A stretch of DNA of 64,000 bases, from contig NW_026782433.1 of assembly GCF_031769215.1 (NCBI RefSeq), positions 310,001-374,000 of the forward strand, read 5' to 3'. The notes beneath the pieces were generated by a model that searched no databases, was not told the DNA's origin, and saw nothing but the letters and a program-made list of their open reading frames with translations. Position 1 is the stretch's first letter; every line of letters begins with the position of its first letter. A program made the position numbers and the translations under genes. The DNA is from Ylistrum balloti. Taxonomy: Eukaryota. Shown piece by piece: positions 1-64,000 of this stretch.

Positions 1-150
1 CTTTCAGAAACCATGTAAATACTTTTTAGTTCTTATTTTGCCATATTTCCTTCGGGGTTGTGTTGTTTGAATTAACAAGTCCGTGTATATTTTGCTGTTT
101 TTCTTACGCACTTTTACTCAGATTTGTAACCTTGACTTGTTTTATAACAG

Positions 151-220
151 GCAGACGGCAAGCGAAAACATTAAAGCAACATATTGCAATGAATTACCTG
201 AAGATTTATGTAAATGTTGA
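151..220 (+). other. Candidate terminal exon of a gene upstream of the window
   Basis: Acceptor ttgttttataacag, then G CAG ACG GCA... giving QTASENIKATYCNELPEDLCKC*. No further support. Confidence 0.2.
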
Positions 221-3200
221 TCATCCAATTAATTAATATCATTAACAAACATAAAGTGCAAATTAGTGATAGCAGTTAGGCCTTAAAAGTACCTAGTCAC
301 ATTGATAAATAATACAAAGTGAATTAAAACTATTAACTACCATTGTAGTACCTACTATTTACTATCAACTAGGTGTTCAAATAATTTCATTTTTACATAC
401 ACCTATTTACTTCGTTTGTGAAGTGCCATATTACATACACTTATGCTGTGTGTTACAAGATCACCAATTTTATCATTTTTATAAGGATTGTGAATAAAAA
501 AATACGTAAATGTTTTCAGACGTGCACTAAAAAATCAGTGTTATACACACATACTGCAAGACGGATATATGAAATGCAGTTTTTTTAAATTTTTTATTTT
601 TTTTTTTTTAAATTTTAATTAAGTTTCGTAAATCAAAAAAGGGAGAAAGTGCCGTTATTTTGTCTCAGGTGTCATGATACTCGACTGACTCAAACAATGT
701 CTTGGTAAATAAATATGTTTCATAAGTTACAGCCTGAGGGTATGGTCCACTATTGGGAATAATGAATGCCATTATACATATATATTGACAGTTGGTTTAG
801 TGCTATAAGGTGACCGAAACCTTGTAATGTCGCTACCATGATGGCCGTCATTTGTATTGATTATTTATGTGGGTATCTACCAGAAATTTATGTCTTTTGA
901 ATGGTACATGTGGTTATTGCTATGCGTGGGATGTATATCAAAAGATCATTCATTACACTTTTATCATTTTCGCATAAACACAAATTCTTACCGATAAAAT
1001 TTTAAATTAACAACTTTGTGAAAGTCCTGCGAGTTTGCCGGTACAATATACAGTAATAAATTGATAATTGATAAAGACGCTGTCGAAGGATTTTTAACGA
1101 CTATTAATAATTGTGTGGTATTATTTTCTCGTACTGATATGTACCGTGATGTAAAGATGATAATTGAACTTGTATCTACATAGATGATTTATTAATCTAT
1201 CAAATATCTGTTGGCCTGATTATGTCAATACTTCAAAAACTTATATTACCTGATACGAACATTAATCATATACCGATCTGTGTAATGAAACAATTAGGTC
1301 CTCCTACACATATTAATTACTTATACCTTATGATAATTGAATACACATCAAACAATGACCTATGACACTAAAAGTACACGATAACTATAATTACATTGAA
1401 ACATTTTGATATCAATAAAAGTTAATTGTCAGTTTATATGGACGAATGAACAAAAAAAATATGAGACAACTGTTCTACTGTTGCCTTGTGGTTTATATAA
1501 ATGAGGAAAGAACCAAATTCAGCTGGCCTCTCTGAAAGTCATATGCAGATGTACGAACTGCCACAGTTCCACAATGGTTCATTTTTCCCGGTATTTGGTT
1601 ATATATCAGTAAATCTAATATACAGTTACAACCCCAGTTTTATCACCAAACTTATGGAAGGTTGAATCAATGAACTGTTTCGTTATTACATCTGCATCGG
1701 AAAAAAATAAGATTAGAAACGTTTGAAAAATGATATTTAAATCTGATAAGTTTAGAAACATTGAAGCTTCAATTCCAGGCGTACATTTTTGTAGATTTTC
1801 AAATTTCAAAGAATCCTTTGTTGCATTATGTATACACACTGATATGTGTAAAATTACAATATGCAGTATTAATTAAACAATGTTTTAGATATTTATTTTT
1901 CTATCCTTCACTTAAATTTTTGCTTGATATGAATAACCTTATTAACTCAGAAGTTGATAAGAATTTTATGACGTTTCCCATGAGTGTATAAAATGCAAAA
2001 ATAACGTTATTAATGTAACAGGTTTAAAATACCAAAAGCAATGCACAGCATAAGGGAATGTAATACAATGTTACTTTATCAACACTCACCGTTCTACCAG
2101 TAATTTGTGTCCTTAACTGCTTCTAAAGACCTAACAACTGTCGGGTTTTTGGTTTCACGTAACACCTCATGTCATGTGATGGCGGTATTCAAGGATGATA
2201 GAACTATTTTACCAAGCTATCTACATCATACTGATTAATTTTGACTCGGTAACATGACAGTCATGTCATAAAAATACCTACAGCAGATGAAATATTTCTA
2301 AGCATTACACTCATTACACCTATTTAAAACAAAACATTTTGATTTATGTCAGTGAAAAGGGCTGTCTCATTCCAGGAATATATCAATTAGTTATCTTGGT
2401 GATGAAAATGATTGTTACTGAACACAAAACGAGATCATACCTGATGATATATAAAACTGCAACTAAAGGCATCAGACAGTAGTTTTAAAACTCAAATTTA
2501 CCCAAATTTTGCAGCTTTTACAACACTTTTTTTCCATCAGTCTTAGGATTCTCATATACGTTTTTTAGCTAGTTATTTCGTTCCTAACGCTTTGATATTC
2601 TTTTCTTATCCTCGTACTACTATGGTGTGTGGTTCTGTGGTTTATCTTAAAGATCCGCTTGTATTTACTTTAAAGTGTTATTTTTATTAAAAACAATTAA
2701 CATCACTTCTTTATTACAAGCAGTTGTTTTTTTTTATATATGTATTCCTCAAACATTAAAATTAATGAGATAACTTGTTAATAAGATGAACGTAAAATAT
2801 AGTATTATACGAAAAAATGGTAAATCGAAATGTACATAATTAGGTCATTACACACCGTAAATAAAAACTTTGATTTTCGGGATCAAAATCAAAATATTTC
2901 CGCATGCTCTCGGCAAGTAGGCAACATTCGTAATCTTAATATCCAACATAACTCTAAACATATTTGATCATACGAAAATTGTTGGATTTGTAAAGAAAGC
3001 AAGTTGAACAACATAAAGTTTTCCTTAACAGCAGAGCCATAAAAATAGTTTGTTAATTGAATTTCTCCTAACAATAAGATTCTGGGAATCATCCACAATG
3101 TTGCAGAGATCCTACATCGTCTAATGAATCGGATAGACACACACTAAGAACAGATACTGGCCAAGTAGACAAAATTTCCTGACCTTTGTGTACAAAAATA

Positions 3201-5514
3201 GGTAAAATAAATATGAAATATTATCACTGTAAACTTAGAAAAAAATGTTGTGTTTAATTTCAAGTGAGAAATATATTAGGTGCCCCACAATGACAGAAGT
3301 TATATTAGTTTATATATGCACATAAAAGAGGGAGTGTAATGAAGTCGTAAGAAGAAGAAAAATTTCATGTAAATGTCAACACGTTTTATCTGAAGTACTA
3401 ATATCTCGTACCTCATTTGTGTGGTTTTTTTTTCAACTTTCCTAGAAGGGCAATCATTCATATCTATTCCTTAGGAGAAATGTCATTTGTAGTTGAAAAG
3501 AGTCATTTTTCGAAACGGAGAAGTAAAGAAAAAAAGTATGTCCCTTAAGGCTGCATTGCAAGCATTTTATTTTCCTAATTTTCTCCGTTTTAGTATTCAA
3601 TACCTTACGCCAATAAACAGATAATCTTTTTACCTACAAAAACAAAGAAAAAAAATCATAAATTTATGTAGGTTTTATATTTTTGTTTATTTTTTTTTTT
3701 TTATTTTATTTATTTATTTATTTATTTTGTGGGGATGCACATAGGAATTATAAGGTAAATCAGTTGAATGTTACGATATCTTTCTTGATTATATGTGACC
3801 TAAATAATTTTCATAGAATATTGTGGAAATCATCTAATATATTTCTCAGTAACATGGGGCTTTGCTGTTCATATTTCACAAATAGGTATCTAATTTCTAG
3901 CACTCTTTTTTTATAATAGAGTCTATATTTCCGTAATTGAAAAGTCACGAAGAATTTGTAGTCCAATAAAAAAAAGAGTTCAGACACACCGGGGCAACAA
4001 TCCTACATGCAGTCATACTTCGGATGTTCCATTTTCGATGCACATTCTATCCTCGTTAGTGTTCTAATGTCGTTTTCCTGCTCCACCTATATGTAATGGG
4101 ACCATGTTTACCATAGACAATATGTCACCGAGTAATTTATATATATATTTATGGAGGTAGAGAGTTACTCTGGCCATGCCTATTTTCCACGTGTTGTCCT
4201 CTAGTAAAAAAGAATGCATTATAACATGCCACTTCTCCAATTGTAACGCTTGAATCGTCAGTCCCAATATTTTACCAGTTATGAATTATGGTTTTGTATG
4301 ATATACTATGCTACACACTCAATATATTATGGTGAATTTTGCGTTCTCTATATTTTGTGTTTTAGATAAAAACTCAAAATCTATTTGTATCGTTTATTGT
4401 TGATAAGAAGTGGTCGTATTCTCCTTGTATATTTTCAGGTGTCTCCGTGTAAATCTTTCTTTTCTCCATCAAGGAAAATCTAAATTTGTCAAATCGAGTG
4501 AAAATGACATGGTATAGGGGTTTGTCCACTATTCAGTCAATTAGACAAATAGTACAAAGATCACTTGAATTCTAATTTGTATTATGCCTAACTAACGATA
4601 TGTCATAACGCCAAATAGCAGAGCTGGTTTTATCATTTTTTTATCTAATACTGAAGTGTATGTGGATGCTTGTTTACTTATGCACGTCAACACGTATACC
4701 TAAATTGGACAAAGATAAATTATGCCAAACAGGTTATAAAAGCGCAAATATCCAGTAAGTGAGAATTTCGTTGAAGCTGCCTTGGACGAAAGACACAAAC
4801 GAGCTTTCATTACCACCAGAAGTTATATAAACTCCTTGATAAGAAACCTTGTCATCTATAAAAAGAACTCTAAGAAATAGTGTTGTATTGAGGAAATTAA
4901 GATATGATTTTTACCTTCTTAATTATTTGATCGCAAATATCGCTGACGGATTTTCCGAAAAGGAACGGTTAATTTTTCGATGATTGAAATAGTAGCATTT
5001 AAATTCTATCTTCTTTTTATTTAAATCCTTACATGTTACATTTGTCAGTATATTCATGGAAAGTTTGAAGATTGAAAACACAGAGGTAATATGGAATTAA
5101 GCTATAAAGGATAAGATTCCTAGATAAACAAAATCTGATACAAATGGCAACAGACGGAATAATGACTAGGTTCTTAAGCATTTGCGTTCACAAATAACGT
5201 ATAACACAAGATATTAAGGTTTTACACTTCATCGATAAAAATGGGTGCCAGCACATGTAGGTAAAGGTAAATAATTTAAAATCTATTAAGAATGTAATCA
5301 GAAAAGTAATAAACACTGCTCAAAAGCAGTTTCTGTAATTGTATTTTTGCATAAAAGCAGTTAATTACAAAAGCATATTAATCATTACAAATCCATATAA
5401 AGTACACTTACCAACTTAAGATGATTTTCGTACAAATCAATGTTAAACTGTCCAAATTATGCAATCCATAGGTCCGTCAACTCCTGCTCATTTACACACC
5501 TGTGTTGATTTTAC

Positions 5515-5643
5515 CTGTGCGAGGTAATTATGATAACTATATGGTCCATGATCGCCCATCATAGCTGTAGTAGTGTATATCAGAGGTGACGGATTGACCC
5601 TGGTAACACACATGACAGACTCGGGTCGTAAATCGTCACACTT
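5515..5643 (-). other. Candidate isolated coding exon (43 aa, phase 0-0)
   Basis: Acceptor ttgtgtcctacag, donor CAG|gtaaaa and an open frame KCDDLRPESVMCVTRVNPSPLIYTTTAMMGDHGPYSYHNYLAQ. No neighbouring exons could be linked with confidence. Confidence 0.3.
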
Positions 5644-7919
5644 CTGTAGGACACAACTGTCAACTATGTCAGTTTGGTAGGAACCCAATGGATGAATAGC
5701 TTAATTCAAAAATGGGGGAAATCGGTGGACCTCCTTTAATGTATGTACGCATACACAGGAAATGTTGACAAAATATAAAATAATGCAATGTTCTGATTTG
5801 TAATAACTTCAGATTTGATAAAGCTACAAGATAGGAGGTATAGTACACGTAAAATGAAAGTAGATTCTTTACAAAACAAATGCGGATCTATGACAGTAAA
5901 TGCTCTAAAGAGGAGCTTATTTCTTCTATTGAAAACATCCCTGCAAATCACTTAAACATAATATAAAAGTATTATTTTAATCTTAACATAATAAACACAT
6001 TTTGATGAGAAAACATATAACACATTGTTTTATAATATAAAAAAAACAATATTTTGTAATTCTTTTGAATGGTATTAGAATATGTTACTTTAGAGATACG
6101 CTTGACCCCAGCTTACCTTGTGTCTGATTGCCCGTGTGATTACACCAATAGGCCATGTGACCTGGTTTTGTCATGGATTACGAATATTGATACCATGTCC
6201 CTGACAATCGTTTATCGATACACACCAAAACATCACGAATAATGAAAAATGGTGTCAAAGTTACCAAATGTGTCTGGCATACTGACATTAGATAACATAC
6301 AGAGCAGTATAGTTTAACAATATTGGTTCGTCCCGGTGACATCATAGATAAAAACGCTCTTTGTCAAAGGTGAAATACTGACACACATAATTCTGCTGAT
6401 TTACATATATATTTCCTTTTCTGGATTATATTCCATTAAATGAAAAATAACAAAATACAGTATCAAAGGTAGCAGTCCTGTCCTTACACATGCATGAATT
6501 TAACACTAGTACCATATTTCTTGAGATCTGGAAATGACCTAAGCCATTTTGTTTATTAGCATTTAAAGTCAATTCACGATTTCCAACAACAACAGTTATC
6601 TACGATACCACAAGCATGTTCTGTCACATTAAATATTAAAAATAAACCGGTATAGGAATTAGGGATATTTCTGGAACCACTACTTATGACGTCCTGAATG
6701 AAATAGTTTATATTGAGCTGATGTCCCCATTATAACACCTGGAATGTTTACTAATCTCCAGTGGTTTAAATTTCCTTCGTACTCCAAAAAACCAAACAGA
6801 TCCCAAGCGAGTTGTAAAATGGCGTCTGTTTGATGCAGATTTATTCACTAATATGTACAATTTGTAGCTTTCTATATTTAAACTGAAATGGGCCATTCGC
6901 TTCTGTGTTTTGTCATTAGTCTTCACATGATGGAGAACACATAGGACGATTGACATATATGCCATTTCAGCATTTCAAAACATTACTAATACAAACAGAC
7001 GATCTGATTTGCCTCTTTGCATATGCAAAGATCGTATACAATTTAGCAATACAGACGTTACAGTCACACGACAGAGGTAGCCAATCATTCCTTCTGGTAA
7101 ACATTGCCGAGATGGAGTGAAACATGACGAAATGAGACAAAACCTGCATGATATCGTATGTAACAAAACATCAAACCACAAGTCATCAAAATACGACTGG
7201 TAGACACGGCATGTCAGCATTACATAAAAAATATCAACAAAAAACAACAAGAGGAACATCGATGCTATATCCTACACTTATCACAGTGGCCAATGTTGAT
7301 GTAAAAAGAAAAACCAGACACAATCGAGAGTCCTAGTGAACGCAAAACGGACTTAACATTTCTTTGAGAATTTAAAACTTACTATCACGAACCTCCATTA
7401 CTATTGTCACCAAATACACAAGATCAATGCTGACAAAAATACTGATTTTGTGACAAAACAAATGTAGCGGAGTCGCTTACTGATTGTGTACCTTCGTGAG
7501 ATTACATTCGACTGGTGCCAAATACAATTAATTCGGTGTATGTTTTTTTTTTAAATTTGATTGGCAACAAAGGTAACAAAGTGTCCATTTGTCTGATATG
7601 TTATAATGCAAAACAGAGGAACTACGTATAACATGACGGTTAGTTTTAACGTCACATCATACAATTCATCAAAATCTCAACAGATGCTGGATTCTAGCAA
7701 TGCCATTCCTAAGGTGCAATCGGTTTATCATATATTACAAAGCTAAACGTTGTCTGTACATCCCTTCGAATATGTTAAGACGCGATTTATGATTTGTATG
7801 TAAAAATTACCTATCATTGAGACACATGCGCAGGCAGTACGGTGTTTCATAGAAAAACGTCAAGAATATATCGAAACAAAACCGTTATCCAATGCAATGC
7901 ATTACCAAAGGAAATATTG

Positions 7920-8010
7920 GTACTAAGACCCGTGGAAAAATTACAATTAAAATAAGACCAGGTGTTCCGGAAGGGTAATCGTCTTTTACTTCATCGACGA
8001 CATTCTCTAT
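7920..8010 (-). mobile_element. Copy of the same retroelement/SINE 3' tail as 43030-43140
   Basis: The minus strand gtcgtcgatgaagtaaaagacgattacccttccggaacacctggtcttatt aligns with the 43040-43110 sequence. Confidence 0.55.
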
Positions 8011-8786
8011 GTAAGTATCCCTTAAATTAGGTAATGTCAACCTCTCAAATGAGAACATTGCCAACAACCACGAAACCGTCGGGCATTTTTAACTAGACTT
8101 GTATACATGCATAAGACATAGATTTCTATCATCTCGTTACTATTGATGTATCCATTGATATCTACATACAAAAACATGTGTATATATAATCTGGCAGAAT
8201 CTACGATATGTGTTGGACATTTTCACTCCTCGGCATAAAACATCAGCCGTGGTTCTGATTTAATGTATGACTGCCCAGTACATCACATCTGAACAACCTG
8301 TCAAAGTAATGCAATCTTTATCGCTTTCTTGGCCTGTAGCCTCGACTTCGCTACAGACCAGGTGTGACCTACAATGCATTCTATTACACATGCCGTCACT
8401 TACATACACACCTGCATACGAGCAAGCTACATCTATTGTGATCAGTGTGTAAAATCAGTACTTATCCCAACGACAAGTGGACATAGAAGATAGAAGATTG
8501 CATAATGTTTAAGGTGAAATGAGGACTGCATTCCTCTCTCAAATCAATATCTTTACAACTAGTTCAGAACAGCACAGGTGCATTTAAATGTTATTTAAGG
8601 CGAATCTAAGACCATGAAAGGTTATCAAGGAATTTAAAGTTAATTTCAAATATCATCCGAAGCAGATTTCATATGTCTTTTTTTCAAATCCAGTGCAGAA
8701 CTAAAATGAATTGAGAAGTAGTCCATTGGTTACTGTCACTGACCTCCCGATTAATACGCACTGACGGCAAAGACATTCTAGGTAAT

Positions 8787-9686
8787 ATGGCTAATGGTAG
8801 ATGTTGTCCCAGGTATCTGTGCTGTATCTCCGGTGTAACAAGGTTACTATTTACCAATGGTAGATGTTGTCCCATGTATCTGTGCTGTATCTCCGGTGTA
8901 GCAAGGTTACTATTTACCACTGGTAGATGTTGTCCCATGTATCTGTGCTGTATCTCCTGTGTAACAAGGTTACTATTTACCAATGGTAGATGTTGTCCCA
9001 TGTATCTGTGCTGTATCTCCTGTGTAACAAGGTTACTATTTACCAATGGTAGATGTTGTCCCAGGTATATGTGCTGTATCTCCGGTGTAACAAGGTTACT
9101 ATTTACCAATGGTAGATGTAGTCCCATTTATCTGTGCTGTATCTCCTGTGTAACAAGGTTACTATTTACCAATGGTAGATGTAGTCCCATTTATCTGTGC
9201 TGTATCTCCTGTGTAACAAGGTTACTATTTACCAATGGTAGATGTAGTCCCATGTATCTGTGCTGTATCTCCTGTGTAACAAGGTTACTATTTACCAATG
9301 GTAGATGTTGTCCCAGGTATCTGTGCTGTATCTCCGGTGTAGCAAGGTTACAATTTACCAATGGTAGATGTTGTCCCATTTATCTGTGCTGTATCTCCGG
9401 TGTAACAAGGTTACTATTTACCAATGGTAGATGTTGTCCCATGTATTTGTGCTGTATCTCCTGTGTAACAAGGTTACTATTTACCAATGGTAGATGTAGT
9501 CCCATTTATCTGTGCTGTATCTCCGGTGTAGCAAGGTTACAATTTACCAATGGTAGATGTTGTCCCATGTATCTGTGCTGTATCTCCGGTGTAGAAAGGT
9601 CCCTATTTACCAATGGTAGATGTAGTCCCATTTATCTGTGCTGTATCTCCGGTGTAGAAAGGTCCCTATTTACCAATGGTAGATGA
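8787..9686. repeat. 60-bp minisatellite, ~15 copies
   Basis: Unit ggttactatttaccaatggtagatgttgtcccatgtatctgtgctgtatctccggtgtaacaa with point variants. Confidence 0.95.
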
Positions 9687-10589
9687 TTTTTTAATGTTAC
9701 AATCATCAAATGCTCTTGAAGAATAACACCAAGCAAATTAAATACTGTAAAGGTATATGTCCATTACGTGTTTAAAAGAAAAAGCATGATTCCAGGCCAA
9801 CTGACTTCGGTTCCTCGGCCTGTAACCTTTCTGTTCATCCTGTAACATGTTAAGAATATCCGACGTATTGACCATTCAGACCCTAATTATCACTGACGAG
9901 TCCTAGAAGATTGAACATCTCTATGGTAAAGTTTCTTTTTATCATTATCTGGTTATACTCTAATTTCTTATATAAATCGAAATATGCTTCAAAAATTATT
10001 TTTAAATCCTGGAATCTTAACGTATGTCTATGGCCTGTGGTAGTGTGTATTAGCATGGTGACCAGTATAGGGTAAGTCCCGTGACCCAGGGGACATAACG
10101 GAGACAGATGACCTGAGTTAGTCTGGGGACAAATGCTTGCCTTGTGACCTGGCTATTCCAGAAATCAAAACTAGCCAAGTTATGGTTTATATTGATAAAT
10201 GTAAGCTATAGACAGCTAGAGACAAATTACATATCCATCATTTTACGTAGCTCTAATGCCGCTCATCGCTTGTGAATACATAGTATGTATAATGAAACAA
10301 CACGATGCCGCTTTTCAAAATCTGAGAAATGGTTTATGGTTTGAATTTTAGCCAAACCTTCCTGAACATTACAAACAGAGTATGAGGTTTAGAGATTGTA
10401 AGTTAAATTTATCTTAAATGCTTTACAAAGCACTTGTATCTACAGAAAAAACAACCCGGATGCGCGTCTATATGACAAGCCAACAATATTCACTAAATCA
10501 TATGATATACTTATAAATCAATGTAGATTGATTGGAAATCTGAAAGTTTGTAAATAAAATAAAATTTGCCTGTATTTAAGTTTTGGTAA

Positions 10590-11665
10590 TGAATCGTGGT
10601 GTATACATTGATCATGTTAAGACTTTGTGTGTACAGTGTGCCAAATTCAAGGCCCACAACATCTTAATTATAGAGTTATTATTCTACAACACAACATCAA
10701 ATTGCTTGCATTTAAACAAGGATAATGAAGGTTGGTGAATACATTGATCATACTAAGAGAATGCGCAGTGTAACTAAGTCAGGACTCTCGACCCGTAATT
10801 ATAAAGTTATTGCCCTTTGTTTAAAAAATTGTGTCCGGAGCATAACGTTGCCCACAATTAGGCAAGAATCTTATAACTTCGTGCATACATTGGCTATACT
10901 GAGGCAATTTACCGTGTTCCAAATCAGGGCCCTCGATACCTAATATACAGAGTTACTGCCCTTTGTTAAAATTGCATGTCCGGAGCATAAATTTGCTTGC
11001 ATTCGAACAAAGATAACGAAACTTGGTGGATGCATTGATCATACTACGGCAAAATGCAGTGTACGAAATTCAGGGCACTCGGTCCCTCAGTTGTAGTCCT
11101 ATTACTCTTTGCTAAAAATTCTCTTGTACTGAGCACAACTTTGTATAAATTTGATCATTCTAAGACAATGTTTTGCGTACCGAATTCAGGGCCATCGACC
11201 CCTCAGTTACAGAGTTATTGCCCTTTGTTAAAATACCTTGTGTAAATTAAAACTCTGCCTGCATTTATGGTAGGATAATGAAACTTGATGCATTCATTGA
11301 TCTTACAAAGATGATGTGCAATGTACCAAGTTTAGGGCCCGCAACCCCTTAATTACAGAGCTATTACCCTTCGTTAAAATTTCGTGTCTGGGGCATAACT
11401 TTGCCCTTTATTTAAACTATGATATTGAAACGTGGTGTCTATATCAGTCATAAAAAAAGCAAGTTGCAGTATAGAAATGTCAGGACCCATGACCCTTCAG
11501 TACAGAGTTATTGCCCTTTGTTATTTTTTTACTAAGAAAATATTCAGTAAACCAAATTCAGGGCCTGCGACCCCATACTTACAGAATTATTGCCCTTTAC
11601 TAAAATTTTGTGTCCAATAAAGTCGTTTTCGGAGAGCATTCATCAGCTTCATTGATACTCTTGTT
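10590..11665 (+). mobile_element. Non-autonomous Helitron/Helentron-like (HINE-type) element with internal ~140-bp degenerate repeats
   Basis: Recurring gagttattgccctttgtt and cattgatcatac motifs about every 140-150 bp. 3' end has an imperfect hairpin gagcattcatcagcttcattgatactc followed by ttgtt. The 5' boundary is approximate. Confidence 0.6.
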
Positions 11666-14099
11666 AACACTCACTCACCAAAGCAATGTTTAGATACTAC
11701 ACGGGAAATCTGATGAAATTAATGTGCCATATTACACGGTTAATATGTCTTTTGATTCGAATTCCAAATGCTTGTTTCCATTATCTGGGTCTCCGCAAAA
11801 AAATCGGCTGTTGACAGATGAATTAACAAAGTGAGGATACCAGGTGTTGTCAGGTCTAAATATAAGAGACTCTATTTGAAGTTGCAAGTACACATGTTCT
11901 TCATTTCCTTATGTCAGTAGTCATTGACGGTAACCGATTTAAAAATAGCTTTCCAATATTTTTTTTTTTTTTTTGTATTAGATTGTTATGAATGTTTGAA
12001 GCGAATGTTTGAAGCTAGTTGTGAGTTTGCTCTTTTGTATTTGGTTGTTTGAATGTTTAAGTGATAAAAATAGATAGTTTAAAGTTTGCTGTGTTTCAAT
12101 ACGAAGGAGACTCTATGTGAAAAAGTCATTGTGATTTCTCTGTAGAATTTCACCTTCACATGACGAAGCCTTGAAATCTAATGATATTCACAAACAGTAG
12201 GTTTTTCTCGGTGGTGATGTGCCATCGGCTCTGCTCTGTTGAGCGTATACATGGCCATCGTGTTTGCTACCTATTTTTTTTTATTATTTATTATTATTAT
12301 TTGTCTTGCAACGTAGTATGTAAAATGCGTGCGGAAACGCATACTATCTTTATCATTTGTAGAGAATGACTGGAAACAGATCTTTACTGAATTAAGATCC
12401 AACTCTTTGAAGTACATAGGCTGTTTTCTAGACCGTCTTTATTTTGTCGGCAGTTTTTGTATTTTACTAGGATTTCTTACAATGTTTGTCATTTAATATA
12501 CGAGGTCTGAATTGAATATTTGCCATTACGTGATAAGCGTTGGTCACCGTCGCCATACCGACAGCCATATTGGGGATGATCGTCATCAAATAACATCAGA
12601 TTTGAGGTTTTTTTGGTCCTTCATCCGTCCTTTGATACATGAAAACCTTTTTCTTAGAGGTCTGTTTTGCTGCTTAATATTCATCGTAGAATTCTCGTAC
12701 ATTTACGTATTACAAAGGATTATTTACAAGGTTGTTTCTGCTAGTTATAGTAGTTTGAATTATGGTTTATAGATGAAATCTTATTCGGTGTCTTTTGATC
12801 AGATGATAACAAGGTATGATGATATTCTCATGTATTTTTAGCTACAATGTGAAAGTATAGTAGCGGACGCTTCCGTGTGGCTGCTCTGTAAAGAGGCCTT
12901 CAAGTTTGCTATAGTGTTTAAATTTACTATAGATTTTATGTTCCAAAATCATGACTCTAACATTTTTAATGGTTCACTCTATTCTTAATTCATACTATTA
13001 GAAGGATATCTAGAGAGATTTCCTGTGGAAAAAGGTCATATAAGCTTCCTTGAAATGTTTTAACTCACACTACATAAGTATATATCCTGGCAATTCTTAC
13101 CGCTTTCTATATCAGCATGTATGTACCCTACACATCAACAGAGCGAGTCTATGCCGTGTTACAATTGGTTCTTAAAATTTATCTCGTCTTAAACTACAAA
13201 TCTATAATGCTTTACTATAACTGTGAATTTTTTCATCATTATCTATTGTAATCTATGGTCTCAAGTTGTGTTTGCATTATTATGTTCCTTTGTTTTACAT
13301 CTTTGTTAGTGGAAATACAATATCTTGAGAGCTTACGTTCACTGTTCCGATTAAGGGGAAATAACTACTGATAATTAGCTAACTCTTTTGCACTGAAGGG
13401 AAAATAATCAAGTCAAATATGTGCGCGAATTTATGGAGAGATTTGGCCTGTATACGGTAAACATTGTCGATACTGAATCTATGTTTGCTTTATCATAAAC
13501 TAAAGATTTCTAGATAGCAATTAACCACATTTCCTCATTTCCCGACCAACGGTGTTATGACGAGAATGCATTTTGCCATTTTCTATGACGCTTGTCCAAA
13601 GGTGTCGGCACTACACAGTCAGTACGTCCTCTCTGTTACAGAACTAGACCAGTACAACTACTGGGGAGTTATGACAACGATTTTTATTTTGATATGTATA
13701 TCAGATGTGTAACCGTCAAAATTATGGTGTTTGGGGCCAACGAGAACTACAAAGATATAACTAATTTGTTGTTAAACTGACCCCGTGTCCCACTAAGCAG
13801 ACGCCCTATCTACAGGGCTTACACAACATAGTAAAATATATTTGGTGATTATATGTTAACCTATGGCGCCGTAACAATTAATGTTACACTCTTTTACACG
13901 TTAATATTAATTTAAAACGTATATAGGGAAGACACATGTGGGTCATAATCCCAGTCCCTGTCTTACAGAATAAATTGCATCAGAGACCTAAATATTCATT
14001 AAAGGATATTTACAACAGATTTGGACATCTAAGTCTGTGCTTAAACCCAGCTACACTTTTAGTGACAGTGTTTATCATAGTAAAAAATCATTACTTTAC

Positions 14100-14340
14100 T
14101 AGTAATAATAATAATAATAATAAATTTATTCAGGAAAGATTTGCACAAATGTATACAAAGCATGATAAATAAAATACATGTTACATAGTACATAAGGTGA
14201 AAAATTGACATAAATAAAACATGCAACACCGGAACATAAAATCACAATAAAGACAACTGATATATATGTTAAACAAATCTATCCAAGGATAGCTCAAAAA
14301 GCGTAATAATATACGCTTATTTCCGTTGGGGTCCTTCTGT
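14100..14340 (-). mobile_element. 3' end of an L2/CR1-like LINE (or LINE-tailed SINE)
   Basis: The minus strand reads ggaccccaacggaaataagcgtatattattacgctt (7-bp stem hairpin, 14299-14318) and ends in aataaa plus an (ATT)n tail at 14100-14125. Confidence 0.45.
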
Positions 14341-14410
14341 AAACTTTTTTTAATCTATGCGATGGCAGTATATGAATCAAATCAGAATATCAGAGATATT
14401 TGTGTCATTT

Positions 14411-14573
14411 AGGTGGTATTTAGCTTGAATGATTGGTGGCATTTAGCTTGAATGATTGGTGGCATTTAGCTTGAATGATTGGTGTCATTTAGCTTGAATG
14501 ATTGGTGTCATTTAGCTTGAATGATTGGTGGCATTTAGCTTGAATGATTGGTGGTATTTAGTTTCAATGATTG
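14411..14573. repeat. 23-bp minisatellite, ~7 copies
   Basis: Unit ggtggcatttagcttgaatgatt. Confidence 0.9.
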
Positions 14574-14718
14574 TTTAAATCTCAAAATAGAAATATTGAA
14601 ACAGTTAATTTTTTAAATAGCTTCATGTACATCTGAAAAAAGTGCCTCATGATAGGTTAAAATCTATTTTGATTTCACTACAATATTTCTATAATTGTCA
14701 CACTTTGTGTTGACAGGA

Positions 14719-17700
14719 ATGGAAGAAAATACAGATATTAACTTGAGTTCTGGTAAAGTTGAATCGCCCAGTGGTCGTGATGATGGAGACAAATTCAACC
14801 TTCAGAGAAAAATCTTTGTTGGAAACATCAGCTACAGGGTTTGTAACTTTATGTTGATTATTAAGCAAATGATAGAAAGGTAAAACTTGGATCAGTTTGT
14901 AGGTGCTGTTGAATTGGGTCACTTATGGCAGTTATTTGTTATATAAGGGCATGTTCATTATTTGTTCAATAATTGCTATGCCTTATTCCATTTACATAAA
15001 AAAGATAACCCAAGTGTTTGAGTTGTATAGACGGAAAGTGTGTAAAATTGAATTAATAGGAACAGAATTGAAATTTCTTTTGTTTAACATATACATGTAC
15101 ATACATGTGTGTACTATATATATTTGGCATAAACCTCAAGATCTGTCTTTCGTAATGTGTTCTCCATAATCAAAGAAATATCACTGGGAAATAAACCAGC
15201 TTTTAGTTGACTTAAAAGTGACTTGGACAAACACTGACTTTTTATACGCCCGTCGAAAGACGGACGTATTATGGTATGGCGCTGTCCATCCATCTGGTGT
15301 CCATCGTAAACTTTTATTTGTTCGGAGATCTCCTACATTTTTCAGCCCATCTTTATGAAACTTGGTAGGCTTAATCACCATGATATGAAATTGTGATTTC
15401 CTGAACGGGGTTTTGATTAGACGATTTGAATAAGAGTTATGCCCCTTTGTTTATTTCACTGTAGAAATCTTGTCTGGAGATCTCCTTCAATATTTTTCTG
15501 CCGATCTTTATGAAACTTGGTAGGCTTAATCACCATGATATTAAGATTGTGATTTCCTGAACGGGCTAAGAGTTATGCCCCTTCACTGTTTTGGATATTC
15601 ACGGACGTATTTTATGCCGCTTTGTGGTGCTCTTGTTCATGATCTTATGATAGCAATGTTGTAGTAGAACTAAACCAAATTTCTTTTGAAAACTGTAAAT
15701 ATCAAATACTGATGGATATCAAAATTATACTTACACAATGCAGTGTCATTACCAAAAGATATAGTCATTCTCAATCAAGAAAGAATATGGGGATAGGTAA
15801 AAACGTCATTGTTCATTTTCTAGAGCTGTCATATATATGTCTTACAGTGGGATAGTACCTGGGTTATCTATAGGCAAGAGTGATATAACTATCAACTGTA
15901 GAGAACAAGGCATAGAAAAATGACCAATGATGTAATTTAGTTATATTTTCCCCCATGAAGAACATAACTCAAATTGAAGTGTTTTACCTACCACAGACGA
16001 AGACAGAAAATACTCTTTCCTCTAATCTATACTTTAATTCTCAGTTATAGTCGTACAAGATACTAACCATTCTGAAAGATGACTGTGTCAGTAGGTGATG
16101 TTGATTTTGACAATGAATTTTATTTTTGCTGATGTTAAAAGTGTTTTCAATACATATAGTGTATAGCATTTTCAATTATATCCAACAGTTTTGTGCTTCA
16201 TAAATGGTTTCACGTGGCACATACCAGTATATATATATATATACATTTATATACCGGTATATATTGAAAATGTGGTGAATTCTCCGTGCCCAGTAGATAT
16301 AGAAAAAAGTTAAACGATGGAAGCGCTTATGTTTTACATCATGTGTTTTCCAGTGTTTTTACTTTTTTCTATATGTATATATGTATATATGAATATGATT
16401 CTGTTATAAAAAACAAAATATAAACATTTGTAGGTTTATTTAAACAAGTTTGACAATTTATTTATATTTTTACCATCAAGATTGATATTCATTATTATAT
16501 GAATGTAAGTTATTTTTACTCATTAACTTTGGCAGGTGAAGCAGCACCAGTTGACTAAACACTTCAGTCAGTTTGGAACAGTAGATTACTGCTATGTTGT
16601 AAAAGACCACCTGAAGAAATGGTCCCGTGGGTAGGTAACACCCCATAAAACATAACAGACTGTGTGAAGAAATGCTCCCGTGGGTAGGTAACACTCCATA
16701 ACACATAACAGACTGTATGAAGAAATGGTCCTGTGGGTAGGTAACACTCCATAAAACATAACAGACTGTGTGAAGAGATGGTCCCGTGGTTAGGTAACAC
16801 TCCATTAAACATAAAAGACCGTGTGAAGAAATGGTCTCGTGGGTAGGTAACACTCCATAAAACAACAGACTGTGTGAAGAAATGGACCTGTGGGAAGGTA
16901 ACACTCCATAAAACATAACAGGCTGTGTGAAGAAATGGACATGTGGGTGGGTAACCCTCTCTATACCAGTACAGATTGTCTGAAGAAATGGTCCCATTGG
17001 CAGGTATACCCTCTCTATACCAGTACAGATTGTCTGAAGAAATGGTCCCATTGGCAGGTATACCCTCTCTATACCAGTACAGATTGTCTGAAGAAATGGT
17101 CCCATTGGCAGGTATACCCCCCATAAGCTTGCTATATCACATAATTTTGTTTGGGGACAACTTAAGGTATAAGTGGATATTTTTATCCTGTTTTTTAGTT
17201 GCCCGTTTTAGGTATGGAATTGTCCTTTAGAAATTTTTGTCCATCCTTTTGCCTAATTTTGACTCAGGAGATAACATCTTAATCCAGAAATGTGAAGTGC
17301 TGAAATCAAATACAAGTATTCTGATAGATATTTTAGCAATTCACTGGTGTCAAGGTTGATGTTTCTAAAAAATAGAACAGGACGTTCATTCAGTCAAGTC
17401 TATAAGATGTTTGTTTGCCATTGTGCACTAATGAGTCCTTTAATACTGTTCTATTTCTAACACTAATTTATACAGCTTTTCTTTATCTGAGATGAGGTGA
17501 CAAAATATTACTAAAATAAATGTAAAATAGATTTCTGACTATCTAATAACAGTTCACGATTTTTATGTCCTCTAATCTTTCCTATTCCAGAATGTTATAT
17601 GGGAAATTTACTTTCATTAAAGCTATTTGACAATTGTAATTATATATATATATATATATATAAATACACACAATTTTATCAAAGGAATTCATCAAAATAC

Positions 17701-20700
17701 ATTGCCAAGTATGAGAAGTATCTGTTCAATGTCGTTTTAGTTTACCTAGATTGTACTGTAATACAATTTCTTGTACAGTTTTTGTATATATTACAGCATT
17801 GCCTTTGTTACCTTTCAAGACAAGAAGAGTATGACCAGAGCATTGCAAGCTACAGATGAGGAACTAATGTTAGATGGAAGGTTTGTGATAGCTTGTACTT
17901 AAAGTTTAAGATTCTAAAAGCTTGCTTTGATGTTTGATAAAAAAAGAAAAAAATCAGCATCACATACATGTGTAATTATAAAAAATAGAAGTTCTTGTAC
18001 TCCAAATTTATGATATACTCTTGCCATTTTACAGAGTTGCACATAGTGTTTCCCATGTCTTTCCTGTCCAGTCTCATTTTTTAAATTTTGCACTTATGAA
18101 ATTAAGCATGATGTTTAATAGGAAGTTTTAAGTACCATCCTCAACCAACCCCCATTCTCTCCTTCTTCAATGAAATCATTGAGTTTAAACCTGAGGTAGG
18201 AAAACTTTTCATTGATTTGGTTTTATTTCGCCGTTTATCACTGTAACCTATGTTTAAGGTTGATGCGAGTCGCTCCTGCAGAAGAATCGAAGCGTGTATC
18301 ATACTCTGAAGGAGCTAATTGGCAGACCCGACTTCCTCCCTCCCTACCAACCCAGACCCAGGATGGTGATACATGTGAATCAGACTTCCATTGTAGTGAA
18401 CAGGTAGATAACCTGATGATAATTAATATTTCCCTACTATCAGAAAGTCCTTGTTCCTCTGGGAATAATACATATTAGTCACACTTTTTTTCCGTTGAAA
18501 AGTTACATGTCTGCTATTTGTTATTCCTGTTCATTAGTAATAGAACTCTGATGAGAACAGGATATCTAAATTCAGTTGTTATATGTTACATATGAGTTTT
18601 CATAGTTAGAGTGAGAGTGGTATACATAGAGTAGAAGGATCCAGCCAATTAAAGCCTTAAAACAGTTTGTTTCTGTGTGATATGTGGGTTTTAGTTAGTG
18701 AGAGTGGTATTTGTGTATCGGAAGGATCCAGCCCATACTAAAAGCCTTAAAACAATCTGTTTCTGTGTCCATTTTATGGCGAGCATGTAGGGTTGTCCAT
18801 GTCATACCATTGTGTCACATTCTAAAACAATGTCATATATATCTTGAGAACCTCTCACCAGATTTTCTAATTCATAGTAACACCTTAGATCATCAAATCC
18901 AATTTTAAAACTTCATGATATGAAAGTTGTCATCAAATAAGATTAAAAGATCAATGGTGAATTTGACAATAGTTAAGGTTTACTAAACAATGACTACTGC
19001 GTGATGCCTGACAGTAAGGGTAAGTATATATAGATAATGCTGCAATTCTGTGCTTCTCTCCAACAGGTAACACTGCCAAATGTGTCACACCTAGAGCTTG
19101 ATGCCTGTGGAGAATGTGCGATCCAACGGCTGTATGATGACAGCCTCATGCTCATCTTCTCCTTTCTGTCTGTTAAAGAACATGTTAGAGTTGAAAGGGT
19201 GTGTAGAAGGTGGCGCCACTTAGCCCAGAAATCTTGGAATCGACAACACAAGCTTCAATTCCGACACATGTTCAAAGGATTCATTAAAGGTACTTTAAAT
19301 TATAGCTACTTTATTTAGAACTCATGAGAACACAGAAATTTTAACAGTCAAAGTACATAAATCTTGCGCAAAATGTAAGCAAATAAACATTAGCCTATGG
19401 ATATTGCAATATTTACGATGTATCAATCCTGTTGGTGGAGCCATACAGGAATGTTTCTATATTGAGAAAAGGAAGAAGGTGATCATAAATAGAGAAAACA
19501 CTTATCTGTTTATTATTTTATTAAAGCACTTCCTAGAGAGAACTATTCTCCTAAAGCATTGTCTGGCGAGACTGCCATAGATGACAAATTTGCTGTCTGA
19601 TTCACATTATTTTCCAGAGTTCATCCCGCAATGAAGTCATTATAGTAATGAGTAAACAAATTCAGTCTCTGGATTAATTTTTAGATTTTGTTGTACCTCA
19701 GAAAATGTATCAAGATTTTCTTACCCGATCAGCTCACCATCACAGTCCACACTTAACACAAAAGTGATAGAAACTGAAGTGCCATCTGATGCAAGGGGCA
19801 TCACTCTTACAAGCACATGGATTGTGTTCTCTTTTTTTGGAGACTGTACCTGGTATAAGTTACATTGTCTCCTGTACACTAGAAGACAGGGAATTTAGCC
19901 TATTGTTGTTCTACATCCTATTAACAACCAGAGTCATTTAAGGACTTAACAGGTCTGCATGGTGGAGGGAAGTCAGAGTTCCCGGAGAAAAAACACTGAC
20001 CTGCAGCCAGTACCTGGCTACAGAGAAAATGTCACTAAATAGACCATGGCTAATATTCTATCAACTTTCTAGTAATTCTCATGTAATGCAACAGTATTAT
20101 TAAGGAAGCTTTCCTGAAAGGCATTAAGAAAAGATTAAATAAATTGGCTAATGTAGAATTATCTGTTGTTTCCTTGTTTCAAAAATTCTCTCAAGAAGTG
20201 TTTATGATTGACATGTGAAATGTACATTAGTCAATAAATCTACCATCATTTAATGTTTTCACTTGCTCAAAATATCAGAAAGTTATATGGAAAGATATTT
20301 TATCTTAACTACCTATCTTCAGTTTTTGTCATGCTATGGCAAAGCAGCAGAGAAACAAGGTGTTACTTTCCTTCCATCTGTTCTCAGGTTGTTGTCCACC
20401 TCATTAAAAGGCTCTGTTTTAATCAGGTTTTCAGGAAGTATTAGTGCATTTCAGAAATAAATCCAAATTTTTGTGTTATAATTATAGATCATTGGGTGAA
20501 CAATTGAAATCATCATAACAATGACCATTTTGATTGCTTGGATCCAGATTTTAGACGAAAAAAACTTGTAAGGCATTGTTACACTGTCATCTTTTATATA
20601 ATTGAATATAATAACAGACTTGAATTAGCTCTGTAGAATTCAAGCTTTAAATGTTTTCCTTTATGAGGACTGACTTCTGTACTGCAGAATTTCTTTTCAT

Positions 20701-23700
20701 TTCTATTAATTAAATTAATTAATTTAAATAATTATATAAGATTATGGAATATCTTTAATAAGGAAATTTAATTCATGACCTGCATGTTGTTATTTTAGGT
20801 CTGACAGATTCTATCCTGAACAGCCTGTTACAGCGATGTGGTGTCTATTTGCGGGCACTGGACCTTTCTGCCTCCCCACAACTTCTCAGTGACCTGTGTG
20901 CTGACAGTATTGGTAAGTCTGCAACATACACGTTCTTTCAAACCATTCATGAATAAGATCAGCTGTAAGGCAATAGAGGGAATGTATGCCATCAAAAAAA
21001 AAAAAAAAAACGAGAGTATAGAATTGTAATTTTATTAACCCGCAAAAATTTGTTATTTTATTGAAGGTGCCAACTGTCCAAACCTGACTGAGCTGAATGT
21101 GTCTGGAGCTAGTGTCACAGATGTTTCACTTAGGACCATAGCACAAGCTTGTCCTAAACTCAGGGTAAATACTGATATGTGTTCTCCTGTTTTAATTATG
21201 AGTAACTTATTCAACTTTCTGTCTGTCATTTTTATATCTTTGCCTCAACCAGTTTATGGGGGCATCAGGGTTTTCCCTCAGATTCTCAGACTCAAACACA
21301 CATGATATAGAGTAAAACTGTAACAATTTTGAGGGTTCTTTGTCAATTGAATGTGTCAAAATGCATGATTTTGAAAGTTAGGGAAAACCCAGGGGCATAT
21401 AGTGTTTCTCATGTTTGTCCATTGTGTCATATGTTACATTTTGACAACCTCTGAACTGATACCTATATGCCTGGGACCAAGAGCATTTCTCTCTTTCAGC
21501 CATTTTCTTGTTTTTTTTTTTCTACATTTTATCTTACAATTTATCATTTCGTATAATGTAGTCTTGCATATTTCTGTTGTTGAAATAAAAAACCATTTAC
21601 ATGCATGATTTTGCTTTTCTTTACACAGGGGTTTATCCAAGAAAGAAGTTTCTATGTTGGCGATAAAGGGTAAGATGAAATAAAAGTTGAAAACCATGGA
21701 ATTCTGTGTAAAGAAGTGAGAATTCAAATAATCTTAATTTGAGAAGAAACACATCATATAACAAATTCCTATTTGGCCTCATTTCTGAAGAAGACACCAC
21801 AATTAGAATATCTAGTAGTCTGAGCTGAGACATTTCAACACAGAATATTTCACTTTTTCAAATATTGAAATTCGATGAAACCATGGTATGATTTTCAATT
21901 TATTTGAACAAAATTGCATTATCACAATTTTCTGTTTTGTGTTCATTGCAGGTTGACTTCGCTTTTCCAAGGCTGTCAGTCACTGGAGCATGTAGATGTA
22001 CAGAACAATGCTGGAATAGTAGGAGATGTAAGACCTGAACTTTACCCCTTCCTCTCAGTAGAGAAACATCCCTAGGATCATACTAATATCCCTGTATGTT
22101 GTTAATCAATACTCCCAAAGACATCTCTGCTTTTATCTATGAATTTTTTTAAATAAGCCTCGATTGTATATAAAACGTCTTTATGAAGTAGTGTATGTAT
22201 TTTGATTTGAATGTGTACAGCTTGGTTTAAGAGTACTGTGAACTGCCTTTGGTTGTAGTGTTTCCATTCTCTTCCTACAACGGTAAAGTACCTAAATCTG
22301 GACCACTGTACCAAGGTTAGTGTTCTTACATAAATATGTTCTTTTGTTTAAGTGTATTAAAATGTTCTTTTTTGTTTTCACATGTTCATCCATTAACTTT
22401 AATTGATCTGGATCAGTTTTTTTGCTTTTCACATGTTCATCCATTAACTTTAATTGATCTGGATCAGTTTTTTGCTTTTCACATGTTCATCCATTAACTT
22501 TAATTGATCTGGATCAGTTTTTTTGCTTTTCACATGTTCATCCATTAACTTTAATTGATCTGGATCAGTTTTTTTTGCTTTTCACATGTTCATCCATTAA
22601 CTTTAATTGATCTGGATCAGTTTTTTTGCTTTTCACATGTTCATCCATTAACTTTAATTGATCTGGATCAGTTTTTTGCTTTTCTTTCCAATATCATATA
22701 AGTGGAATCCCCTACTGATTCGTTCCCTGATGGCAAACTAGAATTTTTAGTTTTCACATTGTCTTCACATCACATAAATTTGAGAGATTCCACAACTGTA
22801 TAGTTTTATTCAGTATGAATTTGTAGAACAGAACATTTAACAAAATTAATTTTGTTTCAAACAGTTGTCAGACTTGGGATTACGAAAGATTTGTCTGCGA
22901 TGCAAACACTTGACGGAGTTATATATAAGTCATTGTAAATCTGTGACGGACCAAAGTCTCATCAACATCACACAGGTAAGTTCTACTCTTTAATTATAAG
23001 TCTCATCAACATCACACAGGTAAGTTCTACTCTTTAATTATAAGTCTCATCAACATCACACAGGTAAGTTCTACTCTTTAATTATAAGCCTCATCAACAT
23101 CATACAGGTAAATTCTACTCTTTACTTATAAGCCTCGTCAACTTGATACAGGTAAGTTATACTCTTTACTTAAAACAAGAGAGGATGTTGATTGAACGCT
23201 GATGTTTTTGAAGAAGAAAAGTATCTGGCTGTGTAAAGCTCTTACATTGATGGAGTAGTTTGTAATAATACTAGTCTGATCCACAATATAAACATTTAAA
23301 AACCAATCTTTAACCAGTATATTTAGAGGAATGACTGAGAGGTCTTTAAATAATATTAACATTTATGTTTTGTTATAAATCCCTGTATTAACAAAGACGT
23401 GTTGGAGAGATTTCTATAAACAAACATACTAATAAATTATTACTCTTTTTATCCCAATATGATATTAAAAATAAAGAAAAAATTCATATGTTAAAAAAAT
23501 GCTTCACATAATGAAAATAAATGTCCCAAATCTTGAACATTATGACAATATCCTAAAATCATATAAGAACTGATAGCAAGAAATGCTATATAATTGACCA
23601 GAATTTTGTACCAGTCTTAGGCCTCTGATGTAATCATTGCTATAACATGCTGATCCTGTTTACTCAGTTTTGTAATATTTATGTTAAGTTACATTTTGAC

Positions 23701-26700
23701 ATCAAATTCTATGTCAGTCATAGAGAGGCTAGTTTACCTCTTATATAAGAGACAATACCCTGGCCAGAGGTAGCATGTCAAGGCTTGACAAGTAATAACA
23801 TTCACCTTTAGTGAAGTTTTCATCAGAACAGGTACCCGCTGTACTGTGCCAGTAGTCAGCTCACTCCTGGTTACTCATTAAAACAACTTTTATTCACTTC
23901 TCTTTGTGGTTTTATAAGATTACTTTAATCTGTATTTTTCAGAATCTTAAAAGGTTGAAAGTCCTACATATGGAAGGCAGTTATTCACAAAGTAAGTATA
24001 TTTTATCTCAACAAGAATACAGCAGGTTTGTTAATTTAGCTTTACTAGTGTTTTATAAAAAAAAGTACCACTTTTCCTATAACATGTATTATATGACCTT
24101 TTGACCTTGACCAGCATCAGTAACAAACGGCAGCATATATAACCCTAGTGATGTCATAATTATTTATATACACAGATTTGTTAAATTTCGACAACAGATG
24201 CCCTACTTAGGCTAACCTGTTTTGTTCAATTCATGCTTAATGTTAATTTATGATGATAATAACTTCATACAGGGACGATTCTGAAATTGAAATGGAATGA
24301 CATACAAAATCTAATTTTCATGAGAACTTACTAGTAGAGCCAGGTATATTGGACATACACATAATAAGATGCTATCGCTGCATATCAAACAGTTGCATGT
24401 CCTATCGTCAGACGACCATGAGCATTTGTGATGGTGTTAGTTCATCTGGGAGGATATAAACCGTAACTGCACAGAACACAATTGCCATACATTAATTGGA
24501 ATAAGTTTGATTCTTTTTTTTTTCCCCTGTTAATTTAAAAAAAATTGTTACCATACAAGACAATTTTTCAACATTCATGTCTTCAACGTTGTCTTTCATT
24601 ACCATGTTTGAATTGAGGCTTGGTTGGTATTGGGTAGGGTTCAGAGGTCAAATTACATAATTAAAGATAAACCTCTAGTCGTTTTGTTGAAACTAGGGTA
24701 AATATAGTTAACTAAGGTGCTTCAACTGTTGTCTATTATATCTGTATGTGCATTTATTACGATGTTTAAGAAAGTGTGATGCTATAAAAGCTTTCATCAT
24801 AAGGTCATGACCTCTTGACCTGAAGTCACTGCCCTGACCTTTTACCTTCACATTAGCTCAGCCATCATTTCTTTCATGAATATTTATGTGATCTTTCCAC
24901 TTAATGTTTATAAGACATGACATACTGGGTATACTTGCCTTTCTGAAGGTACTTTTATTTAAATTGCATATGTAGGCCACTGGAATTAATCAATTTCATT
25001 GTTATTTTATACTAATTTTTTATGTCCATTTTCAGTTACATCTTCAGGCCTGAAGAAGATTGGTCAGTTAATTTTTTTGGTTAGTATATCAAGCACAAAT
25101 CTCTTACTCCTTGATAGTGTCTTAACAGAACTTTTTTCCAAAACCAACAAATATCCTGCTGAGTGTTTACTGTCATCAACACAAGAAAATAGTCTGATGT
25201 CAGTTATTTCTGTACCTTGTGATTCCTCTTTGACACAATGTTCTTTTCCTTCAGTTTGTCACCTAGTTTTGTCATCTTCTTTAAGGAGACTTGCAATGTG
25301 CTCACTGATAAGCTTAAGGTTGAGTTAACCAAGTATTTTAATTAACTCACATTAAGACTCCAAAATCGAGAATTTCTCCTAATATATTTTTCTGTTGCAT
25401 TAAACATGGGGGTTATGAATCATGTTTGAATTCCTTGAAGTCTGATGACTATTTCGGATTTTGGATCTGTTTACCTGAAACATCTCCTACAATCATATCT
25501 ACGACATGGCTTGAATGTTTTATATCTTTTTCTAGAAAGAATTAAGCCTTTCTCAGAATTCTGCTGTAGATGATGGAGTTTTAGTACAGTGTGCCGTAGG
25601 ATGCTCAAATCTCACGTAAGTGCACGTTTTGTATAATGAAGGGAATGGTATCAATGCTGCTAAGCTGATATTGTATCGTTGTCTTTGATATTGAATTTCT
25701 TGTTAACTTTCCAAAAATGTTTTAAAACTTGTTCTGCAAGTTAGGATACCATTATCATACACTGGTCTGTGCATTTATACTAGTTAAAACAAAGTTGTTG
25801 TTTTTTTTTTTTTTTTTATAAAAACAGCTTAATTATTTCTGTATGGATAAGATATCTTAATGGAATCAACACTTCCATGATCAGAAACATTAGAAACCAT
25901 TTTAAAATTTATCTTTTATATGTGTCAACAATTTCATTTTCAGTAATTTTGATATTTCTGGCTGTTACAAGCATGTGACTGATCTTGGAATACAGGCCTT
26001 AACCAGGTGTTCTGATCTGTCTTACCTAAACATCAGTTACCTGTCTCATGTAAGTCACACAATCTGTCTTACCTAAACATCAATTACCTGTCTCATGTAA
26101 GTCACACGATCTGTCTTACCTAAACATCAGTTACCTGTCTCATGTAAGTCACATGAATTGTCTTACCTAAACATCAGTTACCTGTCTCATGTAAGTCACA
26201 CAATCTGTCTTACCTAAACATCAATTACCTGTCTCATGTAAGTCACACGATCTGTCTTACCTAAACATCAGTTACCTGTCTCATGTAAGTCACATGAATT
26301 GTCTTACCTAAACATCAGTTACCTGTCTCATGTAAGTCACACAATCTGTCTTACCTAAACATCAGTTACCTGTCTCATGTAAGTCACACAATCTGTCTTA
26401 TCTAAACATCAGTTACCTGTCTCATGTAAGTCACACAATCTGTCTTACCTAAACATCAGTTACCTGTCTCATGTAAGTCACACAATTTGTCCTATCTAAA
26501 CATCAGTTACCTGTCTTAGGAAAGTCACATGATCTATCTTACCTAAACATCAGTTACCTGTCTAACGTAAGTCACACGATCTGTCTTACCTAAATATCAG
26601 TTACCTGTCTCAAGTAAGTCACACGATCTGTCTTACCTAAACATCAGTTACCTGTCTCATGTAAGTCACATGAATTGTCTTACCTAAACATCAGTTACCT

Positions 26701-29700
26701 GTCTCATGTAAGTCACACAATCTGTCTTACCTAAACATCAGTTACCTGTCTCATGTAAATCACACAATCTGTCTTATCTAAACATCAGTTACCTGTCTCA
26801 TGTAAGTCACACAATCTGTCTTACCTAAACATCAGTTACCTGTCTCATGTAAGTCACACAATTTGTCCTATCTAAACATCAGTTACCTGTCTTAGGAAAG
26901 TCACATGATCTATCTTACCTAAACATCAGTTACCTGTCTAACGTAAGTCACACGATCTGTCTTACCTAAATATCAGTTACCTGTCTCAAGTAAGTCACAC
27001 GATCTGTCTTACCTAAACATCAGTTACCTGTCTCATGTAAGTCACACAATCTGTCTTACCTAAACATCAGTCACCTGTCTCATGTAAATCACATGATCTG
27101 TCTTATCTAAACATCAGTCACCTGTCTCATGTAAGTCACACCTTTACATACAGACAGGTATTCTGATCTGTCTCACCTTTACATCAGTTACCTGTCTCAC
27201 ATAAGTCACACAATCTGTCTTATCTAAACACCAGTTACCTGTCTCAGGTAGTCACATCTTAACATACAGACAGGCGTGTTTCTATAAATCATTTAGATAT
27301 CATGTTTGATTTACAATTGTAATTGTATAGCTGTGATATATATTTGACCTACAGGTGAGTGATAGTTGTGTGGAGGCGCTCGCTACTTCTGGGAAGCTAC
27401 AATCACTGGTGGCCCGCACCTGTTCTGGTATCACTGATCGAGGTACTTAAATGCACCACTGTTTACGGGAAAATATTTGTTTTTCTTGTCACTGTTTCTA
27501 CTTAGTTTTAATATAGCAGTGAGTTGAATAATACGACTTAAAATTTTCACCTCATTATTAACACTGCCCTATATTCAGTCCACCTCCAGCTTTACTTGTT
27601 ACATTGTCTGGGGTATACACGTGTACCTCATGCATTCTCTAACTTGTGGTCATTCATTTTTGTAAAGCAGTGATAGAGAGGACAGCAAATCCTTTTTATT
27701 TTCCTTTCTTGGTGTAAATTCTTGATATACAATTTCTTGGATTTCAATAGAAGCATTCTCTCTCGGTGAAAATGGAAATCCATGAGCTGTGCTATAGAAA
27801 TGTTTTGTTGTAAGAGACCAGCAAAATTTGAAATTTCATGGTTAATGGATGTGATCCATAGAGAACTCTATATAATAAGCTCATTACTTGTATATATGTA
27901 GATGGATGGGAGGTTAACACAGTATTTTAACATACTCAAGTGCTTATTGTAGTGGTACATTATATAAACAGTATAATTAAATATTATATATTACCAATTG
28001 ACAGTCTTTAAGGTCAGTTGGCTCTGACTTATAGATTTTTTTGAGGGGTTAGGGGGTTGGGGGGTAGGAATAAGAGATCTCCTTCTGTATTATATTTGCT
28101 GTTATTCTCAAATTTGACATTGAATTATACATGATGTAGGTAAACTCAAGTGACAGCAGAATGCAGTACTGAAATTCCATTTCTGTTTCCTGCAAAACAG
28201 TGTGTAAGATGGTCTTTTGAGTTTGTCAACCTGTCATTATTTAGCTATGATGGCCTTTGCCGACCTTTGCTATGGCCTGGAACTTGTGGATCTCAGTGGG
28301 TGTTTTGATATTAGTAACCATAGTGTGGAGAGGTTTATAATTACACGTATGGATGAAAACTCCAAACCTCTCACCATAGTCCTTGGAGGTAAGTTCTGCA
28401 GTCCATGTATTGTTTTTAGCTCACCTTGTCCAAAGGATTGGTGAGCTGATGTCATGGTGTGACATCCATCTGACATCCATCATCAACATTTTGCTAACAA
28501 TCAGTACTAGTCATGAAAGATAGAATGTATTTTGACATTTTGACAAATTCAGTCTGAAGCATCCTTGGGGGGAAAGGGAACCAAGGAACAGGGGCCCAAA
28601 AGGGAAAATTTAGCAAGTTTTTAAAATTCCATCTTCTGTATAAAGAGTTAGCCCAGATTTGGACTGAAGCAATCATGGATAAAGGGAATATAATTTTGTA
28701 TAAACAGTGGTTCTCAGCCCCCAGGGGCAGAAGGGCCAAATAGAGGAAAAAGAGCAAATTCTTAAAATCCAACCATTGCTAAAGAAGGAGCAGGATTTTA
28801 AAGAATTCGGTCTGAAGCTTTCTAGACTGAAGATTTGTATGAATAAAAGTCGGTAGTTAAAAACAATAAATTGTCCTTTCTTTGAGATATTTTCATGAAG
28901 CATTTAGGATGCCACAGGAATTTTTACGAAGAAGGTAAAATGAGGATAAATATTCTGCAATTTGAAACTGTTTTTGAAATGTTCCAAATTTTGATAGTAA
29001 AAAGTGAATTAAAAGAATACATGTTTGAATCCTTGTTAAAATTCTGTAAGTTAATAAGTCTGTGAGATTTTGATGAAGTCAAATTTATGAACCTCATTGC
29101 TCAGTGTACTTTATCTCTGAATTTTCTCTAGAAGCACAAATAAGTACTAACTCTGTGCTTTAAGAAATAGAATATCTTGTTCCATGTTTTGAATTCCATA
29201 CAGTTTCTTTGTTGATGGAACATTCTGGTGTACTGTAATAGATGGTTTACTGATTGTTATGCTGTTGTTTCAACACAGGAACATCAGCGGAGCCAGAACA
29301 CCTTGATACATCGAGAAGCAGTGTAACCATCAATATGTACAACCTGTCAATGCCTCACCTCAAGGCAGACCGTGAGATCATGTTACGACCAGGTTAGACT
29401 TCCTTCGTATGGAGTTTTAAAAAATTTACTAATTTTATTTGGTACATAGCCCTTGTCTTGCAATACATCCACTTTCATAATGTCTAATGCTGTTTGTGAC
29501 TAGAAGTGTGCCCATCAAACACAAATGCAGTCTGATTTAATTTGAGTCAAAGGTAATATGTTAATCCTCTGGGTTTATTGTAGCATACATAGTTAAGGAT
29601 ATTATCTCTGCCACTATCCTTTGTTTTCACAATAGAAGCTGTATTCATGAAAATATTATTTCCGTTTTATTAACAGAAACTGGTAAGAAGTACCTTCAAC

Positions 29701-30066
29701 TTGGTCACGTTGATTGAATCTGTATCATCCAAAGTATTTGTTTGCATATAAGAAACAGTTGTTTTTGAAGATTTTGAGTGATAGAGATTCTACTATACAC
29801 TGTATATTAACTGTTTTACTTCCGTGATAATACACCAATGATATGATTTTACAGCTGACAGTAGCAGCGAGGAGGAGGAGGAGAAGGAGGAGGAGGGTGG
29901 TGGCCAGAGTGAACCTGTGTCATTGTGTCATCAGTCTGTAATGGCTGCTGGAGCAGAAATTACGTCCGACAATGAATGGGACGTTAATGAGCTGGACGGA
30001 TTTGAATGTGACGATTACCTTATTGGGGATGACCCCCTTGAGGAAGAGAGGTGGTCACTGTCTTGA
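14719..30066 (+). CDS. RRM + F-box + leucine-rich-repeat protein (putative RNA-binding protein EEED8.10-like / FBXL-type), 19 coding exons
   Basis: Phase-consistent AG/GT exons: 14719-14838, 16536-16630, 17797-17880, 18259-18403, 19067-19289, 20799-20912, 21067-21164, 21629-21669, 21952-22027, 22259-22315, 22865-22975, 23943-23991, 25036-25079, 25536-25615, 25944-26049, 27355-27442, 28245-28388, 29279-29392, 29855-30066 (TGA). RNP2 KIFVGNIS, RNP1 RGIAFVTF, F-box IQRLYDDSLMLIFSFLSVKEHVRVERVCRRWRHLAQKSW, AMN1/FBXL-type LRRs (CPNLTELNVSGASVTDVSL, CKHLTELYISHCKSVTDQSL, CYGLELVDLSGCFDISNHSV), acidic tail. Confidence 0.9.
15239..15637 (+). mobile_element. Non-autonomous Helentron/HINE (TTTTTATACGCCCGTC family), intron 1 of the RRM-F-box gene
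   Basis: 5' hairpin atacgcccgtc-gaaa-gacggacgtat, a (gtcc)-like microsatellite, two internal ~160-bp repeats with gagttatgcccctt, a 3' subterminal repeat acggacgtat (15601-15610), a GC-rich hairpin remnant and a cttgtt end. Confidence 0.75.
16611..17125. repeat. 53/54-bp minisatellite, ~10 copies in two sub-families, beginning inside coding exon 2
   Basis: Units begin at 16611, 16664, 16717, 16770, 16823, 16875, 16928, 16980, 17034 and 17088 with (c/g)tgaagaaatggtccc. The first copy encodes LKKWSRG plus the donor. Confidence 0.92.
19925..20020 (+). mobile_element. SINE central-domain fragment
   Basis: ggtggagggaagtcagagttcccggagaaaaaacactgacctgc resembles the widespread mollusc SINE core ggaggaaaccggagtacccggagaaaaccaccgacctg (recalled). 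Confidence 0.45.
22375..22683. repeat. ~51-bp minisatellite, 6 copies, with internal palindrome TGATC-TG-GATCA
   Basis: Unit tttcacatgttcatccattaactttaattgatctggatcagtttttttgct with a variable poly-T. Confidence 0.92.
22956..23170. repeat. 44-bp minisatellite, ~5 copies, spanning an exon end and its donor
   Basis: Unit gtctcatcaacatcacacag|gtaagttctactctttaattataa. Donor copies at 22976, 23020, 23064, 23108 and 23152. Confidence 0.92.
26016..27260. repeat. 47-bp minisatellite, ~26 copies, spanning an exon end and its donor
   Basis: Unit ctgtcttacctaaacatcagttacctgtctcat|gtaagtcacacaat. The variant cttaggaaag recurs at 26515 and 26891, 376 bp apart (8 units). Confidence 0.95.
28413..28900 (+). 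mobile_element. Non-autonomous Helitron/HINE (TTTTTAGCTCACC family), probably truncated
   Basis: Starts tttttagctcacc...ggtgagct (terminal hairpin), then (catc)n-like repeats and degenerate internal repeats with ggggccc/gggcag motifs. The 3' end is uncertain. Confidence 0.65.
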
Positions 30067-31789
30067 ATATTTTTAAGGTATAGACAGAGGCCTGAGTATT
30101 GGCCGACTGCTATTGGTCAAGATCTGAAAATGGTCTGGAAATTACACTACTGTTGAAAAGATGCTCAATGCCCAAAATACTAAAGTATATCTCATCTCTT
30201 ACACTAGAGAAGATGTTAAGTGTCCTGAATGTAGTCTGGTTACAGGAAAATAAAGCTATCGGAAAATCAAGTCTGTCCTGAACGTTATCAATATTCAGAA
30301 AGTCTCTAGAATATACCTGGTAAAAGATGGTTACCCTCTGGAAGCCAAGGTCCCTCTAGGACCTATCCATTGAATTCTTTTAAATGTACTGGATGTTGAA
30401 TTGAAATGGTTAATTCCAGGTCATCCATCCGCGTAAAATTGTTAAACGCAATAGATTGTAAAATAAAGACAAATATTTTCAGTAAAATCACTGTTTATTT
30501 TTTTTTTATGATTTCAAGTTATATAAAGCAATTTATGAATAATTGGTTTCTAATTGTCCATAATATCTTAATAACTGTGGATCACAACTCCACATAACAA
30601 TGGTTCTGCCTCAGTTGCCAGGTGAATTTTCTAGGATGTGTAATTATAAAAGTCTTATCTACCTATATTTACCTAGTACCACACAACAAAACTACATTTA
30701 CTGTATTTTAAAGAATATGGCTTTAGATGAAAAAGAAAGTTAAATTTGAATTAAAGTTAGTGCATAGAAAGTTGATTTATTTAAATATATTTTTATCAAA
30801 ATTATTAGATAGTGCCAAAATGGTAGAACCACAATTATTTGATAAAAGAATGTATTTGGAGATATACTGCTTACAAAAAATGCATTGGTCAAAACAAAGT
30901 GATACAGTATAACTGACAATCAACATACATCGAAAGATGTTCAAATTCCTCTGTGATAAAAAAATAAAATCGTTTAATTCCTTTTATCATGAAATCCAAA
31001 AATAAAACAAACTCTCATTTGTTACATTGAAGGGTTGATGACTGGTAATTTTATCACAGACAGATGAAAATTTAGCACAGAGGTTTACATGATAAAAGCA
31101 TAGTCACTCCACAGTGCGTAAATTAAACATTATGTTCTATAAGTGTTAGTAAAATTTAAAGTTTAACAAAGTTAAGAGTAAATTTATGTTCTCTACAAAT
31201 AATTTCAGAACTCAAAACAAATGTTACATTTGTAAATAAAAAATATATTGCATATTCTGAAATCCTATTCATTCTGAAGCAGAACTATAACAACAATGAC
31301 AATCTTAATTTTTAGCTTGTTTATGAAACATTTTTTAATTTACACATTTCGAGTTGTAAAACATAGCAAAATTTCTGCTTCATATTGTTTTCCTTCATGA
31401 CACCAAAAGAAGAAACGGGGAATTTAAGGGTGAATAAAAACTTATCATAATTTTAAAAAAATAAGAAGCAGGGGTATTGGGGTGTTTGTAAAAATGCCTC
31501 CATGATGCACACTGACCAAATACATTGACCAGTAAAATCGACTACGGTATATATTGAGTGTTGCTTTGTTTACAATTTGTAGCTGCACAGTACACTTAAA
31601 TGTCAAAGTCAGATGTAAAAAATAACATTTACCAATACAGTGTGATGATAAAACTCAACAAAACAGTATCAAAATGTAACAAAGGTTCTCTATTATCACC
31701 ATGCCATTCATAAATATAAAAAACGGGTCACAACTTCTTTTTTTCTGTTCTATATCAATATATGGTTTATAGTTTATTTTGGACCTGTA

Positions 31790-31870
31790 ACAGTTTATTT
31801 TGGACCTGTAACAGTTCATTTTGGACCTAAAACAGTTCATTTTGGACCTAAAACAGTTAATTATGGACCA
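31790..31870. repeat. 21-bp minisatellite, ~4 copies
   Basis: Unit tttggacctgtaacagtt(t/c)at. Confidence 0.85.
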
Positions 31871-33725
31871 GAACTTTTTAAATTTTGAAACAATGAGAAG
31901 AGGTTACTACTGGCTTACATGAATAACATAGCAAAAATAACAAAGATATAAAAATACCTTAATTATATAAGTATATATAGTAATTGTAAACATAATTAGG
32001 AAAAGATGAATAGATAGTCACACAAATAGAAATAAAATTATTAAATATTAATAGAAATAAAATATAAATCTATATTTAAAAAGTATATTAATGATTAGAC
32101 TAGGTACAAGAAAACAAGACAGATGTGATTGAAAACGAATTAACAGGTGCACATCAAACAATGCAGAGAAGTGATACAGGTAGAATGCCATCCTAGTGTT
32201 ACTTATAGACACAGGAACAACCTGTCAAATAACAGGCTATAGGGTACAACCTTTTATTTATTGTAGAAAAGATATTTATGAATGGGAATGTAGTTTTCTT
32301 GTTTTCCTATTTTTTCATTGTCATCCAAATAGACATAGATTTCTTATATCCTTTCGAAGATCATAAAGCAGCTTAAGGGATTGAAAAATTCAATTATTTT
32401 CTGAAATAATATATTAATGTCATTGACAATATATCATAGAAAAATACCTTGATTAAACATGTCATATAAGAAAAGGCTTCTTATAATATTGCAATTCCAA
32501 ACTTATGATATATAACACTTGACATACAATTTGAGCTTAGTTGTATTACATGTCTTCTACTGCTGGGTTTTCTTAAGCTGTAACAATCGTTTCTCTGAAA
32601 ATTGCAAAATTTCTTGAAATATATATAAAGTATTTATCATCAATAACTGGGATTAGTCTTAGTATGTTGAAACACAATACAATTTAGTTAGAGACTGGAA
32701 ATCAAGTACTGTACAAATCACGGGTAGAAAATTACAAACTGATGTACGAGTATTTTCTTCATCAAGCTCTAAGTGTTTAATGTCTTTGCCGCATTTCCCT
32801 TTATTCACCAGTTTCAAAATATATAAAAAAAAATTATTTAATTATCACGATAGATATTTGATAACGTGATGAATGACAACCTTGTTTCGTCTTTCATGGT
32901 TTTAAGCCCAGTTTGTGTTGATATAACAAATTTCACATTCAATCTCAAAGCTGAAAAATCCAACAAAACTCTCAATAATTTGCAAAAAAAGTATAACACA
33001 AAAAATTTACAAATTATCACGGCATCTATACCGTGTACATTTGTATAACAATTCAACAAAACTAATATAGCAAAGATCAATAACAGAGTGGTAAGCATTG
33101 TTTGTGTATATCCACATTTAATTACCCATTTCAGAAATTTGTTATCATCTTAAATTCTTTCTATTGTAGATAAAACTTTGACGTTTATGATGAAAAATCA
33201 TTAAAGTCTTACAGGAGAATATCTCGTATACAATATATACTTTTGTATTAGAACTTCATTGTGCTGGATTTACTACAAGTACTTATCTATTGAATCAGAA
33301 AGTGTTCAAATCATCCTCTATGGATCACAGGGGCAAGACATGAGATTCCCAAATCTTTTATGTTTGTTATAAACAAGTATTTTTAAAACAAAAGAAGAGG
33401 GGTTATACCTAATTTCTGTGATGAAAATTAACAGACATTCAAATATTTCAATTTTTATTCTTTGACAATGTTTCTTTATCTAATATAAATTCATCTGTTT
33501 ATTTTAATCACCATAGAATGATTTAACTTAGATGATGATCTGAACATTATTTACGATTACTTAACCTAACAAAAACTATCAAAGGCTAGCAGGTTGACAA
33601 TGATTAAATATCATACTTGCAAACATTGACAAAATCAGACGCCATTTTGATATCTGATCATAAATAACCTGCTTCCTTACAACACAGAGTAATAATTGTC
33701 AAAACCTCTTGCTTTTTTTTTCCTA

Positions 33726-36209
33726 TCATTTATATCCATCATATTTGATTGGTGGGAAATGGTCGACTCTGATTGGCTCCTCATAGTGAGGCGGGTTATA
33801 CAGGCCCCATTTAGGCATGGGAATTTCCATGGGGTATGGCTGTTTGAAGGTGAATCTTCCCTGATAGGACTTGTTATGGGGCATAGGGTGTAGAACATCC
33901 TTCTGCATCACCTCATTTGTGTAGGATATGAAGTCATCATGTGATCGACTTGTAGGCTTTGAGGGGCGTTCATAATGCCAGTTAACCTTCTTGTAGTCAG
34001 CTGTTAAACAAATTGTATGTATATATAGATATATATGATATTGAGTCATAATTAGCTAACAGCTTTCAGATTTTACTCAGTGATGCTACAACTAAAAAAT
34101 CTCTCTATGAAACCTTCACACATATGAATATCAAGTGCGGTATACAAATATCTTGAAAAAATGTAATTATCAACAGTGACGATGACTACATCAAGTTAGT
34201 AAATTCTAGGCAATTTGTTGCATCATTAAACTTTCTGATATTTTTACTGACAGCAGCTGAAGAGAAGTGTATTACAATACTATCTTTACACATTGGACAT
34301 GGATCATGTGACCAAAGATCACTTAACTCCATTGATCTTGTAATACTTCATCAATATGACAGTATTATAATATTCTACATTACTGTATAATTGATATTCA
34401 AGAAGTATGTAGAACAAGGCTTTCGTATCAACCTCACTATAAAGAGTAAACTTTGTGTATGAAGAAAAATTCTATTTCAGCCTTCAGTTTGGTGTACAAA
34501 TGTAAAAACAATAGTAATGTGTGGTGTGTACGTACATCTTCTGATGGTGTTGATGTTCCTGTTGAACCAGTCCGGGTGCTGTGAGGAAGATTTCTTTGCG
34601 TACCAGTCAGGATGAGGTCCACCCCATTTCTGCCAGCCTTTCTGTTAACAGGTCACAGAATTATTATTTGTTTACTGGGAGTGAATGAAAAGCTTGTCAA
34701 ATATGATAGATAAACAGAAACAAATGTCAATAGGAAAAATACAGTTAAAATTTGTTTTGTACTCGACTAATATTTATAAACTGTGGAAGACATTCCTTTG
34801 TCAAGTAAAAAGTGCAAATGGACATGTTTTCTATACAGAGCAGTGCTGAGATGACGAAACCTTATCTAAATTGAAAGCCAAACGTGTAAACATTTCCATG
34901 TAGTTGTTATTGTATTGTTATATAGAATGTTGACTTACGTGTGCTACATCTGGGCTGCTAGAGTGGTACCTCTTCCAGGAATAGAGATCAGCCTGCCTGT
35001 TTGCAGAAATAGACAAGGTCATCCATGTTACCATTAAATCATTCATTGTTTCCAGGGATGTATATTTCACATATTATCATACAAGCTTTTCTCCATTTTA
35101 CAGATCCATACCATTAAGAAGTTTGAGTAACTGATATAGTGTTGATGGAAATCTCCAGTGTTAAAATTGTATTTCAAACTGTAAAAAAAATGGGGGGGGG
35201 GGGGGTCCAGAAAACTATGTTTAAGCTAAACATGCATATAAAATTGAAAAAGTTCTTTTATTTAGAGCTAGTATCCTTGATATACCAAGTCAATTAAATT
35301 AAGATGTCATTGTGTAAACACAGACAAATATGTGTTTTAAAAGTGATTAAATTCAAATAATCAAAAGAAATTATACTGTTCTTCTGTAAGATGACAATCA
35401 CATTAATTATTTCAATCTCTCTGACAAATACGCTTAATCAAAGAGTTAATGTTTTAAGCTTACATGGTCCAAAAGAGTTGTGAGCTTTATACCAAACTGC
35501 TACCAGTCATGAATTTAGGAGACCCAATTTTGTATTAACAGTGCTAGTGGAACTGGACCCCAAGGGGGTTCTCCTTCGTTTTAGATAAAGCCATCTGATC
35601 TCGATCAATCAAATGAAAGCTAAAACTCTGCATGCTTATACCTGACATTAATAGGTAGCCATGGACAAGGTATTGTGGGTAAAATTTAATTCCAAGAATA
35701 TTACTCATACTCAGGGTTACTTCTCATTTATAATGGAAAGCTTGTAATTTCGTGAATATATGAAAAATACGAGCTACGATGCATTTTCATTGGAAAGGGA
35801 AAATAACCAGGAACTCGCCTTCCAAGTCCCGCCGTTTATTCATTTATCTTCCTCTCAATCACATAATTCAAATTTTGCACATTTTACAGTAACATGTAGT
35901 GTAGAGTAAATGATTGTGAATATAACTTCATACTGTCTGAACATTATTCTGAACTCAAATTTTCAAGTGCTACGGTGTTTACTCATGAATTCAGTACTGG
36001 AAGGTATCTTGTTTTGTCCTTGTATTACTGTAAAGATATATTGATCTATCGATATGAAATTGACGGATGCTTTTTATTCAGCAAAATAATTAAATGGCCA
36101 ATACCTCGAGGGATCAAACCATGTATTTATATAAGTGTCTAGATGAACAGACTTACCATAGCTTAGGTTGACTAGCTGGTATAGACAAAAACTGGGCAGT
36201 GGAAGCCAT
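33726..36209 (-). CDS. Uncharacterized 163-aa W/Y/P-rich protein, 4 coding exons (possible ciliary/sperm axonemal protein)
   Basis: Minus-strand exons 36209-36157 (MASTAQFLSIPASQPKL), 34996-34939, 34641-34536 and 34000-33726 join in phase with canonical sites (GTAAGT, GTAAGT, GTACGT donors). Protein ends ...EEPIRVDHFPPIKYDGYK*. No signal peptide or TM segment. Confidence 0.8.
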
Positions 36210-36419
36210 CTTCACGGGTACACAGGAGGCCGCTTATACCCTACACCACAATAACGAAGTCGGTCTTCAACGATTAATGCCAATATAGCATAATTATATG
36301 TAAACTTTTCTTGTTTTAGTGTTTTATTTATGTTTTATTGATTATCTTTTCATGATGGTCCACTGTTGACACATCGCTCTGTGTTAGCAATGACGAGAGA
36401 CGGATAATAGGATGTGTCT

Positions 36420-36434
36420 GTTTCCCTTAGCAAC
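36420..36434. promoter_or_regulatory. RFX X-box-like motif between the divergent gene pair
   Basis: GTTTCC-CTT-AGCAAC resembles the X-box consensus GTNRCC-N(0-3)-RGYAAC with one mismatch, about 210 bp from the ATG of the minus-strand gene. Confidence 0.45.
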
Positions 36435-37729
36435 GTTAGTAAATTGATCCTTGGTTACCGTTCGACAAGTGTGCATCATCTGTGATTTTTCGAAGATTAC
36501 ACATAAGCTTACTACTATAGTTTTCATTTACGTATATAGAAACATTTATCAAAAAAAACTAATACATATAAGCTATAACGGGTAGAAATCGTACAATTAA
36601 CCGTCCACCTATAACGGGCACCTGCTGTTTTTAACGTTGTAAGCGACACAAACAGGGGTGGCAACTGGACTAAGAGAAATAATTATATACACCGGAAAGA
36701 AATGGGAGATACTTTGTTTTTCAACGGCCATCAGGCTAAAGCCCCCTACCATGTCAACTATCCACCCACCGTTCCAAGGTACCCAAGCTCACAAGAAATG
36801 TTCAGGTCAGTAAAAAATGTTTAATCGTGTGACGATGTTCTTTCTAAATACCAAATACATACATGTAAACTGTGTATATATCATTAGATATGCATATCTG
36901 TAACGGATAAGAATACGTTATGCCTATGTATGATATGTGCTACACGCGCACATAATTGGATTCAGAATACTTTCGTTAAGAATAGATCGATTCACTTAGA
37001 GCGATACAGGTGAGCATACACAGTGACGTCCGCGAATACGTGCGAGACATCAGCATTGTTTTATTAATGAACTTACTTGAGATACAAATAATCATCTTGT
37101 CTTCCTTGAAATGCTTCATCCCGATTATGGAAATGGAAAATGGCATCTGGTAGACATTTACATGTTATGTAATCAATATCAAATCCATTGAAAAATAATA
37201 AGATTTAAAACAACTCAGGTTGTACACACTCAGTGTTGAATCTATTTGCAAGCTTTATTACTTATTCTCAGCAAGCTTTGTCTGTCCAGCTTGTAAATCA
37301 CACAGTAAGGCAAGCTTTGTCGTAATGTGGAATGGAATTATGATACTTAGCAGAAGTTTCATGTGAAATTCCACTGAGGATTTTGTGGGCGTTACATTAA
37401 TACTGGATGCTGACGTCATGTAGTGAAATATGTATATATCCTTAGTACATCACAATGTTTTCTTCTTTTAATGTTTGGAAAGATTTCTTATCGAGTGGTT
37501 GAACATATGGTTGTAGTGAAGTTTTAAAGAATAGTGTGTTATCTAAAGCACGTCAGATCAAGTTTTTCCTACCCGTAGCAAGAATCCATAATATTAACTT
37601 TAAATGTAGCATGAAGTATTTTGACCTATCATATGTATAGGTTATACCGGTCATTCTGGTGGAATATGAAGTTAAATCACCTATAATAATGTAAACAGGT
37701 ACATGAAATTGTTTTCAAAAAAAAAAATT

Positions 37730-37860
37730 GTTTTCTGGTAATATCCCTACATGGGCGCCAAATGCCATTATGTCAGAGGTCATTATTAATTTCAATGACT
37801 CCGCTGGGAATCGAACCTGGGACCCCTGGCTTACTAAGCTGATTGCGACTAGTACTTAAC
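37730..37860 (-). mobile_element. tRNA(Thr-AGT)-like SINE head or tRNA pseudogene fragment
   Basis: The minus strand reads agcTTAGTAAgccaggggtcccaGGTTCGATTCCcagcggagtca: anticodon-like loop with AGT, B-box and T-arm. The 5' half and D-arm do not fold, so it is not an intact tRNA. Confidence 0.55.
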
Positions 37861-38103
37861 CAGGGTTACAATAATGTGTCACATAATGTTATTGCCTACT
37901 TTCTATGCACCGGTGGCTGGCTTCCACACCCTTCCTCTGGATTCCGGTTTGTCTCGTGCATCGGACGTCACTCTTAAATTTCTGGGAAACTCGTCCATCA
38001 TAAATCTCCCATTTGCTTAGTCAAACTTCCCTCCAACGATACAAATATTCCAGCTATCCCCTCCCCTTTAGTTCTAGTCAAGTTTTCATTTATTCATCGA
38101 GAC

Positions 38104-39690
38104 ATGTCGATCCGGTACATACTAAATAAAACATCTAATTTATTCAAGAAAATATTGAATTCAATACAAAAAAATCTTGTTTGTTTATGAGATTTCTTAT
38201 TTCTTGATAAACATATTTGTTAGTTAATGAGATGTACTAAATGATACACGAGTAAATGCCACGTCTAATTTGTAAAAAAATATATACTATTTCCGTAAAT
38301 GGATTTCTTTGTCAAATAAATCAGATAAATTTGCTTAAGGAGATGACCAATATTGCTTCAGGAATAAACGACAACTTGGCATGTCATACATGACTCCATT
38401 CCTTGCCATCCTAGAATTTAAAGTTATTTTGCCGACTCCCACGTTTTAGAGAAGTGTTGATGCTAAGGTTACGAAAATAAAAACGCGTTCTTATATTTAT
38501 TACCTTATTTGGAATGTTCCTTCTATAGCTGAACTATATATATGTTTATCTCTTGCACGTGTCAGTGATCTTAGGTAAGAGTTTCACGTATGCGTAAAGT
38601 CTTCATGTTACAAGTAAGATTCTTCCGATTTAATTCTACTGTGTCGATGATGATTATATTGATTTTATTGAAAGGTCACGTATCTGATGATAAATGACCT
38701 TTCCCCTAAGGATGTAAACTATTGATAGTACACTTTATTTACTATTAGCTCAGTCTAACCTATCTTATTTCTAGAGATACATAATACCTTGTACTTGTAA
38801 TGCCTTCAGTCCTAACGTGTGATACGTCTTTTGTAGGAGGGAGAGTCCAGACAAATACACTACACTGAAGAGGGAGAGAGTTTCTTACCAGGTATGGTGT
38901 ATCTTATGTCTTTACAGGTTGTATGTCATGTGTGGACCGGAAACTCGGAACTTCTCAAGTTGAAAGTGTCAAATAGTTGTGATAACGTGAACGTCGATGT
39001 GATAAATATATCACAGCAATATATATATTGTTTCGTGACAATACTTACGTGGCTTTATATTGAGATTACATGCATGTTATAGAGATACTTTACTACCTTG
39101 TGAAGCGATAGTTTACGTTAAGAATTTTTGGCCGACATGTTGGATCTTTTAAAGAATTTATCTGTTACTGCTAATTAATATATATTTTTTTAAATATTGA
39201 TAATGAAGGTTAAGTGAATATACAAGTCCCATAACTTTGTGGATGTGTTACGTAAATTGTGATATTAATTATTCATAAACCGTTGTTTCCCCAGCATTGG
39301 ACCGACAAATGGTACGACAACGGGTACCCAACACTCCAGCGTCGGGAGCTGCCCAAACGCTCAGATAGACACGAGCCCTGTAGCCAGCCATGGCAGTACA
39401 ATGTTGGTACCTCTGCTATCAGTCGGTGGTCTAAGGATGGCAAAGACTGGCCAGTATCTCCTAAATACCTCACCCAGGGCAGACCTCCAACTGAGGCCAC
39501 GCGAGCACGTGGTATCAACCGTCTCTCACTTCCCCGTGAAGAAAATCTGTACCCGTTCTCAAACTTCATGACGTCACAATACAGAAAGCCAGTTTATTCC
39601 GTATTTGGACATCTACAGAGAGACAAGGTTTATGGCGTTACTCATCAACACAACAGACACGGAAACATGCCCTTTGAGGATTACTACTAA
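38104..39690 (+). CDS. Uncharacterized ~153-aa W/Y/P/R-rich protein, 3 coding exons (possible ciliary/sperm axonemal protein)
   Basis: Exons 38104-38114 (ATG TCG ATC CG|gtacat, the weakest call), 38837-38891 (RESPDKYTTLKRERVSYQ) and 39295-39690 (HWTDKWYDNGYPTLQRRELP...GNMPFEDYY*). Phases 2 and 0 are consistent. Confidence 0.7.
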
Positions 39691-42519
39691 ATATAGATTA
39701 CTATGATGTTTAAAACTTGTATATTATATAAAACTTCAATGAATTTAGGATAATTTCAATTGAATATAAAAGTTGAGTTTTTAAAACGATGTTAAGAAAG
39801 CTCCAACTCCAGCAAAAAGTGCTGAATGAGTGTACTTTAAGGGAAAATACAGAGTTAGCAATGCTATGAAACCCCGATGCTGCCAAATGGCCTTTAAACT
39901 GATGGCTAATGTCGTTGATATGATGTAGGTAACACATTATTTTTTTTCTGGCTGTTGTAAAATTTGGCATCAAAACACACTGGGTCATTTAATTAGGCAG
40001 TGAGTGATATACAATAACTTTATGATTAGCCTTGTCTCCAACTTTATACTGAAGTGTATATCAAGTGTGATTCTCACAATATTTCAAATATTTAAGTTTG
40101 ATATTGTTGTAGTCGTCATAGTACGATTTTATAACAATTAAAACTATGTGTAAACATACTGTAATATAAGTACATGTATTGTTGGAAGCGGTTTCGGGAT
40201 ATTTTAATGTTTTTGGAATACGGGCGCGTGCGGAGGGTACTTAATATACAAAGTACAATTAATGTTTTGTCGTGTAATTTTTGTTCATATAATATTTTCA
40301 ACACTTTTCAAACTTCGGGGATTATTTTATCTTTTATTGAAAAAAAAACCTACCCCGACATAGATACATCTGTGGGAAATGTGACCTGTTCTAGAAAAGT
40401 TAGTATGTATCAGGTTGAACTTGTGGCTAAGGCAGTCTTACACTCACCGTTTGATTACCTACTAGATGTAGCATCAGAAATAATGTTATTATAAAAATTG
40501 TCCTGTTAATGACATGTATAAAACTGACCGTCTGGACATTCGGTTTATCGGCATCTGGTATTAATCAATTCATTTAAAAGTTGACTTAGTGTTTTCACTA
40601 GCATTAAATAGGTATGTACTGCTGGGCCAAGGTCCAAACTCCTAGTTGTGTATTTTTGTAGTGTTTTACAGCGTCGTACGAGATTGTGGTGTGAGATATA
40701 ATTTTGTTAATATTATTAATCATTTCTGATTCCATAGTTTTCTTTTCTATCAAATTATATTTCTACGTAATTTTAATTCTTTTTTTTATCTCGTTCACTA
40801 GTCTGAACTATTTTGTTCACAATACCTTTGTTAATTATATTTGAAATTTTATGCACTTCTTTACACTTCACTCGGTGTTAATATATAATCATTTAATCAG
40901 GGTTTTAATTTTATTTCTCATTAACACATTGTTCTTTGTTGTTAAATTTTGATTCTTTGTGTCAATTGTTTCTGAGACTGGGGTAATAAGAGGACTTGTT
41001 CGGACTTAAGGGTATGGCTGGTTATGTCCGTCGAAAACAGCCATAATAGAAGGAAGAGACTCTGTTTACAATGTTTTGTTTGATATCAATTAAAATATGC
41101 CTTAATTGATGTGCTAACATTCATAACTTAAATTCTAAGTACATCATTAATATTTACACTGATCTTCATTATTGCTAACAACGTATTTAACATCTGTTTG
41201 TTGTTTACACTAATATTCATATCTAAATTGCAGGCTAAATAGTTGAAATACTGTGAATGTAAAAATAGATTCAACGACTTCATATTAAAAAATGAAAAAA
41301 ATGTATATAATCTAGTTTTGAATTACCCAGTATCCTATGGCCATAAGTTTCACTAATTTCGTTTTACATGTTGCTAAATCTCCTTTTCAGTCAATAATGA
41401 AGTGGTTCATTGACACCAGTTCGACAGATTTGGTGCCGCAAAGAGATCATTAAGGGTTTTTTTTCAGCCTATTCTTACACGAGTCAGTGCCGGTTGTCAT
41501 GTAATATAGACACTAGTATAAGTTTCAGAAGTAGGGAAACTATGTTATAGTCACGTGTTATGATAATATGAAATATAATAAATATTTCTATAATAAATTC
41601 ATCTCTGTGTTGTTTATATAACATAAGTACAGCATGGATACATATTCAGAAAATATTTGGACATATGTGGATTTAAAAAAAAAAAAAAAAAAAAGTGCAT
41701 TCATTTTCCTCTCGACTCTACAAGCTATTAGAAGAGAATCAAGGACGTTACTTTTCGTTTGGCGCTGACGTCAACGTTTAACTTCGTTTTGTAGAAAGTT
41801 TAGTTACCAAACTTATTAAATTTGGCGTATATTTACATCATATTAGATGAATTTGAAATCCTTACATATATGTTTAATATTTTGATGTCATATACATGTA
41901 TATAAAATATAAATCTAATATCGACGGTATGGTCCGATATTGGTACTGAATCCTAACGAACAAATGTTCGATGGATGCATATTACTGGAATAAGATATAT
42001 GATCATTGAATTAATAACGACAGTACGGACATGTGAATTATAAAATTTTTGAGGCAACCTGCCCCGTTGTCAAGACACAAATATTACATAAATGACATAA
42101 CATACTTAGAACATAACACAAATTCAAAGATATATACTATGATCGAGAAAGGTAGTGTAAGTTTTGGTGCCCCATACACACATATATATATTCATTATTG
42201 TAGAAGTTGGATTTTAAGATTTAGAGAAAATGAAAAACTCATGTTGACGTCTAAAACCAAGGTGAAGTACACCGAGAATAAAAGTTTGAGAATAATTTGA
42301 ATATTTTGAATATTTTTGGACAATATTTTAATGGAGTTTGTGGAAGATTTCACTTACTCGTGAGAACTAAGTATTCCAACTCATGTCCAATGTTTTTCAT
42401 CATTATTCCATACAAAGCCGAATTTATCAAATGGCTTATGAGAACGGTCAAGAAAGTCATAGCCAATTGCTACAATTACATTAAAGTCACGTTTAGATAT
42501 ATCAATAATATACCTTAAG

Positions 42520-43200
42520 TTAAAATCAGCCTTTTACTTCGATCTTTATTTATTCTTTTCACCAAGCGTGATGATATCAAAATTTCATTTCCCCCCGTTT
42601 TGTAGATGGTAACAACATTGCTTCTCCAACTTATGGTGTTAAAATATCACAGTTGACTTGACATTTTAGTTTTTTGCTTCCAACACGTGTCACGATATGC
42701 AAGACAGACGTCTACAACTTACATAAAAAGAAACAACACCGGGTTTCGAAAGATGCAAGTTGATGAAGATATGACAATACATGACAATACTTGACATTGC
42801 AGTTACTTGGCTGGTATCGTTCTCCGGAACATCTTGTCTCCTTATGCAGGTTGATGAAAAATATGGAGAAGTCTTATGGACGTCTTGGTGATCTCGATGA
42901 GAAATATTCAGTTTCTTTGTACGATGAGAAGCTGGACGTGTTTGATGCTCTTAAGTTTGCGCGTTAGTTTCGTTGTTATATGCCTTGTTCTCATTTGAGA
43001 ACCCGGTATTATTTACTTGGGTTGACGAAAATTTACATGGTGGGTGTCGTTGATGAAGCAGAAGACGCTTACTCTTCCGGGACATATTGTCTTATTCTCT
43101 CTTTGAATTTTTTCAGAAGTGTCCGTGTAAATCTTTCTTTTGTTCGTATTTTGCCCGAGTTTTATTGATTTTGAGTTTGGGTTACGATCATGTTGACATG
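42520..43200 (+). mobile_element. Decayed reverse-transcriptase C-terminus plus 3' tail of a retroelement (Penelope-like or non-LTR)
   Basis: Frameshifted remnants SAFYFDLYL, TKRDDIKISFP, NNIASPTYGVKISQL and LMKNMEKSYGRLGDLDEKY match the recalled mollusc RT C-terminus (SASYLDL / DKRDDFNF / NIPSSPAYGVYISQL / KFYGRYxDL). The tail ggtgtcgttgatgaagcagaagacgcttactcttccgg has another copy on the minus strand near 7920-8010. Confidence 0.6.
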
Positions 43201-43752
43201 TTGGTATTTTCTCGATGTTTCTTTCAGCTTTCTTTGTCATTCCTTTGACACATATGTATTGTCTTGCTTTTTTTTAAATCTTTGTCAGTTTGTTCGTCTT
43301 CTTCGGTCACATTCTCATTGTTAACAGATAAACTCAAAATTTGTTTATTTTCATTAAAAAAATGGTTTATTGTAATGAATTATATAAAAATTAAATACTT
43401 GCACTGTTGCCGTAACATTGCGGTTGTATCCTGTATTTATATGACGTCATCAACACCTTAATAACTACCTGCAATTAAAGATTACAATCTAATTACAATT
43501 CCATATTAAACCGACAAACACATAAGTTTATTTGTCTACAGCAGAGAAAACCAGCATAAAATCTCCAAATGTCCACTCTGTTCATAATATATTGCGTTGT
43601 CTTTCATTTTCTTTGCTGATCAGTATATAAGCACTTTCGTTTTAAATTGTAGATGATCATTTGGTTAAGCAAATTAATACATTTTAGAAGGATATTTTGA
43701 AGAAACAAAAATACGATTAACTCTCTCTCCTACCCCCATCCCCCACCCTCCT

Positions 43753-44368
43753 NNNNNNNNNNNNNNNNNNNNNNNNNNNNNNNNNNNNNNNNNNNNNNNN
43801 NNNNNNNNNNNNNNNNNNNNNNNNNNNNNNNNNNNNNNNNNNNNNNNNNNNNNNNNNNNNNNNNNNNNNNNNNNNNNNNNNNNNNNNNNNNNNNNNNNNN
43901 NNNNNNNNNNNNNNNNNNNNNNNNNNNNNNNNNNNNNNNNNNNNNNNNNNNNNNNNNNNNNNNNNNNNNNNNNNNNNNNNNNNNNNNNNNNNNNNNNNNN
44001 NNNNNNNNNNNNNNNNNNNNNNNNNNNNNNNNNNNNNNNNNNNNNNNNNNNNNNNNNNNNNNNNNNNNNNNNNNNNNNNNNNNNNNNNNNNNNNNNNNNN
44101 NNNNNNNNNNNNNNNNNNNNNNNNNNNNNNNNNNNNNNNNNNNNNNNNNNNNNNNNNNNNNNNNNNNNNNNNNNNNNNNNNNNNNNNNNNNNNNNNNNNN
44201 NNNNNNNNNNNNNNNNNNNNNNNNNNNNNNNNNNNNNNNNNNNNNNNNNNNNNNNNNNNNNNNNNNNNNNNNNNNNNNNNNNNNNNNNNNNNNNNNNNNN
44301 NNNNNNNNNNNNNNNNNNNNNNNNNNNNNNNNNNNNNNNNNNNNNNNNNNNNNNNNNNNNNNNNNNNN
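43753..44368. other. Assembly gap (616 N)
   Basis: Run of N. Confidence 1.
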
Positions 44369-44704
44369 ATAATACTCTATTTGTTACCAGACTAGAAATA
44401 GAAAATATAATTTAATTTGATTCTGATATTGTGGTCTTCTAGTAGTTTAACTATACAATAAGTGTCTAGATGACGCAATCAAATCAAGATGTGTACCATG
44501 CCGGTAGTTCGGCCAGTTTAGCTGTGATTATTTGATAAAATTTTGTGAAATGGTATCACCTTATAACGTAATATTTGATCGTTGCAACGTAACCTTTAGA
44601 TTCATTTAGCTGTGCATTTGAAAGCCGATTACATCTTGAGGATGATAAATTCTAATGGCTGCGCATTGGTGAGTAGCTAAATCACAAAATTATTTTTAAA
44701 TGTT

Positions 44705-46720
44705 TCACTTACCTTTTCCTTTGCTTCCTCCTATTCCGCTTCTCATTCCACCTCCTATCACACGAATTCCGCCGATGCCACCGAATCCACTGCCCATTCC
44801 TCCGTAATTGCCTCCCCATCCACTTCCCATTCCACCGTAATTGCCTCTCCACATACCGCCCATTCCGCCGTAATTGCCTCCCCATCCTCTGCCCATTCCA
44901 CCGTAATTGCCTCCCCATCCACTTCCCATTCCGCCGAAGTTGCCTCTCCACATACCGCCCATTCCACCGTTATTGCCTCCCCATCCACCATATCCGCTTC
45001 CCATGCCGCCGTATCCACCATATCCACCGCCCATGCCGCCGTATCCACCATATCCACCGCCCATGCCGCCGTATCCACCATATCCACCGCCCATGCCGCC
45101 GTATCCACCATATCTGCCCATTCCGCCGTAATTGCCTCCCCATCCACCATATCTGCCCATTCCGCCGTAATTGCCTCCCCATCCACCATATCTACCCATT
45201 CCGCCGTAATTGCCTCCCCATCCACCATATCTACCCATTCCGCCGTAATTGCCTCCCCATCCACCATATCTACCCATTCCGCCGTAATTGCCTCCCCATC
45301 CACCATATCCACTGCCTATTCCATCCATATCATATCCTCTCGGTCCGTAATCATCCCAGCCTCCATGGCCTCCTCCCTTGCCGCCTTTAACAAAATAAAA
45401 GGACGTGATAACAGAATTGTTTTCACAATCTTTAATCAATTTCAAAATCGATGAAACAAAGAAAATCGTTCAGGATAGTTTACATCATCGTGTACACGTA
45501 GACAATATGGGGAAAATATATTAGTACAAATTATATCTACTGTAAAGACAAGACAATGTAAATTCAGATCTATCTAAGTAATGTAACGTTTCCAAAAAGC
45601 GAACAGGGTAAATAGCAAAGTAAGTGCTAGGCATATTAATGCGCGTCAGAAATATGTAACTTGATATTGTACATCACAATGGCGATCCGGTATTAAATAC
45701 TAGTCTCTCTCGATGGTTTTTTTAAAATAATGGTATCGTAGACGCTTGTATTGTCATTGTTAATTCTTGATCAATATTGTCGTAGATATTCGCATTGTCA
45801 CATGTTAGTTTTAGTTAATGATGTCGTTAATTCCAGTAAAGAATAATTCCAGTACCAGTATTTAAATTTCGTTGATAATTGCCTGGTGTGGAGTTGATAA
45901 TACTTTTTTTCTATGTTAATGTTAAAGAAAATTTGAATAATACAACCGGTAATAATCAACGTATCTATATGTAAAAAAGCAATATTATCTGAATTTGTGG
46001 AATTCTACATTTAACATATTCCTTATACAATATTTTTGTGTGGCTGAAATGCTAAATTACCACCAACGATACGATCACTGAAACTGTATTTTTGTTGTCG
46101 TTTACGGTGATATTTCATGCTGTGTGTGACAAATATATTAAGAACAATGAACAGAGGTTTTTTTTAGTACAAAACAAAATATGGAATAAAATCGCGAAAA
46201 TAAGTTTGACGATTTTCTAGAATTTTTTCGCGAATAAGTTAGTTGTCTGAAGCAACATTTGCAGTTATGTTTTTTTCACGTTACTAGTCATATGCCATTC
46301 ATATAGATATGAAAACGCTTGAGATTTTAATTTATATGTCCTAAAATATCCGTGTTAAAGCGCCTATACAACGAAATCAATGATGTGGTTATTTACTTTT
46401 AAGTAATTCAGTTCGACCCCGATTCCCATGTAAATATCATTTACGAAAGATTTTCAGCTACTACAGAGAAAAATGGCTCTGAGATTTCTTTTCTTTAAAT
46501 GATCCCAGCTACAGTGTTTAAATGAAAAGATAGATATGTTTTACTAACAGGACTCAGTTTTAAAGTGAGATATATTTTCACTTAAGCCTATGCTATATGT
46601 AAAGCCTGCCATTTATATCTATTAACATATCTCCTATGATGATGCAAGATATAGCATACCAGCGTTTACAATAGCGACCAGGAGAATTGTGGCAACTGAT
46701 GCATGTAGAAAGGCATTCAT
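44705..46720 (-). CDS. Secreted glycine-rich repeat structural protein (shell-matrix or hinge-ligament type)
   Basis: Signal-peptide exon 46720-46660 (MNAFLHASVATILLVAIVNA, phase-1 donor GTATGC) joins exon 45384-44713 of repeats YGGWGGNYGGMGR, YGGYGGMGGG and WRGNYGGMG. The ORF stops at 44705, but AAAG|GTAAGT at 44713/44712 is a strong donor, so a last exon may lie in or past the N gap. Confidence 0.85.
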
Positions 46721-46874
46721 CTGAAACAAAAAAAACCTGTTAAATGATGGAATTATGTAAGATAATCGTATCACAGCCCGGATCGGGATGATTGACAACC
46801 TGAACATTTTTCATGGTTCACAATATACAACGAGTGAGTTTTCTCTAGCTCTACAATTGAAGGGACTGAAAAAA

Positions 46875-47032
46875 TCACTTCGACTCAACCGAAATTTCGA
46901 CTCAATGAAATTCGAATCATCCGAACTAAAATTACAAAGATATAGAAGACAAAAAAATCGGGGCTTGAAAATCATTTCGACTTAAACGGAATTTCGACTC
47001 AAGCGATTTCGAGACAACGGGTTTCAACTGTA
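46875..47032. mobile_element. MITE / Tc1-mariner-like terminal fragment in intron 1 of the Gly-rich gene
   Basis: Repeated ttcgactcaa/ttcgaatcatccga motifs, ending gggtttcaactg-TA (CAGTTGAAACCC terminus with a TA). The other end is not found. Confidence 0.45.
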
Positions 47033-47316
47033 CCCGTATTCTGATTTTTTTTATACCCGTATAAACATAAACTTATCTATGTTTATCACTGTTACACGTC
47101 ATTTAAAAGTATACACATACTACAACCAGATGATAATAACATACCGATATATATATCTATTGTCTATGGTTTCTTTTTATCCAAGACAAAAATCCTTTTG
47201 AATACGTTTTATTTATCTAATGGTTATATGAAAATGGTAAAAAAAATTGAACAGAAATTGATTTTCTCAAAGATGTTAATTGTACGTTAAAGAAACTAAA
47301 ATCACCCCTTACTTAC

Positions 47317-47400
47317 CTTGGTTCCAGGTGACAGGAGAACACTGGACAACCTGATCTTGGCCGGAGTGGTGATCGGGAAGACCAGACTGGACATTTTATA
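47317..47400 (-). promoter_or_regulatory. TATA box and non-coding first exon of the Gly-rich gene
   Basis: TATAAAA at 47400-47394 on the minus strand, a pyrimidine-rich Inr-like stretch about 25-30 nt downstream, and a CAAG|GTAAGT donor at 47317/47316. Confidence 0.55.
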
Positions 47401-48354
47401 CAGGAGCGCGGAGTTTTGACATCTTTTTTTTGAGTTTGTCAAAGGTGAGGAACATACCTATGATCAAAGCGGCATTGTTTACATACTAAGAAAGAAAGAA
47501 ACACCGAGTTCAACATCGACTTAACACAGAATGACCCTGTAATATCGTGTTTATTGTCAAATCACTGCTACAAAGACAACAACAATCAGGTCTTGTTTTT
47601 GTTTGATTTTTAACATTAATAAATGAATATGATGTTAACAGGCCACCGGATGTGACACATTGATAGCTGACCCCAGTGTCAAAGAGAAATGATAAACTGA
47701 ATGATATTTTTTGATAAATAATATAGTGATAATATAATAATTCAAACTGAAAACATGCTTGTTCTTAGAATTAAATACACTCTCAGCTAATACAGCGTAA
47801 AATATCAAATTATTGGTAAAGTTGATCTTTTAAGTATAGAATGAGATATAGTAGAATCAAACAGTGATATAAATTATATCATACAGCTGCTTCGTCATTC
47901 GAAGATGGTCGGGACCAAAACGTTTTATTCGACTGTACAAGGTAACATTGTGATCTCTACATAAGCTGAATGGAAAGGTAGATTTAGAAGCAATTACATT
48001 TTACTATAAACGACTAAATATTGAGTGTTATTTTCTGTGTCTGTGTTGTATATCACTCTTACTTTCAATATCACATTTCACAAATATGACTTTATATAAC
48101 ATGCTTTTGGCTCTGAAATGTAAACTGATTATCTTCTTTCAAGAAGCTTGTAAAGGAAAAAAGGCAAGGTTATAAGCTGAACAACAAGTATTCTTTTAGT
48201 TCAAATTATTGGGGAGTTTGTTGCTTGGTATGTACTCTGTATAGACTTAGAATAAAGATGTGAGGTTTTTTGTTGTTAAAGTTTAAAGTGGTGGGGAGGG
48301 GGGGCGGTTTAATTAATCTTATTTGCACGTGTTTTGGGTTTTTTTTGTAGAAAA

Positions 48355-48407
48355 CGTTCCTCTCGAAATTTTGTTCTTCTTAATACGGCAGAATTTCGAG
48401 AGGAACG
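48355..48407. repeat. Perfect 16-bp inverted repeat with 21-nt spacer
   Basis: cgttcctctcgaaatt (48355-48370) and aatttcgagaggaacg (48392-48407). Confidence 0.9.
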
Positions 48408-48730
48408 CTCTCTAAAAAAAAAAAAAAAAACATGCAAACAAGATTAACTGACCTTTGGTAAAATAGAAATAAAGGAATTAACCGAATCACTTGTTTATGA
48501 TAACGTGATAGATTACAACGCTCAAACCAACACACAATACCCAGTGTATCCTTTGCACGTATAACATCAACTATCTCAAAGTTTGTAAATATTTTGTTTA
48601 CTGTTTTAAACATCTGTTACCTTGTTATTAAGGAAGTAAACGACACCATGGTGGTTGTAAGTAGAGATAGAGTTACTATTAAACCCCCTTTCCGCCTTTT
48701 TTTTGTATTACTGTAGACGGATGTACATTT

Positions 48731-48761
48731 GAAATCGAAAGTGAAAGTACCGGGAATTCCC
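48731..48761 (+). promoter_or_regulatory. ISRE/IRF-E-like element adjacent to an NF-kB site, upstream of the STAND gene
   Basis: GAAATCGAAAGTGAAAGT (48731-48748, three GAAA cores at 6-nt spacing) and palindromic GGGAATTCCC (48752-48761). A YY1-like CGCCATTTT follows near 48802, then a donor AAAGG|GTAAGT at 48873 that could splice to AAAG|CGACGATG at 49863. Confidence 0.65.
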
Positions 48762-49868
48762 GTAATTCAGAACAGCCTGGATATTTTCATCAGGGTACGT
48801 TACGCCATTTTGAATACGGACGGCCACTAAACATGTTAAGTTTTATAAGAAGAGGAACTGAGAGATAGAAAGGGTAAGTTAAATCTGGAACCGTAAATGC
48901 TATCATTATTAGATAAGCACCATTTTTCTCGAAATCAAGGCAGATACGTATACTTTAATATAATAGATAGGGTCCAAAGGTTAGGGTTAGCCACTTATAA
49001 CTTAAATTGACAACCGCTGTTGGCCAAACGATTAAATAACACTCCTTCTTTGTGTAATCTAGACCATACTATCACGTCGGATAAGATTAAGACTCTTCAA
49101 GCATTGCAAAAAAGTGTTGACCTTTTCATAGCAGGCTTCGATTTAGTTTGTCATAGACGATGAAGTAATTTGGCCTGAATAAGTGTAATAACATTATGTT
49201 TGTTGTCTTTATGCATCCATGACGACGTGATGTTTTTATCCAAGAGATAAGAAATAGTTTGTAAACTCTTCTAAGTGTATGCTTTATAAACACGTTAATA
49301 TATTTGAACCGCAGTTTTGTCTTTGACTTTGAGTTTCAAATTTTATAATATTATTACTCAGTTTATGAAAAAAGCTCCTAATATGTGTGTGGAAACTTGT
49401 AGAAACCATGCTATACCTAGAACCCAAAGGTAGTGCTAATTGCATGATAGTGTAGAAGAGAAAGGGATGACGAAACTCACTTAATAATATTATGTTCCGT
49501 TTAATCAAAATTGAGAATATCTAATATTAAGACGTATATTTACTGCCGCCCCTCTATACAAGTTAACTAAATTATCTGCTAGTAAAAATGTAAAACCTTG
49601 AGAAACTTATGAAAATAATTGAGTATGCCTCGTCGAAAATGAATATCAATTCCGAATGTTTGTTATCACATTGTTGTATCGTACACTGTTATTGTGTCAA
49701 CAATTACTTTTATCAGTGTTGTTGATAATATATATACATTTGATTCAGTATGTGTCTTCCGCCATCTTGTAAACATGGATGTTATTATGTATATATTTTT
49801 TGTTGTATATTCTATATGCTATGCTACACTTGGAATAAACTGAGCTTGAACCCTGTTTTAAAGCGACG

Positions 49869-52800
49869 ATGGGTGTCGATTTGGCAGTGTACCGTGCACG
49901 GGTAGGCTTATTTGTGCCTCGACCAGTGAATGGTATATTAACAAACATTGGATACCTGTACAAAGCTATCGCCAGTGTCCGGGGAGCCTTGACATGTAAC
50001 AAGATGAACAGAGATGGGGCTGTTCCATTTATTGAACTACTGTTGATGGCACAAGGAATTGAACCTAACCCAGGACCACAAAAGAGAAATCAACAAGTAT
50101 GTTATTTTTAATCTTCTGTCACTTCTAGTTTATGTTTAAGAATTTTTTTTAAAACCAATCATCTGAATGTGTGATTGCCGAGGTCGGTGTAACTTTGATA
50201 AACTTGTGGGAATGCTCGTAAGAAAAACCATGTTGCATTACACAAGCCTTAACATCAAATAAAATGACATCGTAGTAACTTTGTCTACTGTTCTCAAACT
50301 CAAGTATTATATCAGTCATATGGTTTTGTTTTGATCTTTTTTTTCATTGTCGGATACAATGATCGTCACAAGTTCTTATATGTGTGTTACATATACTTAC
50401 AGTCGTCTACAGATGAACAGAGTGAAGACACAGGTGATACTAACATCAGGATGGGTAAATATGTTACATTTACAGTTATATTAGTTACAATTTCATAACA
50501 TACGATATATCACTCTATATTTCATTAATTATGAAATTACAAAAATTTTATATCACCATCTCATTAGCAGCCAGAGGTGGGGGAGGGGAGGTAGGGGGTA
50601 TGTCCCCTGGTACAAATACTAACGACATGGGAATATAGGAGATAATGTAAACAAATCGAGGTTTCCTCTAAATGAATATCAAAAACGACAAATATCGCAC
50701 TACTTTTATCAGATAGAGGCATAATTCATAGGAAGCAATGACTTACTTCGTGTAATTTGCCCTTATTCTGTTGGCATTCACATCGCTCATGAATGCCAAC
50801 TGAAATAGTATCAATGGTTAAATATCATTGATGAAATCGAATCGTTATAAAAGTATATAATTAACGGACAATGTTTCTAAAGGCAATAAAAATCAACTTT
50901 TAAGACTTCTGAAAGGGTAAAACAAATCTATAAAAAAATATCATACTAGCAAAATGGAGGAAAACAAATTATTCTCAGAGCTGAATACACGGCCTGGAAA
51001 TGACTACAGATGACAACCAGGAAACAATCGTTAACAATTCAGTAACATTGTATATAGAATTGCTATTCACTCGTCTTTTGTACAATCCTCTATCGGAATA
51101 AAACTTAATATCTATCAATATGACATTATTTTTATTATTGGATTTTGACAAAGGTCATTATTCATGAATTGCCTTTCACAAAAATGTCATTGTTCGTGAA
51201 TTGCCTTTTACACAAAGGTCCAAAGAAGGCCACGAATTTGTCAATTCATTTACAGAGACAAGCCTTTTATTTTTTGCCATCAGTTTTTCGATAATCAACT
51301 GACAAATTTAGCACAACATCATATTAATATTGTCTTTTTCAATGTTTTTTGGTTTTAAATATTATAAAAGTCGTATTATCGTGAAGGCTCATTGGCTCTA
51401 CTTTTCTCTAGTACAGTAGCTGCATAGTAAAAATTAAAACTGTGTTTGTTTAAAAGACCACTTTCTATCGTATTTATAATTTATCTTGAGTATTGGCATT
51501 TACAAGTGAAGACAAATGTAATTTAAAGACTGAAAGTTTTTTTTTCTGAAAACTTCATTTCAATTTTCACATTTATAATTATCAGGCTTTAACGTAAATC
51601 CAGAAAGTGTTGAGGGGATACGGCAGTTAATGGAGTCTCTACAGCCGATAGGCAATCCTAGTGACCAAGACAGTCCAAATAGTGAGGGTGCAGTTGCAGT
51701 AGCCATACCTGGCCAGTCTGGAGCTGTTGCCATGCCAACTAATGTGACTCCAGGTGATGCATCTAAAATACATAATTTATGTGATGGTATTCAATGTTAA
51801 TCAATAATATTGATAAATAATTTTTCGTATTTATTGTCCGAGTCAGTATTTTTAAAAGTAAAAGATAATGCCGAATTTCAGACAAAAAATTAACTATGAA
51901 GGGTTCTGATTAGCCTCCATTCTGATTAACTGTTATGTATGAAATCGATTATGTCAGTATTGAATTTAATTATAGACGCGTCTTATAGAATTTAACTGGA
52001 ACTACATCTAATCTACAATACCTTTTCAGAGTACATTTTTTTTCTACCCAAATATCGTTTTACGTTTCATATCCATTGTATATGTGTATAAGTACTATGT
52101 AGTTACTCTACCAGACATTCAGTAAGGCATTCTATTACTGATATTTGCTTTTATCTATTTCAATAGGACAATTCTATTTATGAATTAAAACATATATTAT
52201 ATGTCTGTCATTAATATGCCTCTAAGCGGGGAAAACAGTTTTATGATTCAGTTCCAAAGTGTATTACAGGGCATTGGTTAATGTGATCTTGGTTCCGTTT
52301 TTATAGATAGTATCCATATATATATATTTATATCGTAATATCATAGACATGATCGTTCAAATACACAACACCAAAGTAGTAAACAATAAAATAGGAGAAA
52401 TTATATTCCCTGCTTGACTAATTGAAAAATAACACCCACCACCTTATCCCGGGCTTTTTATTTCTAGAATATAAAAAATGATAATGAAATTGAACATTTC
52501 ACTTTTGTTCAGATAGATAAGAAAAGGTAAGGGGTCACCTGCCCGACCACATGGGTTTTCCACAGGTATTCCTGTTTCCTCCCACAATAAGACCCCTTGT
52601 GCGCTATATATATCAGATAGATATGTCTGATTCTAATTTCAAACAAAGGGATAAGCAAGTATAAGTATCTATCTGAGCTGTTTTACGAAAAAAAAATCTT
52701 GGGGCAAGTAGCCAGTTCCTAGTCTTCCACATATCCTTTGAAACTAATAATATAATTGAATTCCTAGTCAATGAGCATGTGAACTACATACGTACATGGA

Positions 52801-55800
52801 GTGTAATGAAATTTTGTTTCATTGTACTACTCAACCAACTTCATTGAAATGGTATTTTAACTGGAATGGACTGTAGAATGTATATGATCAAAGGGAAACA
52901 ACTCATTTAATCTTTGGAACCAAGAGCTCATGTTTAAACACCGTATGTAGAAGACACTTTCTCACAATATTTATCACGTCCATTACATGTCCAAACTATA
53001 ATAAAAAGTCCTCTTCCCCAGATAGGGGTAGGCATTTAGAAGAAATATCTAACAAAATTTTCCAAAAACCTAACTTGTATTGAAAATATCATTATTCACC
53101 TAAACCAATCAGAATCATTTATACATATCCATTTGGGTTAAGAAACGTCCAAGAGTGAAAATATCACTGAGAGATTTTCCAGGTTGATCTTTATATGAAA
53201 AAAGCTCATAATATCAGTACTGATTAAAATTCAGGAGAAACTCAAAATGAGACAGTTAAACAGAACAGTCAGGGCAATTGAGAGTATGTGAGTACTTAAA
53301 CAGAACAGTCAGGGCTATTGAGAGTGTGCGAGTACTGAAACAGAACAGTCAGGGCAATTGAGAGTGTGCGAGTACTTAAACAGAACAGGCAGGGCAATTG
53401 AGAGTGTGCGAGTACTTAAACAGAACAGGCAGGGCAATTGAGAGTGTGCGAGTACTGAAACAGAACAGTCAGGGCTATTGAGAGTATGTGAGTACTTAAA
53501 CAGAACAGGCAGGGCAATTGAGAGTATGTGAGTACTTAAACAGAATAGTCAGGGCTATTGAGAGTATGTGAGTACTTAAACAGAACAGTCAGGGCAATTG
53601 AGAGTATGTGAGTACTTAAACAGAATAGGCAGGGCAATTGAGAGTATGTGAGTACTTAAACAGAATAGTCAGGGCTATTGAGAGTATGTGAGTACTTAAA
53701 CAGAACAGTCAGGGCAATTGAGAGTATGTGAGTACTTAAACAGAACAGGCAGGGCAATTGAGAGTATGTGAGTCCTTAAACAGAACAGGCAGGGCTATTG
53801 AGAGTATGTGAGTCCTTAAACAGAACAGGCAGGGCAATTGAGAGTATGTGAGTACTTAAACAGAACAGGCAGGGCAATTGAGAGTATGTGAGTAGTTAAA
53901 CAGAACAGGCAGGGCAATTGAGAGTATGTGAGTACTTAAACAGAACAGTCAGGGCTATTGAGAGTATGTGAGTACTTAAACAGAACAGTCAGGGCTATTG
54001 AGAGTATAGAGTATGTGAGTACTGAAACAGAACAGTCAGGGCTATTGAGAGTATGTGAGTACTTAAACAGAACAGTCAGGGCAATTGAGAGTATGTTAGT
54101 ACTTAAACAGAACAGTCAGGGCTATTGAGAGTATGCGAGTACTTAAACAGAACAGTCAGGGCAATTGAGAGTATGTGAGTACTTAAACAGAACAGTCAGG
54201 GCTATTGAGAGTATGTGAGTACTTAAACAGAACAGTCAGGGCTATTGAGAGTATGTGAGTACTTAAACAGAACAGTCAGGGCTATTGAGAGTATGTGAGT
54301 ACTTAAACAGAACAGGCAGGGCAATTGAGAGTATGTGAGTACTTAAACAGAATAGGCAGGGCTATTGAGAGTATGTGAGTACTTAAACAGAATAGGCAGG
54401 GCTATTGAGAGTATGTGAGTACTTAAACAGAATAGGCAGGGCTATTGAGAGTATGTGAGTACTTAAACAGAACAGGCAGGGCAATTGAGAGTATGTGAGT
54501 ACTTAAACAGAACAGTCAGGGCTATTGAGAGTATGTGAGTACTTAAACAGAACAGGCAGGGCAATTGAGAGTATGTGAGTACTTAAACAGAACAGTCAGG
54601 GCTATTGAGAGTATGTGAGTACTTAAACAGAACAGTCAGGGCTATTGAGAGTATGTGAGTACTTAAACAGAACAGTCAGGGCTATTGAGAGTATGTGAGT
54701 ACTTAAACAGAACAGTCAGGGCTATTGAGAGTATGTGAGTACTTAAACAGAACAGTCAGGGCTATTGAGAGTATGTGAGTACTTAAACAGAACAGTCAGG
54801 GCTATTGAGAGTATGTTAGTACTTAAACAGAACAGTCAAGGATATTGAGAGTGTGCGAGTACTTAAACAGAACAGTCAGGGCTATTGAGAGTATGTGAGT
54901 ACTTAAACAGAACAGTCAGGGCTATTGAGAGTATGTGAGTACTTAAACAGAACAGTCAGGGCTATTGAGAGTATGTGAGTACTTAAACAGAACAGTCAGG
55001 GCTATTGAGAGTATGTGAGTACTTAAACAGAACAGTCAGGGCTATTGAGAGTATGTGAGTACTTAAACAGAACAGTCAGGGCTATTGAGAGTATGTTAGT
55101 ACTTAAACAGAACAGTCAAGGATATTGAGAGTGTGCGAGTACTTAAACAGAACAGTCAGGGCTATTGAGAGTATGTGAGTACTTAAACAGAACAGTCAGG
55201 GCTATTGAGAGTATGTGAGTACTTAAACAGAACAGTCAGGGCTATTGAGAGTATGTGAGTACTTAAACAGAACAGTCAGGGCTATTGAGAGTATGTGAGT
55301 ACTTAAACAGAACAGTCAGGGCTATTGAGAGTATGTGAGTACTTAAACAGAACAGTCAGGGCTATTGAGAGTATGTGAGTACTTAAACAGAACAGTCAGG
55401 GCTATTGAGAGTATGTTAGTACTTAAACAGAACAGTCAAGGATATTGAGAGTGTGCGAGTACTTAAACAGAACAGTCAGGGCTATTGAGAGTATGTGAGT
55501 ACTTAAACAGAACAGTCAGGGCAATTGAGAGTATGTGAGTACTTAAACAGAACAGTCAGGACTATTGAGAGTATGTGAGTACTTAAACAGAACAGTCAAG
55601 GATATTGAGAGTGTGCGAGTACTTAAACAGAACAGGCAGGGCAATTGAGAGTGTGCGAGTACTTAAACAGAACAGGCAGGGCAATTGAGAGTATGTGAGT
55701 ACTTAAACAGAACAGGCAGGGCTATTGAGAGTATAAAGTATGTGAGTACTGAAACAGAACAGTCAGGGCAATTGAGAGTGTGCGAGTACTTAAACAGAAT

Positions 55801-58800
55801 AGTCAGGGCAATTGAGAGTGTGTGATTACTTAAACAGAACAGGCAGAGCAATCGAGAGTATGTGAGTACTTAAACAGAACAGTCAGGGCAATTGAGAGTA
55901 TAGAGTATGTGAGTACTTAAACAGAACAGATAGACTATGATAGCGCTGATTGCAGTTTCTGCTGTTTGTGTAGGAATCATTGTTGTATTTGAATGTTATA
56001 ATGTGTGGGTGTATATATATATATATATATATAGATGTAACTCAAAGATGCTTTGTGTATCGATGAAATATTTGAAAAGAATAAAATCAACATGACAAAT
56101 CTTTTCCGTTAACAATTTCAGGCCTAACGGTCATCTTCAGGCGATACGATAGCGGAATACGTTTGTCGCGCTGATTTTATTCTTTTCAAACATTTCATCG
56201 ATACATGATATTACGATAACAGGATACACAAATAAGCAAATCTTGATTATTTCCTATGTAATGTTTCAGTGGCTGTCTTCCAATATGTTGACAATCGAAA
56301 CTATAAAGAAGAAATTAATGTTGAAAATATGAAAGTGAAACGCGCTGAGAATGTAAATACTGGAGAACAGACTGTAATCCATGCCGGTGTGTAGATACTC
56401 ATATCATATTGTAATATATATATAGTTATATTATTATAATAATATTATTACAGCGAACCTGTTACAGCTGTCCAATGTTAAATGTATTCAATAATGCTTC
56501 ATAATAACACTTTTACAGCCTAGATCTTTGAATATCAATTAATGCATAATACCTAGAAATTAGTGTTATATGTACCATTATACATTAATGGAGTAATAAT
56601 ATATAAGTATGAATATACTATCACTAAAATTACTACAAGCGGTTCGTCTTTCACTTACAATAAAAGTTTAACTGATGAATTGGTGGTGCTTACAGAAAAA
56701 TATTAAATTTTTACATGTCGTAACTAAGATTTTGATGTTTTTTCAGGACCAGCAAATGGAAGTGAAGTTCATTCCACTCCGAAATTGAAAAAGAAAAGTC
56801 CCAAAAGAATTTTGCTTGAAGGTAATATCAACAAATGAAACAAAATGTATCGTGTATCATGATGGTAGTTATGTCGTATATATAACACCATATCACAAGC
56901 GTGTATCATGATGGTAGTTATGTCGTATATATAACACCATATCACAAGCGTGTATCATGATGGTAGTTATGTCGTATATATAACACCATATCACAAGCGT
57001 GTATCATGATGGTAGTTATGTCGTATATATAACACCATATCACAAGCGTGTATCATGATGGTAGTTATGTCGTATATATAACACCATATCACAAGCGTGT
57101 ATCATGATGGTAGTTATGTCGTATATATAACACCATATCACAAGCGTGTATCATGATGGTAGTTATGTCGTATATATAACACCATATCACAAGCGTGTAT
57201 CATGATGGTAGTTATGTCGTATATATAACACCATATCACAAGCGTGTATCATGATGGTAGTTATGTCGTATATATAACACCATATCACAAGCGTGTATCA
57301 TGATGGTAGTTATGTCGTATATATAACACCATATCACAAGCGTGTATCATGATGGTAGTTATGTCGTATATATAAACCCATATCACAAGCGTGTATCATG
57401 ATGGTAGTTATGTCGTATATATAACACCATATCACAAGTGTGTATCATGTTGGTAGTTATGTCGTATATATAACACCATATCACAAGTGTGTATCATGAT
57501 GGTAGTTATGTCGTATATAAAACACCATATCACAAGCGTGTATCATGATGGTAGTTATGTCGTATATATAACACCATATCACAAGCGTGTATCATGATGG
57601 TAGTTATGTCGTATATATAACACCATATCACAAGCGTGTATCATGATGGTAGTTATGTCGTATATATAACCCCATATCACAAGCGTGTATCATGATGGTA
57701 GTTATGTCGTATATATAACACCATATCACAAGCGTGTATCATGGTAGTTATATAAATAATCCAGGGGTTACATGCCTTTTTCCTTTTATTAATTGTAAGG
57801 AGTTAAATGTTCTACATCATGTTATTGTTCAACATCTCAATAACAAAAACTCTCAATTCCTAGTGCATATATTCAACTCTGGTATCAATTTTCTGTGTTA
57901 GTAAATAAGAGGTTTGTTTTCCTCCAGATAATGCCGAAACAATGTTAAAACGACACATCGAAGAAACAGCCAATATACTGGTCACGAGGACAGCAGCGGA
58001 AAAAGCAGTTGTCGAACGTATAAAGGATTACCATATGGTTGTCATATCTGGAGTAACGGGAGAAGGGAAGACAACTCTGGGTAGAGAAATATGTAAGAAG
58101 TTAAGAGACGGCAACCTTGACGAATCTATCAATTGTAAAACACCCGTACTTATCACAGTTCCACAGGACTGGAGTGACGTCGTCAATGACAAAGATGATA
58201 TCGTAGTATTTGTAGATGACATATTTGGGAAAACCAACTACCAGACAGGGCTTTTGAATGGATGGTCACCATTTTTTGATAGAATATTACAATGTTTACA
58301 CAAGGGTAATGTTTGTTTGGTAATGACTTCTCGCACGCATATACTTAAAGATGCCAGGCGAGAATCAGGTGTATTGAGCGAAATGATAAGTGACCATATT
58401 CTCTCTGAAAAGAAAACCGTAGATTTGACTGTCGACCACAAATTAACATATAACGAACGTTTAGATATCTACAATAAGCATTCTAATCAACGACAGGCTG
58501 GCGGGCACGTTATGTCTACCATGCTCCTTACATATCATGAAATTCGTCGCTTTCCGTCAAATATTTCTATAGGTTTTGCTCAAATTTGTAATCTCTTCTT
58601 TACCAATGACACATTTTTTGAGAAAGGGGAAAAGTTTTTCAGAAATCCTCTCCGAATGCTCACGGAGGAGATAGAGAGAATGAGACTCACTGAACCTCAC
58701 AAGTACTTTGCGCTAGTATATTGTTTCCTTAATGACCAAACCCTAGATAGCAGAAAGCTAAATCGTCTAAAAATGGAAAAAGATGATTATGAGAATTTGA

Positions 58801-61772
58801 AGGTATTAGCAGAGGTTTGTGGCGTCATACATACTGGAAATGTATTGGCAATGCTCAAAGACGGACTGAATGCACTAGATAGAACATATCTAACCAGACA
58901 AAATACAGTGTTCACTTTTGGTCACCAATCAATTGCAGACAGCGTTAGTCTTGTCTTCGGAAAAGAAAACCCAGAATTGATTTTGGAAAAGTGTAGCAAC
59001 CGTGTGATATTGGAACAGCTTGATGTTTCGGGAGCTGAAAAACCTGATATGTGTACATTGCACGTGCCTCCCGATAGCTTCCATCATCTTGTAAAACGAA
59101 TGTGCAAGATGATTTTGGAAGACAATGATTACAATCGAATAACATTAAAATCATTCCCAAGGTTCCGTAATCAAAAGTTTGCGGATTGTCTTTTTGAGTA
59201 CATCACCACCACACACGACGTCGCAAAAGGCTTCCTCAGGGCTAATTCTACTTTATTAGACTCTTGTGAAAACAATGTCTTCTTTCTGCGATCATATTTT
59301 AAGTTCAAAGTTGATGAGCTCACTGTCAAAGAGAACGGTATTTTAGCCTTCACAAGAGCGTTACAAAGAACTCTGATGTCATCTCTGGAACATAAAAACA
59401 CAGAATCAATGTCGATTCTGCTGAGCAATGGAGCATTTTGCACTACAAAATGTCTTCAATTAGCAATTAGTTCAAACGATGTCAATTTGGTAGAGTTTGT
59501 GTTGTCAAAGAATACCTGGACAAAGTCTGAAGTCAATGAGACTATCAGCGACAACACTCCAGGTGACTTGTGTGATACTCTTGAGAGGACGGCAAGTATG
59601 TGCAAAGTACAATTGTTATGGAGTCAATATAAACAACAAAAAACATACATGATAGAGAAAATAAAAAATCTCTCCAATTGGAGTCCTAAAGACATGGCAA
59701 AATCTGCAGAGAAAATGGACTTTGACTCATTACATGCTATATTTCAGACTTGTGAATTGCAGGAGCATTACTATCATCTGTTTGAAATAATATTGAACTC
59801 AAAACATAAGAGATTAAGTGACGCTATTGCAGTTAAAAGGATATTGGGACACATGGACGGGGGAATAGTGAAACGTGCTTTACAAAGTTGTAATTTGGAC
59901 ATATTTCGTTTTTTACTTTTCTCGTCAAATGTAGATACAGCGCAACTAAACTCGATGGTGTCCGAAGCCATACATCTTAACAAAACAGACCATCTAGAAG
60001 TTCTAATCAAAGCAGGTGGGCAACCGTCTCATGATGCCTTTGTGAGAAAGGCAGGAACGAATTTCGTGGGAGTTGAGGATGTTGTTGGAACGATAATGGA
60101 AACGGTGTCTTGGACACAAACACAGCTTAATGATGCACTAGACGAAGCCATTAAGTCAGGTTCATATGCGTCCATAAAAATCCTTTTTGAAGGTGGAGCA
60201 CGGTTTATGGCAGATGCATTGGTAAATGTATCCAAACGACAGTATGATCCACTGATAATAAGTGAAGAAGAAATGACTTTTGAAGAAGAGCTCCAACTCC
60301 TTATTGAAATGTTAAATGGAAATAAAAAAGAAGAAGAAGAAAATGTTCCTGTTACAGTTTCATTTGTTTTCTCGAAACATAAATGGGTACCAAGACAGAT
60401 TACTGAAGCACTTAATGTTGCAGTGGAATGGGGACCACTTGGAACAGTGAAGTTTCTGGAGAACAATGGAGGAACTTTCCAAAGCGGTGCACTGTTAGCT
60501 GCAGTAAGAAGGACACGTGATACACTCAAAACTGTTAAGTTTGTGAGAAAGTCAGAGAAATGGTCAGTAGACCAACTAAGCGATGCCTTACACGAGTCTT
60601 TAGTCCTTTGTAGGTCTGATGTTGCTCTGTACTTATTTACTATGGGAGGACAGTTCAATGATTCGAGTTTATTGAATGTTCTTGGATGGCATGTTGAACA
60701 TCATGTTCAGATAAGGCTCTTGAAGATCATTCTTCTATCTCGTACATGGTCACCTGATTTGCTTGCTGAAGCCATTCAATTTGCATGTGAAACAAATGGC
60801 CCTTCAATCTACGCAATTTTGGGTGTTCCGGAAATATCAGGAATACTTGACAAAGATATTCTATTAAACCTACCAGAGGTTCAAGAGTTAAAGAAAACAA
60901 AAATACAGTTTTTGAAATGTGAAGGTATGACAGATGAGCTTACAATAGTCTTGAATAAGGAAATAAAAGAAGGTTGCATAGATATCGTTGAACACCTCAC
61001 TCGCGAGATGAATATTCCATGCGACAATGACAGCTTATCAAATGCTATGGATAACACTCGGAACTACCAGAGCTACAACAGACTGAAAATGGTCAGCCTA
61101 GTGCAGGAATCAAGAGACTGGTCGGATGACTTGCTGATGAAGGCGTTGGACAAAGCTGTGAAACTTGGGTATACTGATGTGATATTCTACTTACATGATC
61201 ACGGAGCCATGTTCAGTGACCAAAGTCTAGAGTACGCCATTGTTGATAAAAATATGGCGTATGATACGTACGGTTTAGTGATTTATATGATGAAGTCCCG
61301 TCAGTACAATAAACAGCAGATGGACAATGCCTTACAGAAGTCTTTAGAAGTTGGACATTTTCAGCTCGTATCCATGTTTCATGAAAGAGGAGCAGAATTT
61401 ACAGGCAAAAGCCTACAGAACGCTATTCATAAAATGTGGAAAACAACCGAAAGGCTTCCAGCAGTACAGTTTGTATTGAGGGCAAGGGAGTGGGATGCAA
61501 TTGAGAAGAACGACGCCCTGTTGAGCGCTGTAAGATTAGGTGATGTAAGAGTTATTGGTTGTCTTCTCAGATGTGGAGGAGAAGTTTCCAACCGATGTTT
61601 GTCAGAAATTCTACATAAGAAATGTAAACCATCTCACCGCCTGTCTATCATCAGACTCCTTCTCTCTGGTTCCACTTCTCTGTCACAGGAACTACTTAGA
61701 AATGCGTTGGAAAAGGCTAGAAAACTGTCGGAACCTAAAGTCGAAGAATACATCCAACAGCTTGTGTGTTAG
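49869..61772 (+). CDS. NLR-like STAND NTPase (nSTAND3-type) with N-terminal 2A-like and RHIM-like motifs and C-terminal ankyrin-like repeats, ~1494 aa, 6 coding exons
   Basis: Exons 49869-50096 (phase 0), 50403-50454, 51586-51753, 56270-56386, 56747-56821 and 57928-61772 (all later junctions phase 1) splice into one open frame of 4485 nt. Walker A GVTGEGKT (58050-58073), Walker B IVVFVDDIFG (58200-58229), sensor CLVMTSR, then helical domains and ankyrin-like repeats. Confidence 0.85.
52530..52600 (+). mobile_element. SINE central-domain fragment (opposite orientation to 19925-20020)
   Basis: gggttttccacaggtattcctgtttcctcccacaataagacccc resembles the SINE core ttttctccgggtactccggtttcctcccac. 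Confidence 0.45.
53255..55928. repeat. 40-bp minisatellite, ~66 copies, intron 3 of the STAND gene
   Basis: Unit acttaaacagaacagtcagggctattgagagtatgtgagt, seen directly as a 40-nt period. Confidence 0.97.
56056..56205. repeat. Fold-back element (MITE-like) with 44-bp inverted arms
   Basis: tgtatcgatgaaatatttgaaaagaataaaatcaacatgacaaa (56056-56099) pairs with 56162-56205 with four mismatches. Confidence 0.85.
56850..57745. repeat. 49-bp minisatellite, ~18 nearly identical copies, intron 5 of the STAND gene
   Basis: Unit cgtgtatcatgatggtagttatgtcgtatatataacaccatatcacaag. Confidence 0.97.
57928..61772 (+). CDS. Terminal 3.8-kb exon of the STAND gene: NTPase domain plus ankyrin-like repeat array
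   Basis: 1276-aa ORF in the track. The acceptor TTTTCCTCCAG at 57927 is in frame with it. The VVFVDDIFG Walker B and hhhTSR sensor are typical of the nSTAND3 family seen in bivalve proteins (recalled, not searched). Confidence 0.93.
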
Positions 61773-63027
61773 AAAATCTTTATAGACAGTCTGTTAAAAA
61801 CACGTGGAATTTGATGTCGTGTCATAAAGTTTATGTTATATAAATGTATCATGAACGATATAAATACATACAATGGAGGAAGGCAGGCAACTATTTATCA
61901 TCTGCAAGATGGGACGACAAGACAGTATACATTGTAAGACGGGGAAAAGTGCATTACATAGATCATTATTATATTTGTATATATGGCATATATTATGAAT
62001 ATCGATTGACATGATATCAGTTAAATTTCCTAACGAAAACATCATAGAAAGCTGTATCATTAGAATGTTTAATCCTGCAAGACTCGACAAAGTTGTTGAC
62101 AGCACTGCTTCTTTCGCTGACATGTATGACAAAATTGCACATGATGACTAATTTACTGTCACTTGGTTGTAAGTAAATTAGCTGAACATAATGATATCCT
62201 GTACTGAATAATGTTATCCTGTCACTTGACTATACTGAAAATTGTGATACCCAATCAGTAGAATGTATATGCATTAAAAATGTCATTTTAGTGCCACTAG
62301 TGTGCACTCAATAACATGCTATGTCATCACCAGAATGCATTAGATAATGTGCTTAAGTTTCTAGACTGTAATGTGATATCCAGTTACTATACTTCAGTTT
62401 GTTTTATTATACAATACGTGGTTAGAAATCGGACGATAATGACGCTGTAAAGGTAAATATATATCATATCGTATATATCACATAATCAGCTTATTATGCA
62501 GTAAATTCACTCCAGTATTATTGTGTATAAGTCACTAATGTTGTATACCCTGGAACGGTTTTCATTGGCTGCGCCAGTCAGAAATCGGTGGTGTCATAAT
62601 ATGGACAATGGTAATACATCATGAATTGGAAAAGCCACAGCAAAAAGTTGCCTCCGCTTGAATTTGTCATCCACACTTTTACTTTGAACATTTCAAAATA
62701 TACGCTTTCATTGTTACGTGATAAAACATATCTCAGATTTGTTTTCATTTCATATGAGATTGTATAGAACTCATCTTGTATATATCATATTTATAAGATC
62801 TCAAGTAAGTTTTCATTTTAAACGAGGTTTGAAAGTTATTATTTTTCCTCGCAAAGGCTTGCACAAATAAAGACTTTTAAGACTTGCATAAAACAAAATC
62901 TAAGACTCCTTTCATCAAATCTCATTTGAAATGAAATCTCATTAGCGATCTTAAGAATATGATATCAAAATATACACTAACTACACGGTGAGTGGTGAAG
63001 GTATCCTGGTGTTCCTATAATTGGCAT

Positions 63028-63178
63028 CTTCGATACGCCAGGGGTTCCGATCACTTTCGCTCTCTGCACCCCTTGAACCATCCTCGATATCCCTGGGGTT
63101 ACGATCACTTTCGCTCTCTGCACCCCCTTGAACCGTCCTCGATACTCCAGGGGTTCCGATCACTTTCGCTCTGTGCAC
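63028..63178. repeat. ~54-bp GC-richer tandem repeat, ~2.7 copies
   Basis: ggggtt(c/a)cgatcactttcgctct at 63041, 63095 and 63150. Confidence 0.85.
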
Positions 63179-64000
63179 ATCTTGAACATGTTATGTCAAC
63201 ATTGAAGGTTCCATGCGCTAAACCTTGTGGACAAGACAAAAGACTAGTGTGATCCTTTGATGTTCATCAAACGAATTTCGAGATCACATTACAGTTCATC
63301 GTATTGACTTTGAAGATGGGTGTTGCGACTTTGAAATCATCAAAACGAGTATATCAGCATGTGATTGGTCGTTTTTTTTTCTCCTGGTACCAATCAAATA
63401 ACATGTACCTTTATTTTTGTCATAACATGTTTCACGGGTGCAGAGAACGAAAGTTATCGAAGCCCCAGGAGTATCGAAAATGTATTATTTGGGTACGACA
63501 AAATTAGTTTATCTCACACTTACTGCGTGACATTGGGCCTTACCTTTGTATCATATTTGTTAAATCATGTTAACATGTTTTTGTAGATTTTTCACAATCT
63601 TTACGAATAATTTTTTTTTCGGGAAAGAAAATAATATACATTTAAATCTGTTGTTCATGTTTGTTTGACTTAATGTTTTTTATTGTAATACATAAATCGA
63701 TTTATTCTAAATCGTTTAGTATGACTGAACGAGTATTCATTGCATTGCTTTTACTTGAACACCTCGAAACACGGGATGAACCATTTTGAGCTCCATTTAT
63801 GTAATATTCTATGATATGGTTTGTCCTGTACAATACCATGGACGATAGAACTTCCCTGTAAAGAACTGTTCTCATGTGATTTTTTATCTGTAAAACTATA
63901 TAAAGTAAATTTGCATTGAAAGTTGTGATTCTGTCTATTTAATTTTTGTACAATCTTTTAATACAAATGATCTAGGTAAGGATGGTTTCAACTTTTTTCT

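What the first reader, a model, noticed from the sequence alone, without database searches (positions are those of the whole stretch)
48731..61772. Candidate inducible NLR-like immune system: ISRE+kB promoter, 2A-like leader, RHIM-like motif, nSTAND3 NTPase and ankyrin-like sensor
Seen in sequence: six exons splice in phase into one ~1494-aa protein with the order leader-GIEPNPGP / acidic linker / RHIM-like motif / basic patch (PKLKKKSPKR) / Walker A-B-sensor STAND / repeat array. The ORF track shows only the last exon. Established: STAND NTPases with repeat sensors oligomerise on ligand and signal through N-terminal modules, including amyloid motifs in fungal and bacterial NLRs. Inference: this is a non-NACHT bivalve receptor whose effector end is an amyloid motif rather than a death domain, and whose N-terminus may be set by ribosome skipping. 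I do not know of this exact combination being described.
Basis: partly seen in the sequence, partly recalled or inferred. Interest (0 to 1): 0.88.

Follow-up and report, generated by a model that had tools for sequence, protein, structure and literature searches.

The report
Scallop immune-type NTPase gene with 2A-like leader
This is a real, intact scallop gene for a large switch-type immune-receptor-like protein that starts with a virus-like "2A" leader and sits behind an interferon-type promoter element. The leader proves to be a module shared by several antiviral-type gene families across bivalves, while the proposed amyloid (RHIM) motif is not supported.

Summary
Six exons (49869-61772, +) splice in phase into a 1,494-aa protein. 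It equals NCBI's Ylistrum balloti LOC132557850 isoform X2 plus 45 N-terminal residues.

- **Architecture:** a 70-aa leader ending GIEPNPGP, then a linker that AlphaFold2 left unstructured at low confidence, with one conserved motif and a basic patch, then an nSTAND3 NTPase (Pfam E=4e-27), then an ankyrin-like solenoid. All of this is kept in four scallop genera.
- **Promoter:** a triple-GAAA ISRE sits next to a perfect kB palindrome. The ISRE recurs upstream of the tandem paralog, a third family gene and the Pecten ortholog, in flanks that do not align in the one pair aligned. The kB site is perfect only here.
- **New here:** the leader (MGVD..YR.RIG.F...G(I/V)ExNPGP) always lies on its own exon. 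It heads other bivalve families: GVIN/URGCP GTPases, PARP14-type RRM proteins and a HEPN-NACHT protein. It is not a transposon part, with only 3 copies in this genome.
- **2A activity:** a 2026 reporter screen classed the Pecten ortholog's 20-mer as non-skipping with reduced protein. The leader more likely throttles translation than sets the N-terminus.
- **RHIM claim not supported:** no core tetrad, no profile hit, no partner gene with the motif.
- **Expression:** no RNA data were obtainable.

The scan has not reported this on other DNA. Verdict: new variant of a known kind (2A-led NLR-like genes), moderately interesting.

The parts
48731..48748 (+). ISRE/PRDI-like element: three GAAA cores spaced 6 nt apart (two overlapping GAAANNGAAAGT sites)
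   Evidence: 2 matches in the window against 0.03 expected. The same 18-19 nt is identical upstream of the Pecten maximus ortholog. CGAAAGTGAAAGTAC is kept upstream of the tandem paralog in flanks that do not align. GAAAATGAAAGTA lies upstream of the third family gene. Chance per promoter is about 0.04-0.05.
48752..48761 (.). Perfect palindromic kB-type site GGGAATTCCC, 3 nt after the ISRE
   Evidence: Conservation is only partial: Pecten has GGGAATTCGT, while the paralog has GAAATTCC and C770 has GAAATTTCC. An identical GGGAATTCCC lies near an ISRE in the Mactra leader-NACHT gene.
48762..48874 (+). Inferred non-coding first exon. Its start is unknown; its donor is aaagg|gtaagt at 48874/48875.
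   Evidence: Inference from sequence. The Pecten ortholog has the same layout: ISRE, then about 130 nt, then GTAAGT. No RNA was available to confirm it.
49869..50096 (+). Coding exon 1: the 70-aa leader MGVDLAVYRARVG...FIELLLMAQGIEPNPG|P plus 6 residues. It carries the non-canonical 2A core GxExNPGP. M46 is the start of isoform X2.
   Evidence: dN/dS is 0.21-0.26 against the paralog and Pecten. Only 3 copies exist in the 648-Mb genome. The profile finds 96 proteins in 1.84 billion. The leader sits on its own exon in all 6 genes checked.
50403..50454 (+). Coding exon 2: acidic stretch (SSTDEQSEDTGDT...)
   Evidence: identical to P0001.
51586..51753 (+). Coding exon 3 (phase 1-1): low-complexity linker
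56270..56386 (+). Coding exon 4 (phase 1-1): conserved 39-aa motif of alternating hydrophobic and polar residues, ending ...AENVNTGEQTVIHAG.
   Evidence: It is conserved in 7 family members. The only other copy in the genome is in the tandem paralog. AlphaFold2 pLDDT is 25-30 with no secondary structure. No RHIM tetrad or profile match was found.
56747..56821 (+). Coding exon 5 (phase 1-1): basic patch PKLKKKSPKR
   Evidence: Relatives carry longer K/R-rich, NLS-like patches at the same place.
57928..61772 (+). Coding exon 6 (includes the stop): NTPase module, helical/winged-helix region and repeat array
57987..58484 (+). nSTAND3 P-loop NTPase domain (Walker A GVTGEGKT, Walker B VVFVDD, then TSR)
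   Evidence: Pfam PF20720 E=4e-27, 95.2 bits against a cut-off of 27.2. The own-genome scan gave 100 bits at this place.
59520..61769 (+). Ankyrin-like all-alpha solenoid of about 750 aa, the presumed sensor
   Evidence: AlphaFold2 mean pLDDT is 80.8 and the fold is all helical pairs. The top Foldseek PDB hits are the AnkB 24-repeat domain (E=1.2e-6), ankyrin-1, DARPins and the latrotoxin ankyrin domain. Pfam Ank_2 scores 36.7 bits and Ank_3 22.2 bits.

Best explanation
The stretch is one intact gene of the scallop Ylistrum balloti (LOC132557850). It belongs to a small Pectinidae family of nSTAND3 STAND NTPases.

Shown here: the six-exon coding structure, the domain order (leader, low-confidence linker, nSTAND3, ankyrin-like solenoid), conservation of every part across four scallop genera, a conserved ISRE-type element at the presumed promoter, and the fact that the leader is a bivalve-wide N-terminal exon module shared with other antiviral-type families.

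Inferred working:
1. Transcription is driven by IRF-type factors, in this copy probably together with Rel/NF-kB, after infection.
2. Translation must pass the leader's non-canonical 2A core (GxExNPGP behind an LLL helix). This more likely acts as a brake or gate through stalling, fall-off and weak or no restart than as a clean cut. It would keep the level of a dangerous receptor low.
3. The protein works as a STAND switch. The ankyrin-like solenoid holds it off until a ligand binds, and NTP-dependent oligomerisation then clusters the N-terminal linker.
4. The clustered linker, with its conserved motif and basic patch, recruits a still unknown downstream factor. No folded effector domain is present.
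For: Gene model: in-phase splice, identical to NCBI protein P0001 from residue 46. Orthologs and paralogs P0002-P0011 keep the same order of parts.

NTPase: nSTAND3 E=4e-27. The same Pfam family is the NTPase of the bacterial anti-phage Avs5.

Sensor: ankyrin-like fold.

Promoter:
- The ISRE pattern is rarer than chance in the window.
- An ISRE lies on the sense strand upstream of all four scallop family genes examined. P(chance) is about 0.04-0.05 for each.
- The Mactra leader-NACHT gene has two ISREs plus GGGAATTCCC and a TATAAAA.
- Oyster IRFs activate ISRE reporters and respond to poly(I:C) (PMC5557890).
- Another individual (run X1) showed none of the listed variants inside 48731-48761, but two just outside, at 48721 and 48782 (11 further differences were not listed).

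Leader:
- Purifying selection on the leader exon.
- Not repetitive in this genome.
- Found at the N-terminus of URGCP/GVIN-like GTPases, PARP14-type RRM/NID proteins, nSTAND3 and HEPN+NACHT proteins.
- These proteins come from Ruditapes, Mercenaria, Mya, Mactra, Tegillarca and Argopecten.
- Invariant residues are M1, G2, D4, G13, LL and G.E.NPGP.
- It sits on its own exon in 6 of 6 genes checked.

Brake reading: Table S6 of the 2026 preprint 10.64898/2026.06.17.732966 lists the exact Pecten ortholog 20-mer as 'Nonskipping Only, Reduced Protein Levels'. It lists a sister peptide as 'Falloff Only', and Table S7 lists the Mercenaria GVIN-like leader as falloff_reduced.
Against: - No transcript data. 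The transcription start, the non-coding exon and inducibility are all inferred.
- The kB site is perfect only in this copy.
- Two of seven leader genes tested showed no ISRE in the upstream DNA available.
- The 2A assay data are for 20-mers of relatives in human HEK293T cells. Classes were assigned by a classifier that re-classed 86% of its training samples correctly. The window's own 20-mer was not in the stored tables. Native 70-aa context and bivalve ribosomes may behave differently.
- AlphaFold2 modelled the NTPase half poorly, and the structure search gave only weak STAND hits at E about 0.08-0.2.
- No ligand, effector or partner is known.
Confidence: 0.6

Rival explanations
1. The exon-4 motif is a RHIM-like amyloid signalling motif that serves as the effector end of the receptor, as in fungal and bacterial NLRs. 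On activation it templates an amyloid with a partner.
For: - The motif is conserved under selection and lies on its own symmetric (1-1) exon, N-terminal to the NTPase. That is where NLR amyloid motifs sit.
- It has alternating hydrophobic/polar residues and a G-x-Q element.
- The deeper branch of the family carries a closer look-alike: GGEANVIGDHNAITII in P0010 and GGENQVIGDNNKITIN in the third gene of this genome.
Against: - No (I/V)Q(I/V)G tetrad in any member. That tetrad defines RHIM and is needed for M45/RIPK1 assembly (bioRxiv 10.1101/324590).
- No Pfam RHIM, HET-s or sigma hit at E<=10 and no RIPK, ZBP1 or M45 hit in the PDB.
- No other gene in the 648-Mb genome carries either motif version. 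Amyloid signalling pairs need a matching partner.
- The window's version has E and T where RHIM has I/V.
- AlphaFold2 gives no structure for the region, which is uninformative either way.
Confidence: 0.12
2. The leader is an efficient 2A in its native setting. Ribosome skipping releases a conserved 69-aa leader peptide with its own function (targeting, regulation or a second product), and the receptor starts at Pro70.
For: - The non-canonical core GxExNPGP is a recognised functional class, and leucines lie at -13 to -11 as in active eukaryotic peptides.
- N-terminal 2A-likes of sea-urchin NLRs do recode (PMC4981915).
- Residues 1-50 of the leader are conserved far beyond what a 20-30-aa 2A needs. 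That argues for a function of the leader peptide itself.
Against: The relatives' 20-mers scored non-skipping or fall-off in the 2026 screen. In that screen a G-to-D change turned one related peptide into a skipper, but not the Pecten one.
Confidence: 0.25
3. The gene is not an immune receptor. It would be a STAND/ankyrin NTPase with another role, for example a nuclear or nucleic-acid-linked one through its basic patch, and the ISRE-like element would be bound by a non-immune factor.
For: - No expression or functional data exist.
- K/R-rich, NLS-like patches are conserved before the NTPase.
- No recognised death, TIR or CARD effector domain is present.
Against: - nSTAND3 relatives with known function are defence proteins.
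- The leader is shared with GVIN-like, PARP14-like and NACHT families.
- ISRE with or without kB recurs at these promoters.
- The nSTAND3 family is expanded in this genome, with at least 21 scored matches and 108 candidates. Such expansion is typical of immune gene families (own knowledge).
Confidence: 0.08

Closest known systems
Sea-urchin (Strongylocentrotus purpuratus) NLRs with N-terminal 2A-like sequences (Roulston et al. 2016, PMC4981915)
   Same: A large STAND-type innate-immune receptor family whose reading frame opens with a 2A-like ...NPGP sequence at the extreme N-terminus. The 2A sits before the rest of the protein, not between two proteins.
   Different: - The sea-urchin leaders are 26 aa long, have the canonical D(V/I)ExNPGP and are mostly predicted signal peptides. 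Here the leader is 60-70 aa with a conserved MGVD..YR.RIG.F head and G in place of D.
- The sea-urchin proteins are DEATH-NACHT-LRR. This one is nSTAND3 plus ankyrin-like repeats with no folded effector domain.
Bacterial Avs5 (AVAST type 5, SIR2-nSTAND3-TPR)
   Same: The same Pfam NTPase family (PF20720) and a tripartite STAND layout with a C-terminal alpha-repeat sensor. Avs5 structures appear among the weak fold matches.
   Different: Avs5 has a SIR2 effector domain and TPR/Sel1/PPR repeats. The scallop protein has a low-confidence, apparently unstructured N-terminal linker, ankyrin-like repeats, introns and a 2A-like leader. There is no significant sequence match to any solved structure.
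Eukaryotic 2A-like peptides of the non-canonical GxExNPGP class (Snell & Matreyek 2026 preprint, 10.64898/2026.06.17.732966)
   Same: The Pecten ortholog's exact 20-mer and the Mercenaria GVIN-like leader are entries in that screen. The study notes 2A-likes on ankyrin-like and death-domain proteins and proposes a role in lowering protein abundance.
   Different: The screen treats 20-mers singly. It does not describe the 60-70-aa leader as a family, its own-exon structure, its spread over several bivalve antiviral-type families, or the ISRE promoters.
RHIM (RIPK1/RIPK3/ZBP1/M45) and fungal or bacterial NLR amyloid motifs
   Same: A short conserved motif of alternating hydrophobic and polar residues with G, Q and N, placed N-terminal to a STAND NTPase.
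   Different: No core tetrad, no profile match and no partner carrying the same motif.
Human IFN-beta enhancer PRDI-PRDII junction (from my own knowledge, not tested)
   Same: A GTGAAAGT IRF site directly abutting a GGGAA(A)TTCC kB site.
   Different: Here it fronts a receptor-like gene in a mollusc. The kB half is conserved only in part among relatives.

Membership tests
STAND NTPase, nSTAND3 class (Pfam PF20720) | Profile match above the curated cut-off | tested here: met
   E=4e-27, 95.2 bits against a cut-off of 27.2, covering 150 of 155 profile positions. The genome scan gave 100 bits.
STAND NTPase, nSTAND3 class (Pfam PF20720) | Walker A GxxxxGK[ST] and Walker B hhhhDD | tested here: met
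   GVTGEGKTT and VVFVDD are invariant in 11 relatives.
STAND NTPase, nSTAND3 class (Pfam PF20720) | Helical/winged-helix module after the P-loop domain and a C-terminal repeat sensor | tested here: met
   The post-NTPase region is modelled with confidence as helices with short hairpins. The C-terminal 750 aa form an alpha-solenoid. The NTPase core itself was modelled poorly.
STAND NTPase, nSTAND3 class (Pfam PF20720) | NTP-dependent oligomerisation on ligand binding | not testable with these tools
   Needs biochemistry.
NLR in the strict sense (NACHT or NB-ARC) | NACHT/NB-ARC profile match above the cut-off | tested here: not met
   NACHT scores 16.9 bits against a cut-off of 26.7 and covers the P-loop only. 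The protein is NLR-like in layout, not a NACHT member.
2A / StopGo recoding peptide | C-terminal core: canonical GD(V/I)ExNPGP | tested here: not met
   The sequence is QGIEPNPGP, with G where D stands. This holds in all 19 aligned leaders.
2A / StopGo recoding peptide | Non-canonical core GxExNPGP with an upstream leucine-rich helix | tested here: met
   G-I-E-P-N-P-G-P with L at -13 to -11. The class definition and the leucine enrichment come from the 2026 preprint.
2A / StopGo recoding peptide | Measured skipping (two products from one ORF) | not testable with these tools
   Published proxy only: the Pecten ortholog 20-mer was classed non-skipping with reduced protein, and sister peptides fall-off.
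RHIM | Core tetrad (I/V)-Q-(I/V/L/C)-G | tested here: not met
   The regular expression finds none in the window protein or in 9 relatives.
RHIM | Profile or sequence similarity to known RHIMs | tested here: not met
   No Pfam RHIM hit at E<=10 on six N-terminal regions. No RIPK, ZBP1 or M45 chain was found in the PDB searches.
NLR-associated amyloid signalling motif (fungal/bacterial type) | The same motif on a second (effector) protein in the genome | tested here: not met
   Profile, protein and back-translated pattern searches of the whole genome find only the family's own genes.
NLR-associated amyloid signalling motif (fungal/bacterial type) | Amyloid formation or templating | not testable with these tools
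   AlphaFold2 gives pLDDT 25-30 and no structure, which does not decide the matter.
Ankyrin repeat | Profile match and helix-turn-helix repeat fold | tested here: met
   Ank_2 scores 36.7 bits against a cut-off of 27.3, though no single stretch passes alone, and Ank_3 scores 22.2 against 22.3. The best structural matches are long ankyrin arrays at probability 1.0 but low TM of 0.25-0.3. The repeats are divergent, hence 'ankyrin-like'.
ISRE / IRF-binding element | Consensus GAAANNGAAAST near the promoter, conserved in relatives | tested here: met
   There are two overlapping sites at 48731-48748. They are conserved in the paralog, the third family gene and the Pecten ortholog. Flanks did not align in the one pair aligned, window against paralog.
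ISRE / IRF-binding element | IRF binding and inducible transcription | not testable with these tools
   No RNA run is available.
kB site | Consensus GGGRNWYYCC, conserved in relatives | tested here: inconclusive
   The site is perfect in the window. It matches 8 of 10 positions in Pecten, and only half-site-like GAAATT(T)CC remains in the two paralogs.

The most novel reading that the evidence does not exclude
The conserved N-terminal motif is a diverged relative of RHIM-type amyloid motifs. Its closest form is in the deeper family branch (..NQVIGDNNKITIN..). These scallop nSTAND3 proteins would then be metazoan STAND receptors that signal by amyloid-like templating, linking fungal and bacterial NLR amyloid signalling with animal RHIM signalling. 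In parallel, the shared 2A-type leader exon would mark a bivalve regulon of IRF-driven antiviral genes gated at the level of translation.
Probability: 0.12. Interest if true: 0.85.

Novelty: new variant of a known kind. Interest (0 to 1): 0.55.

Why it matters
Bivalves lack adaptive immunity and suffer mass die-offs from herpesvirus and Vibrio, yet most of their expanded receptor-like genes have no known function.

This locus gives a concrete, testable unit. It has a conserved IRF-type promoter element, a translational leader, and a STAND switch with a very large ankyrin-like sensor.

The wider point found here is that one 60-70-aa leader exon ending in G(I/V)ExNPGP heads several unrelated antiviral-type families in clams, ark shells and scallops: GVIN-like GTPases, PARP14-like RRM proteins, and NACHT and nSTAND3 NTPases. 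If the leader is a translational brake or gate, it would be a shared second layer of control over an interferon-like response in invertebrates. It would also be a natural case for studying what non-canonical 2A sequences do in cellular genes.

Tried and rejected
- **RNA evidence.** Laid on 47300-53200, it covers introns and exons evenly, so it is DNA of another individual. There is therefore no junction, start-site or expression evidence.
- **Leader as a transposon part.** Rejected. Single-sequence and profile searches find only 3 copies in 648 Mb, all at nSTAND3 family genes.
- **Pfam at E<=10 on six N-terminal regions.** No RHIM, HET-s, Death, TIR or CARD hit.
- **PDB sequence searches** with the motif and with the NTPase region found nothing useful.
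- **AlphaFold2 of residues 140-765** (P0001:95-720). The first half had pLDDT below 50, and Foldseek gave no hit at E<=0.001. Avs5, NLRP7, Avs4 and SAMD9 appear only at E 0.08-0.2.
- **Partner search by back-translated motif patterns.** One extra hit, on contig C190, lies in a frame full of stops and is a chance match.
- **Genome-wide composite ISRE-kB pattern.** There are 4 hits, 2 of them at family promoters. The pattern was drawn from those two, so it shows rarity only. The other two hits (contigs C141, C409) have no informative gene downstream.
- **Locus look-ups** failed for P0004, P0068, P0066, P0037 and P0083, which are not on record.
- **Literature.** A search by LOC identifiers found no paper, and a keyword search turned up no paper describing a bivalve 2A-like leader.
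- **N-myristoylation of the invariant MG.** Considered, but position 6 is not conserved as S/T/A across the family, so it is left open.

Full report
**What the sequence holds**

The window is scallop DNA. The 1,276-aa ORF at 57942-61772 is 100% identical to NCBI protein 'uncharacterized protein LOC132557850 isoform X2 [Ylistrum balloti]' (P0001).

The result is 4,485 nt with one terminal stop, or 1,494 aa. P0001 equals this model exactly from residue 46, so NCBI's model uses the same five junctions and differs only in starting at the internal Met. Exon phases are 0-0, 0-1, 1-1, 1-1, 1-1 and 1-0.

No transcript evidence could be added. The single run that holds the locus covers introns and exons alike, so it is DNA of another individual.

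**Domains**

- Pfam places the NTPase in nSTAND3 (E=4e-27, 95 bits). NACHT scores below its threshold.
- This genome has many nSTAND3 genes: at least 21 scored matches and 108 candidates.
- The C-terminal 750 aa fold with mean pLDDT 80.8 into paired helices. The best PDB matches are long ankyrin arrays (AnkB 24 repeats at E=1.2e-6, ankyrin-1, DARPins), though with low TM-scores. Together with a weak Ank_2 hit this justifies 'ankyrin-like'.
- The N-terminal half modelled poorly. The linker and motif have pLDDT 25-45 and no secondary structure, and the structure search gave nothing significant.
- The only functionally studied nSTAND3 proteins I could document are bacterial Avs5 anti-phage systems.

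**Conservation**

Full-length relatives occur in Ylistrum (a tandem paralog about 5 kb downstream), Pecten, Mizuhopecten and Argopecten. A deeper branch (P0010/P0011, 36% identity) also exists. All keep the order leader, linker, motif, basic patch, nSTAND3, repeats. The leader exon has dN/dS 0.21-0.26.

**Promoter**

GAAATCGAAAGTGAAAGT lies at 48731-48748. The triple-GAAA pattern occurs twice in 64 kb against 0.03 expected, and the other copy is coding. Three bases later comes GGGAATTCCC.

Conservation of the ISRE:
- The tandem paralog keeps CGAAAGTGAAAGTAC 2.48 kb before its ATG, in flanks that do not align.
- The Pecten maximus ortholog keeps the 19-nt element identically at -748. It is followed by GGGAATTCGT and, about 130 nt on, a GTAAGT donor.
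- The third family gene, on contig C770, has GAAAATGAAAGTA followed by GAAATTTCC at -2222.
- With the a-priori consensus GAAANNGAAAST, 5 of 7 leader-bearing genes have a site within 6 kb upstream, at a chance of about 0.04-0.05 each.
- The Mactra HEPN-NACHT gene has an ISRE, a perfect GGGAATTCCC and a TATAAAA close together.

So the ISRE is a conserved footprint, while the kB site is perfect in this copy and only partly kept elsewhere.

The layout (element, about 110 nt, GTAAGT at 48875, acceptor just before the ATG with a strong Kozak context) suggests a short non-coding first exon. This is inferred. Oyster IRFs drive ISRE reporters and respond to poly(I:C) (PMC5557890), so IRF control is plausible but untested here.

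**The leader**

It ends FIELLLMAQGIEPNPG|P. That is the non-canonical GxExNPGP core, with leucines at -13 to -11.

It is not a transposon fragment. Sequence and profile searches find three copies in 648 Mb, all at the three family genes.

A profile search of 1.84 billion proteins found 96 hits. Many are full-length matches at the N-terminus of quite different proteins:
- PARP14-type RRM/NID arrays
- URGCP/GVIN-like 'interferon-induced very large GTPase' proteins
- another nSTAND3 protein
- a HEPN_DZIP3+NACHT protein
- an Ig-domain-like protein (judged by eye from its sequence, not by a profile search)

These come from Ruditapes, Mercenaria, Mya, Mactra, Tegillarca and Argopecten.

The alignment shows invariant M1, G2, D4, G13, LL and G.E.NPGP, and always G rather than D before (I/V)E. 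In all six genes checked the leader is a separate exon ending 1-6 codons after NPGP.

I found no paper that describes it.

**Does it skip?**

N-terminal 2A-likes on sea-urchin NLRs are active and double as signal sequences (PMC4981915), so the kind of arrangement is known.

A 2026 preprint screened about 3,300 20-mers in HEK293T cells. Its Table S6 lists AVTFIDLLLRIQGIEPNPGP, the exact Pecten ortholog peptide, as 'Nonskipping Only, Reduced Protein Levels'. It lists a sister peptide as 'Falloff Only', and Table S7 lists the Mercenaria GVIN-like leader as falloff_reduced. The authors propose that eukaryotic 2A-likes act as expression regulators.

The window's own 20-mer is not in the stored, truncated tables. 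The assay is also heterologous and uses 20-mers only. On balance a brake or gate on translation is more likely than a clean N-terminal cut. Efficient skipping in the native setting stays open. The strong conservation of leader residues 1-50 suggests the leader does more than stall the ribosome.

**The 'RHIM-like' motif**

A conserved motif is real...VENMKVK.AENV.TGEQT(I/V)(I/V)H.. The deeper branch has a version that looks more like RHIM..ANVIGDHNAITI.. in P0010 and ..NQVIGDNNKITI.. in the C770 gene.

Against a RHIM or amyloid reading:
- No member has the (I/V)Q(I/V)G tetrad that defines RHIM and is needed for M45/RIPK1 assembly.
- Pfam and PDB profile searches give nothing.
- Profile, protein and back-translated pattern searches of the whole genome find the motif only in the family's own genes. 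The matching partner expected for amyloid signalling is therefore absent at this sensitivity.

I keep this reading at about 0.12.

**Verdict**

- The gene, its architecture and the ISRE are well supported.
- The immune, inducible and brake readings are reasoned inferences.
- The amyloid effector is not supported.

The finding is a new variant of a known kind (2A-led NLR-like genes). Its added, apparently undescribed feature is a bivalve-wide leader exon shared by antiviral-type families behind ISRE-type promoters.

No N stretch was filled.

Noticed in passing
window 53256-55901: A 40-bp satellite of about 66 copies at 94% match fills most of intron 3 of the gene. It causes the strong GC skew seen at 54-56 kb.
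   Followed up: no
window 56851-57743: A 49-bp tandem repeat of 18 copies at 98% match lies in intron 5.
   Followed up: no
window 52521-52605: A short stretch in intron 3 has a summed contig depth of about 7,500 in the DNA run, against about 8 elsewhere, with many loose ends. This points to a very high-copy short interspersed repeat.
   Followed up: no
window 44705-45445 (-): An ORF made of Gly/Tyr/Trp/Met-rich repeats (GGWGGNYGGMGRY units, from 39-99-bp tandem repeats) lies next to the assembly gap at 43753-44368. It has no Pfam family. It could be a glycine-rich structural protein exon.
   Followed up: partly
window 8787-9686 (+): A 299-aa ORF is a run of 23-aa Cys-rich units (..NGRCCP.YLCCISGV.RLLFT..). 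It is more likely an open frame through a 69-bp tandem repeat than a gene, and Pfam hits are marginal only.
   Followed up: partly
G000:C576:376641-376673 and onward (L020, L030): The tandem paralog LOC132557854 starts about 5 kb after this gene's stop. It has its own ISRE and a longer K/R-rich, NLS-like insert in the linker. Its motif exon lacks the first half.
   Followed up: partly
G000:C141:1061038-1061069 (-) and G000:C409:154298-154327 (+): These are the only two other places in the genome with an ISRE-like GAAANNGAAAGTA followed by GGAAATTCC. A 913-aa ORF without a Pfam family lies about 8 kb downstream of the first. The target genes were not identified.
   Followed up: partly
L036:8001-16501 (Ruditapes philippinarum, P0050): The annotated URGCP-like protein carries 85 residues before the MGID leader. 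Every other leader starts the protein, so the upstream part of this gene model may be an annotation artefact.
   Followed up: no
window 48800-48815 and L022:9320-9335: Between the ISRE/kB element and the first donor, Pecten has TTACGTCA (a CRE/ATF-type site, from my own knowledge) and Ylistrum has TTACGCCA at a similar place. This could be a third conserved promoter element.
   Followed up: no

Follow-up and report, generated by a model that had tools for sequence, protein, structure and literature searches.

The first coding exon of an NLR-like gene in the scallop Ylistrum balloti encodes a 70-residue leader that ends in a 2A-like motif, and this motif is real rather than a product of chance. 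The reading we favour, with a probability of roughly 0.6, is that of a domesticated, LINE-derived leader cassette carried by an NLR-like nSTAND3-ankyrin protein and acting by StopGo recoding. Judged from its sequence, the leader probably causes at least some measurable StopGo; skipping itself, its efficiency and a role as a throttle on protein output are what we infer.

In the window, that is, the whole 64-kb stretch of DNA that was analysed, translation of 49869-50096 on the plus strand from an ATG yields 76 residues free of stops, which start with MGVDLAVYRARVG and end with FIELLLMAQGIEPNPGPQKRNQQ; the ATG has an A at -3 and a G at +4. Near the end of this exon stands the motif ...FIELLLMAQGIEPNPG/P, followed by six codons and then by a GT donor, and its GIEPNPGP core corresponds to G63-P70 (50055-50078, plus strand). 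The sequence-only reading had proposed a 2A-like motif closing an N-terminal leader exon, and its 76 quoted residues, the position of the core and the GT at 50097 were all reproduced. A degenerate DNA pattern for ExNPGP matched once in the window and in none of 100 dinucleotide shuffles, which places the match beyond chance. The leader region comprises the following features:

49200..49851, strand not assigned: dispersed repeat ending 18 bp 5' of the ATG, found at 20 other places in the genome with 66-82% identity
49869..50096, plus strand: coding part of exon 1, 76 codons from M1 to Q76, ending in phase 0 and kept in two paralogs
49869..49916, plus strand: N-terminal box MGVDLAVYRARVGLFV, consensus MGVDxxxYRxRIGxF, with invariant or nearly invariant columns, common to LINE leaders
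50016..50078, plus strand: 2A-like element G50-P70, a predicted helix FIELLLMA followed by the core QGIEPNPG/P
50073-50075 (G69) and 50076-50078 (P70), plus strand: predicted skipped bond, within the 2A-like element
50097..50098, plus strand: GT splice donor of intron 1, identical in position and phase in all three leader copies

The leader matched no Pfam family and gave no usable match in an ESM Atlas feature search. AlphaFold2, applied to the alignment of the leader family, returned a model of low confidence (mean pLDDT 63.6) with helices at residues 5-12, 26-43 and 48-61, and in view of that low confidence it was used for the helix call alone; helix 48-61 reached moderate confidence (pLDDT about 72-78).

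Behind the leader, which forms exon 1, the model predicts a gene product of about 1463 aa with an nSTAND3 P-loop NTPase and ankyrin repeats. The remaining exons are as follows:

50403..50454, plus strand: putative exon 2, an acidic linker, phase 0 to 1, proposed from AG/GT sites and phase continuity
51604..51753, plus strand: putative exon 3, phase 1 to 1, proposed from splice sites and a weak tblastn match to residues 111-143 of the annotated paralog P0001 (E 0.035)
56270..56386, plus strand: putative exon 4, phase 1 to 1, proposed from splice sites and a tblastn match to P0001 residues 152-178 (E 7e-7)
57928..61772, plus strand: last exon, with the nSTAND3 P-loop NTPase (about 57990-58484), a long helical and ankyrin-repeat region and the stop codon

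The last exon is preceded by an AG acceptor (57926-57927), is 3.8 kb long, lies about 7.8 kb 3' of exon 1 and matches Pfam nSTAND3 (PF20720, E 4e-27) and Ank_2 (6e-9). The middle exons, suggested by splice sites and weak similarity, combine with exon 1 in phases 0, 1, 1 and 1 to give an uninterrupted reading frame of 1463 codons. The Y. balloti RefSeq protein XP_060078365.1 (P0001) provides an annotated counterpart: its residues 239-1523 are 73% identical to the last exon of the window, and its residues 1-76 are identical to the leader copy found in tandem 19 kb downstream of the window copy. Leader and NTPase are joined in a single protein in four RefSeq models (P0001, P0004, P0045 and P0019). 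The parallel with sea urchin NLRs that had been drawn from the sequence thus stands, as the leader heads an nSTAND3-ankyrin gene.

Host-type leaders occur three times in the genome: the window copy, the tandem copy on the same contig (71% identity) and the C770 copy (57%). The three nSTAND3-ankyrin paralogs of closest similarity each have one of these copies 8-15 kb upstream in the same orientation; more distant nSTAND3 genes, at 27% identity or less, lack a leader of this type. All three keep QGIEPNPGP, written in differing synonymous codons, and the phase-0 GT donor, and similarity among them at the DNA level extends from the ATG up to the donor and no further. The repeat at 49200-49851 is absent from the upstream regions of the paralogs, homology with which begins at about 49851. 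Between the window copy and the tandem copy, dN/dS is 0.26 (dS 0.77), with segment values of about 0.06 for the first 18 codons and 0.22 for codons 50-70. The leader exon is under purifying selection.

Because Pfam had left the leader unexplained, a profile of the three leaders was run against 1.84 billion representative proteins, which gave 43 matches at E ≤ 0.001, and 31 full-length N-terminal leaders were aligned. Residues M1, Y8, R9, L59 (-11), G63 (-7), E65 (-5), N67, P68, G69 and P70 (+1) are invariant in all 31, and G2, V3, D4, R11, G13, G50, F54, I55 and L58 are conserved in at least 90%; positions past P70 are not conserved. This pattern defines a two-box family, MGVDxxxYRxRIGxF and FIxxLLxxxG[IV]ExNPGP, with a variable stretch between the boxes. 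ExNPGP is conserved in relatives, both in the invariant E, N, P, G and P of the 31 leaders and in the two paralogs.

The named members of the family are so far all bivalves, namely the scallops Ylistrum, Mizuhopecten, Pecten and Argopecten and the clams Ruditapes, Mercenaria and Mya. The bodies that follow the leader differ: nSTAND3 with ankyrin repeats (P0001, P0004, P0002 and P0019), PARP14-type RRM repeats (P0011, P0036, P0041 and P0014), a Death domain (P0020 and P0033), an Ig body (P0006) and, in P0023, a weak SLOG/TRPM-like match. Leader and an nSTAND3 or PARP14-type RRM body stand in one gene model in four of the seven species (Ylistrum, Mizuhopecten, Mercenaria and Ruditapes). In addition, an intron-free contig of about 1.4 kb, present in five runs, contains a 5' UTR, a 386-codon leader-RRM (PARP14) ORF and a 3' AATAAA, a composition that makes it mRNA-like. 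A literature search of incomplete coverage for earlier descriptions of the bivalve leader found nothing specific, a weak sign of novelty.

When the scallop genome was searched with the profile built from the 31 leaders, the three host copies came up together with many other matches. A six-member group (L007-L012) aligns to profile positions 1-73 with E about 5e-6, starts with MLISLQLHRARIGLFN and reaches ...LLLIISGNIEINPGP at residue 73. In LINE ORFs with APE endonuclease and reverse transcriptase (RT) domains, an initial M..L..HRARIGLF box is followed by a 2A motif whose distance from the start equals that in the host leader, and in the full-length copy examined (L034) the leader opens a 1145-codon ORF with both domains. 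A second LINE group (MPVNIELYRARIGSYY ... AGDVAENPGP) lies 5' of an APE domain, and a single element (MGVSVEAWRDRIGEF ... SGDIECNPGP) leads into a coiled-coil, ORF1p-like protein and then into APE and RT fragments. Comparison of the host and LINE leaders by hhalign gave a probability of 98.5% (E 3.8e-15 over 68 columns), with 97.4% for the N-terminal box and 96.7% for the 2A box taken singly; these pairwise values are optimistic because the LINE leaders had been chosen by the same profile, and the genome-wide profile E-values are the safer figure for homology. In the genome search, matches to the 2A box alone reach about 25 bits, and those that also include the N-terminal box about 36 bits.

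Since the homology to APE/RT LINE leaders of the same genome covers both boxes, with the 2A motif 40-80 aa from the start as in retrotransposon leaders, a retroelement origin, already suggested by the sequence-only reading, is supported by sequence comparison. In the simplest history, the 5' end of a LINE would have been taken over as a first exon, a direction of transfer that we infer. Exon 1 might instead be no more than a defunct LINE 5' end that precedes an unrelated gene and takes no part in the nSTAND3 transcript, as its homology to LINE leaders and the dispersed repeat that abuts it could suggest. This reading is scarcely credible: the exon 1 frame is shut five codons past the donor, with no continuous ORF into an APE endonuclease or reverse transcriptase; donor and phase are kept in three copies, each upstream of a closest paralog; dN/dS is low; host-type copies number only three against many LINE copies; and the leader opens annotated proteins in seven bivalve species, in four of them joined to an nSTAND3 or PARP14-type RRM body.

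For the favoured reading, a domesticated leader acting by StopGo, the composition of the core is central. It has the features common to 2A peptides, ending in NPG/P with E at -5 and V or I at -6 (I64-E65-P66-N67-P68-G69-P70). The helical, Leu-rich upstream tract of class A is present as FIELLLMA, with L58 and L59 invariant or nearly so; the class A Asp at -7 (DxExNPGP) is absent, G63 occupying that position in 31 of 31 leaders. GIEPNPGP also agrees with the class B core G-I/V-E-P-N/H-P-G-P, and the Trp that is invariant at position 16 of class B in strict register is absent, with I55 at 16 and F54 at 17. In terms of its residues, the scallop element reads as a hybrid that combines a class B core with a class A-like Leu helix and lacks the class B tryptophan.

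The G at -7 had been regarded in the sequence-only reading as a replacement of D that might weaken or abolish skipping, a view that its invariance and its match to the recognised GxExNPGP and class B EGIEPNPGP cores contradict; on this comparison it does not represent decay. In the hhalign alignment, the host G(-7) pairs with the G just before the D or N of LINE leaders, which gives the host family the look of a LINE leader from which the D has been lost. A D-to-G point substitution was considered as well, and the same alignment disfavours it relative to loss of the D. Among functional 2A peptides, PMC13405545 recognises the form -7GxExNPGP+1 as a non-canonical core, and class B viral 2As with an EEGIE-P-(N/H)-PGP core skip at up to about 80%, their N-terminal Pro having been sequenced (Rao et al. 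2025, PMC12338488). Against StopGo in the scallop stands the dependence of class B activity on a Trp placed exactly at position 16 (PMC12338488), where the scallop has Ile.

The IMG/VR collection was scanned for G-[I/V/M]-E-P-N-P-G-P, with matches in at least 120 viral contigs of median length 4.8 kb. G[IV]EPNPGP occurs at no fewer than 143 sites in at least 120 contigs; among the matches listed, 142 of 143 are in an open frame, and 17 contigs have 2-4 sites each. By our own rough estimate, chance would give a few tens of such sites at most, unclustered. Most of the viral sites are class B-like (W..DLT.EG...), and some have scallop-like Leu-rich tracts, for example ...LLLMSGIEPNPGP. Five profile matches with 2-4 such sites have no Pfam match of their own. 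The contigs of P0018 and P0030 are about 5.5 kb long, with two ORFs and 3-4 LLxQG[IV]EPNPGP sites; RdRp matches of ORF2 are below threshold, and ORF2 of the contigs with several 2A sites has no PDB match. From their sequences, these multi-2A contigs are probably viral.

Hydropathy bears on two further explanations. The best 19-residue Kyte-Doolittle window scores 0.94 in the window copy and 0.4-1.2 across all scallop copies, in which the helix before the 2A core contains E, D, Q or R (E and Q in the window copy). The same segment in clam members has 15-19 uncharged residues and scores of 1.8-2.5, and clam leaders could be membrane-active. The scallop leader has a net charge of +3, and its hydrophobic part lies at residues 50-62, C-terminal rather than N-terminal. 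The idea that this copy of the leader serves as a targeting signal was not upheld, its pre-2A helix being broken by E and Q; with the low scallop hydropathy and the charged or polar helix, a signal-sequence role like that of the sea urchin leader appears unlikely here and possible in clams. Dual targeting, the proposal of the sequence-only reading, would send the unskipped protein into an organelle or the secretory pathway and leave the skipped form in the cytosol; it has a precedent in the NLRs of Strongylocentrotus purpuratus (PMC4981915) and could draw on the positive charge and on the transmembrane-like helices of the clam relatives; for the scallop it is nonetheless improbable, given the low hydropathy, the interrupted helix, the internal position of the hydrophobic part and a length of 70 aa against a 26-aa signal peptide. 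A mitochondrial presequence was also considered, and the conserved D4 argues weakly against it. N-myristoylation of the MG start was set aside, the clam start GVDIQT falling outside the pattern; the scallop start GVDLAV is one that we take to fit the PROSITE myristoylation pattern.

The leader might also act as an ordinary fused N-terminal domain, for instance a helix that binds a membrane or a partner, or an MG start that is myristoylated, with NPGP kept for structural reasons or through LINE inheritance and with no recoding at all. We consider this unlikely, despite several observations in its favour. The N-terminal box is as strongly conserved as the 2A box, MG is nearly invariant, clam relatives have the transmembrane-like stretch of uncharged residues, and the D at -7 is missing; substitution of D(-7) in FMDV (F2A) and P2A contexts, as in D12A, abolishes activity (10.64898/2026.09.24.754024). 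Several near-canonical 2A-like sequences of non-LTR elements are likewise inactive in vitro (PMC3708506), a further count against StopGo. However, the invariant residues are exactly the E, N, P, G and P that StopGo needs, across Pteriomorphia and Imparidentia, while their flanks vary, the same core is used repeatedly within viral polyproteins, and the clam start misfits the myristoylation pattern. We know of no other function for an NPGP-type motif, which also counts against a leader without recoding.

If StopGo operates as we propose, a ribosome reaching ...LLLMAQGIEPNPG-P would hold in its exit tunnel a Leu-rich helical nascent chain and the G-I-E-P-N-P-G core, which together would block formation of the Gly69-Pro70 bond. 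A leader peptide of 69 residues would be freed, and some ribosomes would resume to make an NTPase-ankyrin protein with an N-terminal proline (PQKRNQQ...). Others would read through, yielding a leader-fused protein, or drop off. Overall, the leader would be removed during translation, and less of a potentially dangerous immune protein of the STAND/death type would be made.

In a purely attenuating version, most ribosomes would stall or terminate at G69 (falloff) and fail to restart productively, the leader would hold the NLR-like protein at a low level much as an in-frame upstream ORF does, and functional protein would come from rare read-through only. PMC13405545 lends this some weight: in human cells, a Leu-rich eukaryotic peptide with G(-7) (…IGGVEMNPGP) gave the upstream product only, which also counts against the favoured reading, and eukaryotic Leu-rich or poly-Leu 2A-like sequences, which are over-represented in death-domain and ankyrin proteins, often make a protein less abundant. 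The scallop helix, moreover, has LLL at -13 to -11. Pure attenuation nevertheless seems quite unlikely, since none of the 31 leaders departs from P at +1, translation restarts after the matching class B core, as the sequenced N-terminal Pro shows (PMC12338488), and viral polyproteins that share the core need restart.

Comparison with known systems places the leader among several types of 2A. The sea urchin is the one experimentally studied case of N-terminal 2A leaders on invertebrate NLRs, and their origin was judged unresolvable because the motif is too short (PMC4981915). SpNLR2A of S. purpuratus (Roulston et al. 2016, PMC4981915) resembles the scallop leader in having an NPGP motif at the extreme N-terminus of a marine invertebrate immune protein of the STAND/NLR type and in being present on a subset of an expanded gene family; in the scallop copies, conservation begins at the ATG. 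SpNLR2A is, however, a predicted signal peptide of 26 aa with a canonical DVExNPGP, whereas the scallop leader has 70 aa, a G(-7)/P(-4) core and no signal-like hydrophobicity, together with an extra conserved N-terminal box, an exon of its own and an nSTAND3 rather than a NACHT NTPase. The leaders of APE-type non-LTR elements (Odon et al. 2013, PMC3708506) likewise place the 2A motif 40-80 aa from the ORF start, and mollusc CR1 and Ingi 2A-like sequences are active in vitro (PMC3708506). The scallop leader differs from them in leading into an intron and then a host immune gene instead of APE/RT, in the absence of D/N at -7, in its copy number of 3 and in the purifying selection on its exon.

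Class B viral 2As (Rao et al. 2025, PMC12338488) share with the scallop the G-[IV]-E-P-N-P-G-P core and a Leu at position 12, counting the terminal Pro as 1; the scallop departs from them in having Ile at 16 and Phe at 17 in place of Trp16, and a Leu-rich upstream tract as in class A. Eukaryotic 2A-like sequences, as described in PMC13405545, a source in which 3,271 peptides were tested, are similar in that they occur N-terminally, with Leu-rich tracts, in autosomal immune-type and ankyrin proteins of marine invertebrates and have been proposed to regulate expression; the main text of that source names no bivalve species, and its accessible sections make no mention of a two-box leader or of LINE homology.

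A broader history can be put forward tentatively, at somewhat less than even odds. A LINE-derived StopGo cassette, consisting of the N-terminal box and the G(-7) 2A, may, early in the history of bivalves, have been taken up as a 5' exon and then exon-shuffled, or captured repeatedly, onto unrelated immune families (nSTAND3-ankyrin NLR-like, PARP14-like, Death-domain and Ig) as a shared co-translational switch for effector amount and leader retention. If this is true, it would be the first homology between a host-gene and a retrotransposon 2A leader to be shown statistically, beyond a guess from an 8-residue motif.

N-terminal 2A-like leaders on NLR-type genes of invertebrates are already known, and the bivalve form is a variant of them. 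What it appears to add, on the comparisons made here, is a two-box leader of 70 residues on its own exon, a family-invariant, non-canonical core that matches active viral 2As, and homology to LINEs together with presence on several bivalve immune families. Because its two conserved boxes, about 50 residues apart, make the leader long enough for homology to LINEs to be recognised, it offers a concrete route from retrotransposon to host gene. Its presence on several immune families and its mixed class A/class B core recommend it for testing which elements of a 2A are required for skipping as opposed to throttling, and whether animals use StopGo to control dangerous STAND and death-fold proteins. 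Annotation is affected as well, since the mature products of these genes may begin not at Met1 but at the proline after the predicted skipped bond, numbered Pro70 or Pro71.

The G(-7) 2A core, G[IV]ExNPGP with glycine at position -7 relative to the Gly-Pro junction, is also carried by two-ORF contigs recovered from a Logan run and JGI metagenomes, namely L036 (5603 b) and L037/L038 (about 5366 b). Their ORF1 products, 1113-1180 aa in length, each contain three LLxxG[IV]E[PM]NPGP sites and returned zero matches against Pfam, and ORF2 yielded RdRp matches below threshold. The contigs probably represent unclassified RNA viruses in which this core is employed.

Within the Ylistrum balloti genome (G000), a degraded, single-copy non-LTR element (L163; G000:C310:312700-319700) has a coiled-coil ORF1 that opens with the leader MGVS...WRDRIGEF...SGDIECNPGP and shares the MGV start with the bivalve immune-gene leaders. 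By appearance, not by score, it looks the most host-like of the LINE leaders examined. The bivalve leader also precedes PARP14-type RRM domains in the 386-aa product of mRNA-like contigs L159-L162, about 1.4 kb long and derived from five runs (SRR127378xx).

The tandem paralogs diverge unevenly along their length. Window positions 57942-59141 and G000:C576:389920-391101 encode the nSTAND3 NTPase region at the start of the large exon; over these 394-400 residues the paralogs are 93% identical, whereas the leaders share only 71% identity, with a leader dS of 0.77. This contrast suggests either that the 3' exon has undergone gene conversion or that the leader has evolved faster.

Several additional features were located around and within the gene:

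49200-49851, dispersed repeat, found at 20 other places in the genome at 66-82% identity
53256-55901 and 56851-57743, two intronic satellites, the first a 40-bp unit present in 66 copies (94% matches), the second a 49-bp unit present in 18 copies (98% matches)
56270-56386, putative exon 4, 117 nt, symmetric phase 1-1

The 40-bp satellite accounts for the GC-skew spike at 54-56 kb. Given its length and symmetric phase, putative exon 4 could be skipped with the reading frame intact.

The dispersed repeat ends 18 bp upstream of the leader ATG. Its other genomic copies lie mostly in reverse orientation relative to the window copy, and it is absent from the upstream regions of the paralogs. Any reading of 49200-49851 as a promoter, or of ISRE/kB sites within it, should reckon with its being repeat DNA.
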